NCBI GenBank assembly: GCA_049322255.1
Contig: JBMORE010000148.1
Span: 1-64,000 of the forward strand
Length of the DNA stretch: 64,000 nt
Source: Myxococcota bacterium
GTDB lineage: Bacteria; Myxococcota; Myxococcia; Myxococcales; Myxococcaceae
Reading direction: 5' to 3'
This document shows positions 1 through 64,000 of the stretch, in pieces. The translations under genes and the position numbers were made by a program. The notes under the pieces are model-generated. The model ran no database searches and was not told the origin of the DNA. It was given only the letters and a program-made list of their open reading frames with translations. The stretch's first letter is position 1. Every line of letters begins with the position of its first letter.

Positions 1-90
1 TCCAACGGTGCGTTGACAGGGCACGGAACGCGACGTTATACCGCGCCCTCTCCTTGTCGGCGTAAGGCCGCTGAACTTCTGAGGTTTCTC

Positions 91-1686
91 ATGGCCGTGG
101 CGGAAGACACGAACCCCAAGCAGCGCGACTGGAAGCGGCGCGAAAGCTTCGGCTCCGCGGTGGCGCAGATCGCGGTGGTGGGCCTGCTGCTCGCCGGGGC
201 GGTGTACTTCATCTACGCGCGGGGGACGAAGAAGAAGGAAACCACCGAGCGGCTCAAAGAAGCGCGCGCTCTCGCCCTGCGCGACAACCCCAAGGACCTC
301 CGCGCGGCGCTGGCCAAGCTGGACGAGCTCTTCGAGATCGACAGCTCGAACGCCGACGCTTTGGCGGTGGCGGCGGGCCTGCACACCGAGCTGTGGCTGA
401 TTCACAAGGTCCCGGGAGAAGACGCCAAGGCCAAGGAGCTGCTGGTGAAGGCCGAGGCGAAAGAGTCGAACGCGGAGGAGCGCTACGCCAGCCGCGCGCT
501 GCACCTGCTCGCCGAGGGCAAGGCCGCCGAGGCCGATGCGTACATCGACGAGCTGCGCAAGAAGGGCGCTTCCAGCGCGCGGCTGTGGCACGCGGTCGGC
601 CGGGCGCAGCAAGAGCTCGGCAACTTGAGCATGGCCAAGCAGGCCTTGGCGCAGGCGATGGACAAGGCGTGGAAGGACCCGCGCTTCGGCACCGCTTTCG
701 GCGAGGCGCTGATCGACGAGGGCAACTACTTGCAGGCGCTGGACGCGCTCACCAAGACCCTCAACGCGAACCCCGACCACTTCCGCGCGCGGCTGGCGGC
801 GTCGCTGGCCTACATCCACCGTAAAGATCGGGTGAAGGACGCCTCCGACACCGTCGAAGACATTCTGTCGCGCGACGCCGAGCTCACCCCGGGCATCAAG
901 GCGCGGGCGCTGGCGGTCAAGGCCGAGCTGGCCAACTTCGAGGGTCGCCACGACGACGCGGTCAAGACGGCGCAGATGGCCCTGGCCATCCACCCCGATG
1001 AGCACGTCGCCCTCCTCGCCAAGGCACGCGCGCTGGGGCTTACGAAAGACGCCGCCGCCAGCGATGCGTTCAAGGCAGCCGTGGCCAAGCGCCCGACGGC
1101 GCCGGCGATCTACTTCGACGGCGCGACGTTGTTGCAGGGAGCGGGCAACCATGAGGAAGCGATGGCGCTGCTTTCGTCGTACGAGACCACCTTCTCCAAG
1201 GTGAAGGCGACCTTGCCCGACGGCAAGGAGGTGCCCGCGCTCAGCCGCGACGATCGCTACTGGCTGACCCGAGGGGACATCTTGCGCGAGGCGGGCAAGC
1301 TCGACGACGCCATGTCCGCCTACGACAAGGCGGTGGCCGCCGAGAACGTGAACCTGGTCAAGGCGCACTATGCCCGTGGGGCGCTGCTGCTCCAAAAAGG
1401 CGAGGTGGACAAGGCGATGGAGGCACTCGCTCAAATCACCCCGCCCGATGGCAGCGGCTCGCTCGCCGAAGCCTACGTGGCGATGGGGGACACCCAGTTC
1501 GCCAAGAAGATGTTCGCCGAGGGCTGCCAGAACTTCGCCTTCGCCTTGGCCAAGCTGAAGACGCAGCAGGCGCCCCGGGAGAAGCTCAACGGCCTGTTGG
1601 AAGACGTCAACAGACGTCTGGTCGCCGCCAACCAGCGGCCGATGGCCAAGCTTTGGATGGAAGAGGCCAAGCCGATCATTCAGTAG
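91..1686 (+). CDS. Membrane-anchored TPR-repeat protein
   Basis: ORF 13..1686, likely ATG at 91. One N-terminal TM helix (IAVVGLLLAGAVYFIY) followed by many Ala/Leu-rich TPR-like helical repeats. Confidence 0.75.
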   Translation: MAVAEDTNPKQRDWKRRESFGSAVAQIAVVGLLLAGAVYFIYARGTKKKETTERLKEARALALRDNPKDLRAALAKLDELFEIDSSNADALAVAAGLHTELWLIHKVPGEDAKAKELLVKAEAKESNAEERYASRALHLLAEGKAAEADAYIDELRKKGASSARLWHAVGRAQQELGNLSMAKQALAQAMDKAWKDPRFGTAFGEALIDEGNYLQALDALTKTLNANPDHFRARLAASLAYIHRKDRVKDASDTVEDILSRDAELTPGIKARALAVKAELANFEGRHDDAVKTAQMALAIHPDEHVALLAKARALGLTKDAAASDAFKAAVAKRPTAPAIYFDGATLLQGAGNHEEAMALLSSYETTFSKVKATLPDGKEVPALSRDDRYWLTRGDILREAGKLDDAMSAYDKAVAAENVNLVKAHYARGALLLQKGEVDKAMEALAQITPPDGSGSLAEAYVAMGDTQFAKKMFAEGCQNFAFALAKLKTQQAPREKLNGLLEDVNRRLVAANQRPMAKLWMEEAKPIIQ

Positions 1687-1698
1687 CCAGTAGCGCGC

Positions 1699-1731
1699 CC
1701 CTCACCCTTTCCCTTTCCCAGTGGGAGAGGG
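1699..1731. repeat. 33-bp BoxC/PIT-like palindromic element, copy 1 (between convergent genes)
   Basis: ccctcaccc-ttt-ccctttccc-agt-gggagaggg. Confidence 0.85.
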
Positions 1732-1737
1732 TTGGCC

Positions 1738-2211
1738 TCACTGCCGCTGGTACCGGGCGCTCACGAAGCGCCACTGGCCGTCGGTTTCTTTCTCGACCTT
1801 GCTCTGCACCCGGTAGCGGGAGAGCACGCTCTCCTTCGCCAGCTCCTGGAGTGTCTTGGCGTCCGAGCGCGCGAAGATGAAGGTGGCATCGAGCGCCGCG
1901 TGCCGGTCGCTGGTGACGGCGATGGCAAGGTCGGTGACGAAGACCCGCACCCAACCCCCACGAAGCAGCTGCCCGGCCAAGATGCCCCGTAAGCCCTGCT
2001 TGTCGAGGCCCTCGGCGCTCTTGAAGCGCTCGGAGACGTGCTCCATCACCTCGCCCAAGTCTTTCTCCTCGGCGGCGCGCGTCATCTGCACCACCTTGCG
2101 CTCGAGGAGCTCCCTGGGAGTCGGCTCGCGGCGCGGCCACAGCGCGAGCACCGCCCCCGCCACGGCAAGCGCCACCACCCCCACCAGCACCCGCGACGAG
2201 GGGACCCTCAC
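1738..2211 (-). CDS. Small membrane-anchored or exported protein, possibly NTF2/SnoaL-like fold
   Basis: N-terminal hydrophobic helix, then helices followed by beta strands ending in the NTF2-like tail GQWRFVSA. Abuts the upstream cNMP gene. Confidence 0.55.
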   Translation of the reverse strand: MRVPSSRVLVGVVALAVAGAVLALWPRREPTPRELLERKVVQMTRAAEEKDLGEVMEHVSERFKSAEGLDKQGLRGILAGQLLRGGWVRVFVTDLAIAVTSDRHAALDATFIFARSDAKTLQELAKESVLSRYRVQSKVEKETDGQWRFVSARYQRQ

Positions 2212-3540
2212 CTACGCGGCGCCCTCCACCACCAGCTCGTCGGCGTCGATGATCTCCGCCGGCCGCAGCGCCTCGCCGATCTGCTTGAGCCGTCGCTCCG
2301 AGAGTCCCTGAAGGTACACCTTGGTGTTGGGGAAAGACTTCACCAAGTCATCGAAGGACGCGCGCTCGAGGTAGGCGGTGGCGGTCTTGCGGGTGGCCAC
2401 CACGGTGGCAGTGGCGCGCAGGCCGGTGAGCAACGAAATCTCTCCCGCGATGTCCCCCTCGCGCAGGATGCCCAAGGAGACCGCCCCGCCGGCCGGGTCT
2501 TCTTTCTGCACCACCAGCTCGCCCCCCAACACCAAGAACAACCCGGGGGAGTGCTCGCCCTCGACCAACGCTTTTTCTCCAGACTGCAACGCCCGGAAGG
2601 CGAAGCGGCGAAGCAGCTCCGCGCGATCGACCTCCGGAATCTGCTGGAAGAGCGGCGAGGTCGCCATGAGGTTCTTCGCCATGCGCTGCTGGGCGAAGTG
2701 GGCCAGGGTGGGCATCACCGAGGGGTGCTGCTTGGCCAGCTGGTTCAAGTGCTCGCGCCGCAGCTCGAACAGCTCGGTGTCGACCACCGCGGTCACCGTC
2801 GCGGTGGGGGGGGCGCCGGTGAGCAGCGACATCTCGCCGAAGATCGACCCTCCTCCGAGGAAACCGAGCGTCTTTCTCTGTCCCTCCATCTGCCGGGTGA
2901 CCTCGCCCTTGCCAGCCACGATGACGAAAATGGCGTCGCCACCCTCCCCCTCTTTGGAGAAGAGCTCCTCGGCCTTCGACTGGCGGTAGCCCATCAGGCC
3001 AACCAGGTCGACGAAGGCGTCGCGCGAAAGGTCGGCGAAGAGCGGCAAAGGGGGGCGGGCGTCCTTGTCGGCCGCGCCTCCGCTGTCGGGAGCGGCGAGC
3101 ACCTCGATGGCCTTGTTGGAGAGCTCGCTGCCCGAGAGCGTCATCAGGTCGTCGGCGACCTTGCCCTCGTAGAGAGACTCCGGTGGCAACGGCGGGGGCA
3201 CCGCGGCCTTTCCTGGGCTGTCCTTGGCCGCGCGGGCGTGCACCCGGGCCAAGGTGTCTTTGAGGCGACGCTCGTTGGGGCTGAAGGACAGCGCTTGCTT
3301 GCAGGCAGCGATCGCCGAGAGCAGATAGTCGCGCCGCAAGAGCCCCTCGGCGCAAGCGTGCAGCACGGTCACCCCGCGCTCCTTCTCACCCAGCTCGTGG
3401 AAGCAGCGCGCGGCCAGCATCCGCGAGCGGTGATCGGCCGGCTGCCGGCGCACCGCCTCGGCGAAGACGCCCAGCGCCCGCTCCCACTGACCCTCCCCGA
3501 CCAAGTCCAGCCCCAGCTCGCGCAAAGAGGATTGGCTCAT
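2212..3540 (-). CDS. TPR plus tandem cyclic-nucleotide-binding domain protein
   Basis: Two cNMP-binding signatures (FGEMSLLTGAPPTATVTA; AGEISLLTGLRATATVVA) after N-terminal TPR helices. Confidence 0.85.
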   Translation of the reverse strand: MSQSSLRELGLDLVGEGQWERALGVFAEAVRRQPADHRSRMLAARCFHELGEKERGVTVLHACAEGLLRRDYLLSAIAACKQALSFSPNERRLKDTLARVHARAAKDSPGKAAVPPPLPPESLYEGKVADDLMTLSGSELSNKAIEVLAAPDSGGAADKDARPPLPLFADLSRDAFVDLVGLMGYRQSKAEELFSKEGEGGDAIFVIVAGKGEVTRQMEGQRKTLGFLGGGSIFGEMSLLTGAPPTATVTAVVDTELFELRREHLNQLAKQHPSVMPTLAHFAQQRMAKNLMATSPLFQQIPEVDRAELLRRFAFRALQSGEKALVEGEHSPGLFLVLGGELVVQKEDPAGGAVSLGILREGDIAGEISLLTGLRATATVVATRKTATAYLERASFDDLVKSFPNTKVYLQGLSERRLKQIGEALRPAEIIDADELVVEGAA

Positions 3541-3583
3541 GAGGGAAGCACCTTATCGCAGAGCGGGGCGCGAGATAGCGCCG

Positions 3584-5551
3584 TCATGGCTGCAGTGCGG
3601 CCAGCTGGGTCTTCGCCTTCTCGTGGTAGGTGGAGCCGGGGGGAGTCGCCGAGAGCACCACCTTGAAGCGTGAAATCGCCTCCCGCGGGTCGCGGTCGCG
3701 GATCATGTACGCCGACTGGAAGAGCTCTTCGGCCTTGGCCGAAACCTTCTCCAGCCCCTCGCGCACGCGGGGGTCGTCGGGGGAAAGCTGCGCTGCCTCC
3801 TGATAGTTGACGGCCGCGGTCGCCAGATCGTCGCGCAAGAGCGCGTCCCGCCCCGCGGCCAGCGCCGCCGCCCCCAGCTCCTCGTTGACCTGCTCGCCCA
3901 GCGCGCCGTGAAAGCCAATCTCCCGATAGAGCTCGCGCGCCCGCCGCAGTGGCCTCACCGCCGATAAAAGCTGGTTGGCCTTGAACTTCTTGTGCCCCTC
4001 CTCGAACGCGCGCCCGAAGGCGGGAAGAAGCGCCTTGAGTCTCTTGGCGCGCGCGCGAATCTCGCCGTCACCGCGGTAAGCGTCGATCACCCGGTCGCAC
4101 TCCGCCGCCGCGCGCTCGTACTCACCCCCGTGGAGCTTGCGCGCCACCACCGCGAAGGCCGCATCCATCTCCTCGGCACGCTCCTGGGCGCGCCGCTGCG
4201 TGGAGAGAGCCCGCGCCTTTTCCGTCCGTCGCTGCTCGGCGCGCTCCTGCTCGGCGGCCGCCGCTTCGGCCTCTTCGAGCTTGGCTCGAAGAAGCTGCCG
4301 TTGTGGAGCGGGAAGCAAGGCATGGAGCGCCTTGGCTCCCTGGAGGTCTCCACTGGCCAGGAGGAGCTCCACTTGCTCGCGCTTCTGCTCCAGCTCGAGC
4401 CGATCGATGTCCTGGGCGAGCGTCTCCTTCTCCTGCATCCGCTTGTCCGAAACCTCGGGGAAGTGAGCCAGCTCCTGGCGTGCCTGATCGAAGCGGCCCT
4501 GCCGAACGAGCGCTCTCGCCGTCTCCAAAGTCTTCTGCGCCCCCATCTCGGCGCTGGCGCGCTCGAGCAGCCCCTCGGTGTCCGAGCCGGGGAGGAGCTT
4601 CTCCGCTTCCTCGATGAGCTTGACCGCCTCCTCGAGCTTGTCTGCGCGAATGGCAGTGCGCGCCTGTTGCATCTTCTCTTGAGCCTGGGCCTTGCGGGGG
4701 TCGACCGGGGGAGGAGCCGGCTTCCGGGTGGCGATGGCGAGGACGACGACCAAGAGCAGGAGCGAAGCGCCACCGGCCGCGAGCAGGCGCTGCTTCTTCT
4801 CCCACCTTTGCCAAGGGAAGGTCCGCTTCGGCGCGGGCGCATCGCGGCGCAGGGGCGGACGTGCCGAAGCCACCGGCAGGCTCGGGTTGGTGGCGGCGCG
4901 CAGGGCCGGGTCCGCCGGGTCGACCTCCTCCTGGGAGAAGGCAGAGCTCTCCTCCTCGGAGGAGCCTTCTGGCTGGGAGGGCGGCTCCTTTTCCTCGGGT
5001 GCCTGCGCCTGCCCCTCGGCCTCTTCGCGCAGCTTCTTCAGCGCCGACATCTCGTCGACGAAGCGGAACTTCGTCTTGCCGATGGCGATCTCGTCGTCGT
5101 GTTGCAGAAGCTGCTCGGTGACCTTCTTCCCGTTCACCTTGCTGCCGTTGCCGCTGCCCAAATCACGTAAGAGCACGCCCTCCTCGGCGCGAAGGAGCTC
5201 CAGGTGTCTACGTGACACCGACGGGTCGGAGAGCTTCAAGTCGCAGTCGGGAGTGCGGCCGATGACCATCCGCGCCCCTTTGAACGTCCTGGTCTTGCCG
5301 GCGTCGGGACCGGCGATGATTTTCAGCTGGAGCGGTGGGCCCGCGCGGGTGGCGTTTTCGTCGTCCTCGTCAGGCTCCTCGTCGTCCAGGGCATCGAGCG
5401 GGCCGATGCGTGTCTCGGAGTGGGAAACCGACGCCTGCGAGTCTTCCGCGACGTCCTCGTCTTCGGGTAGCCCGGCGGGCTCGGACGGCTCATCGGCCTC
5501 GCCGGCGTACGGCGCGATGCCGGGTTCGGTCTTTTCAGAAGGGGGAGCCAA
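3584..5551 (-). CDS. FHA-domain, single-TM, TPR/coiled-coil protein
   Basis: FHA motif IGR...SVSRRH...DLGSGNGSKVNG; TM segment LLLLVVVLAIA; helical C-terminal part; TTG start. Confidence 0.8.
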   Translation of the reverse strand: MAPPSEKTEPGIAPYAGEADEPSEPAGLPEDEDVAEDSQASVSHSETRIGPLDALDDEEPDEDDENATRAGPPLQLKIIAGPDAGKTRTFKGARMVIGRTPDCDLKLSDPSVSRRHLELLRAEEGVLLRDLGSGNGSKVNGKKVTEQLLQHDDEIAIGKTKFRFVDEMSALKKLREEAEGQAQAPEEKEPPSQPEGSSEEESSAFSQEEVDPADPALRAATNPSLPVASARPPLRRDAPAPKRTFPWQRWEKKQRLLAAGGASLLLLVVVLAIATRKPAPPPVDPRKAQAQEKMQQARTAIRADKLEEAVKLIEEAEKLLPGSDTEGLLERASAEMGAQKTLETARALVRQGRFDQARQELAHFPEVSDKRMQEKETLAQDIDRLELEQKREQVELLLASGDLQGAKALHALLPAPQRQLLRAKLEEAEAAAAEQERAEQRRTEKARALSTQRRAQERAEEMDAAFAVVARKLHGGEYERAAAECDRVIDAYRGDGEIRARAKRLKALLPAFGRAFEEGHKKFKANQLLSAVRPLRRARELYREIGFHGALGEQVNEELGAAALAAGRDALLRDDLATAAVNYQEAAQLSPDDPRVREGLEKVSAKAEELFQSAYMIRDRDPREAISRFKVVLSATPPGSTYHEKAKTQLAALQP

Positions 5552-5693
5552 GCTTGGGGAAAGTCTAACGGCCGCCTAGAAGACAGGAAAGTGCGCGAGC
5601 GTTGTGCGCCTTACTCTATGCTGCCAAGATCAGTTGCCACGCAGTGCCACTGGTGACTGCTTGACGTTGGTGGAGCTTTCAGGGGAGCCACAA

Positions 5694-6584
5694 ATGCCAA
5701 TCCGAAAGAGCGAAGTCCACGTAGGGAATCGGTTGAAGTACCCGCTGTCCGCTGGACGTCTCCAACGAAATCCGCAGCCGATCGTCGTCAATGGAGTGGC
5801 CTTAAGTGAGCTCAAGCCCAAGACTCCGATTGACCAAGCGATGCTGGAGAAACTGATCGAGCGCATGGAGCGCGAACCGCGCTTTGGCAAGACCGGCGCG
5901 TTGGCCTTCCGCGAAGCCCATAGACAGGCTCAGACTACCTCAGGCCGGGTTCCCACCTTGTCCGAGGTTCAGCAACAAGTTGGGCGCGCCTTGCGTTCGC
6001 TCGAGAACGAGCGCGCCAAGGGCCGCGTCAACGACGGCTACGTCGATAAACGGGAAGCGGCTGCGATCAAGAACCCGTTGGCTGGGGCGATCCACGAGTG
6101 GTTGAGCACTGTCAGCGAGATGCCCCGCACATCCGCGGCGGAGCTTCGAGCTCGAGCGACTGCCGCGCAGCTCGGTCAGGCGCTCAAGACCCTCGAGTCG
6201 GTGACCGACGAGGCGTTCAAGTTGTTCGGGCGCAAGGGCGACTACGGCGATCTGACCAAGGCCGTCCGGGAGGCGTGCAGGGCCGCCAAGGTCTCCAGCC
6301 AGGGAGTCAGCGCGCTGCTGATCGCGGTCAACGGCAAAACCTCGCGCGGGGACAATGGCACGCTCGAGACTCCGCCGAAGGCCGCAGAAGTCAAGCAAGC
6401 CCTGCGCAGCGCCGTCTCCAAGCTGAAGACGGCCGACGGGGCCCAAATCGTAGACTTTCGCCACCCTGAGGCGAAGCCGACGGCGAAGCGCGATGGCGTG
6501 ATCACCGGCCTCGAAGTCGATCGGACGCCGGGAGTGACCGGCAAGGCTGCCCGTGCGCTTCTCAGGTACGCGAGCACGCTGTAG
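5694..6584 (+). CDS. Hypothetical protein
   Basis: Long ORF with ATG at 5694 preceded by GGGGAG. No family recognised. Confidence 0.6.
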   Translation: MPIRKSEVHVGNRLKYPLSAGRLQRNPQPIVVNGVALSELKPKTPIDQAMLEKLIERMEREPRFGKTGALAFREAHRQAQTTSGRVPTLSEVQQQVGRALRSLENERAKGRVNDGYVDKREAAAIKNPLAGAIHEWLSTVSEMPRTSAAELRARATAAQLGQALKTLESVTDEAFKLFGRKGDYGDLTKAVREACRAAKVSSQGVSALLIAVNGKTSRGDNGTLETPPKAAEVKQALRSAVSKLKTADGAQIVDFRHPEAKPTAKRDGVITGLEVDRTPGVTGKAARALLRYASTL

Positions 6585-6741
6585 CTCGCCGGGTTGCTGA
6601 CGCCTTCGTTCGGCATTTCACAGGCAAGCCACTCTCCGAGCTTCTGGCGAACATCTGTAAGTACTCGCAACAGAGGCCGAGCGTTGCCGAATGCCCCAGC
6701 GCGCCGTTACTGTCCTCCGCCTTTGGGAAGGACGAAAAGCG

Positions 6742-8214
6742 ATGCCCACCCGCTCCACCCGTAGAACCAAGCCCCGCGAACGGTCGCCCGCGGTGGTCGC
6801 GCCGCGCCCTCCCCTGCTCTCCTTGGAGCTGATCGAGCGGCTCTTGTCGGCGGCGATGAGCAAGGGAGGAGAGCTCGCCGAGGTCTACGTGGAGCGCGCC
6901 CTCGTCACCGCGGTCTTACTCGAAGAGCGGCGCATCAAGAGCGCGCAGACCGGCCTTAGTCAAGGAGTGGGAGTGCGAGTGGTTGCGGGCGCCAAGGTCG
7001 GTTACGCCTACTCCGACGACCTCGACGACGAAGCGCTCTTTCGCGCGGCGACCACCGCGGCGCTCATCGCCCACGGAGGCGGCTCGGAGCAGGCGTTCAA
7101 GGTGAGCCGCGCTCCCTCGCCCAGCCACTACCGGGTGCCGGTGCCGCTGTCGGAAATCGAGGTGGCGAAGAAGGCCGACTTAGTGCTGCGCGCCGACAAG
7201 GCCGCGCACGCCTACGACCGGCGAGTGAAGCAAGTGGTGGCCACTTGGGCCGACCAAACCAAGCATCTGTGGGTGGCCAACACGCAGGGCCGCTTCGCCG
7301 AGGACACGCAAGACCTCTGCCGGCTCTCAGTGCAGGCGGTGGCCGAGGGGAAGCACAAAGAGCGGCGCAGCGGCTTTTTCGGCGGCGGCGGCCGGGTGCC
7401 CTTCACCCACTTCGAGACGTTCACCCCCGAGCTGGTCGCCCGTGAAGCTGCGCGGCAGGCGGTGTCCACCCTGGGCGCGGTGGAGGCGACCGCCGGCCAG
7501 CAAACGGTGGTTCTGGCGCCGGGGTGGAGCGGCATTCTTCTCCACGAGGCGGTGGGCCACGGGCTGGAGGCCGACTTCATCCGCAAGGGCACCAGCCTCT
7601 TTGCCGGCAAGCTGGGGCAGAAGGTGGCGTCGGAGAAAGTGACGGTGATCGACGACGGCACAGTGGCCAACGCCCGCGGCTCGGTGAACGTCGACGACGA
7701 AGGCAACCCGGGCGAGCTCAAAGTGCTGATCGAAAAGGGCGTGCTCAAGGGCTACATGTACGACGCGCTCAACGCCAAGCTGATGGGCCAGCGCTCCACC
7801 GGCAGCGGCCGGCGCGAGTCGTTCAAGCACCTGCCGATGCCGCGCATGACCAACACCTATCTGGCGCCCGGCGACGACACCCCTGAGGACATCATCGGCT
7901 CGGTGAAGAAGGGGCTGTACTGCGCGCACTTCGGCGGCGGCCAGGTGGACATCACCAATGGCAACTTCGTCTTCGAGGTGAGCGAGGCGTACGAAATCGA
8001 AGACGGCAAGCTGGGCCGGCCGGTGAAGGGCGCCACCCTCATCGGAGTGGGCCCTGAAGCGCTCAAGAACGTCTCCATGGTCGGGTGCGACCCGATGCCC
8101 GACCCCGGCCTGGGCACTTGCGGCAAGGACGGGCAGAGCGTGCCGGTGGGTGTGGGCCTGCCCACCGTGCGCATCGACGACATGACCGTGGGCGGCACAC
8201 GGGTGGGAGGTTAG
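6742..8214 (+). CDS. tldD: TldD family metalloprotease subunit
   Basis: HEAVGHGLEAD zinc motif, PRMTNT, and C-terminal CGKDGQSVPVGVG. Confidence 0.93.
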   Translation: MPTRSTRRTKPRERSPAVVAPRPPLLSLELIERLLSAAMSKGGELAEVYVERALVTAVLLEERRIKSAQTGLSQGVGVRVVAGAKVGYAYSDDLDDEALFRAATTAALIAHGGGSEQAFKVSRAPSPSHYRVPVPLSEIEVAKKADLVLRADKAAHAYDRRVKQVVATWADQTKHLWVANTQGRFAEDTQDLCRLSVQAVAEGKHKERRSGFFGGGGRVPFTHFETFTPELVAREAARQAVSTLGAVEATAGQQTVVLAPGWSGILLHEAVGHGLEADFIRKGTSLFAGKLGQKVASEKVTVIDDGTVANARGSVNVDDEGNPGELKVLIEKGVLKGYMYDALNAKLMGQRSTGSGRRESFKHLPMPRMTNTYLAPGDDTPEDIIGSVKKGLYCAHFGGGQVDITNGNFVFEVSEAYEIEDGKLGRPVKGATLIGVGPEALKNVSMVGCDPMPDPGLGTCGKDGQSVPVGVGLPTVRIDDMTVGGTRVGG

Positions 8215-8216
8215 AA

Positions 8217-9557
8217 GTGGACTACCTCGCCCTCGCCCAAAAGCTCGTCGCCCGCGCGAAGAAGAAAGGCGCCCGCCAGGCCGAAGCGTTCATCGAGGTC
8301 GGGCGCGACGCCGCGTGCCGCGTGCGCGACGGTGAAATCGAAGACCTCACCCAGGCCACCTCGAAGGGCGTGGGGGTGCGGGTCATCAAGAAAGATCGGC
8401 TGGGGTTTGCGTACACCTCGGACTTCGAGGGCCAAAGCCTCGAGCACTTCGTCGACCGTGCGCTCGCGCTGGCCGAGGCCGCCGCGCCCAACCCCCTCAA
8501 CGGGCTGCCCTCGCGCAAGGAAGTGGGAGCAACCGACGTCGGCGAATTGTTCGACCCCCAGGTGGCCGCGCTCCCCAGCGACTGGAAGATCAAAGCCGCG
8601 CTGGAGGCGGAGAAGGCGGGCAAGGCGGTCGACCCGCGGGTGCGCACCTTCGAGAGCGTGGGCGCGGGAGAGAACATTTCCGAGGTCTACCTCGCCTCCA
8701 GCGAAGGAGTCAGGGCCGGTTTTCAGGGCACCTACGTCTACCTGTACGCCGTTCCGGTCGCCTCGGACGGCGACCAGCTGCAGACCGCGTACTGGGTCGA
8801 CTACAAGCGCTTTCTCGACGCGCTCGATGCTCCCGAGGCGATCGGAAGGGAGGCGGCGCGCCGCGCGGTGCGCATGCTCGGCGCCAAGAAGGTGAAGAGC
8901 CAACAGGTGCCGGTCGTCTTCGATCCGCTGGTGGCCGCCTCGTTCGTCTCCAGCATCGCGGCAGCGGCCAATGGCGATGCGGTGTACAAGAAGTCGTCCT
9001 TCCTCGCGCCGCTCCTTCACCAGCGGGTGGGCGGCGAGGATTTGACCATCGTCGACGACGGGCTGTTGCCCAAGGGCTTGGGGACCTCACCCTTCGATGG
9101 CGAGGGCGTGCCCACCCGAAGGACGGCGATCATCGAGAAAGGCATCTTGCGCTCCTTCCTCTACGACGCCTTCACCGCGCGCAAGGCGAAGACTCACAGC
9201 ACCGGCAACGCCTCGCGCGGCTACCGCTCCCTGCCCGCCATCGGCACCAACAACCTCTACCTCGAGCCCGGCACGAAAAAGCCGGAGGACATTCTTCGCG
9301 AGGTGAAGAGTGGCTTCTACGTGACCGCCATGCTCGGCCACGGTGCCAACATCGTCACCGGCGAGTACTCCCGCGGGGCGAACGGGTTGTGGATCGAGAA
9401 CGGCGAGCTGGCCTACCCGGTTCAGGAGGTCACCGTCGCCGGCCACTTGCTGAAGATGATGAAGGGCATCGACGCCATCGGCAGCGACTTGCAGTTCCGC
9501 GGGTCGACGGGCGCGCCCACCGTGCGCTTTTCCGAGTTGACGGTGAGCGGGACATGA
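8217..9557 (+). CDS. pmbA: PmbA/TldE family subunit
   Basis: Follows tldD (GTG at 8217). PFDGEG and GEYSRGANG motifs; no HExxxH. Confidence 0.9.
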   Translation: MDYLALAQKLVARAKKKGARQAEAFIEVGRDAACRVRDGEIEDLTQATSKGVGVRVIKKDRLGFAYTSDFEGQSLEHFVDRALALAEAAAPNPLNGLPSRKEVGATDVGELFDPQVAALPSDWKIKAALEAEKAGKAVDPRVRTFESVGAGENISEVYLASSEGVRAGFQGTYVYLYAVPVASDGDQLQTAYWVDYKRFLDALDAPEAIGREAARRAVRMLGAKKVKSQQVPVVFDPLVAASFVSSIAAAANGDAVYKKSSFLAPLLHQRVGGEDLTIVDDGLLPKGLGTSPFDGEGVPTRRTAIIEKGILRSFLYDAFTARKAKTHSTGNASRGYRSLPAIGTNNLYLEPGTKKPEDILREVKSGFYVTAMLGHGANIVTGEYSRGANGLWIENGELAYPVQEVTVAGHLLKMMKGIDAIGSDLQFRGSTGAPTVRFSELTVSGT

Positions 9558-9560
9558 ACC

Positions 9561-9642
9561 CCCTCTCCCCGTGGGAGAGGGAAGAGGTGAGGGAACGGGA
9601 GCTCTCGGTCCCTCACCCTTGCCCTCTCCCATAGGGAGAGGG
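9561..9642. repeat. Inverted pair of 33-bp BoxC/PIT-like elements (copies 2 and 3)
   Basis: 9561-9593 ccctctccc-cgt-gggagaggg-aag-aggtgaggg and 9610-9642 ccctcaccc-ttg-ccctctccc-ata-gggagaggg. Confidence 0.88.
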
Positions 9643-9650
9643 ATTCTGTC

Positions 9651-10604
9651 GTGGTGAAGAAGAAGCCGGCCAAGCGCCGCAAGAAGGTGGAGGCCAAGTC
9701 CAAGGGCCTCGCCGCCGTCGACGTGCCGCACGACGTGCCGGCGGAAGGCCGCACGCTGGCTGAACAGATTGCCGCCGACGGAGGCGCCGCGCTGGCGGTC
9801 TACCGCGATCCGATGGGCGGCCACCCGGTGGTGCTCGCCTCGCTCCCTTTGGAGAAGGTCGAGCCCACGCCCTATCAGCGCGACCGCTCCGAGCCCCACG
9901 TCAAGCGTTTGGCCAACGCGATCGAGCGCCTCGATCGCTACCTCGACCCGATCATCGCCGTGCGCAAAGACGGCAAGTACTGGACCCCCAACGGCAACCA
10001 CCGCCTGGGCGCGATGCAGCTCTTGGGGATGAAGGCGGTCACCGCCCTGGTGCTTCCCGAGGAGGACGTGGCCTTCAAGATTTTGGCCCTCAACACCGAA
10101 AAGGCACACAACCTCAAGGAACGCTCGCTGGAGGTCATTCGCATGTACCGCGGGCTGACCGACCTGGGCGGCAAAGAGACCGACTACGTCGACGTCTTCG
10201 AAGAGCCCCACTTCGCCACTTTGGGAGCGGCTTACGAAAAGCGCCCCCGCTTCTCCGGCAGCGCCTACAGCCCGGTGGTGAAACGGCTGGAAGGTTTCCT
10301 CGACGTTCCGCTCTCCCAGGGTCTGAAGATTCGCGAAGCGCGCTCCGACAAGCTTTTGACCTTCGACGACGCGGTGGCCGAGGTGGTGGCCAAGCTCAAG
10401 GAGCGCGGGCTTTTGAGCCCCTACCTCAAGAACTTCGTGGTCGCCCGGGTGAACTTCCTACGCTTCAAAAAAGAAGGCGACTTCGACTTCGACGAGACGA
10501 TCGACAAGCTCACCGCCAGCGTGCGGAAAATCGACCCGGGGAAAATCACCAAGGAAGACCTGGCCAAAGCTGGCGGCGCGCCCGCGGGCGAGGGAGAGGA
10601 CTGA
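9651..10604 (+). CDS. ParB/Srx N-terminal domain protein
   Basis: PYQRD...DPII...NGNHRL ParB-like core. No adjacent parA. Confidence 0.75.
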   Translation: MVKKKPAKRRKKVEAKSKGLAAVDVPHDVPAEGRTLAEQIAADGGAALAVYRDPMGGHPVVLASLPLEKVEPTPYQRDRSEPHVKRLANAIERLDRYLDPIIAVRKDGKYWTPNGNHRLGAMQLLGMKAVTALVLPEEDVAFKILALNTEKAHNLKERSLEVIRMYRGLTDLGGKETDYVDVFEEPHFATLGAAYEKRPRFSGSAYSPVVKRLEGFLDVPLSQGLKIREARSDKLLTFDDAVAEVVAKLKERGLLSPYLKNFVVARVNFLRFKKEGDFDFDETIDKLTASVRKIDPGKITKEDLAKAGGAPAGEGED

Positions 10605-10613
10605 CCTCTCCCT
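10591..10613 (+). terminator. Stem-loop overlapping the ParB-like stop codon
   Basis: agggagagg-actga-cctctccct is a perfect 9-bp inverted repeat; no strong U-tract. Confidence 0.4.
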
Positions 10614-10674
10614 TCGGCATCTGACGCGCTGTGGTACTCTCCCCTCCATCGAAGGGGCCGCGTTCGGAGTGCCA

Positions 10675-12168
10675 ATGCCGTCACGCCCAGGAAGCTTGGC
10701 CGTGTTGGCGGCGCTCGCCCTGCTCGGCGCCTCGTGCAGCTCCTCCGAGCCCAACCCGCCCCAGCGCAAGCCGGAGCTCTGCGACAACGGTCGAGACGAC
10801 AACGGCGACGGCAAGACCGACTGCGCCGACCCCGACTGCTTCAACCACCCCAGCTGTCTGGCGAAGAACGAGGACTGCCTAAACGGCGTCGACGACAACG
10901 GCGACGGGCTGACCGACTGCGCCGACCCTGCGTGCCTGGCGGCGCCCCGGTGTGTCCCTGGCCAGGAGGTTTGCACCGGCGGCGTCGACGAGGACGATGA
11001 CGGCCAGGTCGACTGCGCCGACCCCGACTGTGTCGCCGACCCGGCATGTGCCATCGCCGAGAACTGCAGCGACGGAGTGGACAACGACAGCGACACCCGC
11101 GCCGACTGCCTGGACTCCGACTGCGCCGCCGCTCCCAACTGCGTCAACAATTCCGAGGCGGGCAAATGCAACGACGGGCTGGACAACGACAACGACCAGC
11201 TCACCGACTGCCAAGACCCCGACTGCACCGGGGCCTCTTGCGGCGCGGGCTGCGAGTGCGCAGGAGGAACGAAGAAGGAAATCAACTGCTCCGACGGCAT
11301 CAACAACGATGGCGATGGTCAGACCGACTGCGCCGACTCCGATTGCGTGGGCGCCGGCACCGAGCTTTGCAATGACGGAGCCGACAACACCTGCGACCGG
11401 GCGATCGACTGCGGCGACAGCAAGTGCGCGGCCAGCCCGCTGTGCCAAAACCAAACGGACGGCAAGCCGTGCACCTCCAACTCCCAGTGCGCCGGCGGCC
11501 GTTGCTTGACCGAGGCGGCCTCCGGAGCGCCCAACGGCGTTTGCTCCAACTCGGTCAGCTGCAACGTCACCGCGCAGACCGGCTGCAACGGCGGAATATG
11601 CGTCGAGTCGGGGGCGTTCGACGTCTGCCGGGCGCGCTGCACCGCCAACGGGCTCATGGCGACAGGCCGGTGCCGCCAGGGGTACGCCTGCTTCGATGCC
11701 GACACCAACACCGGAAACGACAACAACCACTGCCTACCCTTGTGCGCCTCCGACGCCGACTGTTCCGGGAGCGGCGCTTCTTACGGTTGCAACCCCTGGA
11801 GCAAGCTCTGCGAGAGCAAAGACAAGGGCCTGGGCAAGTACGGAGCGGCCTGCACTTCGGACAGCCAGTGCGAGTCGGGCCGCTGCGGCCTCTCGTTTCC
11901 GGGCGGCATCTGCTACGGGCTGTGCACCGGGAGCGCGAAGTCCTGCGGGGGCGACGGAGTTTGCTACTTCTACGCGAGCTACGGAGACAACATCGGTGAG
12001 TGCGACGATGGCTGCACGGTTTCCGGCCAGTGCCGCGGAGCTCCCTACACCTGCCAGGACTTCGGCCAGGGAAGCATCTGCTACTGCCGCCTCCTCAACG
12101 ACCCCTGCACCTTGGACAGCCAGTGCTGCTCGGGGGACTGTGACTTCTTCTTCGGTTTGTGCAACTGA
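10675..12168 (+). CDS. Cys-rich repeat lipoprotein
   Basis: Lipobox-like LLGASC; seven repeats of approximately CxxGxDxxxDxxxDCxDxxC; Cys-rich C-terminal half. Confidence 0.8.
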   Translation: MPSRPGSLAVLAALALLGASCSSSEPNPPQRKPELCDNGRDDNGDGKTDCADPDCFNHPSCLAKNEDCLNGVDDNGDGLTDCADPACLAAPRCVPGQEVCTGGVDEDDDGQVDCADPDCVADPACAIAENCSDGVDNDSDTRADCLDSDCAAAPNCVNNSEAGKCNDGLDNDNDQLTDCQDPDCTGASCGAGCECAGGTKKEINCSDGINNDGDGQTDCADSDCVGAGTELCNDGADNTCDRAIDCGDSKCAASPLCQNQTDGKPCTSNSQCAGGRCLTEAASGAPNGVCSNSVSCNVTAQTGCNGGICVESGAFDVCRARCTANGLMATGRCRQGYACFDADTNTGNDNNHCLPLCASDADCSGSGASYGCNPWSKLCESKDKGLGKYGAACTSDSQCESGRCGLSFPGGICYGLCTGSAKSCGGDGVCYFYASYGDNIGECDDGCTVSGQCRGAPYTCQDFGQGSICYCRLLNDPCTLDSQCCSGDCDFFFGLCN

Positions 12169-12189
12169 CCAGACCCGAGGTTTTCGCGC

Positions 12190-13557
<1,368 letters not shown>

Positions 13558-13584
13558 GGCCACCCCCGGCCGCCCAGTAGGGCT

Positions 13585-13950
13585 TTAGCGTCTGGGCGTT
13601 TCTCCCTCCTCGACGAGGTCGAGCAGCAGCTCCCGAAACACCTCTGGCGGGCAAGGCTTGGCCAGCACCGGCACATCCAGCCCGTAGCGAGGAGGAACGT
13701 TCAAGGCGGTGTGCAGAATGCATCGAACCTTCGGCCAGGTGCGACGAACCTCCTCGACCAACTCCACGCCGTCGATCTCCGGCATCAGGTAGTCGCAGAT
13801 CAGCACGTCGGGCTGCTCGCGCTTCATGATCTCGAGCGCCGCCTTCGCGCTGGCGGTGAAGATCATGCGCACCGGCAGCCCCTCCACCACGTCTTTGTAG
13901 AGGGCGAGTAACGTGCAGTCGTCGTCCACGAGGAGGAAGGTGGGAGGCAT
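13585..13950 (-). CDS. Single-domain response regulator (CheY-like)
   Basis: LLVDDD, CDYLMPEIDG and AKP motifs; ATG at 13950 likely. Confidence 0.85.
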   Translation of the reverse strand: MPPTFLLVDDDCTLLALYKDVVEGLPVRMIFTASAKAALEIMKREQPDVLICDYLMPEIDGVELVEEVRRTWPKVRCILHTALNVPPRYGLDVPVLAKPCPPEVFRELLLDLVEEGETPRR

Positions 13951-14076
13951 TCCGAGATCCCCGAAGCCGCGGGCCAATACGACCCATCAGGTTAGTCGAT
14001 TTTTGCATGACCTGTCACGTCCTGGCCGGCGCCCTCTTGACCGCATACGGGCTCTCTCCCACCGGTAGGAGGGGAC

Positions 14077-14457
14077 ATGGACAAGAGGCTGGCCGCCGCT
14101 CTGGGGGCAGCGGCTCGAGCCGCCCGCCAGCGAGCGGACCTCACCCAGGCCGACGTGGCCGAGCGGCTGGACATCTCACCCGACGTGTATGGCCGGCTCG
14201 AGCGGGGGGTGATGCTCCCCAGCGTCGAAACCCTGCGACGGCTGTGCCTGGTGCTGGGTGTCTCGGCCGACGACCTCTTGGGCCTGGAGGCGACGCGAAG
14301 CGCCGTCTTCGCTGCCGAACCGGGGCCGGTCTACGCCGAATCGTCGGGCGAGCTCCGGCGGCTCCTGCGGCGCGCGCGCAAGCTCGACCCCCGCCGGCAG
14401 CGACTCATCGGTCTGCTCGCCAAGGAGCTCGCCGCGCTCCCGCGTTCCCGGCGGTGA
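14077..14457 (+). CDS. XRE-family HTH transcriptional regulator
   Basis: LTQADVAERL...YGRLERG...PSVETL; SD-like AGGAGG upstream. Confidence 0.9.
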   Translation: MDKRLAAALGAAARAARQRADLTQADVAERLDISPDVYGRLERGVMLPSVETLRRLCLVLGVSADDLLGLEATRSAVFAAEPGPVYAESSGELRRLLRRARKLDPRRQRLIGLLAKELAALPRSRR

Positions 14458-14560
14458 TTTGCCAGCGTGGCAGGGGTATGCGCGTGTCAGGGCGACAGAT
14501 TGTCGTGGTGAGGAATGCCTCTTGCCCCCGGCCGCTCTCCCACAGGCGCAGCGAGGCCGG

Positions 14561-14576
14561 TGGCATCTGCATTGCT
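14561..14576 (+). promoter_or_regulatory. sigma54 (-24/-12) promoter of the gspC-like paralogue
   Basis: TGGCAT-CTGCA-TTGCT, 13 nt before ATG 14590. Confidence 0.7.
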
Positions 14577-14589
14577 CGCGGGTGCGTTC

Positions 14590-15354
14590 ATGCGCGCCAT
14601 CATTCTCACTCTCCTCACCATATTCCTCGTTCACGCCGCTCTTCTCTTCTGGGCCCAACCCGTTGCCATCAACGGCTCACGCAGGTCGACGGCGCCACGC
14701 CCTCCCCCTGTGCCCACCGCTCTCGAAGGCGAACGGCTGGCGCGCCTTTTGGGCATGCGCCTTTCATCCACGGAGCGCCCCGCTTCTGTGCCACCGCGTG
14801 CGCCCCTGTCAGCGCGCGTGCTCGGCACCCTGGTCAGCGCGGAACCGCGCTGGTCATTCGTCCTCGTGGATGATGGCGGCAAGACCCGCACCGTCGCGGT
14901 GGGCGACCAGCTGGAGGGAGCCGATGTCCTCTCCATCGAGCGGCGGCGCGTGTCGGTCCTGCGTGACGGCCGCGAGGAGTGGCTCGAGCTGGGTGCCCCC
15001 GCGGGCGCCGGCACCTCGCTTCCGGCCCTCGGCGAAAACCGCTTCACCCTTTTGCGCACCACGGTGGAGCAGGCCTTGGACGAGCTGCCCCACCATGGGG
15101 CGCAGGTGATGCTCGTTCCGGCGTTCGAGCAGGGGAAGGCCGTGGGCATCAAGCTCTTCGGTTTGCGTGCAGGGTCGATCTGGGAACGCCTCGGCCTGCG
15201 AAATGGCGACGTTCTTCGCCAGGTGAATGGAGTCGAGCTCTCCAATCCTCGGCGGGCCCTCGACCTTTACGCGCAGGCCGGCACGCTGCGCGAGGTCACC
15301 CTCGAGGTCCTACGCGAGGGTCGGATCAACGTCCTCACCTACCTCATCGAGTAA
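14590..15354 (+). CDS. GspC-like protein (HR plus PDZ), paralogue of gspC
   Basis: N-terminal TM, VLGTLV HR segment, PDZ-like LVPAFEQGKAVGIKLF...GLRNGDVLRQVNG; visibly similar to 18638..19561. Confidence 0.8.
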   Translation: MRAIILTLLTIFLVHAALLFWAQPVAINGSRRSTAPRPPPVPTALEGERLARLLGMRLSSTERPASVPPRAPLSARVLGTLVSAEPRWSFVLVDDGGKTRTVAVGDQLEGADVLSIERRRVSVLRDGREEWLELGAPAGAGTSLPALGENRFTLLRTTVEQALDELPHHGAQVMLVPAFEQGKAVGIKLFGLRAGSIWERLGLRNGDVLRQVNGVELSNPRRALDLYAQAGTLREVTLEVLREGRINVLTYLIE

Positions 15355-15383
15355 GTGCCCCAACCCCGGTAGACTGACCAACG

Positions 15384-16370
15384 ATGTCCGCTCCTGCCGT
15401 ACTTCTGGTCGACGACGATGTGCTGACGCGTCGGGTGCTGAGTGAAATGCTCGCCGCCGCCGGGCTGTCGGTGACCGCGGTGTCGTCCACCGTGGCGATG
15501 GAGGTGGTGCTGCAGCGCCAGATACCCGACCTCTGTCTCATCGACGTCGTCTTGGGCGAGGAGAACGGGCTGACGGTCTTGAGCGAGCTGCGCCGGCGCC
15601 CGGAGCTGGCGCGCACCGCGCTCATCGGCATCTCGGGTCTACGCAAGCCCGACCTGCTGGCAACGGCCTTCGCCGAGGGCGCCGACGACTTCCTCTTCAA
15701 GCCGCTTGGCACCGAAGAGCTCCTCGCCCGCGCCCGTGCCGCCATCGCACGCCGGCGTCTGTTGGCACCCTTGGGCGGCATCACCCACAACGAGCGCCGC
15801 GAGGTCACCACCCTTTTCTGCGACGTGCGCGGCTTCACCTCGTTGGCGGCCGCCCACGACCCCGAGTGGGTGGTGGAGATGCTCAACGGTCTGTTCGAGC
15901 GTCTGGTGGCGCAGATCGACCGACGCGGGGGCGAGGTGGACAAGTACCTCGGAGACGGCTTGCTGGCTTTCTTCGGCACACGCGCCCCCGGCGGCGACAA
16001 GGAGCTTCAGGCGGTCGACGCGGCGCGGGCGATGATCGCCGCCACCGCCGAGTACTCCCGCGAAAGCCTCTTGCTCGACGGCCGGCGGCTGTCGGTGGGC
16101 GTGGGCATCGCCACCGGGGTGGTGGTGATTGCTCCCGTGGGCGCCAATGCCAAGCGCCAGGTGACCGCCCTGGGCGATGCGGTGAACCTCGCCTCGCGGC
16201 TCCAGGGGCTCGCGGGTGAGGGCGAGGTCTACGTCTGCGAGCGAACCTTCCAGCGTGTTTCCTGGGCCGTGGTGACCGACGGGGCCCAGCATGTCGAGCT
16301 CAAGGGCGTTGCCGGCACCCCCACGGTGTACCGGGTGGTGGACGTCAACATGAAGGGCCTGGTGGGCTAA
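15384..16370 (+). CDS. Receiver domain-class III adenylate cyclase
   Basis: REC N-terminus; LFCDVRGFT, DKYLGDG and ALGDAVNLASRLQ cyclase motifs. Confidence 0.88.
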   Translation: MSAPAVLLVDDDVLTRRVLSEMLAAAGLSVTAVSSTVAMEVVLQRQIPDLCLIDVVLGEENGLTVLSELRRRPELARTALIGISGLRKPDLLATAFAEGADDFLFKPLGTEELLARARAAIARRRLLAPLGGITHNERREVTTLFCDVRGFTSLAAAHDPEWVVEMLNGLFERLVAQIDRRGGEVDKYLGDGLLAFFGTRAPGGDKELQAVDAARAMIAATAEYSRESLLLDGRRLSVGVGIATGVVVIAPVGANAKRQVTALGDAVNLASRLQGLAGEGEVYVCERTFQRVSWAVVTDGAQHVELKGVAGTPTVYRVVDVNMKGLVG

Positions 16371-16375
16371 AAGAC

Positions 16376-18253
16376 CTACGGCAGCGTCAGCACTCCGGCC
16401 GATTGCGGCGTCCCCGTGCCAGGCTGAGAGCTCGAGCCGGGGTTGGCTGCGTCGACGAAGCTGGTGGCCCGAATGCGAATGAAGTACCGGGTGTTCGCAG
16501 CGAGGCCGGTCAGCTGGAAGGTGGTGGTGTCCGCCGGGACGGTGGTCACCTGGGTCACCGTGCCCCCCGTCGCCGCGGTGGAGCGCTCGATGCGAAAGCC
16601 GGTTTCGTTGGCCGAGTTGTCGGTCCACGAGAGGTCCATCGACGTCTGGGTCACGTTGGTCGCGGTGACGTTGGTGGGCGCAGCGGGCGGCGCAGGGAAG
16701 GTCACCGTCAGCGTCGGTGTGGCGGCCGAGGTTCCCCCGTTGTTCCTGGCGCACACCTTATACGAGTAGGTGTTGGCGGCGTTCCGCTCGTTGCGGTTGG
16801 TGGCTGTCGTACCCGCGCCGACGTTGCCGGTCGCGGTGGCCCCGAACGCGGCGCCGTTCAGCGCTTCATAGAAATCGAAGTTCGTCTCGTTGTTGGAGGC
16901 GTCGGTCCAAGTCAGCCGAATCACGTTCGCGGTGGCCTGGTTCTGAATGACGAAGTTGAAGTTGGTGGGCGCAGCGGGCGGCAGCTGCCTGGTGGCTGCG
17001 CTGTCAACAGCGGTCGGGTTCGAGGGACCCGCCGAGTTGTAGGCGACGACCCGATAGAAGTAGGTGGTCGAGGGGTTCAGCCCGGTGTCTTGGTAAGTCG
17101 ACACATTGGCGCCGAGCTGAGCGACCTCGGCGAACGGGCCGTTGGTATTGGTCGCCCGCTCGATGCGAAAGCCATCTTCGTTGTTCGAGGCATCGGTCCA
17201 CGCGAGGTTGAGCTGGGTGGCGCCCACCGGAGCAGCGGTCGGAGGACAGGTCGACGCGCCCGCGGGGTTGGCGGGAGTGGTGACATTGAGCCCACCCGGG
17301 TCTCCCGGCGGGGACACGGTGATGTTGGTGGTGCCGCATGCTTGCGGTGACTTCGGTGAGAGGTTTCCCACCAAGTCGAACGCCTCGAGCTCGAAGCAGT
17401 ACTCGGTACCCGAAGCGAGGTTCGTTTCGGTGTGGCTCAAGGTCGCCGCGTCGACCGTCTTGATGAGCACACCGCGCAGGTACACGTGGTAGCCGTCGAT
17501 GCCCGCCACGTCATCGGTCGCCGCATCCCAGGCGACCACCAGCGAGGACGAGCCCTGGGGAGTCACCCGCACATTGCCTGGAGTGCTCGGGGGCACCGAA
17601 TCGTCCGCCACCAGGGTGGTGCCGCTGGCGACTTCCGAGTCGGGCGAATCGCCGATCTTGTTGAAGGCCCGGACTTTGTAGAAGTAGGTGGTGGTCCTGA
17701 CCAGCCCGGTGTCGACCAACTCGGTGGCGTTGGCTCCCACCTGCCCCGCCTCGGTCCACGGCCCGTCTGCGGCCGGTGCACGGTCGACCTTGAAACCGGT
17801 TTCGCTCTTCGAGCTGTCGCTCCAAGTCACTCGCATGGCGACGTCGGACACCGGCTTGACGACGACGTTGGTGGGAGCCGCGGGCGGGGTGGTGGCTCCG
17901 TCGACGGTCACCTCGAGCACCTTCGAAGTTGCCCGGGTTCCGGTCGCGAACACCGCGTTGACCTTGTACCAATAGGTGAGCCCCTGCAGCGCCGTGTTGT
18001 CGGTGAAGCGGGTGCTGTTGGTCGAAGCGGTGGCCAGCTCTTCGAAACCTTCGGTCGCCGAGACGGTGCTCCGCTCGATGAGGAAGCGCACCTCGTTGCT
18101 GGCGTTGTCCTTCCAGCTGATGGTGACCGACGTTTCGGTCATCTCGACCACCGCGAGCTGAGTGGGAACTCCGCCGGCTCCCTCCGGCGTGCCGCAGGCC
18201 GCGAGGAGGAGCAAGGGCAACAACAACCGAGGCCGAGCCAATGGGGACTTCAT
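16376..18253 (-). CDS. Fibronectin type III repeat lipoprotein
   Basis: ATG at 18253, lipobox LLAAC, about six FN3 repeats (PxxPTN...WxDxSxNExGFxIER). Confidence 0.85.
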   Translation of the reverse strand: MKSPLARPRLLLPLLLLAACGTPEGAGGVPTQLAVVEMTETSVTISWKDNASNEVRFLIERSTVSATEGFEELATASTNSTRFTDNTALQGLTYWYKVNAVFATGTRATSKVLEVTVDGATTPPAAPTNVVVKPVSDVAMRVTWSDSSKSETGFKVDRAPAADGPWTEAGQVGANATELVDTGLVRTTTYFYKVRAFNKIGDSPDSEVASGTTLVADDSVPPSTPGNVRVTPQGSSSLVVAWDAATDDVAGIDGYHVYLRGVLIKTVDAATLSHTETNLASGTEYCFELEAFDLVGNLSPKSPQACGTTNITVSPPGDPGGLNVTTPANPAGASTCPPTAAPVGATQLNLAWTDASNNEDGFRIERATNTNGPFAEVAQLGANVSTYQDTGLNPSTTYFYRVVAYNSAGPSNPTAVDSAATRQLPPAAPTNFNFVIQNQATANVIRLTWTDASNNETNFDFYEALNGAAFGATATGNVGAGTTATNRNERNAANTYSYKVCARNNGGTSAATPTLTVTFPAPPAAPTNVTATNVTQTSMDLSWTDNSANETGFRIERSTAATGGTVTQVTTVPADTTTFQLTGLAANTRYFIRIRATSFVDAANPGSSSQPGTGTPQSAGVLTLP

Positions 18254-18597
18254 GGAGGTGACCTCCCGGAGGATGAGGGCAACGATTAGAGGGCAAGAGG
18301 CGGGCCGACGAAAGGGCTGTGCATCGCCATTGAAAAGCCCGTGTTCTAGAACGTTTAGCGAAAGCTTTGCCTCGAGGCCTGTGCACACGGGTGGGCAGTG
18401 GCGCAAAAGCGCCGTGCACGCCTTGCGAGGCGTCGATGGCGGCTGGACGGGTGACACCGCGTCAATCCACCTGGAAGCAGTCTGACATTTTGTCCCACGC
18501 CGAATCCGCGGCCGCTCTACCAGCAGTCAGGGCAGCGCTTTTCGGAATTAATCCAGGCACTTGGGTGTCGAGCAGACGGCGTCCACGAGCCCTCCCA

Positions 18598-18613
18598 TGG
18601 CACCTGCCTTGCT
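18598..18613 (+). promoter_or_regulatory. sigma54 promoter of the T2SS operon
   Basis: TGGCAC-CTGCC-TTGCT matches consensus TGGCAC-N5-TTGC, 24 nt before the gspC ATG. Confidence 0.85.
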
Positions 18614-18637
18614 CGAGCGTCTTGTCGCGAACGGACC

Positions 18638-19561
18638 ATGGAGACCTTCTTTCGAAAGCACTTCTGGGTGGTTCACCTGGTCTTCATTTTCCTGGTGGCC
18701 CTCCTCGTCGCGCGCACAGTGAACCTGTTCGTGGAGATGGCGATCTCACCGTTGCCCTCACCGGGCGCGACGCACGTGGCGCGGCCCAAGCCGGTCGAAC
18801 CTCTGGCGCAGCTGTCGATCGAGCGCCTCTCCAAGCTCACCGGGTTGCCGCTGCCCGTGGCCGAGCCCGAGGTGGTCGAGCCGACACAGCTGGTGGACAT
18901 GAACGCGCCTCCGGTGCACACCGGGCTGGCGCTCAAGCTTTTGGGAACGCTGCTCGCGGGCGCCCCTGAATGGTCGATCGCCTCGATTCAGGACGGCAAC
19001 CAGAAGCCTCAGTCGTACATGGTGGGCGACACGATCCTGGGCGCCGAGGTGCTGGAGATCGAGCGCGAGAAAGTCATCATCTTGAACAACGGCCGGCGGG
19101 AGTTCATCGACGGCACCCCCGGCAGCGGCGGGCAGGTGGCCTACGCTCCTCCGCCGCCGCAGCCGCAGCAGGTCGCCGCCTCGCCGGTGAACAACGCGCC
19201 CCCTTCGGTGGCTCTGGGCTCCTCGATTCGCGCCCTCAACGAGAACGAGTACGAGGTTCCCCGCGGGGAGATCGACAAGACGCTCTCCAACTTGAACGAC
19301 GTCGCGATGCAGGCCCGCATCGTTCCCGCTTTCAAGGACGGGCAGGCGCAAGGCTTCAAGCTGTTCTCCATCCGCCCCGACTCCATCTACACGAAGATCG
19401 GCGTGCAGAACGGCGACGTCATTCGCCGAATCAACGGCTACGACCTGAACAGCCCCGAGAAGGCGCTGGAGATCTACTCCAAGCTCAAAGAAGCCAGCCG
19501 CATTGACATCGAGATCGAGCGCAACGGCTCGGTCGTCCGCAAGACGTACAACGTCCGCTGA
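18638..19561 (+). CDS. gspC: Type II secretion protein GspC
   Basis: TM, HR domain and C-terminal PDZ; first gene of the gsp operon. Confidence 0.9.
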   Translation: METFFRKHFWVVHLVFIFLVALLVARTVNLFVEMAISPLPSPGATHVARPKPVEPLAQLSIERLSKLTGLPLPVAEPEVVEPTQLVDMNAPPVHTGLALKLLGTLLAGAPEWSIASIQDGNQKPQSYMVGDTILGAEVLEIEREKVIILNNGRREFIDGTPGSGGQVAYAPPPPQPQQVAASPVNNAPPSVALGSSIRALNENEYEVPRGEIDKTLSNLNDVAMQARIVPAFKDGQAQGFKLFSIRPDSIYTKIGVQNGDVIRRINGYDLNSPEKALEIYSKLKEASRIDIEIERNGSVVRKTYNVR

Positions 19562-19572
19562 ACGCTCTTTCT

Positions 19573-22137
19573 ATGACCACTCCTCGAGATGGATTGACGT
19601 CGTACCCCCTCTCCCCCTGGGAGAGGGTTGGGGTGAGGGGCGCGATCATCGCACTCTTCATGCTGGGCGCGCTCCCGGCGTTGGCGCAACGACCGGTGCG
19701 TGAGCGACAGATCGTGCCCACACCTCCCGGTGCGCCTTCCCCGGCTCCCGGACAGCCCGCGGCTCCCCCGCAACCCACCAGCCCCGTCGACGCCACTCCG
19801 CGCAAGACACCATCGTGCGAGGAGGTGCGGCGCAAGGCCCGCTTCTCCATCTACTTCGACAAGGTGGAGCTGGAAAAGCTGGTGCAGACCGTCGCCGACG
19901 CCACCTGCAAGACCTTCATCCTCCCCGAGAACGTGCGGGGAAAAATCTCGATCATCGGCCCGGAGAACGGGAAGGTCGAGGTCAACGCCGACCAGTTCTA
20001 CGCGGCGTTCCTCTCGGCCCTCGACGCCAACAACCTCGCGGTGTACCCGCACGGGCGCTTCCTCAAGATCGTCGACAAGCAGCGGGCCAAGCAGTACCCC
20101 ATCCCCACCGTTCTCGAGGCCGACGAACCGGTGACCACCAACGAGCAGATGGTCACCCGGCTGTTCAAGGTGAAGTACGTGGAGATCGAGGCGCTGCGCG
20201 GCGTCTTGCAGCAGCTGGTCACTCCTTCCGGCGACACCATTCCCTTCCAACCCGACACCATCATCGTCAACGACCTGGGGTCGAACATGGCCCGGCTGGC
20301 GCGGATCATCGACCAGCTCGACTCGCGCGCGTCCTCCGACGAGGTGCGGGTGGTGCAGATCCAGTTCGCCAATGCGCAGGAGATCGCCGACAAAATTCAG
20401 AAGCTCTTCGAGAGCCGGGCGCAACGTCCAGGACAGCGTCCGGGCGCCGCGGCGCCTCCTCCACCGGTGGGAGGCGCCATCTCAGGGGCTCCTCCGGCCG
20501 GTCAGCCGGGGGGTGCGGCAGCCGAGAGCGGAGGGCCGGCCACGCTGTCGCAGCTCATTCCCGACGAGCGGACCAACAAGCTCATCATCATCGCCAGCCC
20601 GGCGGCGTTCGACCGCATCCTCGCCCTGATCAAGGAGATCGACATTCCCATCTCCGGCGAGGGGCGCATCAACGTCTATTACCTGGAGAACGCCAACGCC
20701 GAGGAGGTTGCGGGCACGCTGCAATCGCTCGCCCAGGGCACCGCCAACCGCCCGCGCACTCCCACTCCGCCGACACCTACGCCCGGCGCCATCAAGGGCA
20801 CGGTCACTGCCGCCGAGCTCTTCGCGGGCGAGGTGAAGATTTCCGCCGACAAGGGCACCAACGCCCTGGTGATCGTCGCCAGCCAGAGCGACTACCGGAA
20901 CCTGGTGCGGGTGATCGAGAAGCTCGACATTCCCCGCCGGCAGGTGTTCGTCGAGGCGGTCATCATGGAGGTCAACCTCGACCGCAACTCGGAGTTCGGG
21001 TTGAACCTCCACAGCGGCTACTCGCTGCGCACCGACCAGGGCGCGGTCCCGGGGGTGTTGGCCACCAAGTACACCAACCAGGGGCTGCCCCCCTCTTTCT
21101 CGCTGTTGAGCCTGGCCAACTTCGGCGGCTTTCTCGCGGGGCTGCAGGGCCCGGTCATCCCCGAGCTGGCGCAGCTGGGCATCGACATTCCCGCGTTCGG
21201 GGTGGTGTTGCACGCGCTGCAGCAGAGCTCGGACGTGAACGTGCTCTCGACGCCGCACATCCTCACCAGCGACAACGAGGAGGCGGAGATCACCGTGGGC
21301 CAGAACGTGCCCTTCCAGGCGGGCTTCTCCCCCACTCAGCTGGGCGGCCTGTCCTCCACCATCCCGGGTGCCAACGCGCTGACCCCCTCCCTCGCCGCCG
21401 GCCTGGGCGGGCTGGGGAGCCTCTTCGCCCCCATCACCCGGCAGAACGTCGAGCTCAAGCTGACGGTGAAGCCGCAGATCAACGAGAGCGACTTCATTCG
21501 CCTGGTGATTACCGAGCAGACCGAGGAGATCGCCTCCTCCGACCCGGTGCTCGGCCCCACCACCTCGAAGCGATCGGCGAAGACCACCGTGGTGGCCAAG
21601 GACCAGGAGACGGTGGTCCTGGGCGGCATCATGCAAGACCGCACCATCGAGTCGGTGGCCAAGGTGCCGCTGCTCGGCGACATCCCCGTGGTGGGTCACC
21701 TCTTCCGCGAGCAGAGCCGCAAGAAGGTGAAGACCAACCTCCTGCTCTTCCTCACGCCCTACATCATCAAAGACAAGAGCGACTTCCGCAGCATCTTCGA
21801 ACGCAAGATGAAGGAGCGGCAGCAGTTCATCGAGCAGTTTTACGGCCAGGTGCCGGGCTACGACGTGGCGATCGACTTTGCGCGCAAGAAGGGGCCGCTG
21901 GCGGCAATGAGCGCCGCGCTCTCCAAGGAGCTGCAGAAGGTGGAACACGGCGGGCCGGGCGTGCCGGGCGAGAAGGTCATCACCCCCGGCGAGCCGGCGG
22001 CACGGCCGAGAACCGAGGTGCCGCCGGGGGAAGAGCCGCCTCCCGTGGAGGGAGGCCCTGAAGTCGCCCCGCCGCCGGAGGCCCCTTCCCCCGAGCGCCT
22101 CGAGGTCCAACCCGGGGGCGAGCCGGAGATTCGATGA
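19573..22137 (+). CDS. gspD: Type II secretion secretin GspD (start at ATG 19573 or GTG 19633)
   Basis: N domains (DERTNKLII), QVFVEAVIMEV, VLSTPHILT, KVPLLGDIPVVGHLFR, LLLFLTPYII. Confidence 0.95.
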   Translation: MTTPRDGLTSYPLSPWERVGVRGAIIALFMLGALPALAQRPVRERQIVPTPPGAPSPAPGQPAAPPQPTSPVDATPRKTPSCEEVRRKARFSIYFDKVELEKLVQTVADATCKTFILPENVRGKISIIGPENGKVEVNADQFYAAFLSALDANNLAVYPHGRFLKIVDKQRAKQYPIPTVLEADEPVTTNEQMVTRLFKVKYVEIEALRGVLQQLVTPSGDTIPFQPDTIIVNDLGSNMARLARIIDQLDSRASSDEVRVVQIQFANAQEIADKIQKLFESRAQRPGQRPGAAAPPPPVGGAISGAPPAGQPGGAAAESGGPATLSQLIPDERTNKLIIIASPAAFDRILALIKEIDIPISGEGRINVYYLENANAEEVAGTLQSLAQGTANRPRTPTPPTPTPGAIKGTVTAAELFAGEVKISADKGTNALVIVASQSDYRNLVRVIEKLDIPRRQVFVEAVIMEVNLDRNSEFGLNLHSGYSLRTDQGAVPGVLATKYTNQGLPPSFSLLSLANFGGFLAGLQGPVIPELAQLGIDIPAFGVVLHALQQSSDVNVLSTPHILTSDNEEAEITVGQNVPFQAGFSPTQLGGLSSTIPGANALTPSLAAGLGGLGSLFAPITRQNVELKLTVKPQINESDFIRLVITEQTEEIASSDPVLGPTTSKRSAKTTVVAKDQETVVLGGIMQDRTIESVAKVPLLGDIPVVGHLFREQSRKKVKTNLLLFLTPYIIKDKSDFRSIFERKMKERQQFIEQFYGQVPGYDVAIDFARKKGPLAAMSAALSKELQKVEHGGPGVPGEKVITPGEPAARPRTEVPPGEEPPPVEGGPEVAPPPEAPSPERLEVQPGGEPEIR
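19607..19639. repeat. 33-bp BoxC/PIT-like element, copy 4, at the gspD 5' end
   Basis: ccctctccc-cct-gggagaggg-ttg-gggtgaggg; reads PLSPWERVGVRG in the GspD frame. Confidence 0.9.
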
Positions 22138-23921
22138 GCCAGGAGCTGGACGCGCCCATGGAGACGGCCGCATCTGAGCGCACCGAAATGGTGGCGCACG
22201 GACCGGCCTATCTCTTCGGCCGCCCGCTGGGAGAGATCCTCAAGGTTTCGGCTCAGCTCTCCCAGGAGAAGCTCGACGAAGCGCTCGCCCTCCAGGCGGA
22301 GAAGGGCGGGCGGCTGGGCGAGGTGTTGGTGGGCATGAAGGTGGTTTCCGAAGAACAGGTGGCCCAGGCGCTGGCCGCGCAGCTCGACCTGCCTTTTTTG
22401 GCGCGCATTTTCTCCGACGAGATCGACGGCGAGCTGGTGAAGCGGGTGCCGATCAATTTCGCCAAGTCGGCGCGGCTCTTGCCCTTGCAGCTCGAGGGCG
22501 AGGCGGTGGCGCTGGCGGTGGCCGACCCCTTGGACACCGCGGTGCTCGACCACGCCCGCATGCTTTTGCAGCGCAACGTCAGCCCCCGGCTCGCGCTGGC
22601 CTCGACGATCGTCGACGCGATCAACTCGGTCTACGACCGGGCGGTGAACGAGGCCGAACAGCTCGTCGATCAGATGGAGGCGCAAGACCTCGACGAGCTC
22701 GCTCACGAGCTGGAAGAGCCACAAGACCTGCTCGACACCGACGACGAGGCGCCGATCATTCGCCTCGTCAACTCGCTGCTCTTCCGCGCCGCCAAGGAGC
22801 AAGCGAGCGACATTCACATCGAGCCGATGGAGCGTGAGCTCATCGTGCGCTTCCGCATCGACGGCGTCCTGCAAGAGATCATCAAGCCGCCCAAGCGCTA
22901 CCAGAACTCGATCGTCGCCCGCGTGAAGATCATGGCGTCGCTCAACATCGCCGAGAAGCGGCTGCCGCAAGACGGGCGCATTCGCATCAAGCTGGCGGGG
23001 CGCGACATCGACATTCGCGTGTCGGTGATTCCGACCACCAACGGCGAGCGCATCGTCATGCGGTTGCTCGACAAGAGCGCCACCCTGCTCGACCTGGCGG
23101 AGATCGGCATGAGCGCGCACACGCTGGCGCAGGTCGACGGCATCATCCGCCGCTCGCACGGCATCGTCCTGGTCACCGGCCCCACCGGCAGCGGCAAGAC
23201 CACCACCCTTTACGGAGCGCTCTCGCGCATCAACACCCCGGACTTGAACATCCTCACCGTCGAGGACCCGGTCGAGTACCAGATCAAGGGCATCTCGCAG
23301 ATGGCGATTTCGCCCAAGATCGGCCTGTCCTTCGCCGCCGGGCTGCGCAGCTTTCTCCGCCAGGACCCCGACGTCATCATGGTGGGCGAGATTCGCGACA
23401 AGGAGACGGCGGAGATCGCCATTCAGGCCTCGCTCACCGGCCACCTGGTCTTCTCCACCGTCCACACCAATGACTCCGCCGGCGCGGTCACCCGCCTGGT
23501 GGACATGGGCGTCGAGCCCTTCCTGGTCGCCAGCTCGCTGACCGCCATCTTGGCGCAGCGTCTGGTGCGCCGCGTGTGCCCCGACTGCCGGCAGGCCTAC
23601 GAGCCCACGGACGAAGAGCTGCGCGAGATCGGCCTGTCGCGGCAGAAGCTGGCCGCGCGGGGTGTTTCCACCGTTTTCCGTGCCACCGGTTGCCTCGCCT
23701 GCAGCAAGAACGGCTACCGCGGCCGCACCGGCATCTACGAGTTTCTGCTGGTGGACGACGACGTGCGCCAGCTGGTGCTCAAGAACGTGGACTCGTCGAG
23801 CATCAAGAAGAAGGCGATGGAGAAGGGCATGTTGTCGCTGCTCGACGACGGGGCGCGCAAAGTGCTGGAGGGCGAAACCACCATCGCCGAAGTCCTGAGC
23901 GTCACCCAGGAGGACCTGTAA
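22134..23921 (+). CDS. gspE: Type II secretion ATPase GspE
   Basis: ASDIHIEP, RLPQDGR, Walker A GPTGSGKTT, LRQDPD, tetracysteine motif; MshEN-like N-terminus. Confidence 0.95.
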   Translation: MSQELDAPMETAASERTEMVAHGPAYLFGRPLGEILKVSAQLSQEKLDEALALQAEKGGRLGEVLVGMKVVSEEQVAQALAAQLDLPFLARIFSDEIDGELVKRVPINFAKSARLLPLQLEGEAVALAVADPLDTAVLDHARMLLQRNVSPRLALASTIVDAINSVYDRAVNEAEQLVDQMEAQDLDELAHELEEPQDLLDTDDEAPIIRLVNSLLFRAAKEQASDIHIEPMERELIVRFRIDGVLQEIIKPPKRYQNSIVARVKIMASLNIAEKRLPQDGRIRIKLAGRDIDIRVSVIPTTNGERIVMRLLDKSATLLDLAEIGMSAHTLAQVDGIIRRSHGIVLVTGPTGSGKTTTLYGALSRINTPDLNILTVEDPVEYQIKGISQMAISPKIGLSFAAGLRSFLRQDPDVIMVGEIRDKETAEIAIQASLTGHLVFSTVHTNDSAGAVTRLVDMGVEPFLVASSLTAILAQRLVRRVCPDCRQAYEPTDEELREIGLSRQKLAARGVSTVFRATGCLACSKNGYRGRTGIYEFLLVDDDVRQLVLKNVDSSSIKKKAMEKGMLSLLDDGARKVLEGETTIAEVLSVTQEDL

Positions 23922-23922
23922 T

Positions 23923-25173
23923 CTGCCCGTCTTCGAATACAGAGGGCTCTCCGAAGCCGGCAAGACGGTCAACGGCCTGAAGGAGGCCGATTCGGCCAAG
24001 ACCCTGCGCGCCCTCTTGCGCAAGGAAGGCGTGTTCCTCACCGACGTCCTCGGGCAGGCGGAAGGAGCGCGCGCCAACGGCAAGGCCGGCGCCGTCGTGG
24101 CTTCGGGGCAAATCGACCTACGCAAGCTGGCGCGCGGGCGCATCACCTCGGACGACATCGCCATCATGACCCGGCAGCTGGCCACCCTGCTCGGGGCCGG
24201 AGTGACGCTGGTCGAGTCACTCACCGCGCTGGTCGATCAGGTGGAGAAGGAGCGCCTCAAGCGCGTGCTCTCCGACGTGAAGCAGCGGGTGAACGAGGGC
24301 AGCTCTCTGGGCGACGCGCTGGCCCAGCACCAAAAGATTTTCGGTTCGCTGTACGTGAACATGATTCGCGCTGGCGAGCACTCGGGCGCGCTCGACGCGG
24401 TGCTCTTGCGACTTGCCGAGTTCACCGAAGGGCAGGCGCGGCTGCAGCAGAAGATCATCTCCACCCTCATCTACCCGGCGATCATGTCGGTGATCGGCGG
24501 CGGCATTCTCGTGCTCCTCATGACCCTGGTGGTGCCGCGGGTCACCAAAATCTTCGAGGACATGAGGGCCACGCTGCCGTGGACGACGCGGTTGCTCATC
24601 TGGTCATCCAACACCCTTCAGACCTGGTGGTTCGTCCTCCTGCCGATGTTCGTGGGGGGAATCGTCACCTTCTTCTATTGGAAGCGCTCGGAGGCGGGAA
24701 AGCCGGTGTGGGACCGCTTCGCCCTGAAGATGCCGGTGTTCGGCAGCCTCATTCGCATGCTCTCGGTGGCGCGCTTCTCGCGCACGTTGGCCACACTCCT
24801 TCGCAGCGGAGTGCCGCTTTTGACCGCGCTGGACATCGTCAAGAACGTCATCACCAACAGCGTGCTCGCCGGGGTGGTGGAGAAGGCGCGCGAGGCGATT
24901 CGCGAGGGCGAGAGCATCGCCAACCCGCTCAAGCGCTCGGGGGAGTTTCCTCCGCTGGTCTACCACATGGTGGCGATCGGGGAGCGCAGCGGCCAACTGG
25001 AAGACATGCTGGTCAACGTCGCCGACAGCTACGAGTCGCAGGTGAACGTGCGAGTGGGCGCGCTCACCGCGCTGCTCGAGCCCTTGCTCATCGTCAGCAT
25101 GGGCGTGGTGATTGGCTTCGTCGCCCTCTCGATCATGATGCCCATCCTTCAAATCAACTCGTCCATTCGATGA
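23923..25173 (+). CDS. gspF: Type II secretion platform protein GspF (probable CTG start)
   Basis: RQLATLLGAGV, GEHSGAL and GERSGQLE motifs; in-frame N-terminus (M)PVFEYRG begins at CTG 23923 behind AGGAGG. Confidence 0.92.
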   Translation: MPVFEYRGLSEAGKTVNGLKEADSAKTLRALLRKEGVFLTDVLGQAEGARANGKAGAVVASGQIDLRKLARGRITSDDIAIMTRQLATLLGAGVTLVESLTALVDQVEKERLKRVLSDVKQRVNEGSSLGDALAQHQKIFGSLYVNMIRAGEHSGALDAVLLRLAEFTEGQARLQQKIISTLIYPAIMSVIGGGILVLLMTLVVPRVTKIFEDMRATLPWTTRLLIWSSNTLQTWWFVLLPMFVGGIVTFFYWKRSEAGKPVWDRFALKMPVFGSLIRMLSVARFSRTLATLLRSGVPLLTALDIVKNVITNSVLAGVVEKAREAIREGESIANPLKRSGEFPPLVYHMVAIGERSGQLEDMLVNVADSYESQVNVRVGALTALLEPLLIVSMGVVIGFVALSIMMPILQINSSIR

Positions 25174-25340
25174 AACCCATGAACCAGCCTTCCCCCCAGC
25201 CGCTCGATTGGTGGGTGCAGCGCGTGACGCTCTTCGCCTTGCTCGCGCTCAGCGCCGTTCTGGTCGGCATGGGTATCAAGCTCTACACGCCGCCGCGCGC
25301 TTCGCCGCCGTCGGCGATCCACTCGTCCGCCGTCCCCTAG
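25170..25340 (+). CDS. Small single-TM protein within the gsp operon
   Basis: ATGA overlap with the gspF stop; 56 aa with TM VTLFALLALSAVLVGMGI. Confidence 0.6.
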   Translation: MKPMNQPSPQPLDWWVQRVTLFALLALSAVLVGMGIKLYTPPRASPPSAIHSSAVP

Positions 25341-25349
25341 AGGTCCTCT

Positions 25350-25766
25350 ATGAACCGAAAAGCCAGACGCATTCTGCGCCGCGCCCGCCGTGGCATGACG
25401 CTCATCGAGATCATGGTGGTGATCGTCCTCCTCGCCCTTCTGATGGGGCTGGTGGGCGTCGCCCTCATCCCCAAGCTCGAGGAGGGCAAGCGCGACTCGG
25501 CCATGCTGCAGATGAAGAACTTCGAGGGCGCGCTCAAGTGCTTCTACGTGAAGAAGGGCAGCTACCCGGACACGGGCGTGGGGCTCAAGGGCCTGGTCGA
25601 CACCCAATGCATGGAGACCATCCCCCAAGACCCTTGGGGCAGCGAGTACGTCTACCTCAACGAGGGCGGCAAGCCGGTCATCGTCAGCTACGCCAAGGAC
25701 AAGGCCCCCGGCGGCGAGGGCAACGACGCCGATCTTTCCACCAAGGACGGCCCCAAGCCGCAGTAG
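25350..25766 (+). CDS. gspG: Major pseudopilin GspG
   Basis: RRG|MTLIEIMVV prepilin motif; DPWG...Y; PGGEGNDAD tail. Confidence 0.92.
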   Translation: MNRKARRILRRARRGMTLIEIMVVIVLLALLMGLVGVALIPKLEEGKRDSAMLQMKNFEGALKCFYVKKGSYPDTGVGLKGLVDTQCMETIPQDPWGSEYVYLNEGGKPVIVSYAKDKAPGGEGNDADLSTKDGPKPQ

Positions 25767-25770
25767 CCCG

Positions 25771-26571
25771 ATGAGCGCGCACGACCACAATCCCCTCTCT
25801 CCCTGGGAGAGGGTCAGGGTGAGGGGCGTCAGCCTGACGAATTCGCCCCCCTCACCCCCGCCCTCTCCCAAAGGGAGAGGGGGTCGCCGGGGCGTCACGC
25901 TCATCGAGTTGATGATTGCGCTGACCCTCATCACCGTCTTCTTCTCCGTTGCCGTCTTGAGCGTGGGCGCGCTCACCGGGACCAAGGCCAAGGCGGCCGC
26001 GGGAGAGCTGGGCGGCGTCATCCGCTCGCTCTACGACACCGCCGCGCTGAGCGGAAAAACCTGCCGCCTGGTCTTCGAGCTGCCCGGCCCCAAGGAGGAC
26101 GAGGACGTCGCGCGCTACTGGGCCGAGTGCGCCGCGGGGAACGTCACCGCGCGCAAAGACCGAGAGGACGAGCTCGAGGACGCCTCGCGTGCCAAGGAGG
26201 AGGAAGCCCGCAAGAAGGACCGCGGTGCGAGTGATGACCGCTTCCGCTCATACTCCGACGGGCCTTCTCTCCAAGAACTGCTCGCGGCGGAGAAGGACCG
26301 GGTGGAGAACGCCGCCAAGTACTCGCAGTACACCAGCCCGGAGATCGAGCCCCGCGAGCTCCCCGGAGCGGTAAAGCTCTCGGTGTGGACACGTCACCAG
26401 CGCGAGGCGGTGAGCGCAGGGACGGCCTACCTCTACTTCTTCCCCCAGGGCTTCACCGAGAAGGCCCACGTCTACGTGCGCCAGGGGGACAACGTGTGGA
26501 CGATCACCGTCTCGCCGCTCACCGGGAAGACCAAGGTGGTGGCCGAGGAGCTGGAGGTGCCCAGGTCATGA
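25771..26571 (+). CDS. gspH: Minor pseudopilin GspH-like
   Basis: RRG|VTLIELMIAL; FFPQG motif; position after gspG. Confidence 0.8.
   Translation: MSAHDHNPLSPWERVRVRGVSLTNSPPSPPPSPKGRGGRRGVTLIELMIALTLITVFFSVAVLSVGALTGTKAKAAAGELGGVIRSLYDTAALSGKTCRLVFELPGPKEDEDVARYWAECAAGNVTARKDREDELEDASRAKEEEARKKDRGASDDRFRSYSDGPSLQELLAAEKDRVENAAKYSQYTSPEIEPRELPGAVKLSVWTRHQREAVSAGTAYLYFFPQGFTEKAHVYVRQGDNVWTITVSPLTGKTKVVAEELEVPRS
25793..25881. repeat. Inverted pair of 33-bp BoxC/PIT-like elements (copies 5 and 6) in the GspH leader
   Basis: 25793-25825 ccctctctc-cct-gggagaggg-tca-gggtgaggg; 25849-25881 ccctcaccc-ccg-ccctctccc-aaa-gggagaggg. Confidence 0.9.
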
Positions 26572-27452
26572 GGCGCGGCTTTTCGCTCCTCGAGGTGCTG
26601 GTGGCGATGGCGATTCTCGCCGTCTCCCTCATGGCCATTTTCAGCCTCAACTCCGGAGCGGTGGCGAACCACGCGTACACCAAGAAGTTGACGGTGGCGA
26701 CGCTGCTCGCGCGGGGGAAGATGATCGACTTGGAGCAGGAGCTCTACGACAAGGGCTTCTCCAACGACGACGACGAGGAGTCGGGCGACTTTTCCGACGA
26801 GGGCTGGCCCAGCTTCAAATGGCGGGCGAAAATCATCGCCCCCAAGACCAACGGGCTCGACCCGCAGAAGCTGATCGGCGCCCTCTTCAACCTCCCCCTC
26901 GGAGGAGAGGGCGACGAGTCGGGGCTGGGCGGACTGGCTGCGCTTTTCGGCGGCGGCGGCAACACCAAAAATCCCGGCGCGATCGATCCTCTGGCCGCGC
27001 TCGGCCCCGCCGCCGCGCTGGCCCAGGGCCAGTTCACCCAGATGATCGACCAGATCACCAAGGCGGTGCGGGAGGTGCACCTCACCGTCAGCTGGAAGGA
27101 AGGCAAGCTGGTGGAAAGCATCGACCTGGTGACCCACGTCGTCTCCCTGGGGCCTGGCAGCGACCGCAACGGCCTGAGCGGCACCGGGGCAACGTCGGCC
27201 CCAGGCACCCCGAACTGGGTTCGTCAGGACAATGGCGCACCGGTGGCCAACCCGGTGCCCGGTCCGGGCGGCACCATGGTCGATCCCACCGACAACATGC
27301 CGGTGATTCCGCTCGCACAGTGGATGGCGCAGCAGAGCGCGCGCAACATCCCTGGTGCGATCAATCCGCGACTGCCCATCGGCGGTGCCGCGGGCGGGCT
27401 CCTCCCCGGAGGCCTGGGAACCCCGCGGCCCATCAAGGTGCGTCCTCAATGA
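26568..27452 (+). CDS. gspI: Minor pseudopilin GspI-like
   Basis: MRRG|FSLLEVLVAMAIL; ATGA overlap with gspH. Confidence 0.82.
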   Translation: MRRGFSLLEVLVAMAILAVSLMAIFSLNSGAVANHAYTKKLTVATLLARGKMIDLEQELYDKGFSNDDDEESGDFSDEGWPSFKWRAKIIAPKTNGLDPQKLIGALFNLPLGGEGDESGLGGLAALFGGGGNTKNPGAIDPLAALGPAAALAQGQFTQMIDQITKAVREVHLTVSWKEGKLVESIDLVTHVVSLGPGSDRNGLSGTGATSAPGTPNWVRQDNGAPVANPVPGPGGTMVDPTDNMPVIPLAQWMAQQSARNIPGAINPRLPIGGAAGGLLPGGLGTPRPIKVRPQ

Positions 27453-28126
27453 GAAGGCCCAAACACAACGGCTTCACCCTGATGGAGGTGATGATCGCCA
27501 TCGCCATCACCTCGATGATGGGCGGGCTCATCGCGGTGGCGTTCTCGACGGGCATGAAGGCCAAGGAAGTGGTCGAGGCCGACGCCGAGCACTATCGCAT
27601 GGTGCGCACGGCGATGAACCGCATGGTGCGCGAGATTGGCGCCGCGTATGTGAGCGACCGCTACGACCCCAAGCGCTACCGCGACGCCTTCGACCGCCCC
27701 ACCAACTTCATCGGGGAGAAGGAGCGGCTGCTCTTCACCTCGCTCGCCCACCAGCGCCTGTACGCCGACGCCAAGGAGTCCGACCAGATGGTGGTGGAGT
27801 ACTCGGTGAAGTCGTCTCCCGACCCGAACGTGAAGAACCGCGACGACCTGGTGCGCCGCGAGAACGCCAACGTGGGCGAACGCATGGACCGTGGGGGGAC
27901 CGAGGAGGTTCTCTTCGAGGGAATCAAAAAGATCGAATTCGCCTACTGGGATTCAGAGCGCAAGGAGTGGGACGACGAGTGGGACACCCGGCGCGCCGAG
28001 CGTACGAAGCTTCTGCCCACCCGGGTACGCATCACCCTCGTCGCTCTCGACGAGAACAAGAAGGAGCGGCGCTACACCACCCAGACCCGCATCGTGCTCA
28101 ACACCGAGCTGCCGAGGTTTCAATGA
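27449..28126 (+). CDS. gspJ: Minor pseudopilin GspJ
   Basis: HNG|FTLMEVMIAI; C-terminal LPTRVRITL; ATGA overlap with gspI. Confidence 0.85.
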   Translation: MRRPKHNGFTLMEVMIAIAITSMMGGLIAVAFSTGMKAKEVVEADAEHYRMVRTAMNRMVREIGAAYVSDRYDPKRYRDAFDRPTNFIGEKERLLFTSLAHQRLYADAKESDQMVVEYSVKSSPDPNVKNRDDLVRRENANVGERMDRGGTEEVLFEGIKKIEFAYWDSERKEWDDEWDTRRAERTKLLPTRVRITLVALDENKKERRYTTQTRIVLNTELPRFQ

Positions 28127-29433
28127 GGACGGCTATTCGCCCCTCACCCCAACCCTCTCCCAGCGGGAGAGGGGGACGTGGAGAACGCGGAGTGGCGTTG
28201 ATCATGGTGGTGATTGCCATCGCCTTGCTCACCGTGGTGGGCACCGAGCTCGCCTACAACTCCCGGGTCGACATGCAGCTGGCCGCCAACCAGCGCGACG
28301 AGGTGCGCGCCTACTTCCTGGCCAAGAGCGGCATCGGGCTGGCGCGGCTGATGCTCCGCTTTCAGCGGCAGCTGGACAACATTCAGATTCCCACCAACCT
28401 GCTCAGCCTTCTGGGCGTCCCGCCCCAGGTTCCCCAGCCCTCCTCGCTGTCCATTCAGCTGTGGCGCATGGCGAAGATCGACTGCCACATGCTGCAAGGG
28501 CTGGTCGACGACGAGCCTCCCCGCGGAGGCATCGGGCCTGCATCCTCGAGCTCGAAGTTCGAGTTCGACGATGAGTTCCCCGAGCTGGGCAAGGCGATGG
28601 CGACGCGGAAGTTCGGCGGCTTCTCGGGGTGTTTCGATGTCCAGATTTTCGACGAGGAGGAGAAGATCAACTTGAACAAGCTGGACGCTCCCCAGCTCAC
28701 CAGCCAGGTGCTCTTGGCACAAACGCTCTCCACCTTCGGCGACAAGAAGTACGAGTTCCTCTTCGAGAAGGAGGACTCCAACAAGGTGAAGGTCGCCCCT
28801 GCCGACCTGGTCGTTTCGATGCGCGATTGGGTGGACGAGGACGAGGTGCAATCGCAACTCAACCTGACCGGCCAGGGCGACCCGTTCGCCAAAGGTTTCT
28901 CTGACGAGGACCACGACTACGACCGCTACGACCCGCGCTACGAGGCGAAGAACGCGCGCTTCGACAGCCTCGACGAGCTGTACCGGGTGCATGGCGTGAA
29001 CGACCGCTTCATGGCTGCCTTTCGCGACAAGCTCACCGTGTACCCGGACATCAACTCGCGCCTGAACATCAACACCGATGATCCGGTGCTGCTCACCTTG
29101 GCCATTCGCTCGGTGGCCGACCCCTCGCGCCCCGACGTGCGGCTGCAAGACCCGATCTTCATCGACTCGCTCATCCAGAAAATCCGCCTGGCGAAGATGT
29201 TCGCCATCTTCGGCATGTCGGTGGTGGACTTCGTGAACATCGTCGAGTCCGCGGGGGTGGCGGTGAACCCCTCGATCAAGAGCAACCCCGCCAACCAGCG
29301 GTACGTGGGCGACAAGACCACCACCTTCCAGCTCAAGAGCGTGGGGACCGCCGGCGCGGTGGAGAAGACGCTCACCGCGGTGGTGCGCACCAACGAGGGG
29401 CTGGGCACCCTCGTCTACTGGAGAGAGGAATAG
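28123..29433 (+). CDS. gspK: Minor pseudopilin GspK
   Basis: ERG|VALIMVVI (lacks Glu5, typical of GspK); KINLN, DWVDED, FDSLDEL, LNINT. Confidence 0.88.
   Translation: MRTAIRPSPQPSPSGRGGRGERGVALIMVVIAIALLTVVGTELAYNSRVDMQLAANQRDEVRAYFLAKSGIGLARLMLRFQRQLDNIQIPTNLLSLLGVPPQVPQPSSLSIQLWRMAKIDCHMLQGLVDDEPPRGGIGPASSSSKFEFDDEFPELGKAMATRKFGGFSGCFDVQIFDEEEKINLNKLDAPQLTSQVLLAQTLSTFGDKKYEFLFEKEDSNKVKVAPADLVVSMRDWVDEDEVQSQLNLTGQGDPFAKGFSDEDHDYDRYDPRYEAKNARFDSLDELYRVHGVNDRFMAAFRDKLTVYPDINSRLNINTDDPVLLTLAIRSVADPSRPDVRLQDPIFIDSLIQKIRLAKMFAIFGMSVVDFVNIVESAGVAVNPSIKSNPANQRYVGDKTTTFQLKSVGTAGAVEKTLTAVVRTNEGLGTLVYWREE
28141..28173. repeat. 33-bp BoxC/PIT-like element, copy 7, in the GspK leader
   Basis: ccctcaccc-caa-ccctctccc-agc-gggagaggg; reads PSPQPSPSGRG. 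Confidence 0.9.
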
Positions 29434-29435
29434 CC

Positions 29436-31019
29436 ATGGCTCGCATCCTGGGGCTGGACCTCGGCAGCTACTCGGTGAAGGCGGTGCTCTTCGAAACCAC
29501 CCTGCGCGGGTATCAAACCCGCGCCTACCGCACGGTGCGCGTCGGTCCCCGCCCGGAAGGAGGCAGCGCGCTGGCTCCCCTCGAGGCTGCGCTGAACGAG
29601 CTTTGGGCGCAGGAGCCGCTCGTGGCCGACCAGGTGGTGGTCTCCCTCCCCGGCCCTTCGCAGGCCACGCACGTCATCACGCTCCCCTTCACCGACACCA
29701 AACGCATCGACGCCACGGTGCCCTTCGAGGTGGAGAGCCAGCTGCCCTTCGACCTCTCCGACGCGGTGTTCGACTACCAGGTGGCAAGCACGCGGGAGAA
29801 GAAGAGCGACCTCATCATCGGAGTGGTGAAGAAAGACGAGCTGCGCGCGTTGCTCGAGCTTCTACAAAAGCTCAAGCTCGACCCACGCGTCGTCACCCAC
29901 CCCGGCATCTGCTACCAAAACCTGCTCGCCGCGCTCTCCCCGGCCGCGGGCGACGATGCGCCGATGGCGATTCTGGACATCGGCCACGAGCGCACCAGCG
30001 TGGCGATCGGCCGGTTGGGCGGCACCCTCGAGCTGGCGCGCACCTTCGCCGGGGGCGGCAAGGACTTGACGCGCGCGGTGGCCAACGAGCTTAGGTTACC
30101 GATGGAGGAGGCCGAGCGCTGGAAGGAAGAGCGGGGCGCGGTGGGGTCGGCGGCCTTTGGCCCGGAGGCCGAGCGCGTCGGAGGAGCGATGCAGCGGGCG
30201 CTGCAAGGGCTCTTGCGCGAGCTTCGGCCCACGCTCAAGGCGTATACCGCGAAGACCCGCGGCAACGTGTCGCGGGTGCTCTTGTGCGGCGGCACCACGA
30301 GGCTCCGCGGCCTCGCCGACCAGCTCACCCGTGACTTGGGCGTGCCCGTCGAGCCCCTGCAGCTGCCGCTGGAGGCCGCCTCGCTCATCTTGGCGGAGGA
30401 GCAGCCCAGCGCCGCGCAAGGTTACGCGTTGGCCCTGCGCGGTCAGGCCTCGGGAGTGAAGGCGCCGCGCTTCAACCTCCGTCGCGGCGAGCTCTCCTTC
30501 AAAGGTGACTTCGACTACGTGCGCGAAAAGCTGGGCCGGCTGGCGGCGTTCGCCGCGGTCCTCTTGGCGCTGGTCATCTCCTCGGGCATCGTGCGCAACG
30601 CCGTCTTGGCCAGGCGCGAGCGCGCGGTGGACGCGATGCTCGGCGACGTCACCGAGCGGGTGCTCGGCACCCGTGAGAAAGACTTCAACAAGGCGCTCAA
30701 CCTGCTCCAGGGCAAGGAGAGCCCGGCGGCGGTCATTCCCTCGATGTCGGCGGTGAACGTGCTCGCCGAGCTGGCGCAGCGCATGCCCTCCGAGGTACCG
30801 GTGACGATGGACCAAGTGGTGGTCGACTTGGACCGGGTCACCGTGCGCCTGGAGACGGACAGCTCGAAGCAAGTGGACAAAATCACCTCCGCCCTCAAGT
30901 CCTTCCGCTGCTTCAAGGAGGTGCAAGAGGGCAAGGTGGAGAAGTCGAAGGACGGCTCGAAGGTCACCTTCCGCCTGGACATTCAGGTGGAGTGCCCCAC
31001 GGCCGTGCCTCAGGGGTAA
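29436..31019 (+). CDS. gspL: GspL (PilM-like actin-fold cytoplasmic domain, TM, periplasmic domain)
   Basis: ILGLDLGSYSVK, ILDIGHERT and LLCGG motifs; TM after about 370 aa; position between gspK and gspM. Confidence 0.8.
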   Translation: MARILGLDLGSYSVKAVLFETTLRGYQTRAYRTVRVGPRPEGGSALAPLEAALNELWAQEPLVADQVVVSLPGPSQATHVITLPFTDTKRIDATVPFEVESQLPFDLSDAVFDYQVASTREKKSDLIIGVVKKDELRALLELLQKLKLDPRVVTHPGICYQNLLAALSPAAGDDAPMAILDIGHERTSVAIGRLGGTLELARTFAGGGKDLTRAVANELRLPMEEAERWKEERGAVGSAAFGPEAERVGGAMQRALQGLLRELRPTLKAYTAKTRGNVSRVLLCGGTTRLRGLADQLTRDLGVPVEPLQLPLEAASLILAEEQPSAAQGYALALRGQASGVKAPRFNLRRGELSFKGDFDYVREKLGRLAAFAAVLLALVISSGIVRNAVLARRERAVDAMLGDVTERVLGTREKDFNKALNLLQGKESPAAVIPSMSAVNVLAELAQRMPSEVPVTMDQVVVDLDRVTVRLETDSSKQVDKITSALKSFRCFKEVQEGKVEKSKDGSKVTFRLDIQVECPTAVPQG

Positions 31020-31022
31020 GCC

Positions 31023-31580
31023 ATGAACCAGCTCAAGGCCCTCATCGCCGATGCCCAGACTGCCTTCGGGCGCCTCACCGAGCGCGAGCGGCGCCTGGTG
31101 TCGCTCGCCGCCGCCGCGGTGGCGTGCTTCGTGGTGTTCCTCGTCCTCTTCTCCTTCTCCAGCGCGGCTGGCACCTACCGCCGTCGCACCGAAGACAAGC
31201 TGCGCAAGCTCGCCGAGGTGCAGGCGCTGGCGGCGAGCTACCGCGAGGCGGAGCAGACGCGCCAGGGCGTGGAGCGAAACCTCACCGCGAGCAACATTCG
31301 CCTCATCAGCTACCTCGAAGAGAAGGGCACTGCCGCCGGCCTCGACATTCCCACCATGAACCCCAAGGCCGACGTGGCGATCGGTGACGGGAAGATCATG
31401 GAGAGCGCGGTCGAGCTCACCCTCACCGACATCACCTTGGGGCGCCTGGTCGATTTCTTGAGCTCGGTGGAGCGTGGCCCGGGGGTGGTGAAGGTGAAGT
31501 ACCTGCGCATCGAGCCGCGGGTGGCGCAAGAGAACCTCACCGCGTGGGTGACCATCGCCACCTATCGGATGAAGAATTGA
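31023..31580 (+). CDS. gspM: Type II secretion protein GspM
   Basis: LTERERRLV followed by a TM, typical of a GspM N-terminus. Confidence 0.85.
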   Translation: MNQLKALIADAQTAFGRLTERERRLVSLAAAAVACFVVFLVLFSFSSAAGTYRRRTEDKLRKLAEVQALAASYREAEQTRQGVERNLTASNIRLISYLEEKGTAAGLDIPTMNPKADVAIGDGKIMESAVELTLTDITLGRLVDFLSSVERGPGVVKVKYLRIEPRVAQENLTAWVTIATYRMKN

Positions 31581-31582
31581 CC

Positions 31583-32515
31583 ATGCCTCCGAACGCTCAG
31601 ATCCCCCGCTGGAAAGTGGTGCTCCGCTACGCGGCCTTCAGCGCTTTCTCGCTCTTGTTCGCGCTCTTCCTCACCTTCCCCTACGACGCCTTGCGGCAGC
31701 GGGTGCAAAACGAGGCCGACGCCGCGGGGCTCTACGTGAAGATGGGCGGGCTGGGGCCGGGGTTGGGCATCACCGCCACCGACGTGCGCATCAGCCAGAA
31801 GGCCACCGGAGCCGAGGAGAAGACCCCCGAGGCGCTGGTGATTCGAAAAATTTCGGTGCTGCCCTCGCTGTACCCCTTGGGTGTGTGGGTGCGCGCCAGC
31901 GTGTTGGGAGGCTCGGCCAGCGCCCACGTCGGCGGCGTCAGCGACCTCGTCGTCCACTTCGACATGGACGAGCTCGACCTCTCGCAGGGGAACTTGAAGG
32001 GCTTCTCCGGCGTGGACCTGACGGGGAAGTTGAGCGGCCGGGTGGAGCTGAGCATCCCTCGAATCACCGTGGGGGGAGCGAAGATTGCCGAACCCGATCT
32101 CGGTCAGGCCAGTGGATTTTTTCGTCTCGAGCTTACGAACGTGACGGTGAACGGCGGAACCGTCCAGGTGGCCATTCCGATGTACGGGCCCGAGCCGACG
32201 CCGATCGACTTGCCCAAGGTGGTGCTCGGGGACATCGAGGGGAAGATGAAGGTCGTCAAGGGCCAAGGGACTCTCGAGAGCTTCACCGCCAAAGGTCAGG
32301 GCCTGGAGGTGAAGGGCTCGGGCACGCTCAAGCTCGCCAAGCGCCTCAGCTACGCCGAGCCCAACCTCGAGGTGCGCCTGAAGGCCGACCCCGACTTCGT
32401 CAAGTCGCTGGGCATCTACGGCACCGGGTTGGCGATGATTCCTTCCGACCCGAAGGACCCCAACTGGCGGCTGGGCAAGCTCACCGGCTACCTGGGCCGC
32501 CCCAATTTCCGGTAG
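31583..32515 (+). CDS. gspN: Type II secretion protein GspN
   Basis: TM ending TFPYD, beta-rich body, C-terminal GYLGRP; last gene of the operon. Confidence 0.8.
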   Translation: MPPNAQIPRWKVVLRYAAFSAFSLLFALFLTFPYDALRQRVQNEADAAGLYVKMGGLGPGLGITATDVRISQKATGAEEKTPEALVIRKISVLPSLYPLGVWVRASVLGGSASAHVGGVSDLVVHFDMDELDLSQGNLKGFSGVDLTGKLSGRVELSIPRITVGGAKIAEPDLGQASGFFRLELTNVTVNGGTVQVAIPMYGPEPTPIDLPKVVLGDIEGKMKVVKGQGTLESFTAKGQGLEVKGSGTLKLAKRLSYAEPNLEVRLKADPDFVKSLGIYGTGLAMIPSDPKDPNWRLGKLTGYLGRPNFR

Positions 32516-32521
32516 CGGCTT

Positions 32522-33691
32522 TCAGCTCGGAAGCGGTTCCAGGTCCTCGATGATTCGCTCCAACGCCACCGCGCGCACTTTCTTCGCCATGGGGAAGGTG
32601 TGCCGTCCTGCGTGAATGACGTCGAGGCGGTCCAGCTTGAGGTCGTGCAGCGCGATACGCATCGACGGGGTGAGGACGGGCGCATCCGTTCGCTTGATCT
32701 CGAAACCCAGGCGAGTCGAGCCACGGACGACGAGGAGGTCGAGCTCCGCGCCAGCGTGGGTCGCCCAGAAGTAGCATTCTCGAGGACGAGCCCGCAGGCG
32801 CATCGTCACCTGAGCGATGGCGAAGCCCTCCCAGGAAGCGCCCAGCTTTGGGTGGCGCTCGAGGTCACGAAGGGAACGAATGTCGAGCAGGGTGTGCAAC
32901 AAGCCCGAGTCGCCCACATAAACCTTGGGCGCTTTGACCTGCCTTTTTCTGAGGTTCTCGTGCCAGGGGAGAAGCTGCTGCACGACAAAGGTGGACACCA
33001 GGAGGTCGAGGTAGTGCCGTACGGTGGTGTGTGCGACGCCGAAAGAGCTGGCGAAATCCGCGGAGCTCCAGATCTGGCCGTGTGCGTGCGCGAGCATGGC
33101 CCAAAATCGCCCAAGGGTGCTCGAGGCCACACGTATTCCGAACTGGGGCACGTCGCGCTCGAGAAAGGTGCGGACGAAGTCCTGGCGCCACTCACGCGAC
33201 GCTTCTTCGGACCGGGCGAGGAACGACCGAGGGAAACCACCTCGTAGCCACAAGGCGTTGAGACGGTGGGCTCCGGTCTCCTCGAGCGCGAAGCCGTCGA
33301 CACCATGGAAGGCAATGCGTCCGGCGAGAGACTCCGATGCTTGCCTGAGCAGATTCTCGGAGGCACTGCCGAGCACCAGAAAGCGCGCCGGGGCTCGAGG
33401 GCGGTCCGCCAGAACGCGCAGCACGCGAAAAATCTCCGGGAGGCGGTGGACTTCGTCGAGCACCACGAGCCCACGCAGGGGCTGGAGGACCACCGAAGGT
33501 TCTCGCAGCCGGGCGAGGTCCTGGGTGGATTCCAGGTCGAAATACTCCGCGGGGCCACGCCGGCGACCGAGGAGCTGTCGGGCGAGCGTCGACTTGCCTA
33601 CTTGGCGTGCGCCCAACATCGCCACCACCGGGTTTCGGGCAAGGAGCCGTTCCAGTCGATGGAGGTGCCACGGGCGCGGGAGGACAGTCAC
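32522..33691 (-). CDS. AAA_14/DUF4143-type ATPase with C-terminal PD-(D/E)xK-like domain
   Basis: GARQVGKS, VLDEVH, LGSAS, GGFP, KAPKVY, ELDLL...GFEIK. Confidence 0.88.
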   Translation of the reverse strand: MTVLPRPWHLHRLERLLARNPVVAMLGARQVGKSTLARQLLGRRRGPAEYFDLESTQDLARLREPSVVLQPLRGLVVLDEVHRLPEIFRVLRVLADRPRAPARFLVLGSASENLLRQASESLAGRIAFHGVDGFALEETGAHRLNALWLRGGFPRSFLARSEEASREWRQDFVRTFLERDVPQFGIRVASSTLGRFWAMLAHAHGQIWSSADFASSFGVAHTTVRHYLDLLVSTFVVQQLLPWHENLRKRQVKAPKVYVGDSGLLHTLLDIRSLRDLERHPKLGASWEGFAIAQVTMRLRARPRECYFWATHAGAELDLLVVRGSTRLGFEIKRTDAPVLTPSMRIALHDLKLDRLDVIHAGRHTFPMAKKVRAVALERIIEDLEPLPS

Positions 33692-33693
33692 TT

Positions 33694-33732
33694 ACCTTGA
33701 AATATGAGTGATAAGGACTCAATTTTCAAGGT
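33694..33732. promoter_or_regulatory. AT-rich inverted repeat directly upstream of the AAA-DUF4143 gene
   Basis: accttgaaatatgagt-gataagg-actcaattttcaaggt (16-bp arms, 2 mismatches). Confidence 0.6.
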
Positions 33733-33736
33733 TGGC

Positions 33737-35128
33737 TCAGGCCGCTCCGCAGCACTTTTTGTACTTCTTGCCGCTGCCACAAACGCAAGGGGCGTTTCGC
33801 TCGGTTTTCTTCTCGACCCGCACCGGCAGGGGCTGGCTTGCTTTGACTCCGTGCAGAAGCCTCTGGGTCTGCCAGGGCCGCCACGTCTTGCTCTCCCAGG
33901 CGGCGATGGTTTCTCCCGGAAGGTAGAGGTCCTCGGCGGCGCACCGAGCGAGGAACGGCAAGCTGGTGAACAGAAGCGACCGCACATGGTTCTCGCCGTG
34001 GATGCTCAAGTCCACGGTGACGGCGATCGTCCGGGCGAGCTTTTCAGGAACGTCCTCCGGGCGGTGGAACCGATGGGGCGAAGCCTCGGCTGCCGCGCGG
34101 GAAAGGGTGACGGCGACGTTTCTGCCCTGCGCCAGCTGGGCGTTGAGCGCCGCCTCCGGCTGGTCCATCACCTGGGCGAGCGAGGCCTTCAGCTTCTTTG
34201 CGTAGTCGCCGGGCTCCTCACCCTCCTCGAAGGTGCTCTTCCGGTCGAGCGCCTTGCGTGCCTCGGCATGGAGCTTCGCGTGCCCCAGCCCGATGGCGGC
34301 GACCTCCAGCGCGGCCGCCTCCAAGTCGAACAAGTCATCAGGGTGCGACAGACGCGCCTTGGCGTTCTGGAGCTGGTCCTTGCCGAGCCGCGCGGCCGCC
34401 CACAGCGAACGCACGCAGGTGGGCAAGTGGCCGCAGCCGAGCGCCAGCGGAACGAGCGCCTTGCGCACGAGGAGAAAGTCCTCGTCCAGGCGGTCGAAAA
34501 AGGCGGCGCCGTCGATGGCGGCGATGAGCACCGCCAGGTGCCCCATGCTCGTGGTCAAAGCCCACACTGCTTCGTGAAGCGTGGGCATCCCCCTCTTCGG
34601 TGGCGGCGGGGGTTTCCCGAAGGCGAGGGACACGTTGATCGCCTGGGAGGACTCGAAGGTGTTCTTCAGCCACAGGTTGAAGAACGCCGGTTGAAGCGCC
34701 GGCTGAAACGCCAACAGCCCCGACATCTCCTCGCGCGAGAGCTGATCGGACCGGATGAGGCGGACGAGCAAGTTGATGCCTTTGCCCTCCCCTCCCGCGA
34801 GCTCGTCAGCGAGGTGCTCTCGGCGCCGCTGAAGCTCGACGCGGCCCACCACCGAATCGAGCTTTTCGCGCGTGACGACGAAGAGGCTGCCCACGGACAT
34901 GCCGTAGCCCAGACAGGTGACGAAGCCACCGTCGCGCGCGACGACCAAGTGAGGCCCGCCCGGTTCGCTCGAGAGGGCGAGCGCCAGACGTTCGGCGTCC
35001 TTGGGCAATCCGGCGTGTGCGAGCACTTGGCGCACGAGCTCTGAATCTCGATACAGCGAGAGGGCGACCTCCACGTCGGCCGAGGCCAGCCGGTCGAGAC
35101 GGGAGAGAAAATGTGCCGCGTGGCCCAT
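33737..35128 (-). CDS. SEC-C motif protein
   Basis: C-terminal RNAPCVCGSGKKYKKCC. Confidence 0.85.
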   Translation of the reverse strand: MGHAAHFLSRLDRLASADVEVALSLYRDSELVRQVLAHAGLPKDAERLALALSSEPGGPHLVVARDGGFVTCLGYGMSVGSLFVVTREKLDSVVGRVELQRRREHLADELAGGEGKGINLLVRLIRSDQLSREEMSGLLAFQPALQPAFFNLWLKNTFESSQAINVSLAFGKPPPPPKRGMPTLHEAVWALTTSMGHLAVLIAAIDGAAFFDRLDEDFLLVRKALVPLALGCGHLPTCVRSLWAAARLGKDQLQNAKARLSHPDDLFDLEAAALEVAAIGLGHAKLHAEARKALDRKSTFEEGEEPGDYAKKLKASLAQVMDQPEAALNAQLAQGRNVAVTLSRAAAEASPHRFHRPEDVPEKLARTIAVTVDLSIHGENHVRSLLFTSLPFLARCAAEDLYLPGETIAAWESKTWRPWQTQRLLHGVKASQPLPVRVEKKTERNAPCVCGSGKKYKKCCGAA

Positions 35129-35154
35129 GGGCTTTGACCCAGTAGGCTAACAGG

Positions 35155-36333
35155 CTACTTGGAGCTCCGAAGCTTCCGGTAACGCTCCGGCTGCTTCGTA
35201 GCCGCCGGCGGAGCTTTCTTCTTCACCTGGCGCGCGTGGGCGGAGGTCCTCGGCTTGATCGACGTCGGCGAAGCTGCATTCAGCGCAGAGCGAGGGGGAG
35301 AGAAAAAGACGACCCCGGCTGCCAGAAAGAGTGCTGCGGACAAACCGAGCGCTCCTCCCCACAACGCGGCACGGCGGCTCTCTTCCAGCGTGGCCAGCCT
35401 CACCCGCCCCTCCTGCGCCACCGCCTGCCCGCACAGCTCGCGCACCAGCTTGCCCAGCTCGGCGGGGGCACGCGAGGACACCGGGGGAAGCGCACGCTGA
35501 AAATCTGCGGCGGACGAAAACCGCCCGTCGGGGCTCTTCTCGGTGGCCTTGCGTAGCGCCGTACACAGCGACAGCGGAGCATCCGCCCGCAGCTGCAAGA
35601 GGTCGGGCAACGGCTCGTCGAGGACTGCCTCGAGCGAGTCGCGCTCGTTGCCTCTCCAGAAAGCGCTCCTGCCGGTGGCGGCGAAGAAAATCGTCACCGC
35701 CGCGCCATGCACGTCGGTACGCCCATCGACCGGGCGGCCGCGCAGCTGCTCGGGGGCGACGTACTCCAGCGTGCCACGCAAAGTGCCGGGGACGGTGTCG
35801 CTGGGCACGTGAAGGCCGTGGGCGATGCCGAAGTCGATGAGCTTCACCTCGCCGCGGGTCGACACCATCACGTTGTTGGGAGTGACGTCGCGGTGCACCA
35901 CCTTCAGCGGCCGGCGGTCGTCCCCCACCTGCCCGTGCACGTGCGAGAGCGCCGAGAGAATGCCCCGGCCCAGAAAGCTCACCAGCTCGATCGGCAGGTG
36001 CCTTTTGCGCTTGCGAAGCGCCTCCCAAAGCTCGGCGAGGGTGACGCCGTCGACGAGCTCCATCGCCAGGTAGTGCCAGCCGCCGTTCTCGCCGCTGTCG
36101 AAGACCTCGACCAGGTTGGGGTGGCTCAAACACGAGGTCAGTCGCGCCTCCGCTCGAAACTTCTGCACTGCGCGCTCGCTCGCTGTGCGCGAACGGTGCA
36201 GCACCTTGAGCGCCAAGGGCTCCCCAACGCCGCTTCGTGGGTACGCCAGATAGACGTCGCCCATGCCGCCATGGGCGAGCTTGCGCCCCAGGCGGTAAGG
36301 GCCCAGCCTGACTCCTGGTCGCAACTGACGCAT
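35155..36333 (-). CDS. Hanks-type Ser/Thr protein kinase with C-terminal TM
   Basis: GGMGDVY, LALK, HRDVTPNN, DFGIA, YVAPEQ; ATG at 36333 likely. Confidence 0.92.
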   Translation of the reverse strand: MRQLRPGVRLGPYRLGRKLAHGGMGDVYLAYPRSGVGEPLALKVLHRSRTASERAVQKFRAEARLTSCLSHPNLVEVFDSGENGGWHYLAMELVDGVTLAELWEALRKRKRHLPIELVSFLGRGILSALSHVHGQVGDDRRPLKVVHRDVTPNNVMVSTRGEVKLIDFGIAHGLHVPSDTVPGTLRGTLEYVAPEQLRGRPVDGRTDVHGAAVTIFFAATGRSAFWRGNERDSLEAVLDEPLPDLLQLRADAPLSLCTALRKATEKSPDGRFSSAADFQRALPPVSSRAPAELGKLVRELCGQAVAQEGRVRLATLEESRRAALWGGALGLSAALFLAAGVVFFSPPRSALNAASPTSIKPRTSAHARQVKKKAPPAATKQPERYRKLRSSK

Positions 36334-36505
36334 CGAGGGCAAGCCTTCGGACTGCAAGCGGCGCTCCGGGCAGAACAGGCTGACTTCCCTGCCTTTTCCT
36401 TTCGCAAAAGTGGAGAGGCTGCCCCTATCCGCGACACTTGGAGCCTCCTTGCTCCATGACTCGTCGTGGGATGCAATCATGCCAAAGGGATGCCATAGTC
36501 ATGAC

Positions 36506-36742
36506 ATGAGCAACCTTCAGGTGAAAAACGTTCCGGAGCGGGTGCACCGACGGCTGCGCGCGCTGGCAGCCAAGCGTGGGAGCAGCGTGCGAGACGTCGT
36601 GTTGGCAGCGGTGGAAAAGGAGCTTGCGCGTGACGAGTTCGAGCGCCGCTTGGCGGGACGCGAGCCGGTCGACCTCCAGCGGCCATCGGCGCGTACCCTT
36701 GAGGAGGTGCGCTCGGAGAGAACCCAGGAGCTTGAACGGTGA
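36506..36742 (+). CDS. vapB: FitA/VapB-like ribbon-helix-helix antitoxin
   Basis: MSNLQVKNVPERVHRRLRALAAKRGSS; overlaps the PIN gene start (GTGA). Confidence 0.8.
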   Translation: MSNLQVKNVPERVHRRLRALAAKRGSSVRDVVLAAVEKELARDEFERRLAGREPVDLQRPSARTLEEVRSERTQELER

Positions 36743-37143
36743 CCTTGGTTCTCGACGCGTCCGCTGCGGTGGAATACCTACTAAAGACAGCGCAGGGTGC
36801 GCAGGTCGCGCTGCTGGTGGAGAAGGCCAACCTCATCGCCCCCGAGCTCCTTGACGTCGAGGTGCTCGCAGTGCTCCGAAAGGAGGCCCTCGCCCATCGG
36901 CTTTCCGCGCGGCGCGCCGAAGAGGCCATCGAGGATCTTCGTGACTGGCCCATCCACCGGCTGCCGCACCGCCCATTGCTCGAACGGGCGTGGTCTTTGC
37001 GCGCCAACACGTCCGCCTACGATGCTCTTTATGTGGCCGCGGCCATCGAGCACGGCGCTGCCCTGGTGACGGCTGATGGACCGCTGTCGCGAGCCCCCCT
37101 GCGCGGGGTGGTGGTGCACAACATTGGCGCGCCCTTGCTTTGA
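36739..37143 (+). CDS. vapC: VapC PIN-domain toxin
   Basis: [17 protein letters not shown] and LVTAD PIN motifs. Confidence 0.9.
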
Positions 37144-37163
37144 CGAAATGCTATGGGGGTCGC

Positions 37164-38801
<1,638 letters not shown>

Positions 38802-38863
38802 CGACCGGTAGATCGATTTTTGTTCCCGTCCGTTCGACCTCGCACGACTGACGCGAGGACGAC

Positions 38864-39367
38864 ATGGAAGCGGCCGCGGCGGGGCTCCCGCCCATCTCCT
38901 ACCTCTACCGACAACACCGGCGAAAAGCGCTGGCGATCGCCCGGCGCATCTTGGGTGACACCGACGAAGCGGAAGACGTGGTGCAGGAGGTCTTCTCCCG
39001 CCTGTGCTTCCACCGGGTGCGGTTCGACGGGAAAGCGGCGTACTCCACCTGGCTCTACCGGGTGATGGTCAACAGCTGCATCAACTCTCTTCGGGCGCGC
39101 CGCCGCCGCTCACGTCTTTCCAGCCCCCCTGCCACCCCGCTCACCCCGGAGCAGGCCGCCATCGGCACCGAACTGGGAGCGCTCTTCGCCGACGCCCTTT
39201 CCGAGGTGAGCGAGCAGCACCAGCAAGTGCTGTGGCTTCGCGAGCTGCGCGGGCTGTCGTACCCAGAGATTGCGCAGCTGTTACGCATTCCCGAGGGGAC
39301 GGTGAAGAGCGCGCTCAACCGCGGGCGCGCCCGAGTGCAGCAGGTGCTGGAGAAGATGGGCGTCTAA
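38864..39367 (+). CDS. ECF RNA polymerase sigma factor
   Basis: AEDVVQEVF, STWLYRV, LSYPEIA...GTVKS. Confidence 0.9.
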   Translation: MEAAAAGLPPISYLYRQHRRKALAIARRILGDTDEAEDVVQEVFSRLCFHRVRFDGKAAYSTWLYRVMVNSCINSLRARRRRSRLSSPPATPLTPEQAAIGTELGALFADALSEVSEQHQQVLWLRELRGLSYPEIAQLLRIPEGTVKSALNRGRARVQQVLEKMGV

Positions 39368-40281
39368 GCGGCGGACCAGTGCCCGGCCAAAACCGCTTGC
39401 CAGATGAGCTCCGCCACCGCCTCGTGCTTGTCACCATCTTTCAAGAGCGCCAGCGACCAGCGGGCCATACGCACCAGCTGCTGGTCGTAGACAACTTGCG
39501 GTGCCCGCTGGCGCAGCGTCTCCACCAGGACTTGCATGTTCTGGCGGGCCAAAGGACGCATGCGTTCCCCCAGCCCACCGAAGTCCAACGGGTGCGACAG
39601 CTCGAACTTCGCTCCCGCCCTGGAGTACACCCACAAGAAGTCGGTCACGTGCTCGGAGCGACGCTTGTCCTTCTTCGTACCGCCGCGCATTTGCCAGGGC
39701 AGCGGGCTGAGCTCTGTCTCCGGTCGCTCGACGACGCGGGTGCCACGAATGAGCAGGCTCAACTCGGCAAAAGGAACGAACGCGGGCCCAGGCTCTTGGG
39801 GGTTGAACCGAATCCCTTCGTCCTCCAGCGCGAAGCCCCGCACTTGCACTCGCGTTCGGTCGAGCTGAATGCGCGCATCGCAGCTGACGGAGGCAAAGCC
39901 GTTGTCGCGCAGCGCCTCGCACAAGGCCTCCGCCAAGGCGGAGGGGAGGATGATCAGGGGTGACGGCGGTGGAGCACGCAGGCGAAGCCGAGCATCCGCC
40001 GTGCTGAGGCCCGGCAGGCTCGAGAGCAAGAGCACCGCATCCTCGATGTTCTCTGGGGTGCGGGCGAGGGCGACGAGTCTCCTATCAGCGGGGCTCGAGT
40101 CCGGCACCGCGGCGTTCTTCTCCGTGTGCTTGCGAAGCTCCGCGGCCAGTCTTGCCGCCTCCGCCTCGGCCTCGGCGCACCGCTTGTGCAACTTCTTGTT
40201 GCGCTCCTGGCTCTTGCGCAGCTCGCTTTGGAGCGCCTCGATCTTGTCGCGGAGCTCTCTTTTCTCTTTGGCGTCTGCCAT
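39364..40281 (-). CDS. Hypothetical protein with N-terminal coiled coil
   Basis: 305-aa ORF co-oriented with 40294..40947; heptad-like N-terminus. Confidence 0.6.
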   Translation of the reverse strand: MADAKEKRELRDKIEALQSELRKSQERNKKLHKRCAEAEAEAARLAAELRKHTEKNAAVPDSSPADRRLVALARTPENIEDAVLLLSSLPGLSTADARLRLRAPPPSPLIILPSALAEALCEALRDNGFASVSCDARIQLDRTRVQVRGFALEDEGIRFNPQEPGPAFVPFAELSLLIRGTRVVERPETELSPLPWQMRGGTKKDKRRSEHVTDFLWVYSRAGAKFELSHPLDFGGLGERMRPLARQNMQVLVETLRQRAPQVVYDQQLVRMARWSLALLKDGDKHEAVAELIWQAVLAGHWSAA

Positions 40282-40293
40282 CGAGCCGGCGAT

Positions 40294-40947
40294 CTACTCG
40301 TCGCCCTTGGCACCGGTGAACTGGTCGGCCTTGTCGCGGAAGAGCACGTTGAAGCTGGTGAGGGAGCCGTAGATGCGGGTGATGTACTGCTGCATCTCCA
40401 CCTTCTCGGCGTCGGAAAGCTTGGGGTGGGCGTTGATTTTCTGCTCCAGGGTCCGCAGCCGGTCGCGCACCATCACCACTTTGTGGAAGAAGGTGTCGAT
40501 GGGCAGCTCCTTGGCCGCGAGCTCGCTCTTACCCGGCAACAGCTGAATCACCCCGCCCTCCCACTTGGGCGCCAGCGCCACTTCGGCCTGGCCGGTGGCC
40601 TCGAGGAAAATCTCCATCAGCTCGCTACGGGTCATGTCTCCTCCGAGGTCGACGGGGGTGGCGCCGTCCTTCGCGCGCCGGATGAGGGTGGGAGCCACGC
40701 TGCGCCCCTGGCGAGCCTGTACAGGGCTGGGCCGCTCGACTGCACTGGCCACGCCTTTGGGAGCGAAGGCGTTGCAGATGGGCGCGGAGGGCGGAAACAA
40801 GCCCCGCTCGGGCTGCAGCCGGCAGGGGCCCACCCACCCTCGGTCGTCCACCGAGTGCGGGCGCCACAGCTTGCAATTGCCGCAGACTTCGGCGTCCGGG
40901 GGAAATTCGGGCAGCGCCGGGCCGCCCTGGGGCACCTGTTCATCCAT
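40294..40947 (-). CDS. Hypothetical protein with Cys-rich N-terminus
   Basis: CGNC...C...C; C-terminal FFHKVVMVRDRLR...YGSLTSFNVLF. Confidence 0.7.
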   Translation of the reverse strand: MDEQVPQGGPALPEFPPDAEVCGNCKLWRPHSVDDRGWVGPCRLQPERGLFPPSAPICNAFAPKGVASAVERPSPVQARQGRSVAPTLIRRAKDGATPVDLGGDMTRSELMEIFLEATGQAEVALAPKWEGGVIQLLPGKSELAAKELPIDTFFHKVVMVRDRLRTLEQKINAHPKLSDAEKVEMQQYITRIYGSLTSFNVLFRDKADQFTGAKGDE

Positions 40948-41046
40948 GGAGCGGATGGGCTTCTAGCTGAACAGGCCGCCGAGTTGAACGGGGTCGGGCA
41001 AATCCCTACAATGCGCGCCTTCTCGACCGTAGGAGAGGCAGCCAAG

Positions 41047-42153
41047 ATGGGGCAGCTCAACCCGCACGAGCGGCAGACGGCACACCGTGTGGCGGTGCCG
41101 TTGCAGCAGCCGGTTCCGGTCAAGCCCTCGCTCATTCCCGCCGACGTGCTCCAGACTTACGAGGAAGAGCTCTCCCGGGAGGAGCGCGAGGCCTTCACCC
41201 GCGCCGTCGCCGAGGGGCCGGTGGAGCTCCCCGAGATGCCGCTCGTCGAGGACCTGGAGCTGGTCTCTGCCGAGCACGAGGTGGGGCTGACCGCGTCCAC
41301 CGCTGCCGACCCCGAGGTGGCGGCCTACGCCTTGAGCCAGGTTTCCCTGTTCACCAACCTTCCGGCGCGTTCGCTCGAAGCGCTGCTCGCCGAAGCCCGC
41401 CAAGGTGAGGTCGCTGCAGGGGAGTATCTCTTCCGCGAGGGAGATCCGGCCGGCTCCTTCTACGTGGTGGTCGAAGGCATGGTCGAAATTCTTCGCCGGC
41501 GCGATGAGCGGGAGGTGGCGCTGCGCCATTTGGGCAAAGGAGAGCCGATTGGCCTGTTCGGGCTCTTCTCCGGGGCGCTGCGGGCCGCCTGTGCCCGGGC
41601 GATCGGCGACGTGATGCTGCTGGAGATTCCCTGCGAGGCGCTGGGGCGGCTGGTGCAGACCGACCCGATGCTGCACGAGCGGCTGCTCGACTTCTACCGT
41701 GAGCGACTGCTCGAGGGCTTCTTGGGTTCTTCGCGGCTGTTCGTCGACGTCGACTCGATTGCGCGGGCGCGCATCATCGGCCGCTTCGTGGAGCGCTCGC
41801 TGCGCGCGCAGGAGACGCTGGTGCACCCGGGCGAGGTGGCGAACCTGCTCGCGGTGGTGCTCTCGGGGCGGGTGTTGGTGGAGCACAAGCCGCGCGCCGG
41901 CCAAGAGCCGGTCCTCCACGAGGCCACCCAGGGGCAGTTCATCGCGGTGACCAGCGCTCTGTCAGGGGCCCCTTGCCGTGCACGCGTCTATGTGCCCGAG
42001 GAGTCTACTGTCGCCCTGCTGGGCCACCGTGAGCTGGCCGACCTGTTGCGCGACTACCCAGCGTTGCGGGCCCTCCCTGCGCGGTTGGCCGAGGCGGCCA
42101 AGACAGTGAACCGCGATGTCTTTAGCGGCTCGACCGGTGTCCCCGGGCTGTAG
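41047..42153 (+). CDS. Cyclic-nucleotide-binding domain protein (two cNMP-like domains)
   Basis: LFREGDPAGSFYVVVEG...RAACARA; SD-like AGGAG before ATG 41047. Confidence 0.8.
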   Translation: MGQLNPHERQTAHRVAVPLQQPVPVKPSLIPADVLQTYEEELSREEREAFTRAVAEGPVELPEMPLVEDLELVSAEHEVGLTASTAADPEVAAYALSQVSLFTNLPARSLEALLAEARQGEVAAGEYLFREGDPAGSFYVVVEGMVEILRRRDEREVALRHLGKGEPIGLFGLFSGALRAACARAIGDVMLLEIPCEALGRLVQTDPMLHERLLDFYRERLLEGFLGSSRLFVDVDSIARARIIGRFVERSLRAQETLVHPGEVANLLAVVLSGRVLVEHKPRAGQEPVLHEATQGQFIAVTSALSGAPCRARVYVPEESTVALLGHRELADLLRDYPALRALPARLAEAAKTVNRDVFSGSTGVPGL

Positions 42154-42214
42154 GTACCGCCCTTTTCCGGCAAGCAGGCGGGAATGCGCTCGCTCGGGCG
42201 AGAATTGAAAACCC

Positions 42215-42922
42215 GTGCCCCCCTCGAGCACCCTCGATGCCAAGAAGCTCACCGCGCTGGTGGTGGCGCTCGCCCTCGGGGTGGCGTTGTGGGACTCGCC
42301 GGTCCTGTGGCCGCTCAAGATTTTGGTGGTGGCCTTTCATGAGACCGGACACGCGGTGGCCTCGCTTTGGGTGGGCGGGAGCGTCGAGCACATCACCTTG
42401 CGGCCCAACGAGTCGGGCGAGTGCCTCTCCTCGCTCCCCAGCGGGTTCTTCGCCAAGGTCGCGGTGTACTCGGGCGGCTACCTGGGGAGCGCGCTGACCG
42501 GCGCGCTCCTGTTGCTGTTCACCTTCCGCTTGCGTTTGCGGCGAATCGTCCTCGGAGCGATGAGCGCGTGGCTGGTGGTGATCGCGTTCTTCTACGCGCG
42601 CGACGGGTTCACCCTCTTGTTCTGCCTAGGCACTGCGGGGGTTCTGGGCACCGGGGCGCGGGTCTTGCCACTCGCCGCCGTCGAAGTGCTCAACCTCTTT
42701 CTCGCCGCCTTTTCCTCGCTCTACGCGGTGATGGATCTGAAGGACGACCTGTGGGACGGGTCGGCGCGCGCGCACACCGACGCCCAGCTCTTGGCCAACG
42801 TCACCTTCGTCCCTTCGCTCGTCTGGGCCGCGGTGTGGACGTTGTTCGCCTTGGCCGTGCTCAGCACCGCAGGGTGGTGGTCGGTGCGTGGGCGCCGTCC
42901 GTTACCCGCGCCTCCGCCTTAG
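42215..42922 (+). CDS. Peptidase M50B-like membrane metalloprotease
   Basis: FHETGHA (HExxH), GGYLGS, TDA; multiple TM segments. Confidence 0.85.
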   Translation: MPPSSTLDAKKLTALVVALALGVALWDSPVLWPLKILVVAFHETGHAVASLWVGGSVEHITLRPNESGECLSSLPSGFFAKVAVYSGGYLGSALTGALLLLFTFRLRLRRIVLGAMSAWLVVIAFFYARDGFTLLFCLGTAGVLGTGARVLPLAAVEVLNLFLAAFSSLYAVMDLKDDLWDGSARAHTDAQLLANVTFVPSLVWAAVWTLFALAVLSTAGWWSVRGRRPLPAPPP

Positions 42923-43041
42923 CGGGGGCTCGTTCCCCCGCCTCTGTTCCGAAGCGGCCGGTCGTGATGTCCGGCTCCCTGACAGATGCCCAACGACGTG
43001 CATCGCGACGAAGCAGCCTGCAAATATTGTTCATCCATCAA

Positions 43042-46000
43042 ATGGAACAGTGCTCCGAATTCCCCATCGGGGCTGTCAGACTCGAGCAGCGGCTCGAACA
43101 AGGAGCGCTTTCGGTCAAGGAAGTGGTTCTCCTCGGGCGAGGTCTTTTCTCGAAGCTGTCAGAGCTCCACGACCGCGGCCAGGTGCACCGGCACCTTCGG
43201 CCCGCCAACATCCTCCTGAGCGAAAAAGGAGCGGTCGAATGCCTCGACCAGCGCAAAGAGCCGCTCGGCTCGAAGCAAGAGCACGCGACCCTCTACGAAT
43301 CGCCCGAGCAGGTGGGGCTGTTCGACGAAGAGGCCGGCGAGCGATCGGATCTGTACTCGGCAGGGGTGGTGCTCTACGAGTGTCTCGCCGGCGTTCCGCC
43401 CTACCGGGGTGAAAGTCTCGGCGAGGTGCTCCGCCAGCACCTCGCCAGCTCACCCCAGGATCTGGCGAGCCTGGGGCTCGGCGTGCCTTACGCGCTCAGC
43501 GAGGTCGTCAGGCACCTGATGCAAAAAGACCCGAGGAACCGCTACCAGTCTGCGCGAGGGGTACTGGCGGACCTCGATGAAATCTCGGTGGCCTTGGCAC
43601 GGGGCATCGAGCAGCCGGAGCTGGTGGTAGGGCTTCGCGACCGGCGCACCATCTTGACCGAGGCGGCCTTCGTCAACCGCCGTGCCGAGCTCGAAGAGCT
43701 CTCCGACGGGCTTACGGGCGCTCGCCGGGGCGAGGGACCGCTGGTGATTCTCGAGGCGGAGTCCGGCGGCGGCAAGACGCGCCTGCTCGACGAGGTCGCT
43801 CGGCGATCTGCGGCGAAAGGCGCTTGGGTGTTGCGCGCTGGTGGAATCCAGCAACAGGCGCGGCAACCGTTCGAGCTCTTCGCCACCTTGGCCCGTCGTC
43901 TGGCCTACCAGCTGGAGGCTGAACCTTCTTTGGCCGACACTCTTCGTGCCCGTCTGGGCGAATGGCGCGGGGCGGTCTGCGCCACCCTTCCTGCCCTTGC
44001 CAAGGTGCTCGGGCCCAGCTTCGACGCCCTCGACTCCCAGGAGTCGAGGTTGGGAGACCACGGACAGGAGCGGCGCGTCAGAGCCCTGGGCGTCTTGCTC
44101 GGCTCGTTGGGTACCCGAGATCGCCCGGCGCTCGTGCTCCTGGACGACTGCCAATGGGTCGACGAGGCGACGCTGTTGCTGCTCCAACGGTGGGTTCGTC
44201 CGAAAAGCGCGCGCGAGGAGACCGAGCCGCCGCGGCACGTGTTGCTGGTGGCCGCCTATCGCCCCGAGGAAGTGCCGCAGGAACACCCGCTGGTGGAGCT
44301 CTCGCCCGCCGCGCGCATTTCCTTGGCTCCCCTGGGCGCGAATGACGTGGCGATGCTTGCTGAGTCGATGGCGGGACAGCTCCCCCAAGCCGCTCGCGAA
44401 GGCGTGGTGCGGCTGGCGGCGGGGAGCCCCTTCTTGGCCAGCGCGGTGCTGGAGGGAATGGTGGAGACAGGCGCGCTCCGCTCCGGCGCGTCGGGCTGGG
44501 AGGTGGACACCGCGGCGATGGGAGACGTGCGCTCGTCGCATCGTGCCGCGGTATTCTTGAGCAGCCGCATCGAGCGGTTGTCGCCCAAGGCGCGCGCCCT
44601 GCTCACTGCCGGAGCGGTGTTGGGGAGGGAATTCACGCTCGAGCTGGCGGCCGCCCTCGCCGATGTCGCTCCGGAGGGGGCCCTTCCTTCCTTCACCGAG
44701 GCTCGGCGCCGCCACATCGTATGGGCCGATTCCACGGGCAAAGGCTACGTCTTCGTCCACGACAAGCTGCGCGAGGATCTGCTCGGCAGACTGCCACCAA
44801 GCGAGCGCGCGCACCTGCATCGCCGTGCGGCAGAACGCCTGGAGGCGGTGGACCCGACGCGCGTGTTCGATCTCGCCTACCACTTCGACGCCGCCGGAGA
44901 CCCTGAGCGCGCTCTGCCCTATGCGCTGCTGGCAGGCGAGCAGGCGCAACGCCAGCACGCCCTGGAGGTCGCTGAGACCCAATACCGAATCGCCGAACGG
45001 GGAGCCGCCCGCGCAGAAGAGCCCACACGGCAGTTGGTCGCCGAAAAGCTCGGCGAGGTACAGCTGCTCCGCGGAAAGTACGACGAGGCTGAGCGCAGAC
45101 TGAAAAACGCTCGAGCCCTGGCGCGTAGCGACCTCGATCGCGCCAAGCTCGAAGGCAAGCTCGGTGAGCTCGCCTTCAAGCGCAGCGACATGCCGACGGC
45201 GGTCGCGGCCATCGAGCGGGCGCTCCACTTGTTAGGGAACAGGGTACCGAAGCGGCGGCTGACGTTCTTTGCCTTCCTGCTCTGGGAAGCGGTGGTTCAG
45301 GTTTTTCACACGGCGTTTCCACGGCTGTTCTTGGCACGCCGGCCGCTCGAGGGGGCAGAAGCGGAGCTTTTGGCCATTCGGCTCTACAGCCGGCTGGCCT
45401 ACGCCTACTACTTCCTCGACACCTTCCGCGCGACCTGGGCCCACCTGCGCGAGCTGAACCTCGCCGAGCGTTACCCGCCCACCCTCGAGCTCGGTCAGGC
45501 CTATTCGAATCACTGCGCCATGATGTCTACGCTGCCGCGGCCCCGGCGAGCCCTCGCCTACGGCAAGCGGGGGCTTACGATTCGTCAGTCCCTGGGAGAC
45601 CGCTGGGGGGAGGGGCAGGCGCTCAGCTTCTACGCCTGGGGGTTGATCGTCGCCTCGCGCTTCGACGAAGCCCTGGCCGCGAAGCGGCAAGCCGCGCGGC
45701 TGCTCGAACAGACAGGAGATCTCTGGGAGGCCAACAACTCCATGGTCGACGTCGCGCTTTGCCTGTACCGCAAGGGCGAGCTTAGGGAAGCGGTGAAGAT
45801 GAGCCGCCGTGTCCATCAGGTGGGCAAAGACATCGGCGAGGTGCGCGCTGCCAGCTGCAGCCTCGACCCGTGGGCCAAGGCTTCGGGGGGCCGCGTCCCT
45901 GCGGCGCTCATTCAAGAGCAGCTCGCGCTCAGGACCGACGACGTTCAAACCCACGCGCAGCTTTTGCAGGCGGAAGGGGTTCGCCTGCTCCACGCGGGCC

Positions 46001-47709
46001 AACCTACCGCCGCCGCCGCGCTCTTCGAGAAGGCCCAACAGCGGGTCGAGTCCGCCAAGGTGCGCACCGAGGAGGTGGCGTGCATCCCGGCCTGGTGGAC
46101 GACCGCCTTGCGTATCGAGATCGAAAACCTCTCGGGACACCAGCTCGAGCGCAGAGCCCAGCTTTTGCGCAGCGCCTGGAAGGTCCATCGCCTGGCGCTG
46201 CGAATGGCCCGCGGCTTCCGAAACAACCTGCCCCACGTGCTTCGGGAAGGAGGGCTCTTGTACGCGCTCACCAACGAGGCCGATGGGGCGCGCCGCCATC
46301 TCCAGCGGAGTCTCGAGGTGGCCCTGCAACAAAAAGCGCGGCTCGAGCACGCGCAGACCCTGCTGGTCCGCGGTCAGCTCGGGCTTCAGCTCGGTTGGCC
46401 ACACGCCGCCGATGACCTCGCCGCCGCCCGCGCCGCGCTCCACGCCATGGGAGGGAGCTGGAGCTTAGGCCTCGGAGGGCGCCCGGCCGACTTGGCACAG
46501 GTGCAACCCGTCACGCTCTCGCTGGCCGATCGTTTCAGCACCGTGTTGGAGGCGGGGCGGAAAATCGCCTCCGCGCTCTCGCGCGACGACGTCTTTACCG
46601 CCGTGCGGCAGGCCGCTCTGGCGCTCTTGAGGGCGGAGGAGTGCCTGATGCTCGAAGCGCCTGGTGACGTTTCCCCGGAAAAGTTTCAGGTGGCCGCGGG
46701 AGGCGCCCACGCCACTTTCAGCCTCACGCTCCTTGCGAAGGCCCTCGAAAGCCGACAACCGGTGGTGTACGCGCAAGACCAGTCGAATGGCGCCACCGAG
46801 GAGTTGCTGCGTTCGGGAGCTCGGTCGGCGCTGTGCGCGCCCATTTGGGTGCGCGAGAAAGTCGCCGCTTGCTTCTACGCCTTTCACCGGGAGGTGAGCG
46901 GGCTGTTCGGCGACGAGGAGCGGCGCCTCTCCGAGTTCATCGCGGCGTTGGCCGGGGCGGCCCTGGAGAACGCAGCCAAGACCGAGCAGCTCAGCAGCGT
47001 CAACCAGAAGCTGCAGGCCGCGCTCAAGGTGCGTGACGACTTCATCTCGGTCGCCTCGCACGAGCTGCGGACGCCGCTGACCACCTTGCGGCTCCAGTCC
47101 CAGACGGCGTTGCGCCTCAGCCAGAGCGGGCGGGCCGAGGCCTCGGTGCTCCCGCAGATCGCCAAGAAGCTCGAAGTCGCCGAGCGGCAGATCGATCGAC
47201 TGGTCAAGCTCGTCCACAATCTGCTCGACATCTCGCACCTGACCACGGGCGTGCTCCGCCTGGAGCCTGAGCCGACCGACCTCATTGACATCCTGCGCGA
47301 GTCACTCTCCCTTTTGCCCGAGCCCTCGCGCGCCCATTTCCGCTTGCCCGCGACGAGGCCCGCCGTCGGCCTTTGGGATCGGTTTCGGCTGGAGCAGGTG
47401 GTGAGCAACCTCCTCTCCAACGCCGTCAAGTACGGCGCCGACAAACCGGTCGAGCTCGAGCTCTCCGTCGAGCCTCGGTGGGTGACCCTGACGGTACGCG
47501 ACCACGGCATCGGCATTTCTCCTCAGGACTTGGAGCGAATCTTCGAGCGTTTCGAGCGCGCCGTTCCGGTCGGTCACTACGAGGGGTTCGGCCTCGGCTT
47601 GTACATCGCCAAGAGAATCGTCGACGCCATGGGCGGCACCCTCCACGCCCAGAGCGAGGTCGGGCTGGGCTCGACCTTCACCTTGCGCCTGCCCCGCGGA
47701 GTGGGGTGA
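43042..47709 (+). CDS. Degenerate kinase-AAA ATPase-TPR-GAF-histidine kinase hybrid (start uncertain, 42967 or 43042)
   Basis: HRHLRPANI, YESPEQ, SDLYSAG; AESGGGKT and LLDDCQW; GAF; SHELRTPL, NLLSNAVKY, DHGIG, GFGLGL. Confidence 0.85.
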   Translation: MEQCSEFPIGAVRLEQRLEQGALSVKEVVLLGRGLFSKLSELHDRGQVHRHLRPANILLSEKGAVECLDQRKEPLGSKQEHATLYESPEQVGLFDEEAGERSDLYSAGVVLYECLAGVPPYRGESLGEVLRQHLASSPQDLASLGLGVPYALSEVVRHLMQKDPRNRYQSARGVLADLDEISVALARGIEQPELVVGLRDRRTILTEAAFVNRRAELEELSDGLTGARRGEGPLVILEAESGGGKTRLLDEVARRSAAKGAWVLRAGGIQQQARQPFELFATLARRLAYQLEAEPSLADTLRARLGEWRGAVCATLPALAKVLGPSFDALDSQESRLGDHGQERRVRALGVLLGSLGTRDRPALVLLDDCQWVDEATLLLLQRWVRPKSAREETEPPRHVLLVAAYRPEEVPQEHPLVELSPAARISLAPLGANDVAMLAESMAGQLPQAAREGVVRLAAGSPFLASAVLEGMVETGALRSGASGWEVDTAAMGDVRSSHRAAVFLSSRIERLSPKARALLTAGAVLGREFTLELAAALADVAPEGALPSFTEARRRHIVWADSTGKGYVFVHDKLREDLLGRLPPSERAHLHRRAAERLEAVDPTRVFDLAYHFDAAGDPERALPYALLAGEQAQRQHALEVAETQYRIAERGAARAEEPTRQLVAEKLGEVQLLRGKYDEAERRLKNARALARSDLDRAKLEGKLGELAFKRSDMPTAVAAIERALHLLGNRVPKRRLTFFAFLLWEAVVQVFHTAFPRLFLARRPLEGAEAELLAIRLYSRLAYAYYFLDTFRATWAHLRELNLAERYPPTLELGQAYSNHCAMMSTLPRPRRALAYGKRGLTIRQSLGDRWGEGQALSFYAWGLIVASRFDEALAAKRQAARLLEQTGDLWEANNSMVDVALCLYRKGELREAVKMSRRVHQVGKDIGEVRAASCSLDPWAKASGGRVPAALIQEQLALRTDDVQTHAQLLQAEGVRLLHAGQPTAAAALFEKAQQRVESAKVRTEEVACIPAWWTTALRIEIENLSGHQLERRAQLLRSAWKVHRLALRMARGFRNNLPHVLREGGLLYALTNEADGARRHLQRSLEVALQQKARLEHAQTLLVRGQLGLQLGWPHAADDLAAARAALHAMGGSWSLGLGGRPADLAQVQPVTLSLADRFSTVLEAGRKIASALSRDDVFTAVRQAALALLRAEECLMLEAPGDVSPEKFQVAAGGAHATFSLTLLAKALESRQPVVYAQDQSNGATEELLRSGARSALCAPIWVREKVAACFYAFHREVSGLFGDEERRLSEFIAALAGAALENAAKTEQLSSVNQKLQAALKVRDDFISVASHELRTPLTTLRLQSQTALRLSQSGRAEASVLPQIAKKLEVAERQIDRLVKLVHNLLDISHLTTGVLRLEPEPTDLIDILRESLSLLPEPSRAHFRLPATRPAVGLWDRFRLEQVVSNLLSNAVKYGADKPVELELSVEPRWVTLTVRDHGIGISPQDLERIFERFERAVPVGHYEGFGLGLYIAKRIVDAMGGTLHAQSEVGLGSTFTLRLPRGVG

Positions 47710-47762
47710 GGGAATTGACAGACGGGTGGCCACGCCCGCCCTTTCGGCCTTTAATGTGCACC

Positions 47763-48413
47763 ATGCGACCGGTGCTCCTTTGGGTCTGGGCGGTGTCCTT
47801 TGCCGCGCTCGCCAAGGACAAAGCCCTGCTCACCTTCCAGCCTGCCGACGACGATCCCGCCGACCGGCCTTTGGCCAGGCAGATCGACGTAGCGCCGCAG
47901 GGCAGCGACTACGCCTTACGGGTGCAGTTCGACAAGCTTCCCTGGGGCGGGCAGTGCGGCAACCGCTGCGCCAACGCGACCATCTTCCTGGATACCGACA
48001 ACTCCAAGTCCACCGGGCTACAGCTCTCCGACAAGGCCGCGGCGGAAAACGGCGCCGACCTCGCGGTCACCCTTCAAGGAGTGCGCGAGCTCTTCTCCGG
48101 CGCTTCCGGCTCGCTCTTGCGGGTGAGGGTGCGCCAGCTCGGTGACGACGTCACCCGCGTCGACGACGGCCAGACGATGGCCGAGCTCGATCACCGGCAC
48201 GACCCGGAGCGCGTCTACATGGAAGGAACGACGGTGTTCGTGCGGGTCGACGCCACCAGCGGCGTTCTGCCGACGGGGAAGAAGATGAGAGTCATCTACC
48301 ACCCGCCCGCCACCCAGGCGGTGACCGCCACCACCCACGGGTTTTTGGCGGGCGGCAGAGGCAAGGTAGAGATTTTCCGGGGCGGCAAGAGAGTGACGGG
48401 CGCAAAGCCGTAG
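47763..48413 (+). CDS. Secreted hypothetical protein
   Basis: Signal peptide-like MRPVLLWVWAVSFAALA; FLDTDNSKSTG motif. Confidence 0.6.
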   Translation: MRPVLLWVWAVSFAALAKDKALLTFQPADDDPADRPLARQIDVAPQGSDYALRVQFDKLPWGGQCGNRCANATIFLDTDNSKSTGLQLSDKAAAENGADLAVTLQGVRELFSGASGSLLRVRVRQLGDDVTRVDDGQTMAELDHRHDPERVYMEGTTVFVRVDATSGVLPTGKKMRVIYHPPATQAVTATTHGFLAGGRGKVEIFRGGKRVTGAKP

Positions 48414-48558
48414 CCCTTCGTTTCGTCTCCCAGCAGACGTCTAACCCCGTGAGCGTCGCTTGGGCGACGCCGCGGTGATCTCCCGATCGATTTCGTGCGC
48501 CGGCGCATTTGGGTACTCCCAGCCGCGCCTCTCACCCGTCTTTCTCGAAGGAGCCCGC

Positions 48559-49083
48559 ATGTTCAACGTCGATCAGCAGACCGCGCGCGTCGAGCAGCTC
48601 TACCGGCAGCTCACCGGCATGGAGCCGCGTCGCCACGAGCGCCCCTCGGCGCCCATCCCTCCCGACGCCAACCCCGAGCAGTACGTCCAGGAGAACCTCC
48701 AGCGATTGGAGGCGGCGCTGCAGAGCCTGCCGGCAGCGGGGGGCCTGCCGACCTTCGCTCCCCGGGTCTCGGTCTTCGAGACCGAGCAGGAGTGGCGCTG
48801 TGCGGCCGAGCTGCCGGGGGTGAAACGCGGCGACCTTGTCGTTCAGGTGCTCCACGGGGTGCTTCGCTTGAGTGCGCTGCGCGCCTGGCCGGGTGCCAAC
48901 GGCGAGCCCCCGCGCCCCACCTATGCCGAGGCCCTCCCCTGCCGCTTCGAGCGCAGCGTGCCCATGCCGCTGGGCGCGCGCACCGAGTCGGCCGACGCGC
49001 GGCTGGAGAACGGCATCCTCACCGTGAAGGTGGTGAAAGACCCGGCGGCGATTCGCCGCGATCTCAAGATCGAGGTGGCGTAG
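48559..49083 (+). CDS. Hsp20/alpha-crystallin family small heat-shock protein
   Basis: AELPGV, FERSVPMP, ARLENGILTV, C-terminal IEV; SD-like GAAGGAG. Confidence 0.9.
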   Translation: MFNVDQQTARVEQLYRQLTGMEPRRHERPSAPIPPDANPEQYVQENLQRLEAALQSLPAAGGLPTFAPRVSVFETEQEWRCAAELPGVKRGDLVVQVLHGVLRLSALRAWPGANGEPPRPTYAEALPCRFERSVPMPLGARTESADARLENGILTVKVVKDPAAIRRDLKIEVA

Positions 49084-49169
49084 TGCCGCCCCGAAACGGG
49101 GGCCGCGCGTCGGTGGCGGCGCCTCGCAGGCAGTCCCACGCAGTGAAGAAAACCAACAAGGAAAAGACG

Positions 49170-49499
49170 ATGACCCCTGAAATCCGCAAGCTGCAGATCC
49201 TCAACGACCTGGTGGCGCAGACGATCGACGTGCTCAACGCGCGCGTCACCTTCGGTGGGCTGTCGCACAGCCCTTTCGGCACCGAGATCGGCAACGGCCA
49301 CGCCTCGCCGTTCTTCGCCAACCCCTACGTCAACCCGCTGGGCTTTGGCCAGCAGGTGCCTTACGGGCTCACCCATTCCCCCTTCTCGCCCATCACCACC
49401 CGGGGCGTCGAGGCGCTGTACGGCTACGGGGTGGACCCGCGGGTGGCAATGATGCAGCCGTGGGTGGCGGCGCGGCAGGCCGGCATCGGCGTGTGGTGA
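49170..49499 (+). CDS. Small protein with N-terminal helix and GL(S/T)HSPF repeats
   Basis: AAGGA SD, ATG at 49170, 109 aa with GC3-biased codons. Confidence 0.7.
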   Translation: MTPEIRKLQILNDLVAQTIDVLNARVTFGGLSHSPFGTEIGNGHASPFFANPYVNPLGFGQQVPYGLTHSPFSPITTRGVEALYGYGVDPRVAMMQPWVAARQAGIGVW

Positions 49500-49524
49500 G
49501 CGCTCGCCGTTGAAGCCCAAAAGC

Positions 49525-49554
49525 GGTGGGGCGGGCGAGTTGGCCCGCCTCACC
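49525..49554. terminator. Hairpin between convergent genes
   Basis: ggtggggcgggc-gagttg-gcccgcctcacc. Confidence 0.55.
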
Positions 49555-51571
49555 AGTCCCACGCTTGCTTGCCCCACAAGAGCTCCACCACCTCGTCGAG
49601 CGACCGCGCGTAGCGAACGATGCGGGTGGCGATGGACAGGGGCACCCCTCCCGCCTCCACCTCGGGGCGGTTCTCCTCGGGGAGCACCAGCATCTCGAGG
49701 TTTCGGTGCAGCGCCCCCTTCACCTTGTACGTCACGTCGCCCACGCGACGTACGACCAGCTTGGTCTGGGCGTCACACACCAGCGCGCCGCTGAAGGCGG
49801 CCTGGGGGTTCACCTCCCTTCCTAAAAACAGCGAGAGGAAGGCCACCGCCAAAGGCAGTCCGGCGGAGGCGCCGCTGGAGAGCTCGTCGTCTTTGCTCAC
49901 CTTGAGGGTGTAAACGAAGTCGTCGCAGCCGCCGGCCAGATGCGGCCACACTCCCCGCACGTAGTCCTTCGCCGACGCCAGCGTGCCCGCGGCCAGCGCC
50001 GAAAAATCGGGCGCCACGCTCCCGAGCACACCGACGTCGGCGAGGTGACCGCCACCGCTCTGCCCGACCCACCGGCGCGCGACGAGCACCTCGTGCACCA
50101 GCCCCTTGGGTTTGCTGCCCAAGTGGTAGACCGCCGCCACCTTCACCCGGCCGAGGTCCGGCCGCTCCTGTCTCACCGCTTCCAGGGCGTGGGCCTTGGC
50201 CTGGTGAGCGCTCCCGTCGAAGCCGGCCAGCTCCTCGAACAGCGCCAGCTCTCGCCACGCGCGGGGTGAGGTGCGCTCGGCGCGGGCGGTGGCCAGGAGC
50301 GCCTCCTTCACCTCTTCGGCACGCCGCGAATCCGAGAGCAATGCACGCAGCTCTTCTTGGTCGCCGGCCGCGAGCACCTTCTTCCAGACCGCGGGGTCGA
50401 CTCCTTTCCAACGGCGGGCCGCCTCGAGGTAGGCCGCAGGCGCCAAAGGGTCTTTCAGCGCTGCGCGGGCATCGCCCAGGTAGGCAAAGTCCATCGCCTC
50501 GGCCCAGCGGGTGGCGCACAAGCGGACGAGGAGGCGTGCCGCGCGCTCCCTCTCTCCGCACAGGAAGGCCAAGAGCGCCCGGCGGCGACGGCGAGCGGCA
50601 AGGCTTTTCGTCCGCCTCACCTCTAGCTCTGCGGCGTGGCGCGATTCGGGGTCGACCTGCTGGCAAGGAAGCTCGTCCAGCGGCAGGTAGACGGCGGCGA
50701 GCGCGCACACCCGGTCTGCCAGGGTGGGAAGGTGCAACCTTTGGGCGAAGCGGCGCAGGTACTCGCGCTGATGCGCCTTGGCGCGCTCCGTCTGCCCCAA
50801 GGCCTCGGCCAAGGTGGCCAGGTGGGGCAGCGCCGAAAGCCTGCCGTGATGCGCGTGCAGATGGTCGTAGATGTACAGCGCCTGGTGCAGCGCGTCTTCG
50901 GTGCCCAAGCGCTCGCACACCCGAGCGAGAAAACCCAGCCGATCGACGTCGGTCTCGAAGCCGCGCTCGCGGCCGAGCTTCTCCAAGGTGGCGCGCGCGC
51001 CGCCCAAGTCGTCGGTGCGTTCCTGGAACCAGGCCTTCTGCAGCACCGCCAGCTTGTAGAGGGCGGGCCGCGAACGGTACTGGGCCGCCACCCGCTCGCA
51101 GGTCCCCAGCGCGCCCTTGAAGTCGCGCGCGCGGAAGCGGAAAAACGCCGCCTCCAATTCGACCTCCGCTGAATGCCTTTGGGCGTACGCGTCTTGCCCC
51201 ACCGGGATGAGCCGCAGGCGTGACAACTCTTCGTCGGTGGCCAACCGGTGGAGAAAGCCCAGCTGCTCGAGCGCCCCCTCCCTGCCCGGGGCGAGCGTAC
51301 GAATGCGCTGCCACAGCCGAAGGGTGTCGGTGAGCCTGCCCTGCACGTGGCAGAGCTTGGCGAGCAAGTTGAGGGCAGAGAGGTTGTCGGGCTCGAGGGC
51401 GAGCGCATGGGACACGTGGACCATCGCCTCCGCTGGCTTGCGGGCGTCGAGGAGCACCCGCGCAATCACCAGCGCTTTCTCGACCTCCCCCTGGGCCTGC
51501 TCGGCCCCATGGGCGTCGACCTCCGCCCGCGGCCTTCGGCGTTCCAAGTGGAGCGAGCTCACCGGCGTCAA
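49550..51571 (-). CDS. TPR protein with C-terminal Lon-type (S16) protease domain
   Basis: SSGASAGL (catalytic Ser motif), FSGAL, VGDVTYKVKGA (Lys), LVLPEEN; no AAA motifs seen. Confidence 0.78.
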   Translation of the reverse strand: MTPVSSLHLERRRPRAEVDAHGAEQAQGEVEKALVIARVLLDARKPAEAMVHVSHALALEPDNLSALNLLAKLCHVQGRLTDTLRLWQRIRTLAPGREGALEQLGFLHRLATDEELSRLRLIPVGQDAYAQRHSAEVELEAAFFRFRARDFKGALGTCERVAAQYRSRPALYKLAVLQKAWFQERTDDLGGARATLEKLGRERGFETDVDRLGFLARVCERLGTEDALHQALYIYDHLHAHHGRLSALPHLATLAEALGQTERAKAHQREYLRRFAQRLHLPTLADRVCALAAVYLPLDELPCQQVDPESRHAAELEVRRTKSLAARRRRRALLAFLCGERERAARLLVRLCATRWAEAMDFAYLGDARAALKDPLAPAAYLEAARRWKGVDPAVWKKVLAAGDQEELRALLSDSRRAEEVKEALLATARAERTSPRAWRELALFEELAGFDGSAHQAKAHALEAVRQERPDLGRVKVAAVYHLGSKPKGLVHEVLVARRWVGQSGGGHLADVGVLGSVAPDFSALAAGTLASAKDYVRGVWPHLAGGCDDFVYTLKVSKDDELSSGASAGLPLAVAFLSLFLGREVNPQAAFSGALVCDAQTKLVVRRVGDVTYKVKGALHRNLEMLVLPEENRPEVEAGGVPLSIATRIVRYARSLDEVVELLWGKQAWDW

Positions 51572-51628
51572 CGTATTGTCGACCGCCGGACACCGACAAT
51601 TGGACCACCGAACAGCCAGGCGTTCGGC

Positions 51629-52768
51629 TCACGGCATCGCCAGGTCGGCGCAAAAACGCGCAAAGGGCACAACGGTGACTTTGCCTGAGGAGAAATGCTT
51701 CTCGCCGCGATGCACCTGGAAGAACCGTGGGATGGGGGTACGCTCAGCGAAGTATCTCACCGCGGGTCCAATCGCACGGTCTCCCGTCTTGCATTCCACG
51801 GCAAGCTCTGGCCGGCGATCGCGGAGCACGACGAAGTCGACCTCGCGCTTGTCGGTGTCTCGCAGGAATCGAAGCTCCATCTGATGACCCTGGGTGTCCT
51901 CGATGAAATGGCAGTATTTCAACAGCTGGGAGGCAACCAGGTTCTCGAAGCGCGCTCCGGGGTCGGACACGCATGACCAATCCCAGAGGTACAGCTTCTT
52001 TTCCTTTTTCACCGCGCGGATTTTCGGCAGCCCATAGGGCGCGACGCGAAAACAGACATAGAGGTTCTCGAGAATCTGAAGCCATCGTTCCACCGTTTTA
52101 TGGTCGACCTCGAGGTCCTGGCGCAGGTTGGCGATCGACAGCGGAGCGCCGACGCGCGCGGGTAGCAGGTCGACCAACTGCTCGACGAGGGTTATCTCCT
52201 GAACGCGCTCCAGATCGCGGAGATCTTCGCGCACGACCCGGGAAAGGCGTTCACGTTGCCAGATTCGATGTTCCGTCTCGTCCTGTGCGAACAAGGGCTC
52301 GGGAAACCCGCCGAAGCGAAGCAGCACGTCCAGGTCTACCGGTGTGGACGAGGCTTTCAGCTCAGGCAGCGAGAACGGGTGGAGTCGAAAGTAGCGATAG
52401 CGGCCGGCCAGAGACTCTCCGCCTTTGCGGTAATAGTCGAGGCGCGCCGAACCGGTCACCACGATCTTGCGCGTCGACTTTTCGGTGTCCCAGATGCCTT
52501 TCACCAGGCTTCGCCAGCGCGCGTATTTGTGAATCTCGTCGAAGACGAGGAGCGCCTCCCCCGGGGGCAGCTCCGCTTGGCGAATGCGCGGGCGTGTGCG
52601 CGGGTCATCCCAGCTCAAATATGCGGGGTGCTTTTCGTTGGCGTCCGGCCCAAGCAGCTCGAGGGCCAGCGTCGTCTTCCCCACCTGGCGAGGACCGCCA
52701 ACGAAAACCATCTTCTTCGCGCGCAACGTCTTCTCCACCGCTGCGCGCAGGTACCGGGCGATACGCAC
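51629..52768 (-). CDS. AAA_14/DUF4143-type ATPase with PD-(D/E)xK-like C-terminus
   Basis: GPRQVGKT, FDEIHK, TGSAR, GGFPE, KKLYLWD, EVDFV...AVECK. Confidence 0.9.
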   Translation of the reverse strand: MRIARYLRAAVEKTLRAKKMVFVGGPRQVGKTTLALELLGPDANEKHPAYLSWDDPRTRPRIRQAELPPGEALLVFDEIHKYARWRSLVKGIWDTEKSTRKIVVTGSARLDYYRKGGESLAGRYRYFRLHPFSLPELKASSTPVDLDVLLRFGGFPEPLFAQDETEHRIWQRERLSRVVREDLRDLERVQEITLVEQLVDLLPARVGAPLSIANLRQDLEVDHKTVERWLQILENLYVCFRVAPYGLPKIRAVKKEKKLYLWDWSCVSDPGARFENLVASQLLKYCHFIEDTQGHQMELRFLRDTDKREVDFVVLRDRRPELAVECKTGDRAIGPAVRYFAERTPIPRFFQVHRGEKHFSSGKVTVVPFARFCADLAMP

Positions 52769-52781
52769 AAATTGGCTTATA

Positions 52782-52809
52782 GTCCATTTTACTCATGAGT
52801 AAAATGGAC
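52782..52809. promoter_or_regulatory. Perfect 28-bp palindrome (candidate operator) upstream of the AAA-DUF4143 gene
   Basis: gtccattttactca|tgagtaaaatggac; on the minus strand it is followed by TATAAG and, 7 nt later, the GTG start. Confidence 0.75.
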
Positions 52810-52855
52810 AGGCCGTCCAAACTGCACGAGTGAGGGGCATTTCACTGGTGGGTGG

Positions 52856-57195
<4,340 letters not shown>

Positions 57196-57319
57196 TGGAG
57201 CGTTTTTCCTAGCGCTTTCGGGTTCTTACAGACCTGTAGCAGCCGGGGACTATAACGACGGTCGATCGGAAGTCCAGCAATCCCACCGGATGCTAACGTT
57301 GGGGCCCTCGAGGTTTTGC

Positions 57320-58534
57320 ATGACCGCGGTCACGCTCGCCCTGCTCCCTCCGCTTCTGTTGGCCGCTCCTCCTCCTACCTCACGGCGCGTGGCGGCGCTC
57401 TTGGTGCCCATGGACCAAGGAGCCGAGGCCCACCTCGTTCGGCTCGAGGGCTACATGGTGGAGGCCCTGCGCGACTATCGCGGCTTTGCCGTCAAGCCCA
57501 CCGACGAGCTGTTCGGCATGCCGGTGAGCAACGACGCCCAGGCGTCGCTGCAGCGCGCCGAAAAGGGGTTTGGCGAGAGCCGGCTGGCCTTCGAGAAGAG
57601 AGACCTCCCCGACGCCGAGCGCAAGCTGCGCGCCACCCTCAAAGAGTTCGGCGGGGCCGCCCACGCGATGACCGACTGCGGCCGCCTGTGCGACGCGCTG
57701 GCGATGTACGCCGCGGTGCTGCACGAGCGCGGAGACCCCGAGGAGGCGCGCTTCACCCTCCTCGACTTGCAGGCGCTCCACCCCCACTACGAGCTGGACA
57801 AGAAGCGCTTCACCCAAGACTTCGTCGCCTTCCGCCACCAGGTCGCTTCGAGCCAGAGCGCGAACCTGCGCGGCAACGTGCAGGTGAAGTCACGCCCCGC
57901 CGGCGCCCGTGTCTACTTGAACGGCGCCTTTCAGGGCTTCACCCCGGTGAGCCTGCAGACCTTGCCCATGGGCAAGCACCTCTTGCGCATCGACCGGCCG
58001 GGGTTTCAGCAGGTGGGCGAATTGCTCGAAGTCTCGGCCGACGACCGCGAGCTTTTCGTCGACTTGAAGCCCACCCCCGAATACCGCGCCTTCGACGCGC
58101 TGCTCGACAAGCTCGCCGCCGAGGTGGTCAAGGACAAGGGCGGCACCACCATGGCCTCGCTGGGAAAATCGCTGGGCCTCGACCGCGCGCTGGTGGGGGT
58201 GCTCAAGGAAATCAACGAAAGCGGCGGCATCGAGCTTTTTCTCGGCTACTACGACCTACCCACGGGGCGGAAGCTGGCCATGAGGAAAATCGTCTTCCAG
58301 GGCGACGAATACGGCCAGCTCAAGAGCGAGGTGGGCCGGCTGGTGAACTACCTGGTCAACAACGCCGAGGGCCAAGCGGACAAGGTGAGGCGCAGCTCCG
58401 ACCCCCTCGATCGCCAGACCGGCATGGAGGACTGGAGCGCCGAGGACCGCGGCGGCGCACGCACCGGTAAGGAGAAGAAGAAACGCCGCTCCGGAGACCC
58501 GCTCGAGGGCGTCTCCGGCACCGAGGATTGGTAG
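57320..58534 (+). CDS. Exported PEGA-domain protein
   Basis: VKSRPAGARVYLNG...GFTP...GKHLLRI...PGF PEGA motif; signal-like N-terminus. Confidence 0.8.
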   Translation: MTAVTLALLPPLLLAAPPPTSRRVAALLVPMDQGAEAHLVRLEGYMVEALRDYRGFAVKPTDELFGMPVSNDAQASLQRAEKGFGESRLAFEKRDLPDAERKLRATLKEFGGAAHAMTDCGRLCDALAMYAAVLHERGDPEEARFTLLDLQALHPHYELDKKRFTQDFVAFRHQVASSQSANLRGNVQVKSRPAGARVYLNGAFQGFTPVSLQTLPMGKHLLRIDRPGFQQVGELLEVSADDRELFVDLKPTPEYRAFDALLDKLAAEVVKDKGGTTMASLGKSLGLDRALVGVLKEINESGGIELFLGYYDLPTGRKLAMRKIVFQGDEYGQLKSEVGRLVNYLVNNAEGQADKVRRSSDPLDRQTGMEDWSAEDRGGARTGKEKKKRRSGDPLEGVSGTEDW

Positions 58535-58568
58535 CCGTACCCGGAAGAGGGGGTATAAGGGCGGGCCT

Positions 58569-61031
58569 ATGCTTGCTCGGCTCCTCTGGCTCCTCCTGGT
58601 GCCTGCCGCGGCGTTCGCGCAGACCGCCGCCGTTTTCCACGACGACCCCTCCCGCGGAACCACGCTGCCGCCCATCGGCGCCGCGCTCGCTGACGAGGCG
58701 ACCGCCATCGCCGTGAACCCCGCGGGCCTCTCCTTCGTGGGCGCGGCCCAGCTCTTCTACGCCCACGAGAGGGCAGTGGCGCGCAACGACGTGGTCGACG
58801 GGCTGTACCTGGGCAGCACCTTCTTCGACTTGTTGGGCGCCGGCTTCTCGCTCGAGTGGGTTCGCAGCGACAGCTCGCTCGACTACCGCAAGACCGGCTA
58901 CGCGCTCTCCTTCGGCACCGGCACCTTGGCCCTCGGCATGTCCTACAACCTCTTCTCTTCGGCAGAGAGCGCCGACCTCGACGAGCTGACCAGCTTCGAC
59001 TTGGGCATCAGCGGCCGGGTGGCGCGCGGGTTTTCCTTCGGCCTGGTGGCACGCAACATCGACGACCCCAGCCGTGGCGCGGTGGCCTTGCGGCGGCAGT
59101 ACGACCTGGGCATCGGCGTGCGGCCGTTCGGCGAGCGCTACACCCTCGGGGTCGACTACCTGTTCGACGACGTGGCGGGGCTCGACGCCGGGCGTTTCTC
59201 GTACACCCTGAAGGCAGAGGTGGTGAAAGGCCTGTCCATCGGCGCTGGCGTCTCGCACGGCCTGCGCTCGAGCGACGACTTGTTCCTCCAGGTGGCGGCG
59301 ACCATCGACACCTCCCACCTGGGCCTGACCTACGCCGGAGGCGGCGCGCCCGACGGGTTAGACCACGTGGTGCAGGTGCGGCTGTCGCAGGAGAAGTACC
59401 GCTCGATTGAGCTCGACGATGGCCAGGTGGCGTTGCTCGACCTCGCCGGCGCGCTGTCCGAAGCCCAGAGCCCCACCGCCGCGCTCCTCGGAGCTCGCGA
59501 GGAGGACCCCTACCTTCGCCTGACCCGAATGCTCCACGACGCGGAGCGCGACCCCGACCTGCGCGGGCTGGTGGTGAAGGTGGACCACGTGGACATCGGC
59601 TTTGGCAAGGCCGAGGAGCTGCGCGCGGCGCTCGAGCGCCTGCGGCTTGCGGGCAAGAAAGTCATCGCGGTGCTTCTCTCTGCCGATGACGCCGAGTACC
59701 TGGCAGTCAGCGGGGCAGACCAGCTGTACGCGGTGCCGGGGGCGAACATCGTCGTCGACGGGCTTGCGGCCTCCAGCACCTTCCTCGGCGGCACGATGGA
59801 CAAGCTGGGCGTGCAGTGGGACGTGGTCCGCGTGGGCGCTTACAAGAACGCGCCTGATGCGCTGACCCGCACGCAGATGAGCGCGGAGCAACGCGAGGCC
59901 ATCAACGCCTACCTCGACACCAACGTCCGGGTGTTCTCCGACAGGGTCTCCGCCGCGCGCAACCTCTCCGCCGAGAAGCTGGAGTCGGCGATCGACGAGG
60001 GCCTCAAAACGCCCAAGCGCGCCAAGGAACTGGGCCTGGTCGACGACGTGGTGGCGGCCGCGGAGCTCGAGGAGCGCCTCAAGACGCTCGTTCCCGGCGC
60101 CGGCTTTACGCCCTCGTATCGCCCGCGCGACGTGCGCGACCTGCGCTGGGGCGAGCGGCGAAAGGTCGCCATCGTTCCCGTCATCGGCAACATCACCGGC
60201 GGCAAGAGCCGTGACGAGCCCTTGGGGGTGGCGAAGGTCGCCGGCGTCGAAACGGTGATTCGGGCGCTGGCGCGGGCCGCCGACGACCCTGCGGTATCGG
60301 CGATCGTCCTGCGCGTCGACTCCAGCGGCGGCGACACGCTGGCCTCCGACCTCATGTACCGCGCGGTGCTGGAAGCGAAGAAGAAGAAGCCGTTGGTGGC
60401 CTCGATGGGCGACGTGGCGGCGTCGGGGGGCTACTACGTGGCGATGGGCGCCGACGAGGTGTTCGCCTCCCCCACCACCATCACTGGGAGCATCGGCGTC
60501 TTCTTCTTGAAGCCCGCGGTGCAGGAGTTGGGAGAAAAACTGGGAGCAAGCCAAGAAACCCTCACCCGCGGCGAGCTGGCGGGGATGATGGGCTTTTGGG
60601 CTCCGTGGACCCAGGCCGAGCGCGCCGCCGCCCAGAAATGGGTCGACGCCTTCTACGACGAGTTCATCACCGAGGTGGGTAAATCGCGAAACCTCCCCAA
60701 GGAAAAAGTCGACCAGGTCGCCCGGGGCCGGGTCTGGTCGGGGGCCGACGCCAAACAGCGCGGGCTGGTCGACCAGCTCGGCGGACTTTGGGACGCCATT
60801 TCAGCGGCGAAGAAGCGGGCCGGCATTCCCTTGGGCGAGGAGATCGACTTACCGGTGTTCGGCGAGCCGGGCGGCTTTTTCTTCGGCACCGGCGCCCACC
60901 TGCTCGCCGCTTCGCCGCCTCCCCTGCCTACGGGACTGGCCTCGTTGGCCAAGGAGCTCGGGCTGAGCGAGGCGCTGCTCCTGACTCCCAGCGTCCAGGC
61001 ACGCATGGAGTACCAGCTCGTCGTGCGCTGA
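58569..61031 (+). CDS. sppA: Signal peptide peptidase SppA (protease IV) with N-terminal beta-rich extension
   Basis: GAYKNA, LRVDSSGG, ASMGDVAASGGYY, TGSIGV, GRVWSG, GLVD. Confidence 0.88.
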   Translation: MLARLLWLLLVPAAAFAQTAAVFHDDPSRGTTLPPIGAALADEATAIAVNPAGLSFVGAAQLFYAHERAVARNDVVDGLYLGSTFFDLLGAGFSLEWVRSDSSLDYRKTGYALSFGTGTLALGMSYNLFSSAESADLDELTSFDLGISGRVARGFSFGLVARNIDDPSRGAVALRRQYDLGIGVRPFGERYTLGVDYLFDDVAGLDAGRFSYTLKAEVVKGLSIGAGVSHGLRSSDDLFLQVAATIDTSHLGLTYAGGGAPDGLDHVVQVRLSQEKYRSIELDDGQVALLDLAGALSEAQSPTAALLGAREEDPYLRLTRMLHDAERDPDLRGLVVKVDHVDIGFGKAEELRAALERLRLAGKKVIAVLLSADDAEYLAVSGADQLYAVPGANIVVDGLAASSTFLGGTMDKLGVQWDVVRVGAYKNAPDALTRTQMSAEQREAINAYLDTNVRVFSDRVSAARNLSAEKLESAIDEGLKTPKRAKELGLVDDVVAAAELEERLKTLVPGAGFTPSYRPRDVRDLRWGERRKVAIVPVIGNITGGKSRDEPLGVAKVAGVETVIRALARAADDPAVSAIVLRVDSSGGDTLASDLMYRAVLEAKKKKPLVASMGDVAASGGYYVAMGADEVFASPTTITGSIGVFFLKPAVQELGEKLGASQETLTRGELAGMMGFWAPWTQAERAAAQKWVDAFYDEFITEVGKSRNLPKEKVDQVARGRVWSGADAKQRGLVDQLGGLWDAISAAKKRAGIPLGEEIDLPVFGEPGGFFFGTGAHLLAASPPPLPTGLASLAKELGLSEALLLTPSVQARMEYQLVVR

Positions 61032-61059
61032 GCGCTGGAGTCACCGAAGGCCCATGACG

Positions 61060-61389
61060 TCATTGGTCCTTCAGACGGGCAATGTCGAGCGCATAGCCCA
61101 GAGCCCGTTCAACCTCGGGCGTTCGTTCCACAGGCAGTCTGCCGATCCTTGACACCAGCCTCGGCACGGCCACCGCGTGGATGTTGTCCAGGTTGGCGAC
61201 TGAGGCTCGTGGCAGCCCCTCTTCGGCGCCAAGGGGCACCTCGACCGGGATATGCCGGACGGTGGTCGTCACCTCGGCGACAGTGACCCGGGTGAGAATT
61301 CGATACGCCTGATCGCGCGACAGGAGCAGCACCGGCCGCCGCCCAATGGGCTCGGGAAGGTTCGCCCACCAGATCTCGTGTCGCTTCAT
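61060..61389 (-). CDS. mazF: PemK/MazF family toxin
   Basis: MKRHEIWWA...RRPVLLLS...VTTT...GLPRASVANLDNI. Confidence 0.88.
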   Translation of the reverse strand: MKRHEIWWANLPEPIGRRPVLLLSRDQAYRILTRVTVAEVTTTVRHIPVEVPLGAEEGLPRASVANLDNIHAVAVPRLVSRIGRLPVERTPEVERALGYALDIARLKDQ

Positions 61390-61640
61390 CGAGCCCGCCT
61401 CTTCTTCCGCGGCTTCTTCGCATAGCGGACGGGCTCCCAGGTCTGTGGATCCAGGTCCACCTCGGCCGCATCTTGCGGAACCTCGCGGTACGCACGTTCC
61501 ATGAGCTCCTCAGCCCGTGCATCGAGCGCCCGCCGGATCGCCTCGCGGATAAAATCCGACCGCTTCCTCGCCGAAGGTGGAGCGACCTCATTGAGCCTGC
61601 TGAGGATCCGATCATCCAACTCAACTATTACCTGTGGCAT
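61386..61640 (-). CDS. RHH/CopG-type antitoxin
   Basis: VIVELDD...RSDFIREAIRR...AY; ATGA overlap with the toxin; ATG at 61640. Confidence 0.8.
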   Translation of the reverse strand: MPQVIVELDDRILSRLNEVAPPSARKRSDFIREAIRRALDARAEELMERAYREVPQDAAEVDLDPQTWEPVRYAKKPRKKRRAR

Positions 61641-61912
61641 ATACTTATGCTTATAGAACCCCGAGCAGGAAGACAACCCGCGGGTCGGGCGCGAGATTGG
61701 TTCCAATCAAACAAACACCGTCGCGCACGGGCCTTGGGCCTGTTATGGTGCCTTCGTCCTTCCGGCTGGCACGGTGCCGCCGGCGGGCGCCCAGGAAGCC
61801 GGCGGCTTTGGTCGGCCAGCTCGCCAGGCGGTGAGTCGGCACTACCCCGCGCAGGCTTCCTGTCCCACAACCGAACGAGCGCACCCCGGGTTGGCCGGGG
61901 GCGAAGGGCTCC

Positions 61913-63391
61913 ATGAGCGAGAACCACGACTCCACTGACCCCACCCAGGCCGCTGCCCCCGAACCCGAGCTGGACGAAGGCCCCGACGACGGTGGCCCGG
62001 AGGAGGGCGGCGGTGACGAGGTCGGCCCCGAGGTGTCCGCCTCCGTCACGGGAGGCGCACCGATGCCCGGCCAGGGCCGTCGTCGTCGTCGTCGCCGCCG
62101 CCGCCGCGGCGCTCAGGTGCACTTCACCCCTGAGGGCCAGGCCTACCGCATGGTGCCCGGTCCCGACGGCGCGCCGCAGCAGGTCTTCCTCACCCCCAAC
62201 GAGCTGGCCCAGTACCAAGCGCGCCAGGCGCAGCTTTCGCAACAGGGCCAACAGATGCGCCCCGGCGGCCCCCAGCCGATTCCTTCTGGCCAGCTCGCCG
62301 CCGTGGAGGGCGTGCTGGACACCGACGTGAAGGGCCCCAACGCTTTTTTGCGCCAAATCAAGCGCAACCTCTTGCCCCAACCGGACGACGCCGAGCTGCC
62401 CAAGAACCTGGTGCAGAAGCTCCGTCTGCGTCCGGGCCAGTACCTCCACGCCCAGGCGCTGATGCGCGGCAGCAAGGGGCTGGTGCAGAAAGTCGAGAGC
62501 GTCGACGGGGTGCCACCGGAGAGCGCGCCGCGGCTGCCGCACTTCGCCGACCTGACTTCCATCGACCCCATCGAACGCATCAAGCTCGAGCACGGCCACC
62601 GCGAGATGGTGACCCGCGTGCTCGACGTCATCGCGCCTTTGGGCAAGGGGCAGCGCGCGCTCATCGTCGCTCCCCCCAAGACGGGCAAGACCATCATGCT
62701 CCAGCGCATCGCCCAGGCGGTGCTCACCAACCACCCCGAGATTCACGTGATGGTGCTCTTGGTCGACGAGCGGCCCGAAGAAGTCACCGACATGCGGCGC
62801 ACCATCCCCAAGGCCGAGGTGTTGGCCTCCAGCTCCGACCGCGGCCCGGCCGACCACCTCAAGGTCGCCGAGCTGGCGCTGGAGCGCGCCCGCCGCATGG
62901 TGGAAGCGGGGAAGGACGTGATGGTGCTCCTCGACTCCATCACCCGCCTGGCCCGCGCCTACAACAAAGAGGTCGACTCCTCCGGCCGCACGATGACCGG
63001 CGGCGTCGACAGCCGCGCGCTCGAACGGCCCAAGCGCATCTTCGGCGCCGCCCGTTCCACCGAGGAGGCGGGCACCCTCACCATCGTGGGCACCGCGCTC
63101 ATCGACACCGGCAGCCGCATGGATGAGGTCATCTTCGAGGAGTTCAAAGGCACCGGGAACAGCGAAGTCACCCTCGACCGGTTGCTCGCCGAAAAAAGAG
63201 TGTGGCCGGCGATCAACATTCCCCAGTCGGGCACGCGCAAAGAGGAGAAGCTCTTCACCCTGAAGGAGTACGAGAAGGTGAAGAAGCTTCGACAGATGCT
63301 CTTCGCGGTGAAGCCGGTGGAGGCGATGGAGGCCCTGGTCAAGCGGCTCTCCCGCTACACGTACAACGACGAGTTCCTCGACGAGCTGTAG
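61913..63391 (+). CDS. rho: Transcription termination factor Rho
   Basis: PLGKGQR, APPKTGKT, DERPEEVTD, LDSITRLARA, FEEFKGTGN, SGTRKEE. Confidence 0.96.
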   Translation: MSENHDSTDPTQAAAPEPELDEGPDDGGPEEGGGDEVGPEVSASVTGGAPMPGQGRRRRRRRRRRGAQVHFTPEGQAYRMVPGPDGAPQQVFLTPNELAQYQARQAQLSQQGQQMRPGGPQPIPSGQLAAVEGVLDTDVKGPNAFLRQIKRNLLPQPDDAELPKNLVQKLRLRPGQYLHAQALMRGSKGLVQKVESVDGVPPESAPRLPHFADLTSIDPIERIKLEHGHREMVTRVLDVIAPLGKGQRALIVAPPKTGKTIMLQRIAQAVLTNHPEIHVMVLLVDERPEEVTDMRRTIPKAEVLASSSDRGPADHLKVAELALERARRMVEAGKDVMVLLDSITRLARAYNKEVDSSGRTMTGGVDSRALERPKRIFGAARSTEEAGTLTIVGTALIDTGSRMDEVIFEEFKGTGNSEVTLDRLLAEKRVWPAINIPQSGTRKEEKLFTLKEYEKVKKLRQMLFAVKPVEAMEALVKRLSRYTYNDEFLDEL

Positions 63392-63454
63392 TCGTTGCTC
63401 CCTCAGAGCCACTCGTCGGGAGGAGTGGCGAAGAACGTCTCCAACGGGATGGCG

Positions 63455-64000
63455 ATGGACAAGGCACATATCCTCCGCGAGATTCAGCGCATGGCGAAGG
63501 CCAACGGCGGCATCGCGCTCGGCTGGCGGCGCTTCGGGGAGGAAACCGGCATCCGGTACTACGACTGGTACGGGCAGCACTGGACCCGCTGGAGCGATGC
63601 CGTCCGTGAGGCCGGGTTTGAGCCAAACCGGATGTCCGAGGCATACGACGAGGCGTTCTTGGTCGGGCAGCTCGCCCTGCTCACCCGCCGGCTGGGCCGC
63701 GTCCCGACGCAGGGTGATCTCCTCTTGGCGACAAGGAACGACCCTGAGTTCCCCTCCGAGAAGGTGTTCCGGCGTCTCGGCTCAAAACCAGAGCGTGCTG
63801 CCCGCATTCTCGCTCATTGCGAGACGAACCCCGGCTTCGATGACGTAGCGGCACTCTGGCGACAAGTTCCGACCGCCGGGCCGGCAACCACGGTTGTGGA
63901 AACCGAGGGCACGCCCGCCACGGTCGGTTACGTGTATCTGCTCAAGCACGGGAGCCGCCGCGAGTACAAGATCGGCCGGACGAACAACCCGCTCCGGCGG
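63455..64000 (+). CDS. GIY-YIG/T5orf172-like nuclease domain protein (truncated at window end)
   Basis: Open frame from ATG 63455 (or 63449), absent from the ORF track: MDKAHILREI...WSDAVREAGFEPN...GYVYLLKHGSRREYKIGRTNNP. Confidence 0.75.
   Translation, partial: MDKAHILREIQRMAKANGGIALGWRRFGEETGIRYYDWYGQHWTRWSDAVREAGFEPNRMSEAYDEAFLVGQLALLTRRLGRVPTQGDLLLATRNDPEFPSEKVFRRLGSKPERAARILAHCETNPGFDDVAALWRQVPTAGPATTVVETEGTPATVGYVYLLKHGSRREYKIGRTNNPLRR

Follow-up and report, generated by a model that had tools for sequence, protein, structure and literature searches.

Why should one short palindromic element sit, in frame, in the N-terminal leaders of three different proteins of a single type II secretion system (T2SS)? 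The window analysed here is a stretch of 64,000 nt from a Myxococcota bacterium (Myxococcaceae; GCA_049322255.1, contig JBMORE010000148.1, positions 1-64,000, forward strand). A preliminary description of it had placed a 33-bp element in the leaders of GspD, GspH (twice) and GspK, and had offered two readings, namely that cleaved leaders are a safe harbour for a spreading repeat or that the element is a translational control device across one operon. All four copies are present as described and, as also noted there, none of the eight copies in the window falls in the mature part of a gsp protein.

The gsp inserts and the repeat behind them

Judged by their pattern of stems and loops, all four inserts belong to the published BoxC/PIT/TMECO repeat, an intrastrand-triplex repeat according to the accessible part of Holder et al. 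2015 (PMC4666352); the preliminary description had rightly seen a real repeat and had not recognised it as BoxC/TMECO. The published pattern, as given in the same portion of that paper, consists of a C-rich 9-nt stem, a 3-6 nt loop and two G-rich 9-nt blocks spaced 3 nt. Three of the four gsp copies match it exactly and one carries a single mismatch, and 171 exact matches were found genome-wide, while a search of Rfam returned only miRNA hairpin matches, all sub-threshold. With 292 copies in the source genome (G000, completeness 99.6%) and none in one triplet-shuffled genome, chance is excluded. These copies form 210 singles and 41 inverted pairs, the pairs all in one orientation. The 33 bp represent only the conserved core, which is extended by a weaker flank of about 10 nt, and the only insert resolved at the DNA level measures 51 bp. 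The GspH pair spans 89 bp, and the 41 pairs (74-95 bp) leave remainders 0, 1 and 2 in 15, 8 and 18 cases, with no bias to multiples of three.

In gspD (19573-22137, plus strand; secretin by Pfam), the ATG lies 11 nt past the gspC stop, the same as in the closest orthologue (G182). The copy at 19607-19639 (minus strand), an exact TMECO pattern, occupies the n-region of the signal peptide; it runs purine-first on the coding strand and is translated as LSPWERVGVRG. The signal peptide counts 38 aa (to 19686, limits judged by eye) versus 18 aa in G182, and it would also count 18 aa if translation started at the in-frame GTG of the element (19633), 6 nt past the purine-rich stretch on the coding strand. 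The prepilin leader of gspH (25771-26571, plus strand; Pfam N-methyl pilin), which precedes G↓VTLIE, holds the inverted pair at 25793-25825 (minus) and 25849-25881 (plus). Its two arms are each translated in a different frame, and it is predicted to form a long RNA hairpin (-72.7 kcal/mol, z -6.8); the leader measures 41 aa from the ATG and 25 aa from a GTG at 25819. In gspK (28123-29433, plus strand; Pfam T2SSK), the copy at 28141-28173 (plus) fills codons 7-17 of a 23-aa leader ending at G↓VALIM and is translated as PSPQPSPSGRG.

Both GspH and GspK show the class III signal peptide layout of a hydrophilic leader, a final Gly and then a hydrophobic stretch. Domain matches (N_methyl for GspH, PilX_N for GspK) support the prepilin class, cleavage is predicted, and prepilin peptidase genes are present in the genome. 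Prepilin leaders are variable in length, as stated in the available text of PMC10191384. Between the last copy and the final Gly of the leader, neither gspH nor gspK has an in-frame ATG, GTG or TTG. A start of GspK at a +1 GTG (SD score -9.0, computed against an assumed anti-SD sequence), which would bypass the leader, was judged unlikely because the ATG overlaps the gspJ stop and orthologues retain their leaders.

A bracketed DUF559 gene and the spread of the repeat

Known since the 1990s, BoxC has to our knowledge remained an orphan repeat. Here, we found that an inverted pair of its copies, one at each end, brackets the only full-length DUF559 gene of the source genome (G000:C47:17899-18216; DUF559 match E 8e-37, match to PDB 3hrl). 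DUF559 belongs to the Vsr-like PD-(D/E)XK group (PMC3424549). Judged by eye, hairpins stand on both sides of 13 of the 16 full-length DUF559 loci of relatives, each locus with its own variant; one or two of the remaining loci have a one-sided hairpin and one is ambiguous. Within the sister genus used for comparison (g16), a close DUF559 occurs in 13/13 genomes with 173-569 exact copies and in 0/5 genomes with 1-15 copies, a pattern that may reflect few events because these genomes are kin with one common cassette locus. In genome G015, the GspH-leader insert has 41 identical nt in common with the end of its own genome's cassette; in the source genome the cassette ends are degenerate and have only 10-13 nt in common with the gsp copies. 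The DUF559 gene of G057 carries an internal stop. At the 3' end of ycjD, the DUF559 gene of E. coli, stands a degenerate hairpin, with an exact motif about 170 nt beyond.

Does the repeat need DUF559 at all? Recombination or replication slippage at the triplex or hairpin, or another enzyme, might spread it equally well, with DUF559 a passenger between repeats. This is possible, and some observations fit it: searches, one of them run without a positive control, did not find DUF559 in the repeat-rich genomes G017 (164 copies, 99% complete) and G007 (255 copies, 86% complete). Target-site duplication, a MITE trait, was not seen either, as the 15-nt flanks of the 210 singles showed no excess of direct repeats over shuffled pairs. 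The accessible part of PMC4666352 likewise ties the motif to local instability and not to mobile elements. Against a passenger role speak the presence pattern of DUF559 in g16, the lineage-specific repeat variant that flanks each DUF559 and the identity between insert and cassette end, and we consider spread without DUF559 rather unlikely. Local copying left little trace, the loop sharing of neighbours being barely above that of random pairs (2.97 versus 2.74 of 6).

We propose that BoxC/TMECO copies probably spread via the bracketed DUF559 and were probably retained where additional codons are nearly harmless, as in leaders predicted to be cleaved. Short copies of the cassette end (about 45-51 bp, as singles or inverted pairs) would enter new sites as cuts made by the nuclease are repaired, leaving no target duplication and at times replacing host codons. 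Five of the unit's six frames lack a fixed stop and the sixth gives TGA, so a gene would often still be readable after an insertion. Selection would then purge most internal copies and spare 3' tails, loops and n-regions, where the Pro/Gly/Arg peptide would retain the hydrophilic, often basic character required ahead of the h-region until signal or prepilin peptidase cut it away. In the open-access literature we found neither a link of BoxC with DUF559 nor its presence in leaders described; copies in myxobacteria or inside genes may be listed in the supplementary files of PMC4666352 and PMC3733652. A named partner nuclease would make BoxC spread directly testable, laboratory E. coli included.

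Gene ends, leaders and the T2SS operon

Is the presence in leaders a preference, or a consequence of where the repeat generally lands? By our own gene calls, 130 copies of the source genome lie between genes, 76 at 3' ends, 43 at 5' ends and 43 inside mature coding regions, so that 162 of 292 (~55%) overlap coding sequence. The stop codon is supplied by 46 of the 76 3'-end copies, and single copies mostly supply an upstream stop or begin within about 11 nt of one. The window illustrates this with a copy at 1699-1731 (plus) between two convergent genes, an inverted pair at 9561-9642 (both strands) at a gene junction, and a copy at 54790-54822 (plus) whose loop terminates the minus-strand gene 54799-57177 with a TAG stop and which itself ends 8 nt ahead of the next gene's ATG (54781). 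Internal copies have homology on both sides at 10 sites in nine proteins, namely Lhr, MoaA (+16 aa), a BioD-like AAA_26 protein (+15), KdsB-like (+11 to 14), EPSP-synthase-like, FtsI-like, MurD-like and WbpP-like (+1 to 2) proteins, and HypF (two sites). One short repeat alters ~150 proteins in this genome, cell-wall and cofactor enzymes among them.

Leaders account for about 24 of 251 sites. In-frame 5' sites lean to exported proteins (24 of 39, or 24 exported to 15 other) compared with upstream-only sites (38 of 102, or 38 to 64), with p about 0.01 and a range of 0.0008-0.038 depending on the threshold, exported proteins being assigned with our own gene caller and a hydrophobicity rule. Orthologous T2SS loci point the same way: 40 of them contain six hairpins, of which five fall in prepilin leaders and one in the N-terminal tail of a small membrane ORF, hence six of six in N-terminal pre-membrane tails, and prepilin leaders of three other genera also carry inserts. 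Aligning orthologues, as the preliminary description had suggested, revealed proteins without the inserted peptides, i.e. empty sites, and no gsp insertion site is conserved among them. In g16 the GspH leader is filled in 2 of 18 loci, by 51 bp in frame (15 leaders aligned and three unparsed, the pattern scan covering all 18). A metagenome scan yielded one distant locus, and three DNA sequencing runs pointed only to the probable source sample, with no empty allele among the matches listed.

Homology-seeded insertion was considered as well, with the native GspD leader of G022 containing LSPW and one empty g16 site retaining the motif's first bases; deletion scars would look alike, and because empty g16 alleles at some sites retain part of the motif, seed and scar are indistinguishable.

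A landing preference for stops and starts, with packed operons placing copies in leaders by geometry and cleavage irrelevant, would agree with the proximity of singles to stops. It would also explain the roughly estimated density in the last 15 codons, which equals that in leader n-regions (0.39 versus 0.40 per kb), and the lack of enrichment of junction copies overall ahead of exported genes (49/143 versus 638/1905). It does not account for the exported bias of in-frame 5' sites nor for the six hairpins in pre-membrane tails, and as a full explanation we regard it as unlikely. Gene ends dominate the locations, and the bias to signal n-regions is extra but modest. The general gene-junction bias that the preliminary description had named as evidence against a safe harbour is largely what we see, because few sites are in leaders, the last codons are as dense, 43 copies are internal and junctions before exported genes are not enriched. 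What stands of that idea are the empty sites, the filled leaders of other genera and the lean to exported proteins: copies are likely kept in leaders because these parts are normally cut off, and the tolerance of cleaved leaders for insertions has now been measured, its size being modest.

That copies were adopted to set gsp translation, the purine-first orientation giving an SD-like stretch and a GTG start hidden in the hairpin (gspD, gspH), is very improbable: the element GTGs score -9.3 kcal/mol against -0.9 and +0.1 for the upstream ATGs (assumed anti-SD), the GspD signal peptide would then match that of G182, and in a few other genes an element GTG is the sole ATG/GTG start ahead of the h-region, but gspD retains its ancestral ATG and spacing, the gspK copy lies in the opposite orientation, orientation and frame differ from site to site, orthologues conserve none of the sites, three sites in 13.9 kb are no exceptional density, as 15 of 257 windows of equal length match it, and earlier work saw no promoter or terminator activity, according to the available text of PMC4666352. 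The repeat is not a T2SS device, and for T2SS biology the inserts are probably neutral.

Comparison with known repeat systems

In REP/REPIN-RAYT systems, each genome has a single partner gene at a stable locus, together with hundreds of short repeats and with inverted doublets. The present repeat has these traits in common with them; it differs in that most copies are single (210 of 292) and that the Y1 HUH transposase (RAYT, PF01797) was not found in the source genome, in a search whose control was positive in 6 of 14 genomes. With BoxC of E. coli, as described in the accessible part of PMC4666352, it has in common the sequence pattern, the occurrence as singles and inverted pairs, and a patchy copy number among relatives, whereas E. 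coli BoxC is given there as always intergenic and without a partner gene. Rickettsia palindromic elements and intragenic GTAG/CGTC REPs are likewise palindromic repeats in frame in unrelated conserved genes, and the latter also supply stop codons and occupy N-termini; the available portions of these papers (PMC10969869, PMC2229807, PMC3733652) report no cleaved-leader bias. The Rickettsia elements are unrelated in sequence and longer, at 105-150 bp, than the core, the resolved insert and the pairs found here.

Another close parallel are the Ssn nucleases with their NTS/SRM repeats (Chenal et al. 2025, PMC11893778), which, by the accessible part of that paper, also combine a small single-domain nuclease gene, its own flanking hairpin variant and many dispersed copies. 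There the nuclease is GIY-YIG, whereas the putative partner between the hairpins here is DUF559, which that portion of the text does not mention. More tentatively, we speculate that BoxC may act as non-autonomous partner to a DUF559 (Vsr-like) nuclease cassette, the two forming a third type of nuclease-repeat pair alongside RAYT-REP and Ssn-SRM. Being readable in five frames and bringing a stop, an SD-like stretch and a start of its own, such a unit would not be confined between genes and would rewrite hundreds of protein ends, loops and cleaved leaders.

Insertions in type II secretion leaders

As the preliminary description had claimed, four copies of a 33-bp hairpin unit lie in leaders of the gspC-N cluster: one in gspD (19607-19639), an inverted pair in gspH (25793-25881) and one in gspK (28141-28173). 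The unit reads CCCTCACCC-N3-CCCTCTCCC-N3-GGGAGAGGG and is extended on one side by a weaker flank of ~10 nt. Gene order and relatives indicate that the host is probably a myxobacterium. The repeat itself is already known, its opposite strand being the TMECO pattern of Holder et al. 2015 (PMC4666352), formerly named BoxC and PIT; three gsp copies fit this pattern exactly, the fourth with one mismatch. In the main texts of the open-access literature we found no publication on BoxC within genes, in leaders or linked to DUF559.

Downstream of the last copy, neither gspH nor gspK contains an in-frame ATG, GTG or TTG before the Gly that ends the leader, so any prepilin that keeps the usual leader end can only arise by translation across the repeat. 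The gspD ATG (19573) lies 11 nt past the gspC stop, a spacing identical in the closest orthologue (G182), and would therefore give a signal peptide 20 codons longer than that of G182. An alternative start is a GTG within the element (19633). Four further copies occur in the window outside the operon, one of which provides a stop codon.

Among 40 orthologous T2SS loci, a few of them cut by contig ends, we found six hairpins in total, none in a mature region and none in GspD. Two genomes of one genus, G015 and G048, carry one in the GspH leader, probably from one event; G009 has its own variant in the GspH and GspK leaders; G020 has one in the GspG leader and another in the N-tail of a small membrane ORF. 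Empty sites, sought by alignment, were indeed found: in G015's genus 2 of 18 gspH loci are filled, by 51 extra bases in frame, and one other allele shows a 15-bp scar-like remnant. A pattern scan of species genomes gave 16 loci in 14 records from several phyla with a hairpin at most 30 nt from the prepilin Gly, 14 of them with no start codon in between; since the scan selected for this arrangement and had no control, it indicates recurrence, not enrichment. We consider the gsp-leader finding real and well supported.

Several other features of the region were noted. The apparent start of gspF (23923-25173) is a CTG at 23923, two bases past the gspE stop, where seven orthologues read have ATG or GTG. 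A small ORF with one hydrophobic stretch lies between gspF and gspG (25170-25340); among six loci checked only G020 has a homologue, with a repeat variant in its N-tail. Upstream of the operon, a second ORF resembles GspC (14515-15354; likeness by eye and a common DNA stretch). The window also encodes a protein whose seven repeats, rich in Cys/Asp, span ~32 residues each (10696-12168), and a repeated-domain ORF that looks like a lipoprotein (16376-18457).

Distribution across the genome

Are cleaved leaders a safe harbour for the repeat, as had been proposed? The genome (4.85 Mb, 99.6% complete) contains 292 copies at ≤3 mismatches, against none in a shuffled control, and 41 inverted pairs, every one in a single orientation; no target duplication was found at its copies. 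The pattern is present in 8 of 40 relatives (1 to 329 copies each), and 32 gave none. According to a self-trained gene caller with approximate starts, 43 copies are internal, 46 supply a stop codon, 30 lie in C-terminal tails, 43 in 5' coding ends (a class set by rule) and 130 are intergenic or upstream. A homologue check covered 10 of the 43 internal copies, in nine proteins. It revealed net additions of 11-16 residues in MoaA, a BioD-like and a KdsB-like protein, and host residues partly or nearly all replaced in a WbpP-like epimerase (+1 to 2), a MurD-like and an FtsI-like protein. Thus, the repeat also settles outside cleaved leaders, and the T2SS operon is a local glimpse of an invasion across the whole genome.

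A modest preference nevertheless stands. Exported genes followed a copy at 49 of 143 co-oriented junctions, no excess over the background (638/1905). Among 5' sites, however, those within the reading frame comprised 24 exported and 15 other genes, versus 38 and 64 for upstream-only sites (p 0.013; 0.0008-0.038 across four thresholds). Rough densities per kb were 0.40 in signal n-regions, 0.39 in the last 15 codons, 0.22 in intergenic DNA, 0.13 in other N-termini and 0.013 internally. There is a strong gene-end bias, with n-regions favoured about threefold over other N-termini; the expected leader enrichment holds against these, but not against the last 15 codons. For three sites within the 13.9 kb of the operon the Poisson P is 0.037, but 15 of 257 equal windows hold at least three.

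A MurC-like gene (contig C183:20096) has the element in its final codons. G005 carries another variant at this very position, and in G013 a repeat lies just past the stop of the gene.

DUF559 as a candidate partner

The single full-length DUF559 gene of the genome (contig C47:17899-18216), whose product matches PDB 3hrl, has a copy at each end, oriented as in the pairs; the right-hand copy provides the stop of a convergent gene. DUF559 has been placed together with Vsr and a homing endonuclease (PMC3424549). Hairpins flank both sides, by eye, in 13 of 16 full-length loci from this genome and its relatives, in a variant specific to each lineage. In the sister genus g16, each of the 13 genomes that have 173-569 exact copies also has a close DUF559, which is absent from the five with 1-15 copies (two of which have distant, unflanked homologues); it occupies one common locus, in two sequence groups. 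The leader insert of G015, a member of this genus, shares 41 identical nt with the end of its own cassette. No RAYT-type transposase was found in our search of the genome. From these sequence comparisons, DUF559 is likely the partner of the repeat. Against this, the gene was not found in repeat-rich G017 (164 copies, 99% complete) and G007 (255 copies, 86%), that of G057 contains a stop, the g16 genomes are kin and not independent, and the cassette ends of the genome under study have only 10-13 nt in common with the gsp copies.

The two g16 groups (L221-L233), 62-66% identical at the same chromosomal position, each come with a distinct variant of the repeat, suggesting that one cassette has replaced another at a fixed site. 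The 3' end of the E. coli K-12 DUF559 gene ycjD is overlapped by a degenerate hairpin, with an exact TMECO motif ~170 nt beyond it (L083:2706-2740). A Patescibacteria MAG (JBBUEG010000004.1:5855-6705) has a complete DUF559 frame, flanked by hairpins, that is fused in frame ahead of a prepilin G|FTLME site, so that prepilin peptidase would free the nuclease domain in the cytoplasm.

Proposed mechanism and known systems

Our model builds on what was observed directly: the identity, number and location of the repeat, its empty sites and the flanking of DUF559. Most likely, nuclease cleavage and repair would insert short cassette ends at new sites; because the unit is open in five frames and brings its own TGA, many of the insertions would leave a gene readable, and selection would afterwards spare tails, loops and n-regions. 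Signal peptidase takes off Sec signal peptides such as that of GspD, and would cut off the added peptide there. Prepilin peptidase, genes for which are present in the genome, would do the same with the extra Pro/Gly/Arg peptide of GspH and GspK; leader length varies among prepilins (PMC10191384). The alternative, a translational control device across the operon, may hold, but is supported only by Shine-Dalgarno scores (against an assumed anti-SD sequence) and by the predicted stability of the hairpin that the gspH pair would form. We prefer insertion by a nuclease partner, which is testable and worth more than the T2SS angle.

Several features have precedents: in-frame insertion in the palindromes of Rickettsia (PMC10969869, PMC2229807), in-frame palindromes that also provide stop codons in the GTAG/CGTC REPs (PMC3733652) and, like DUF559 here, a nuclease with its own hairpin on either side in Ssn (PMC11893778).
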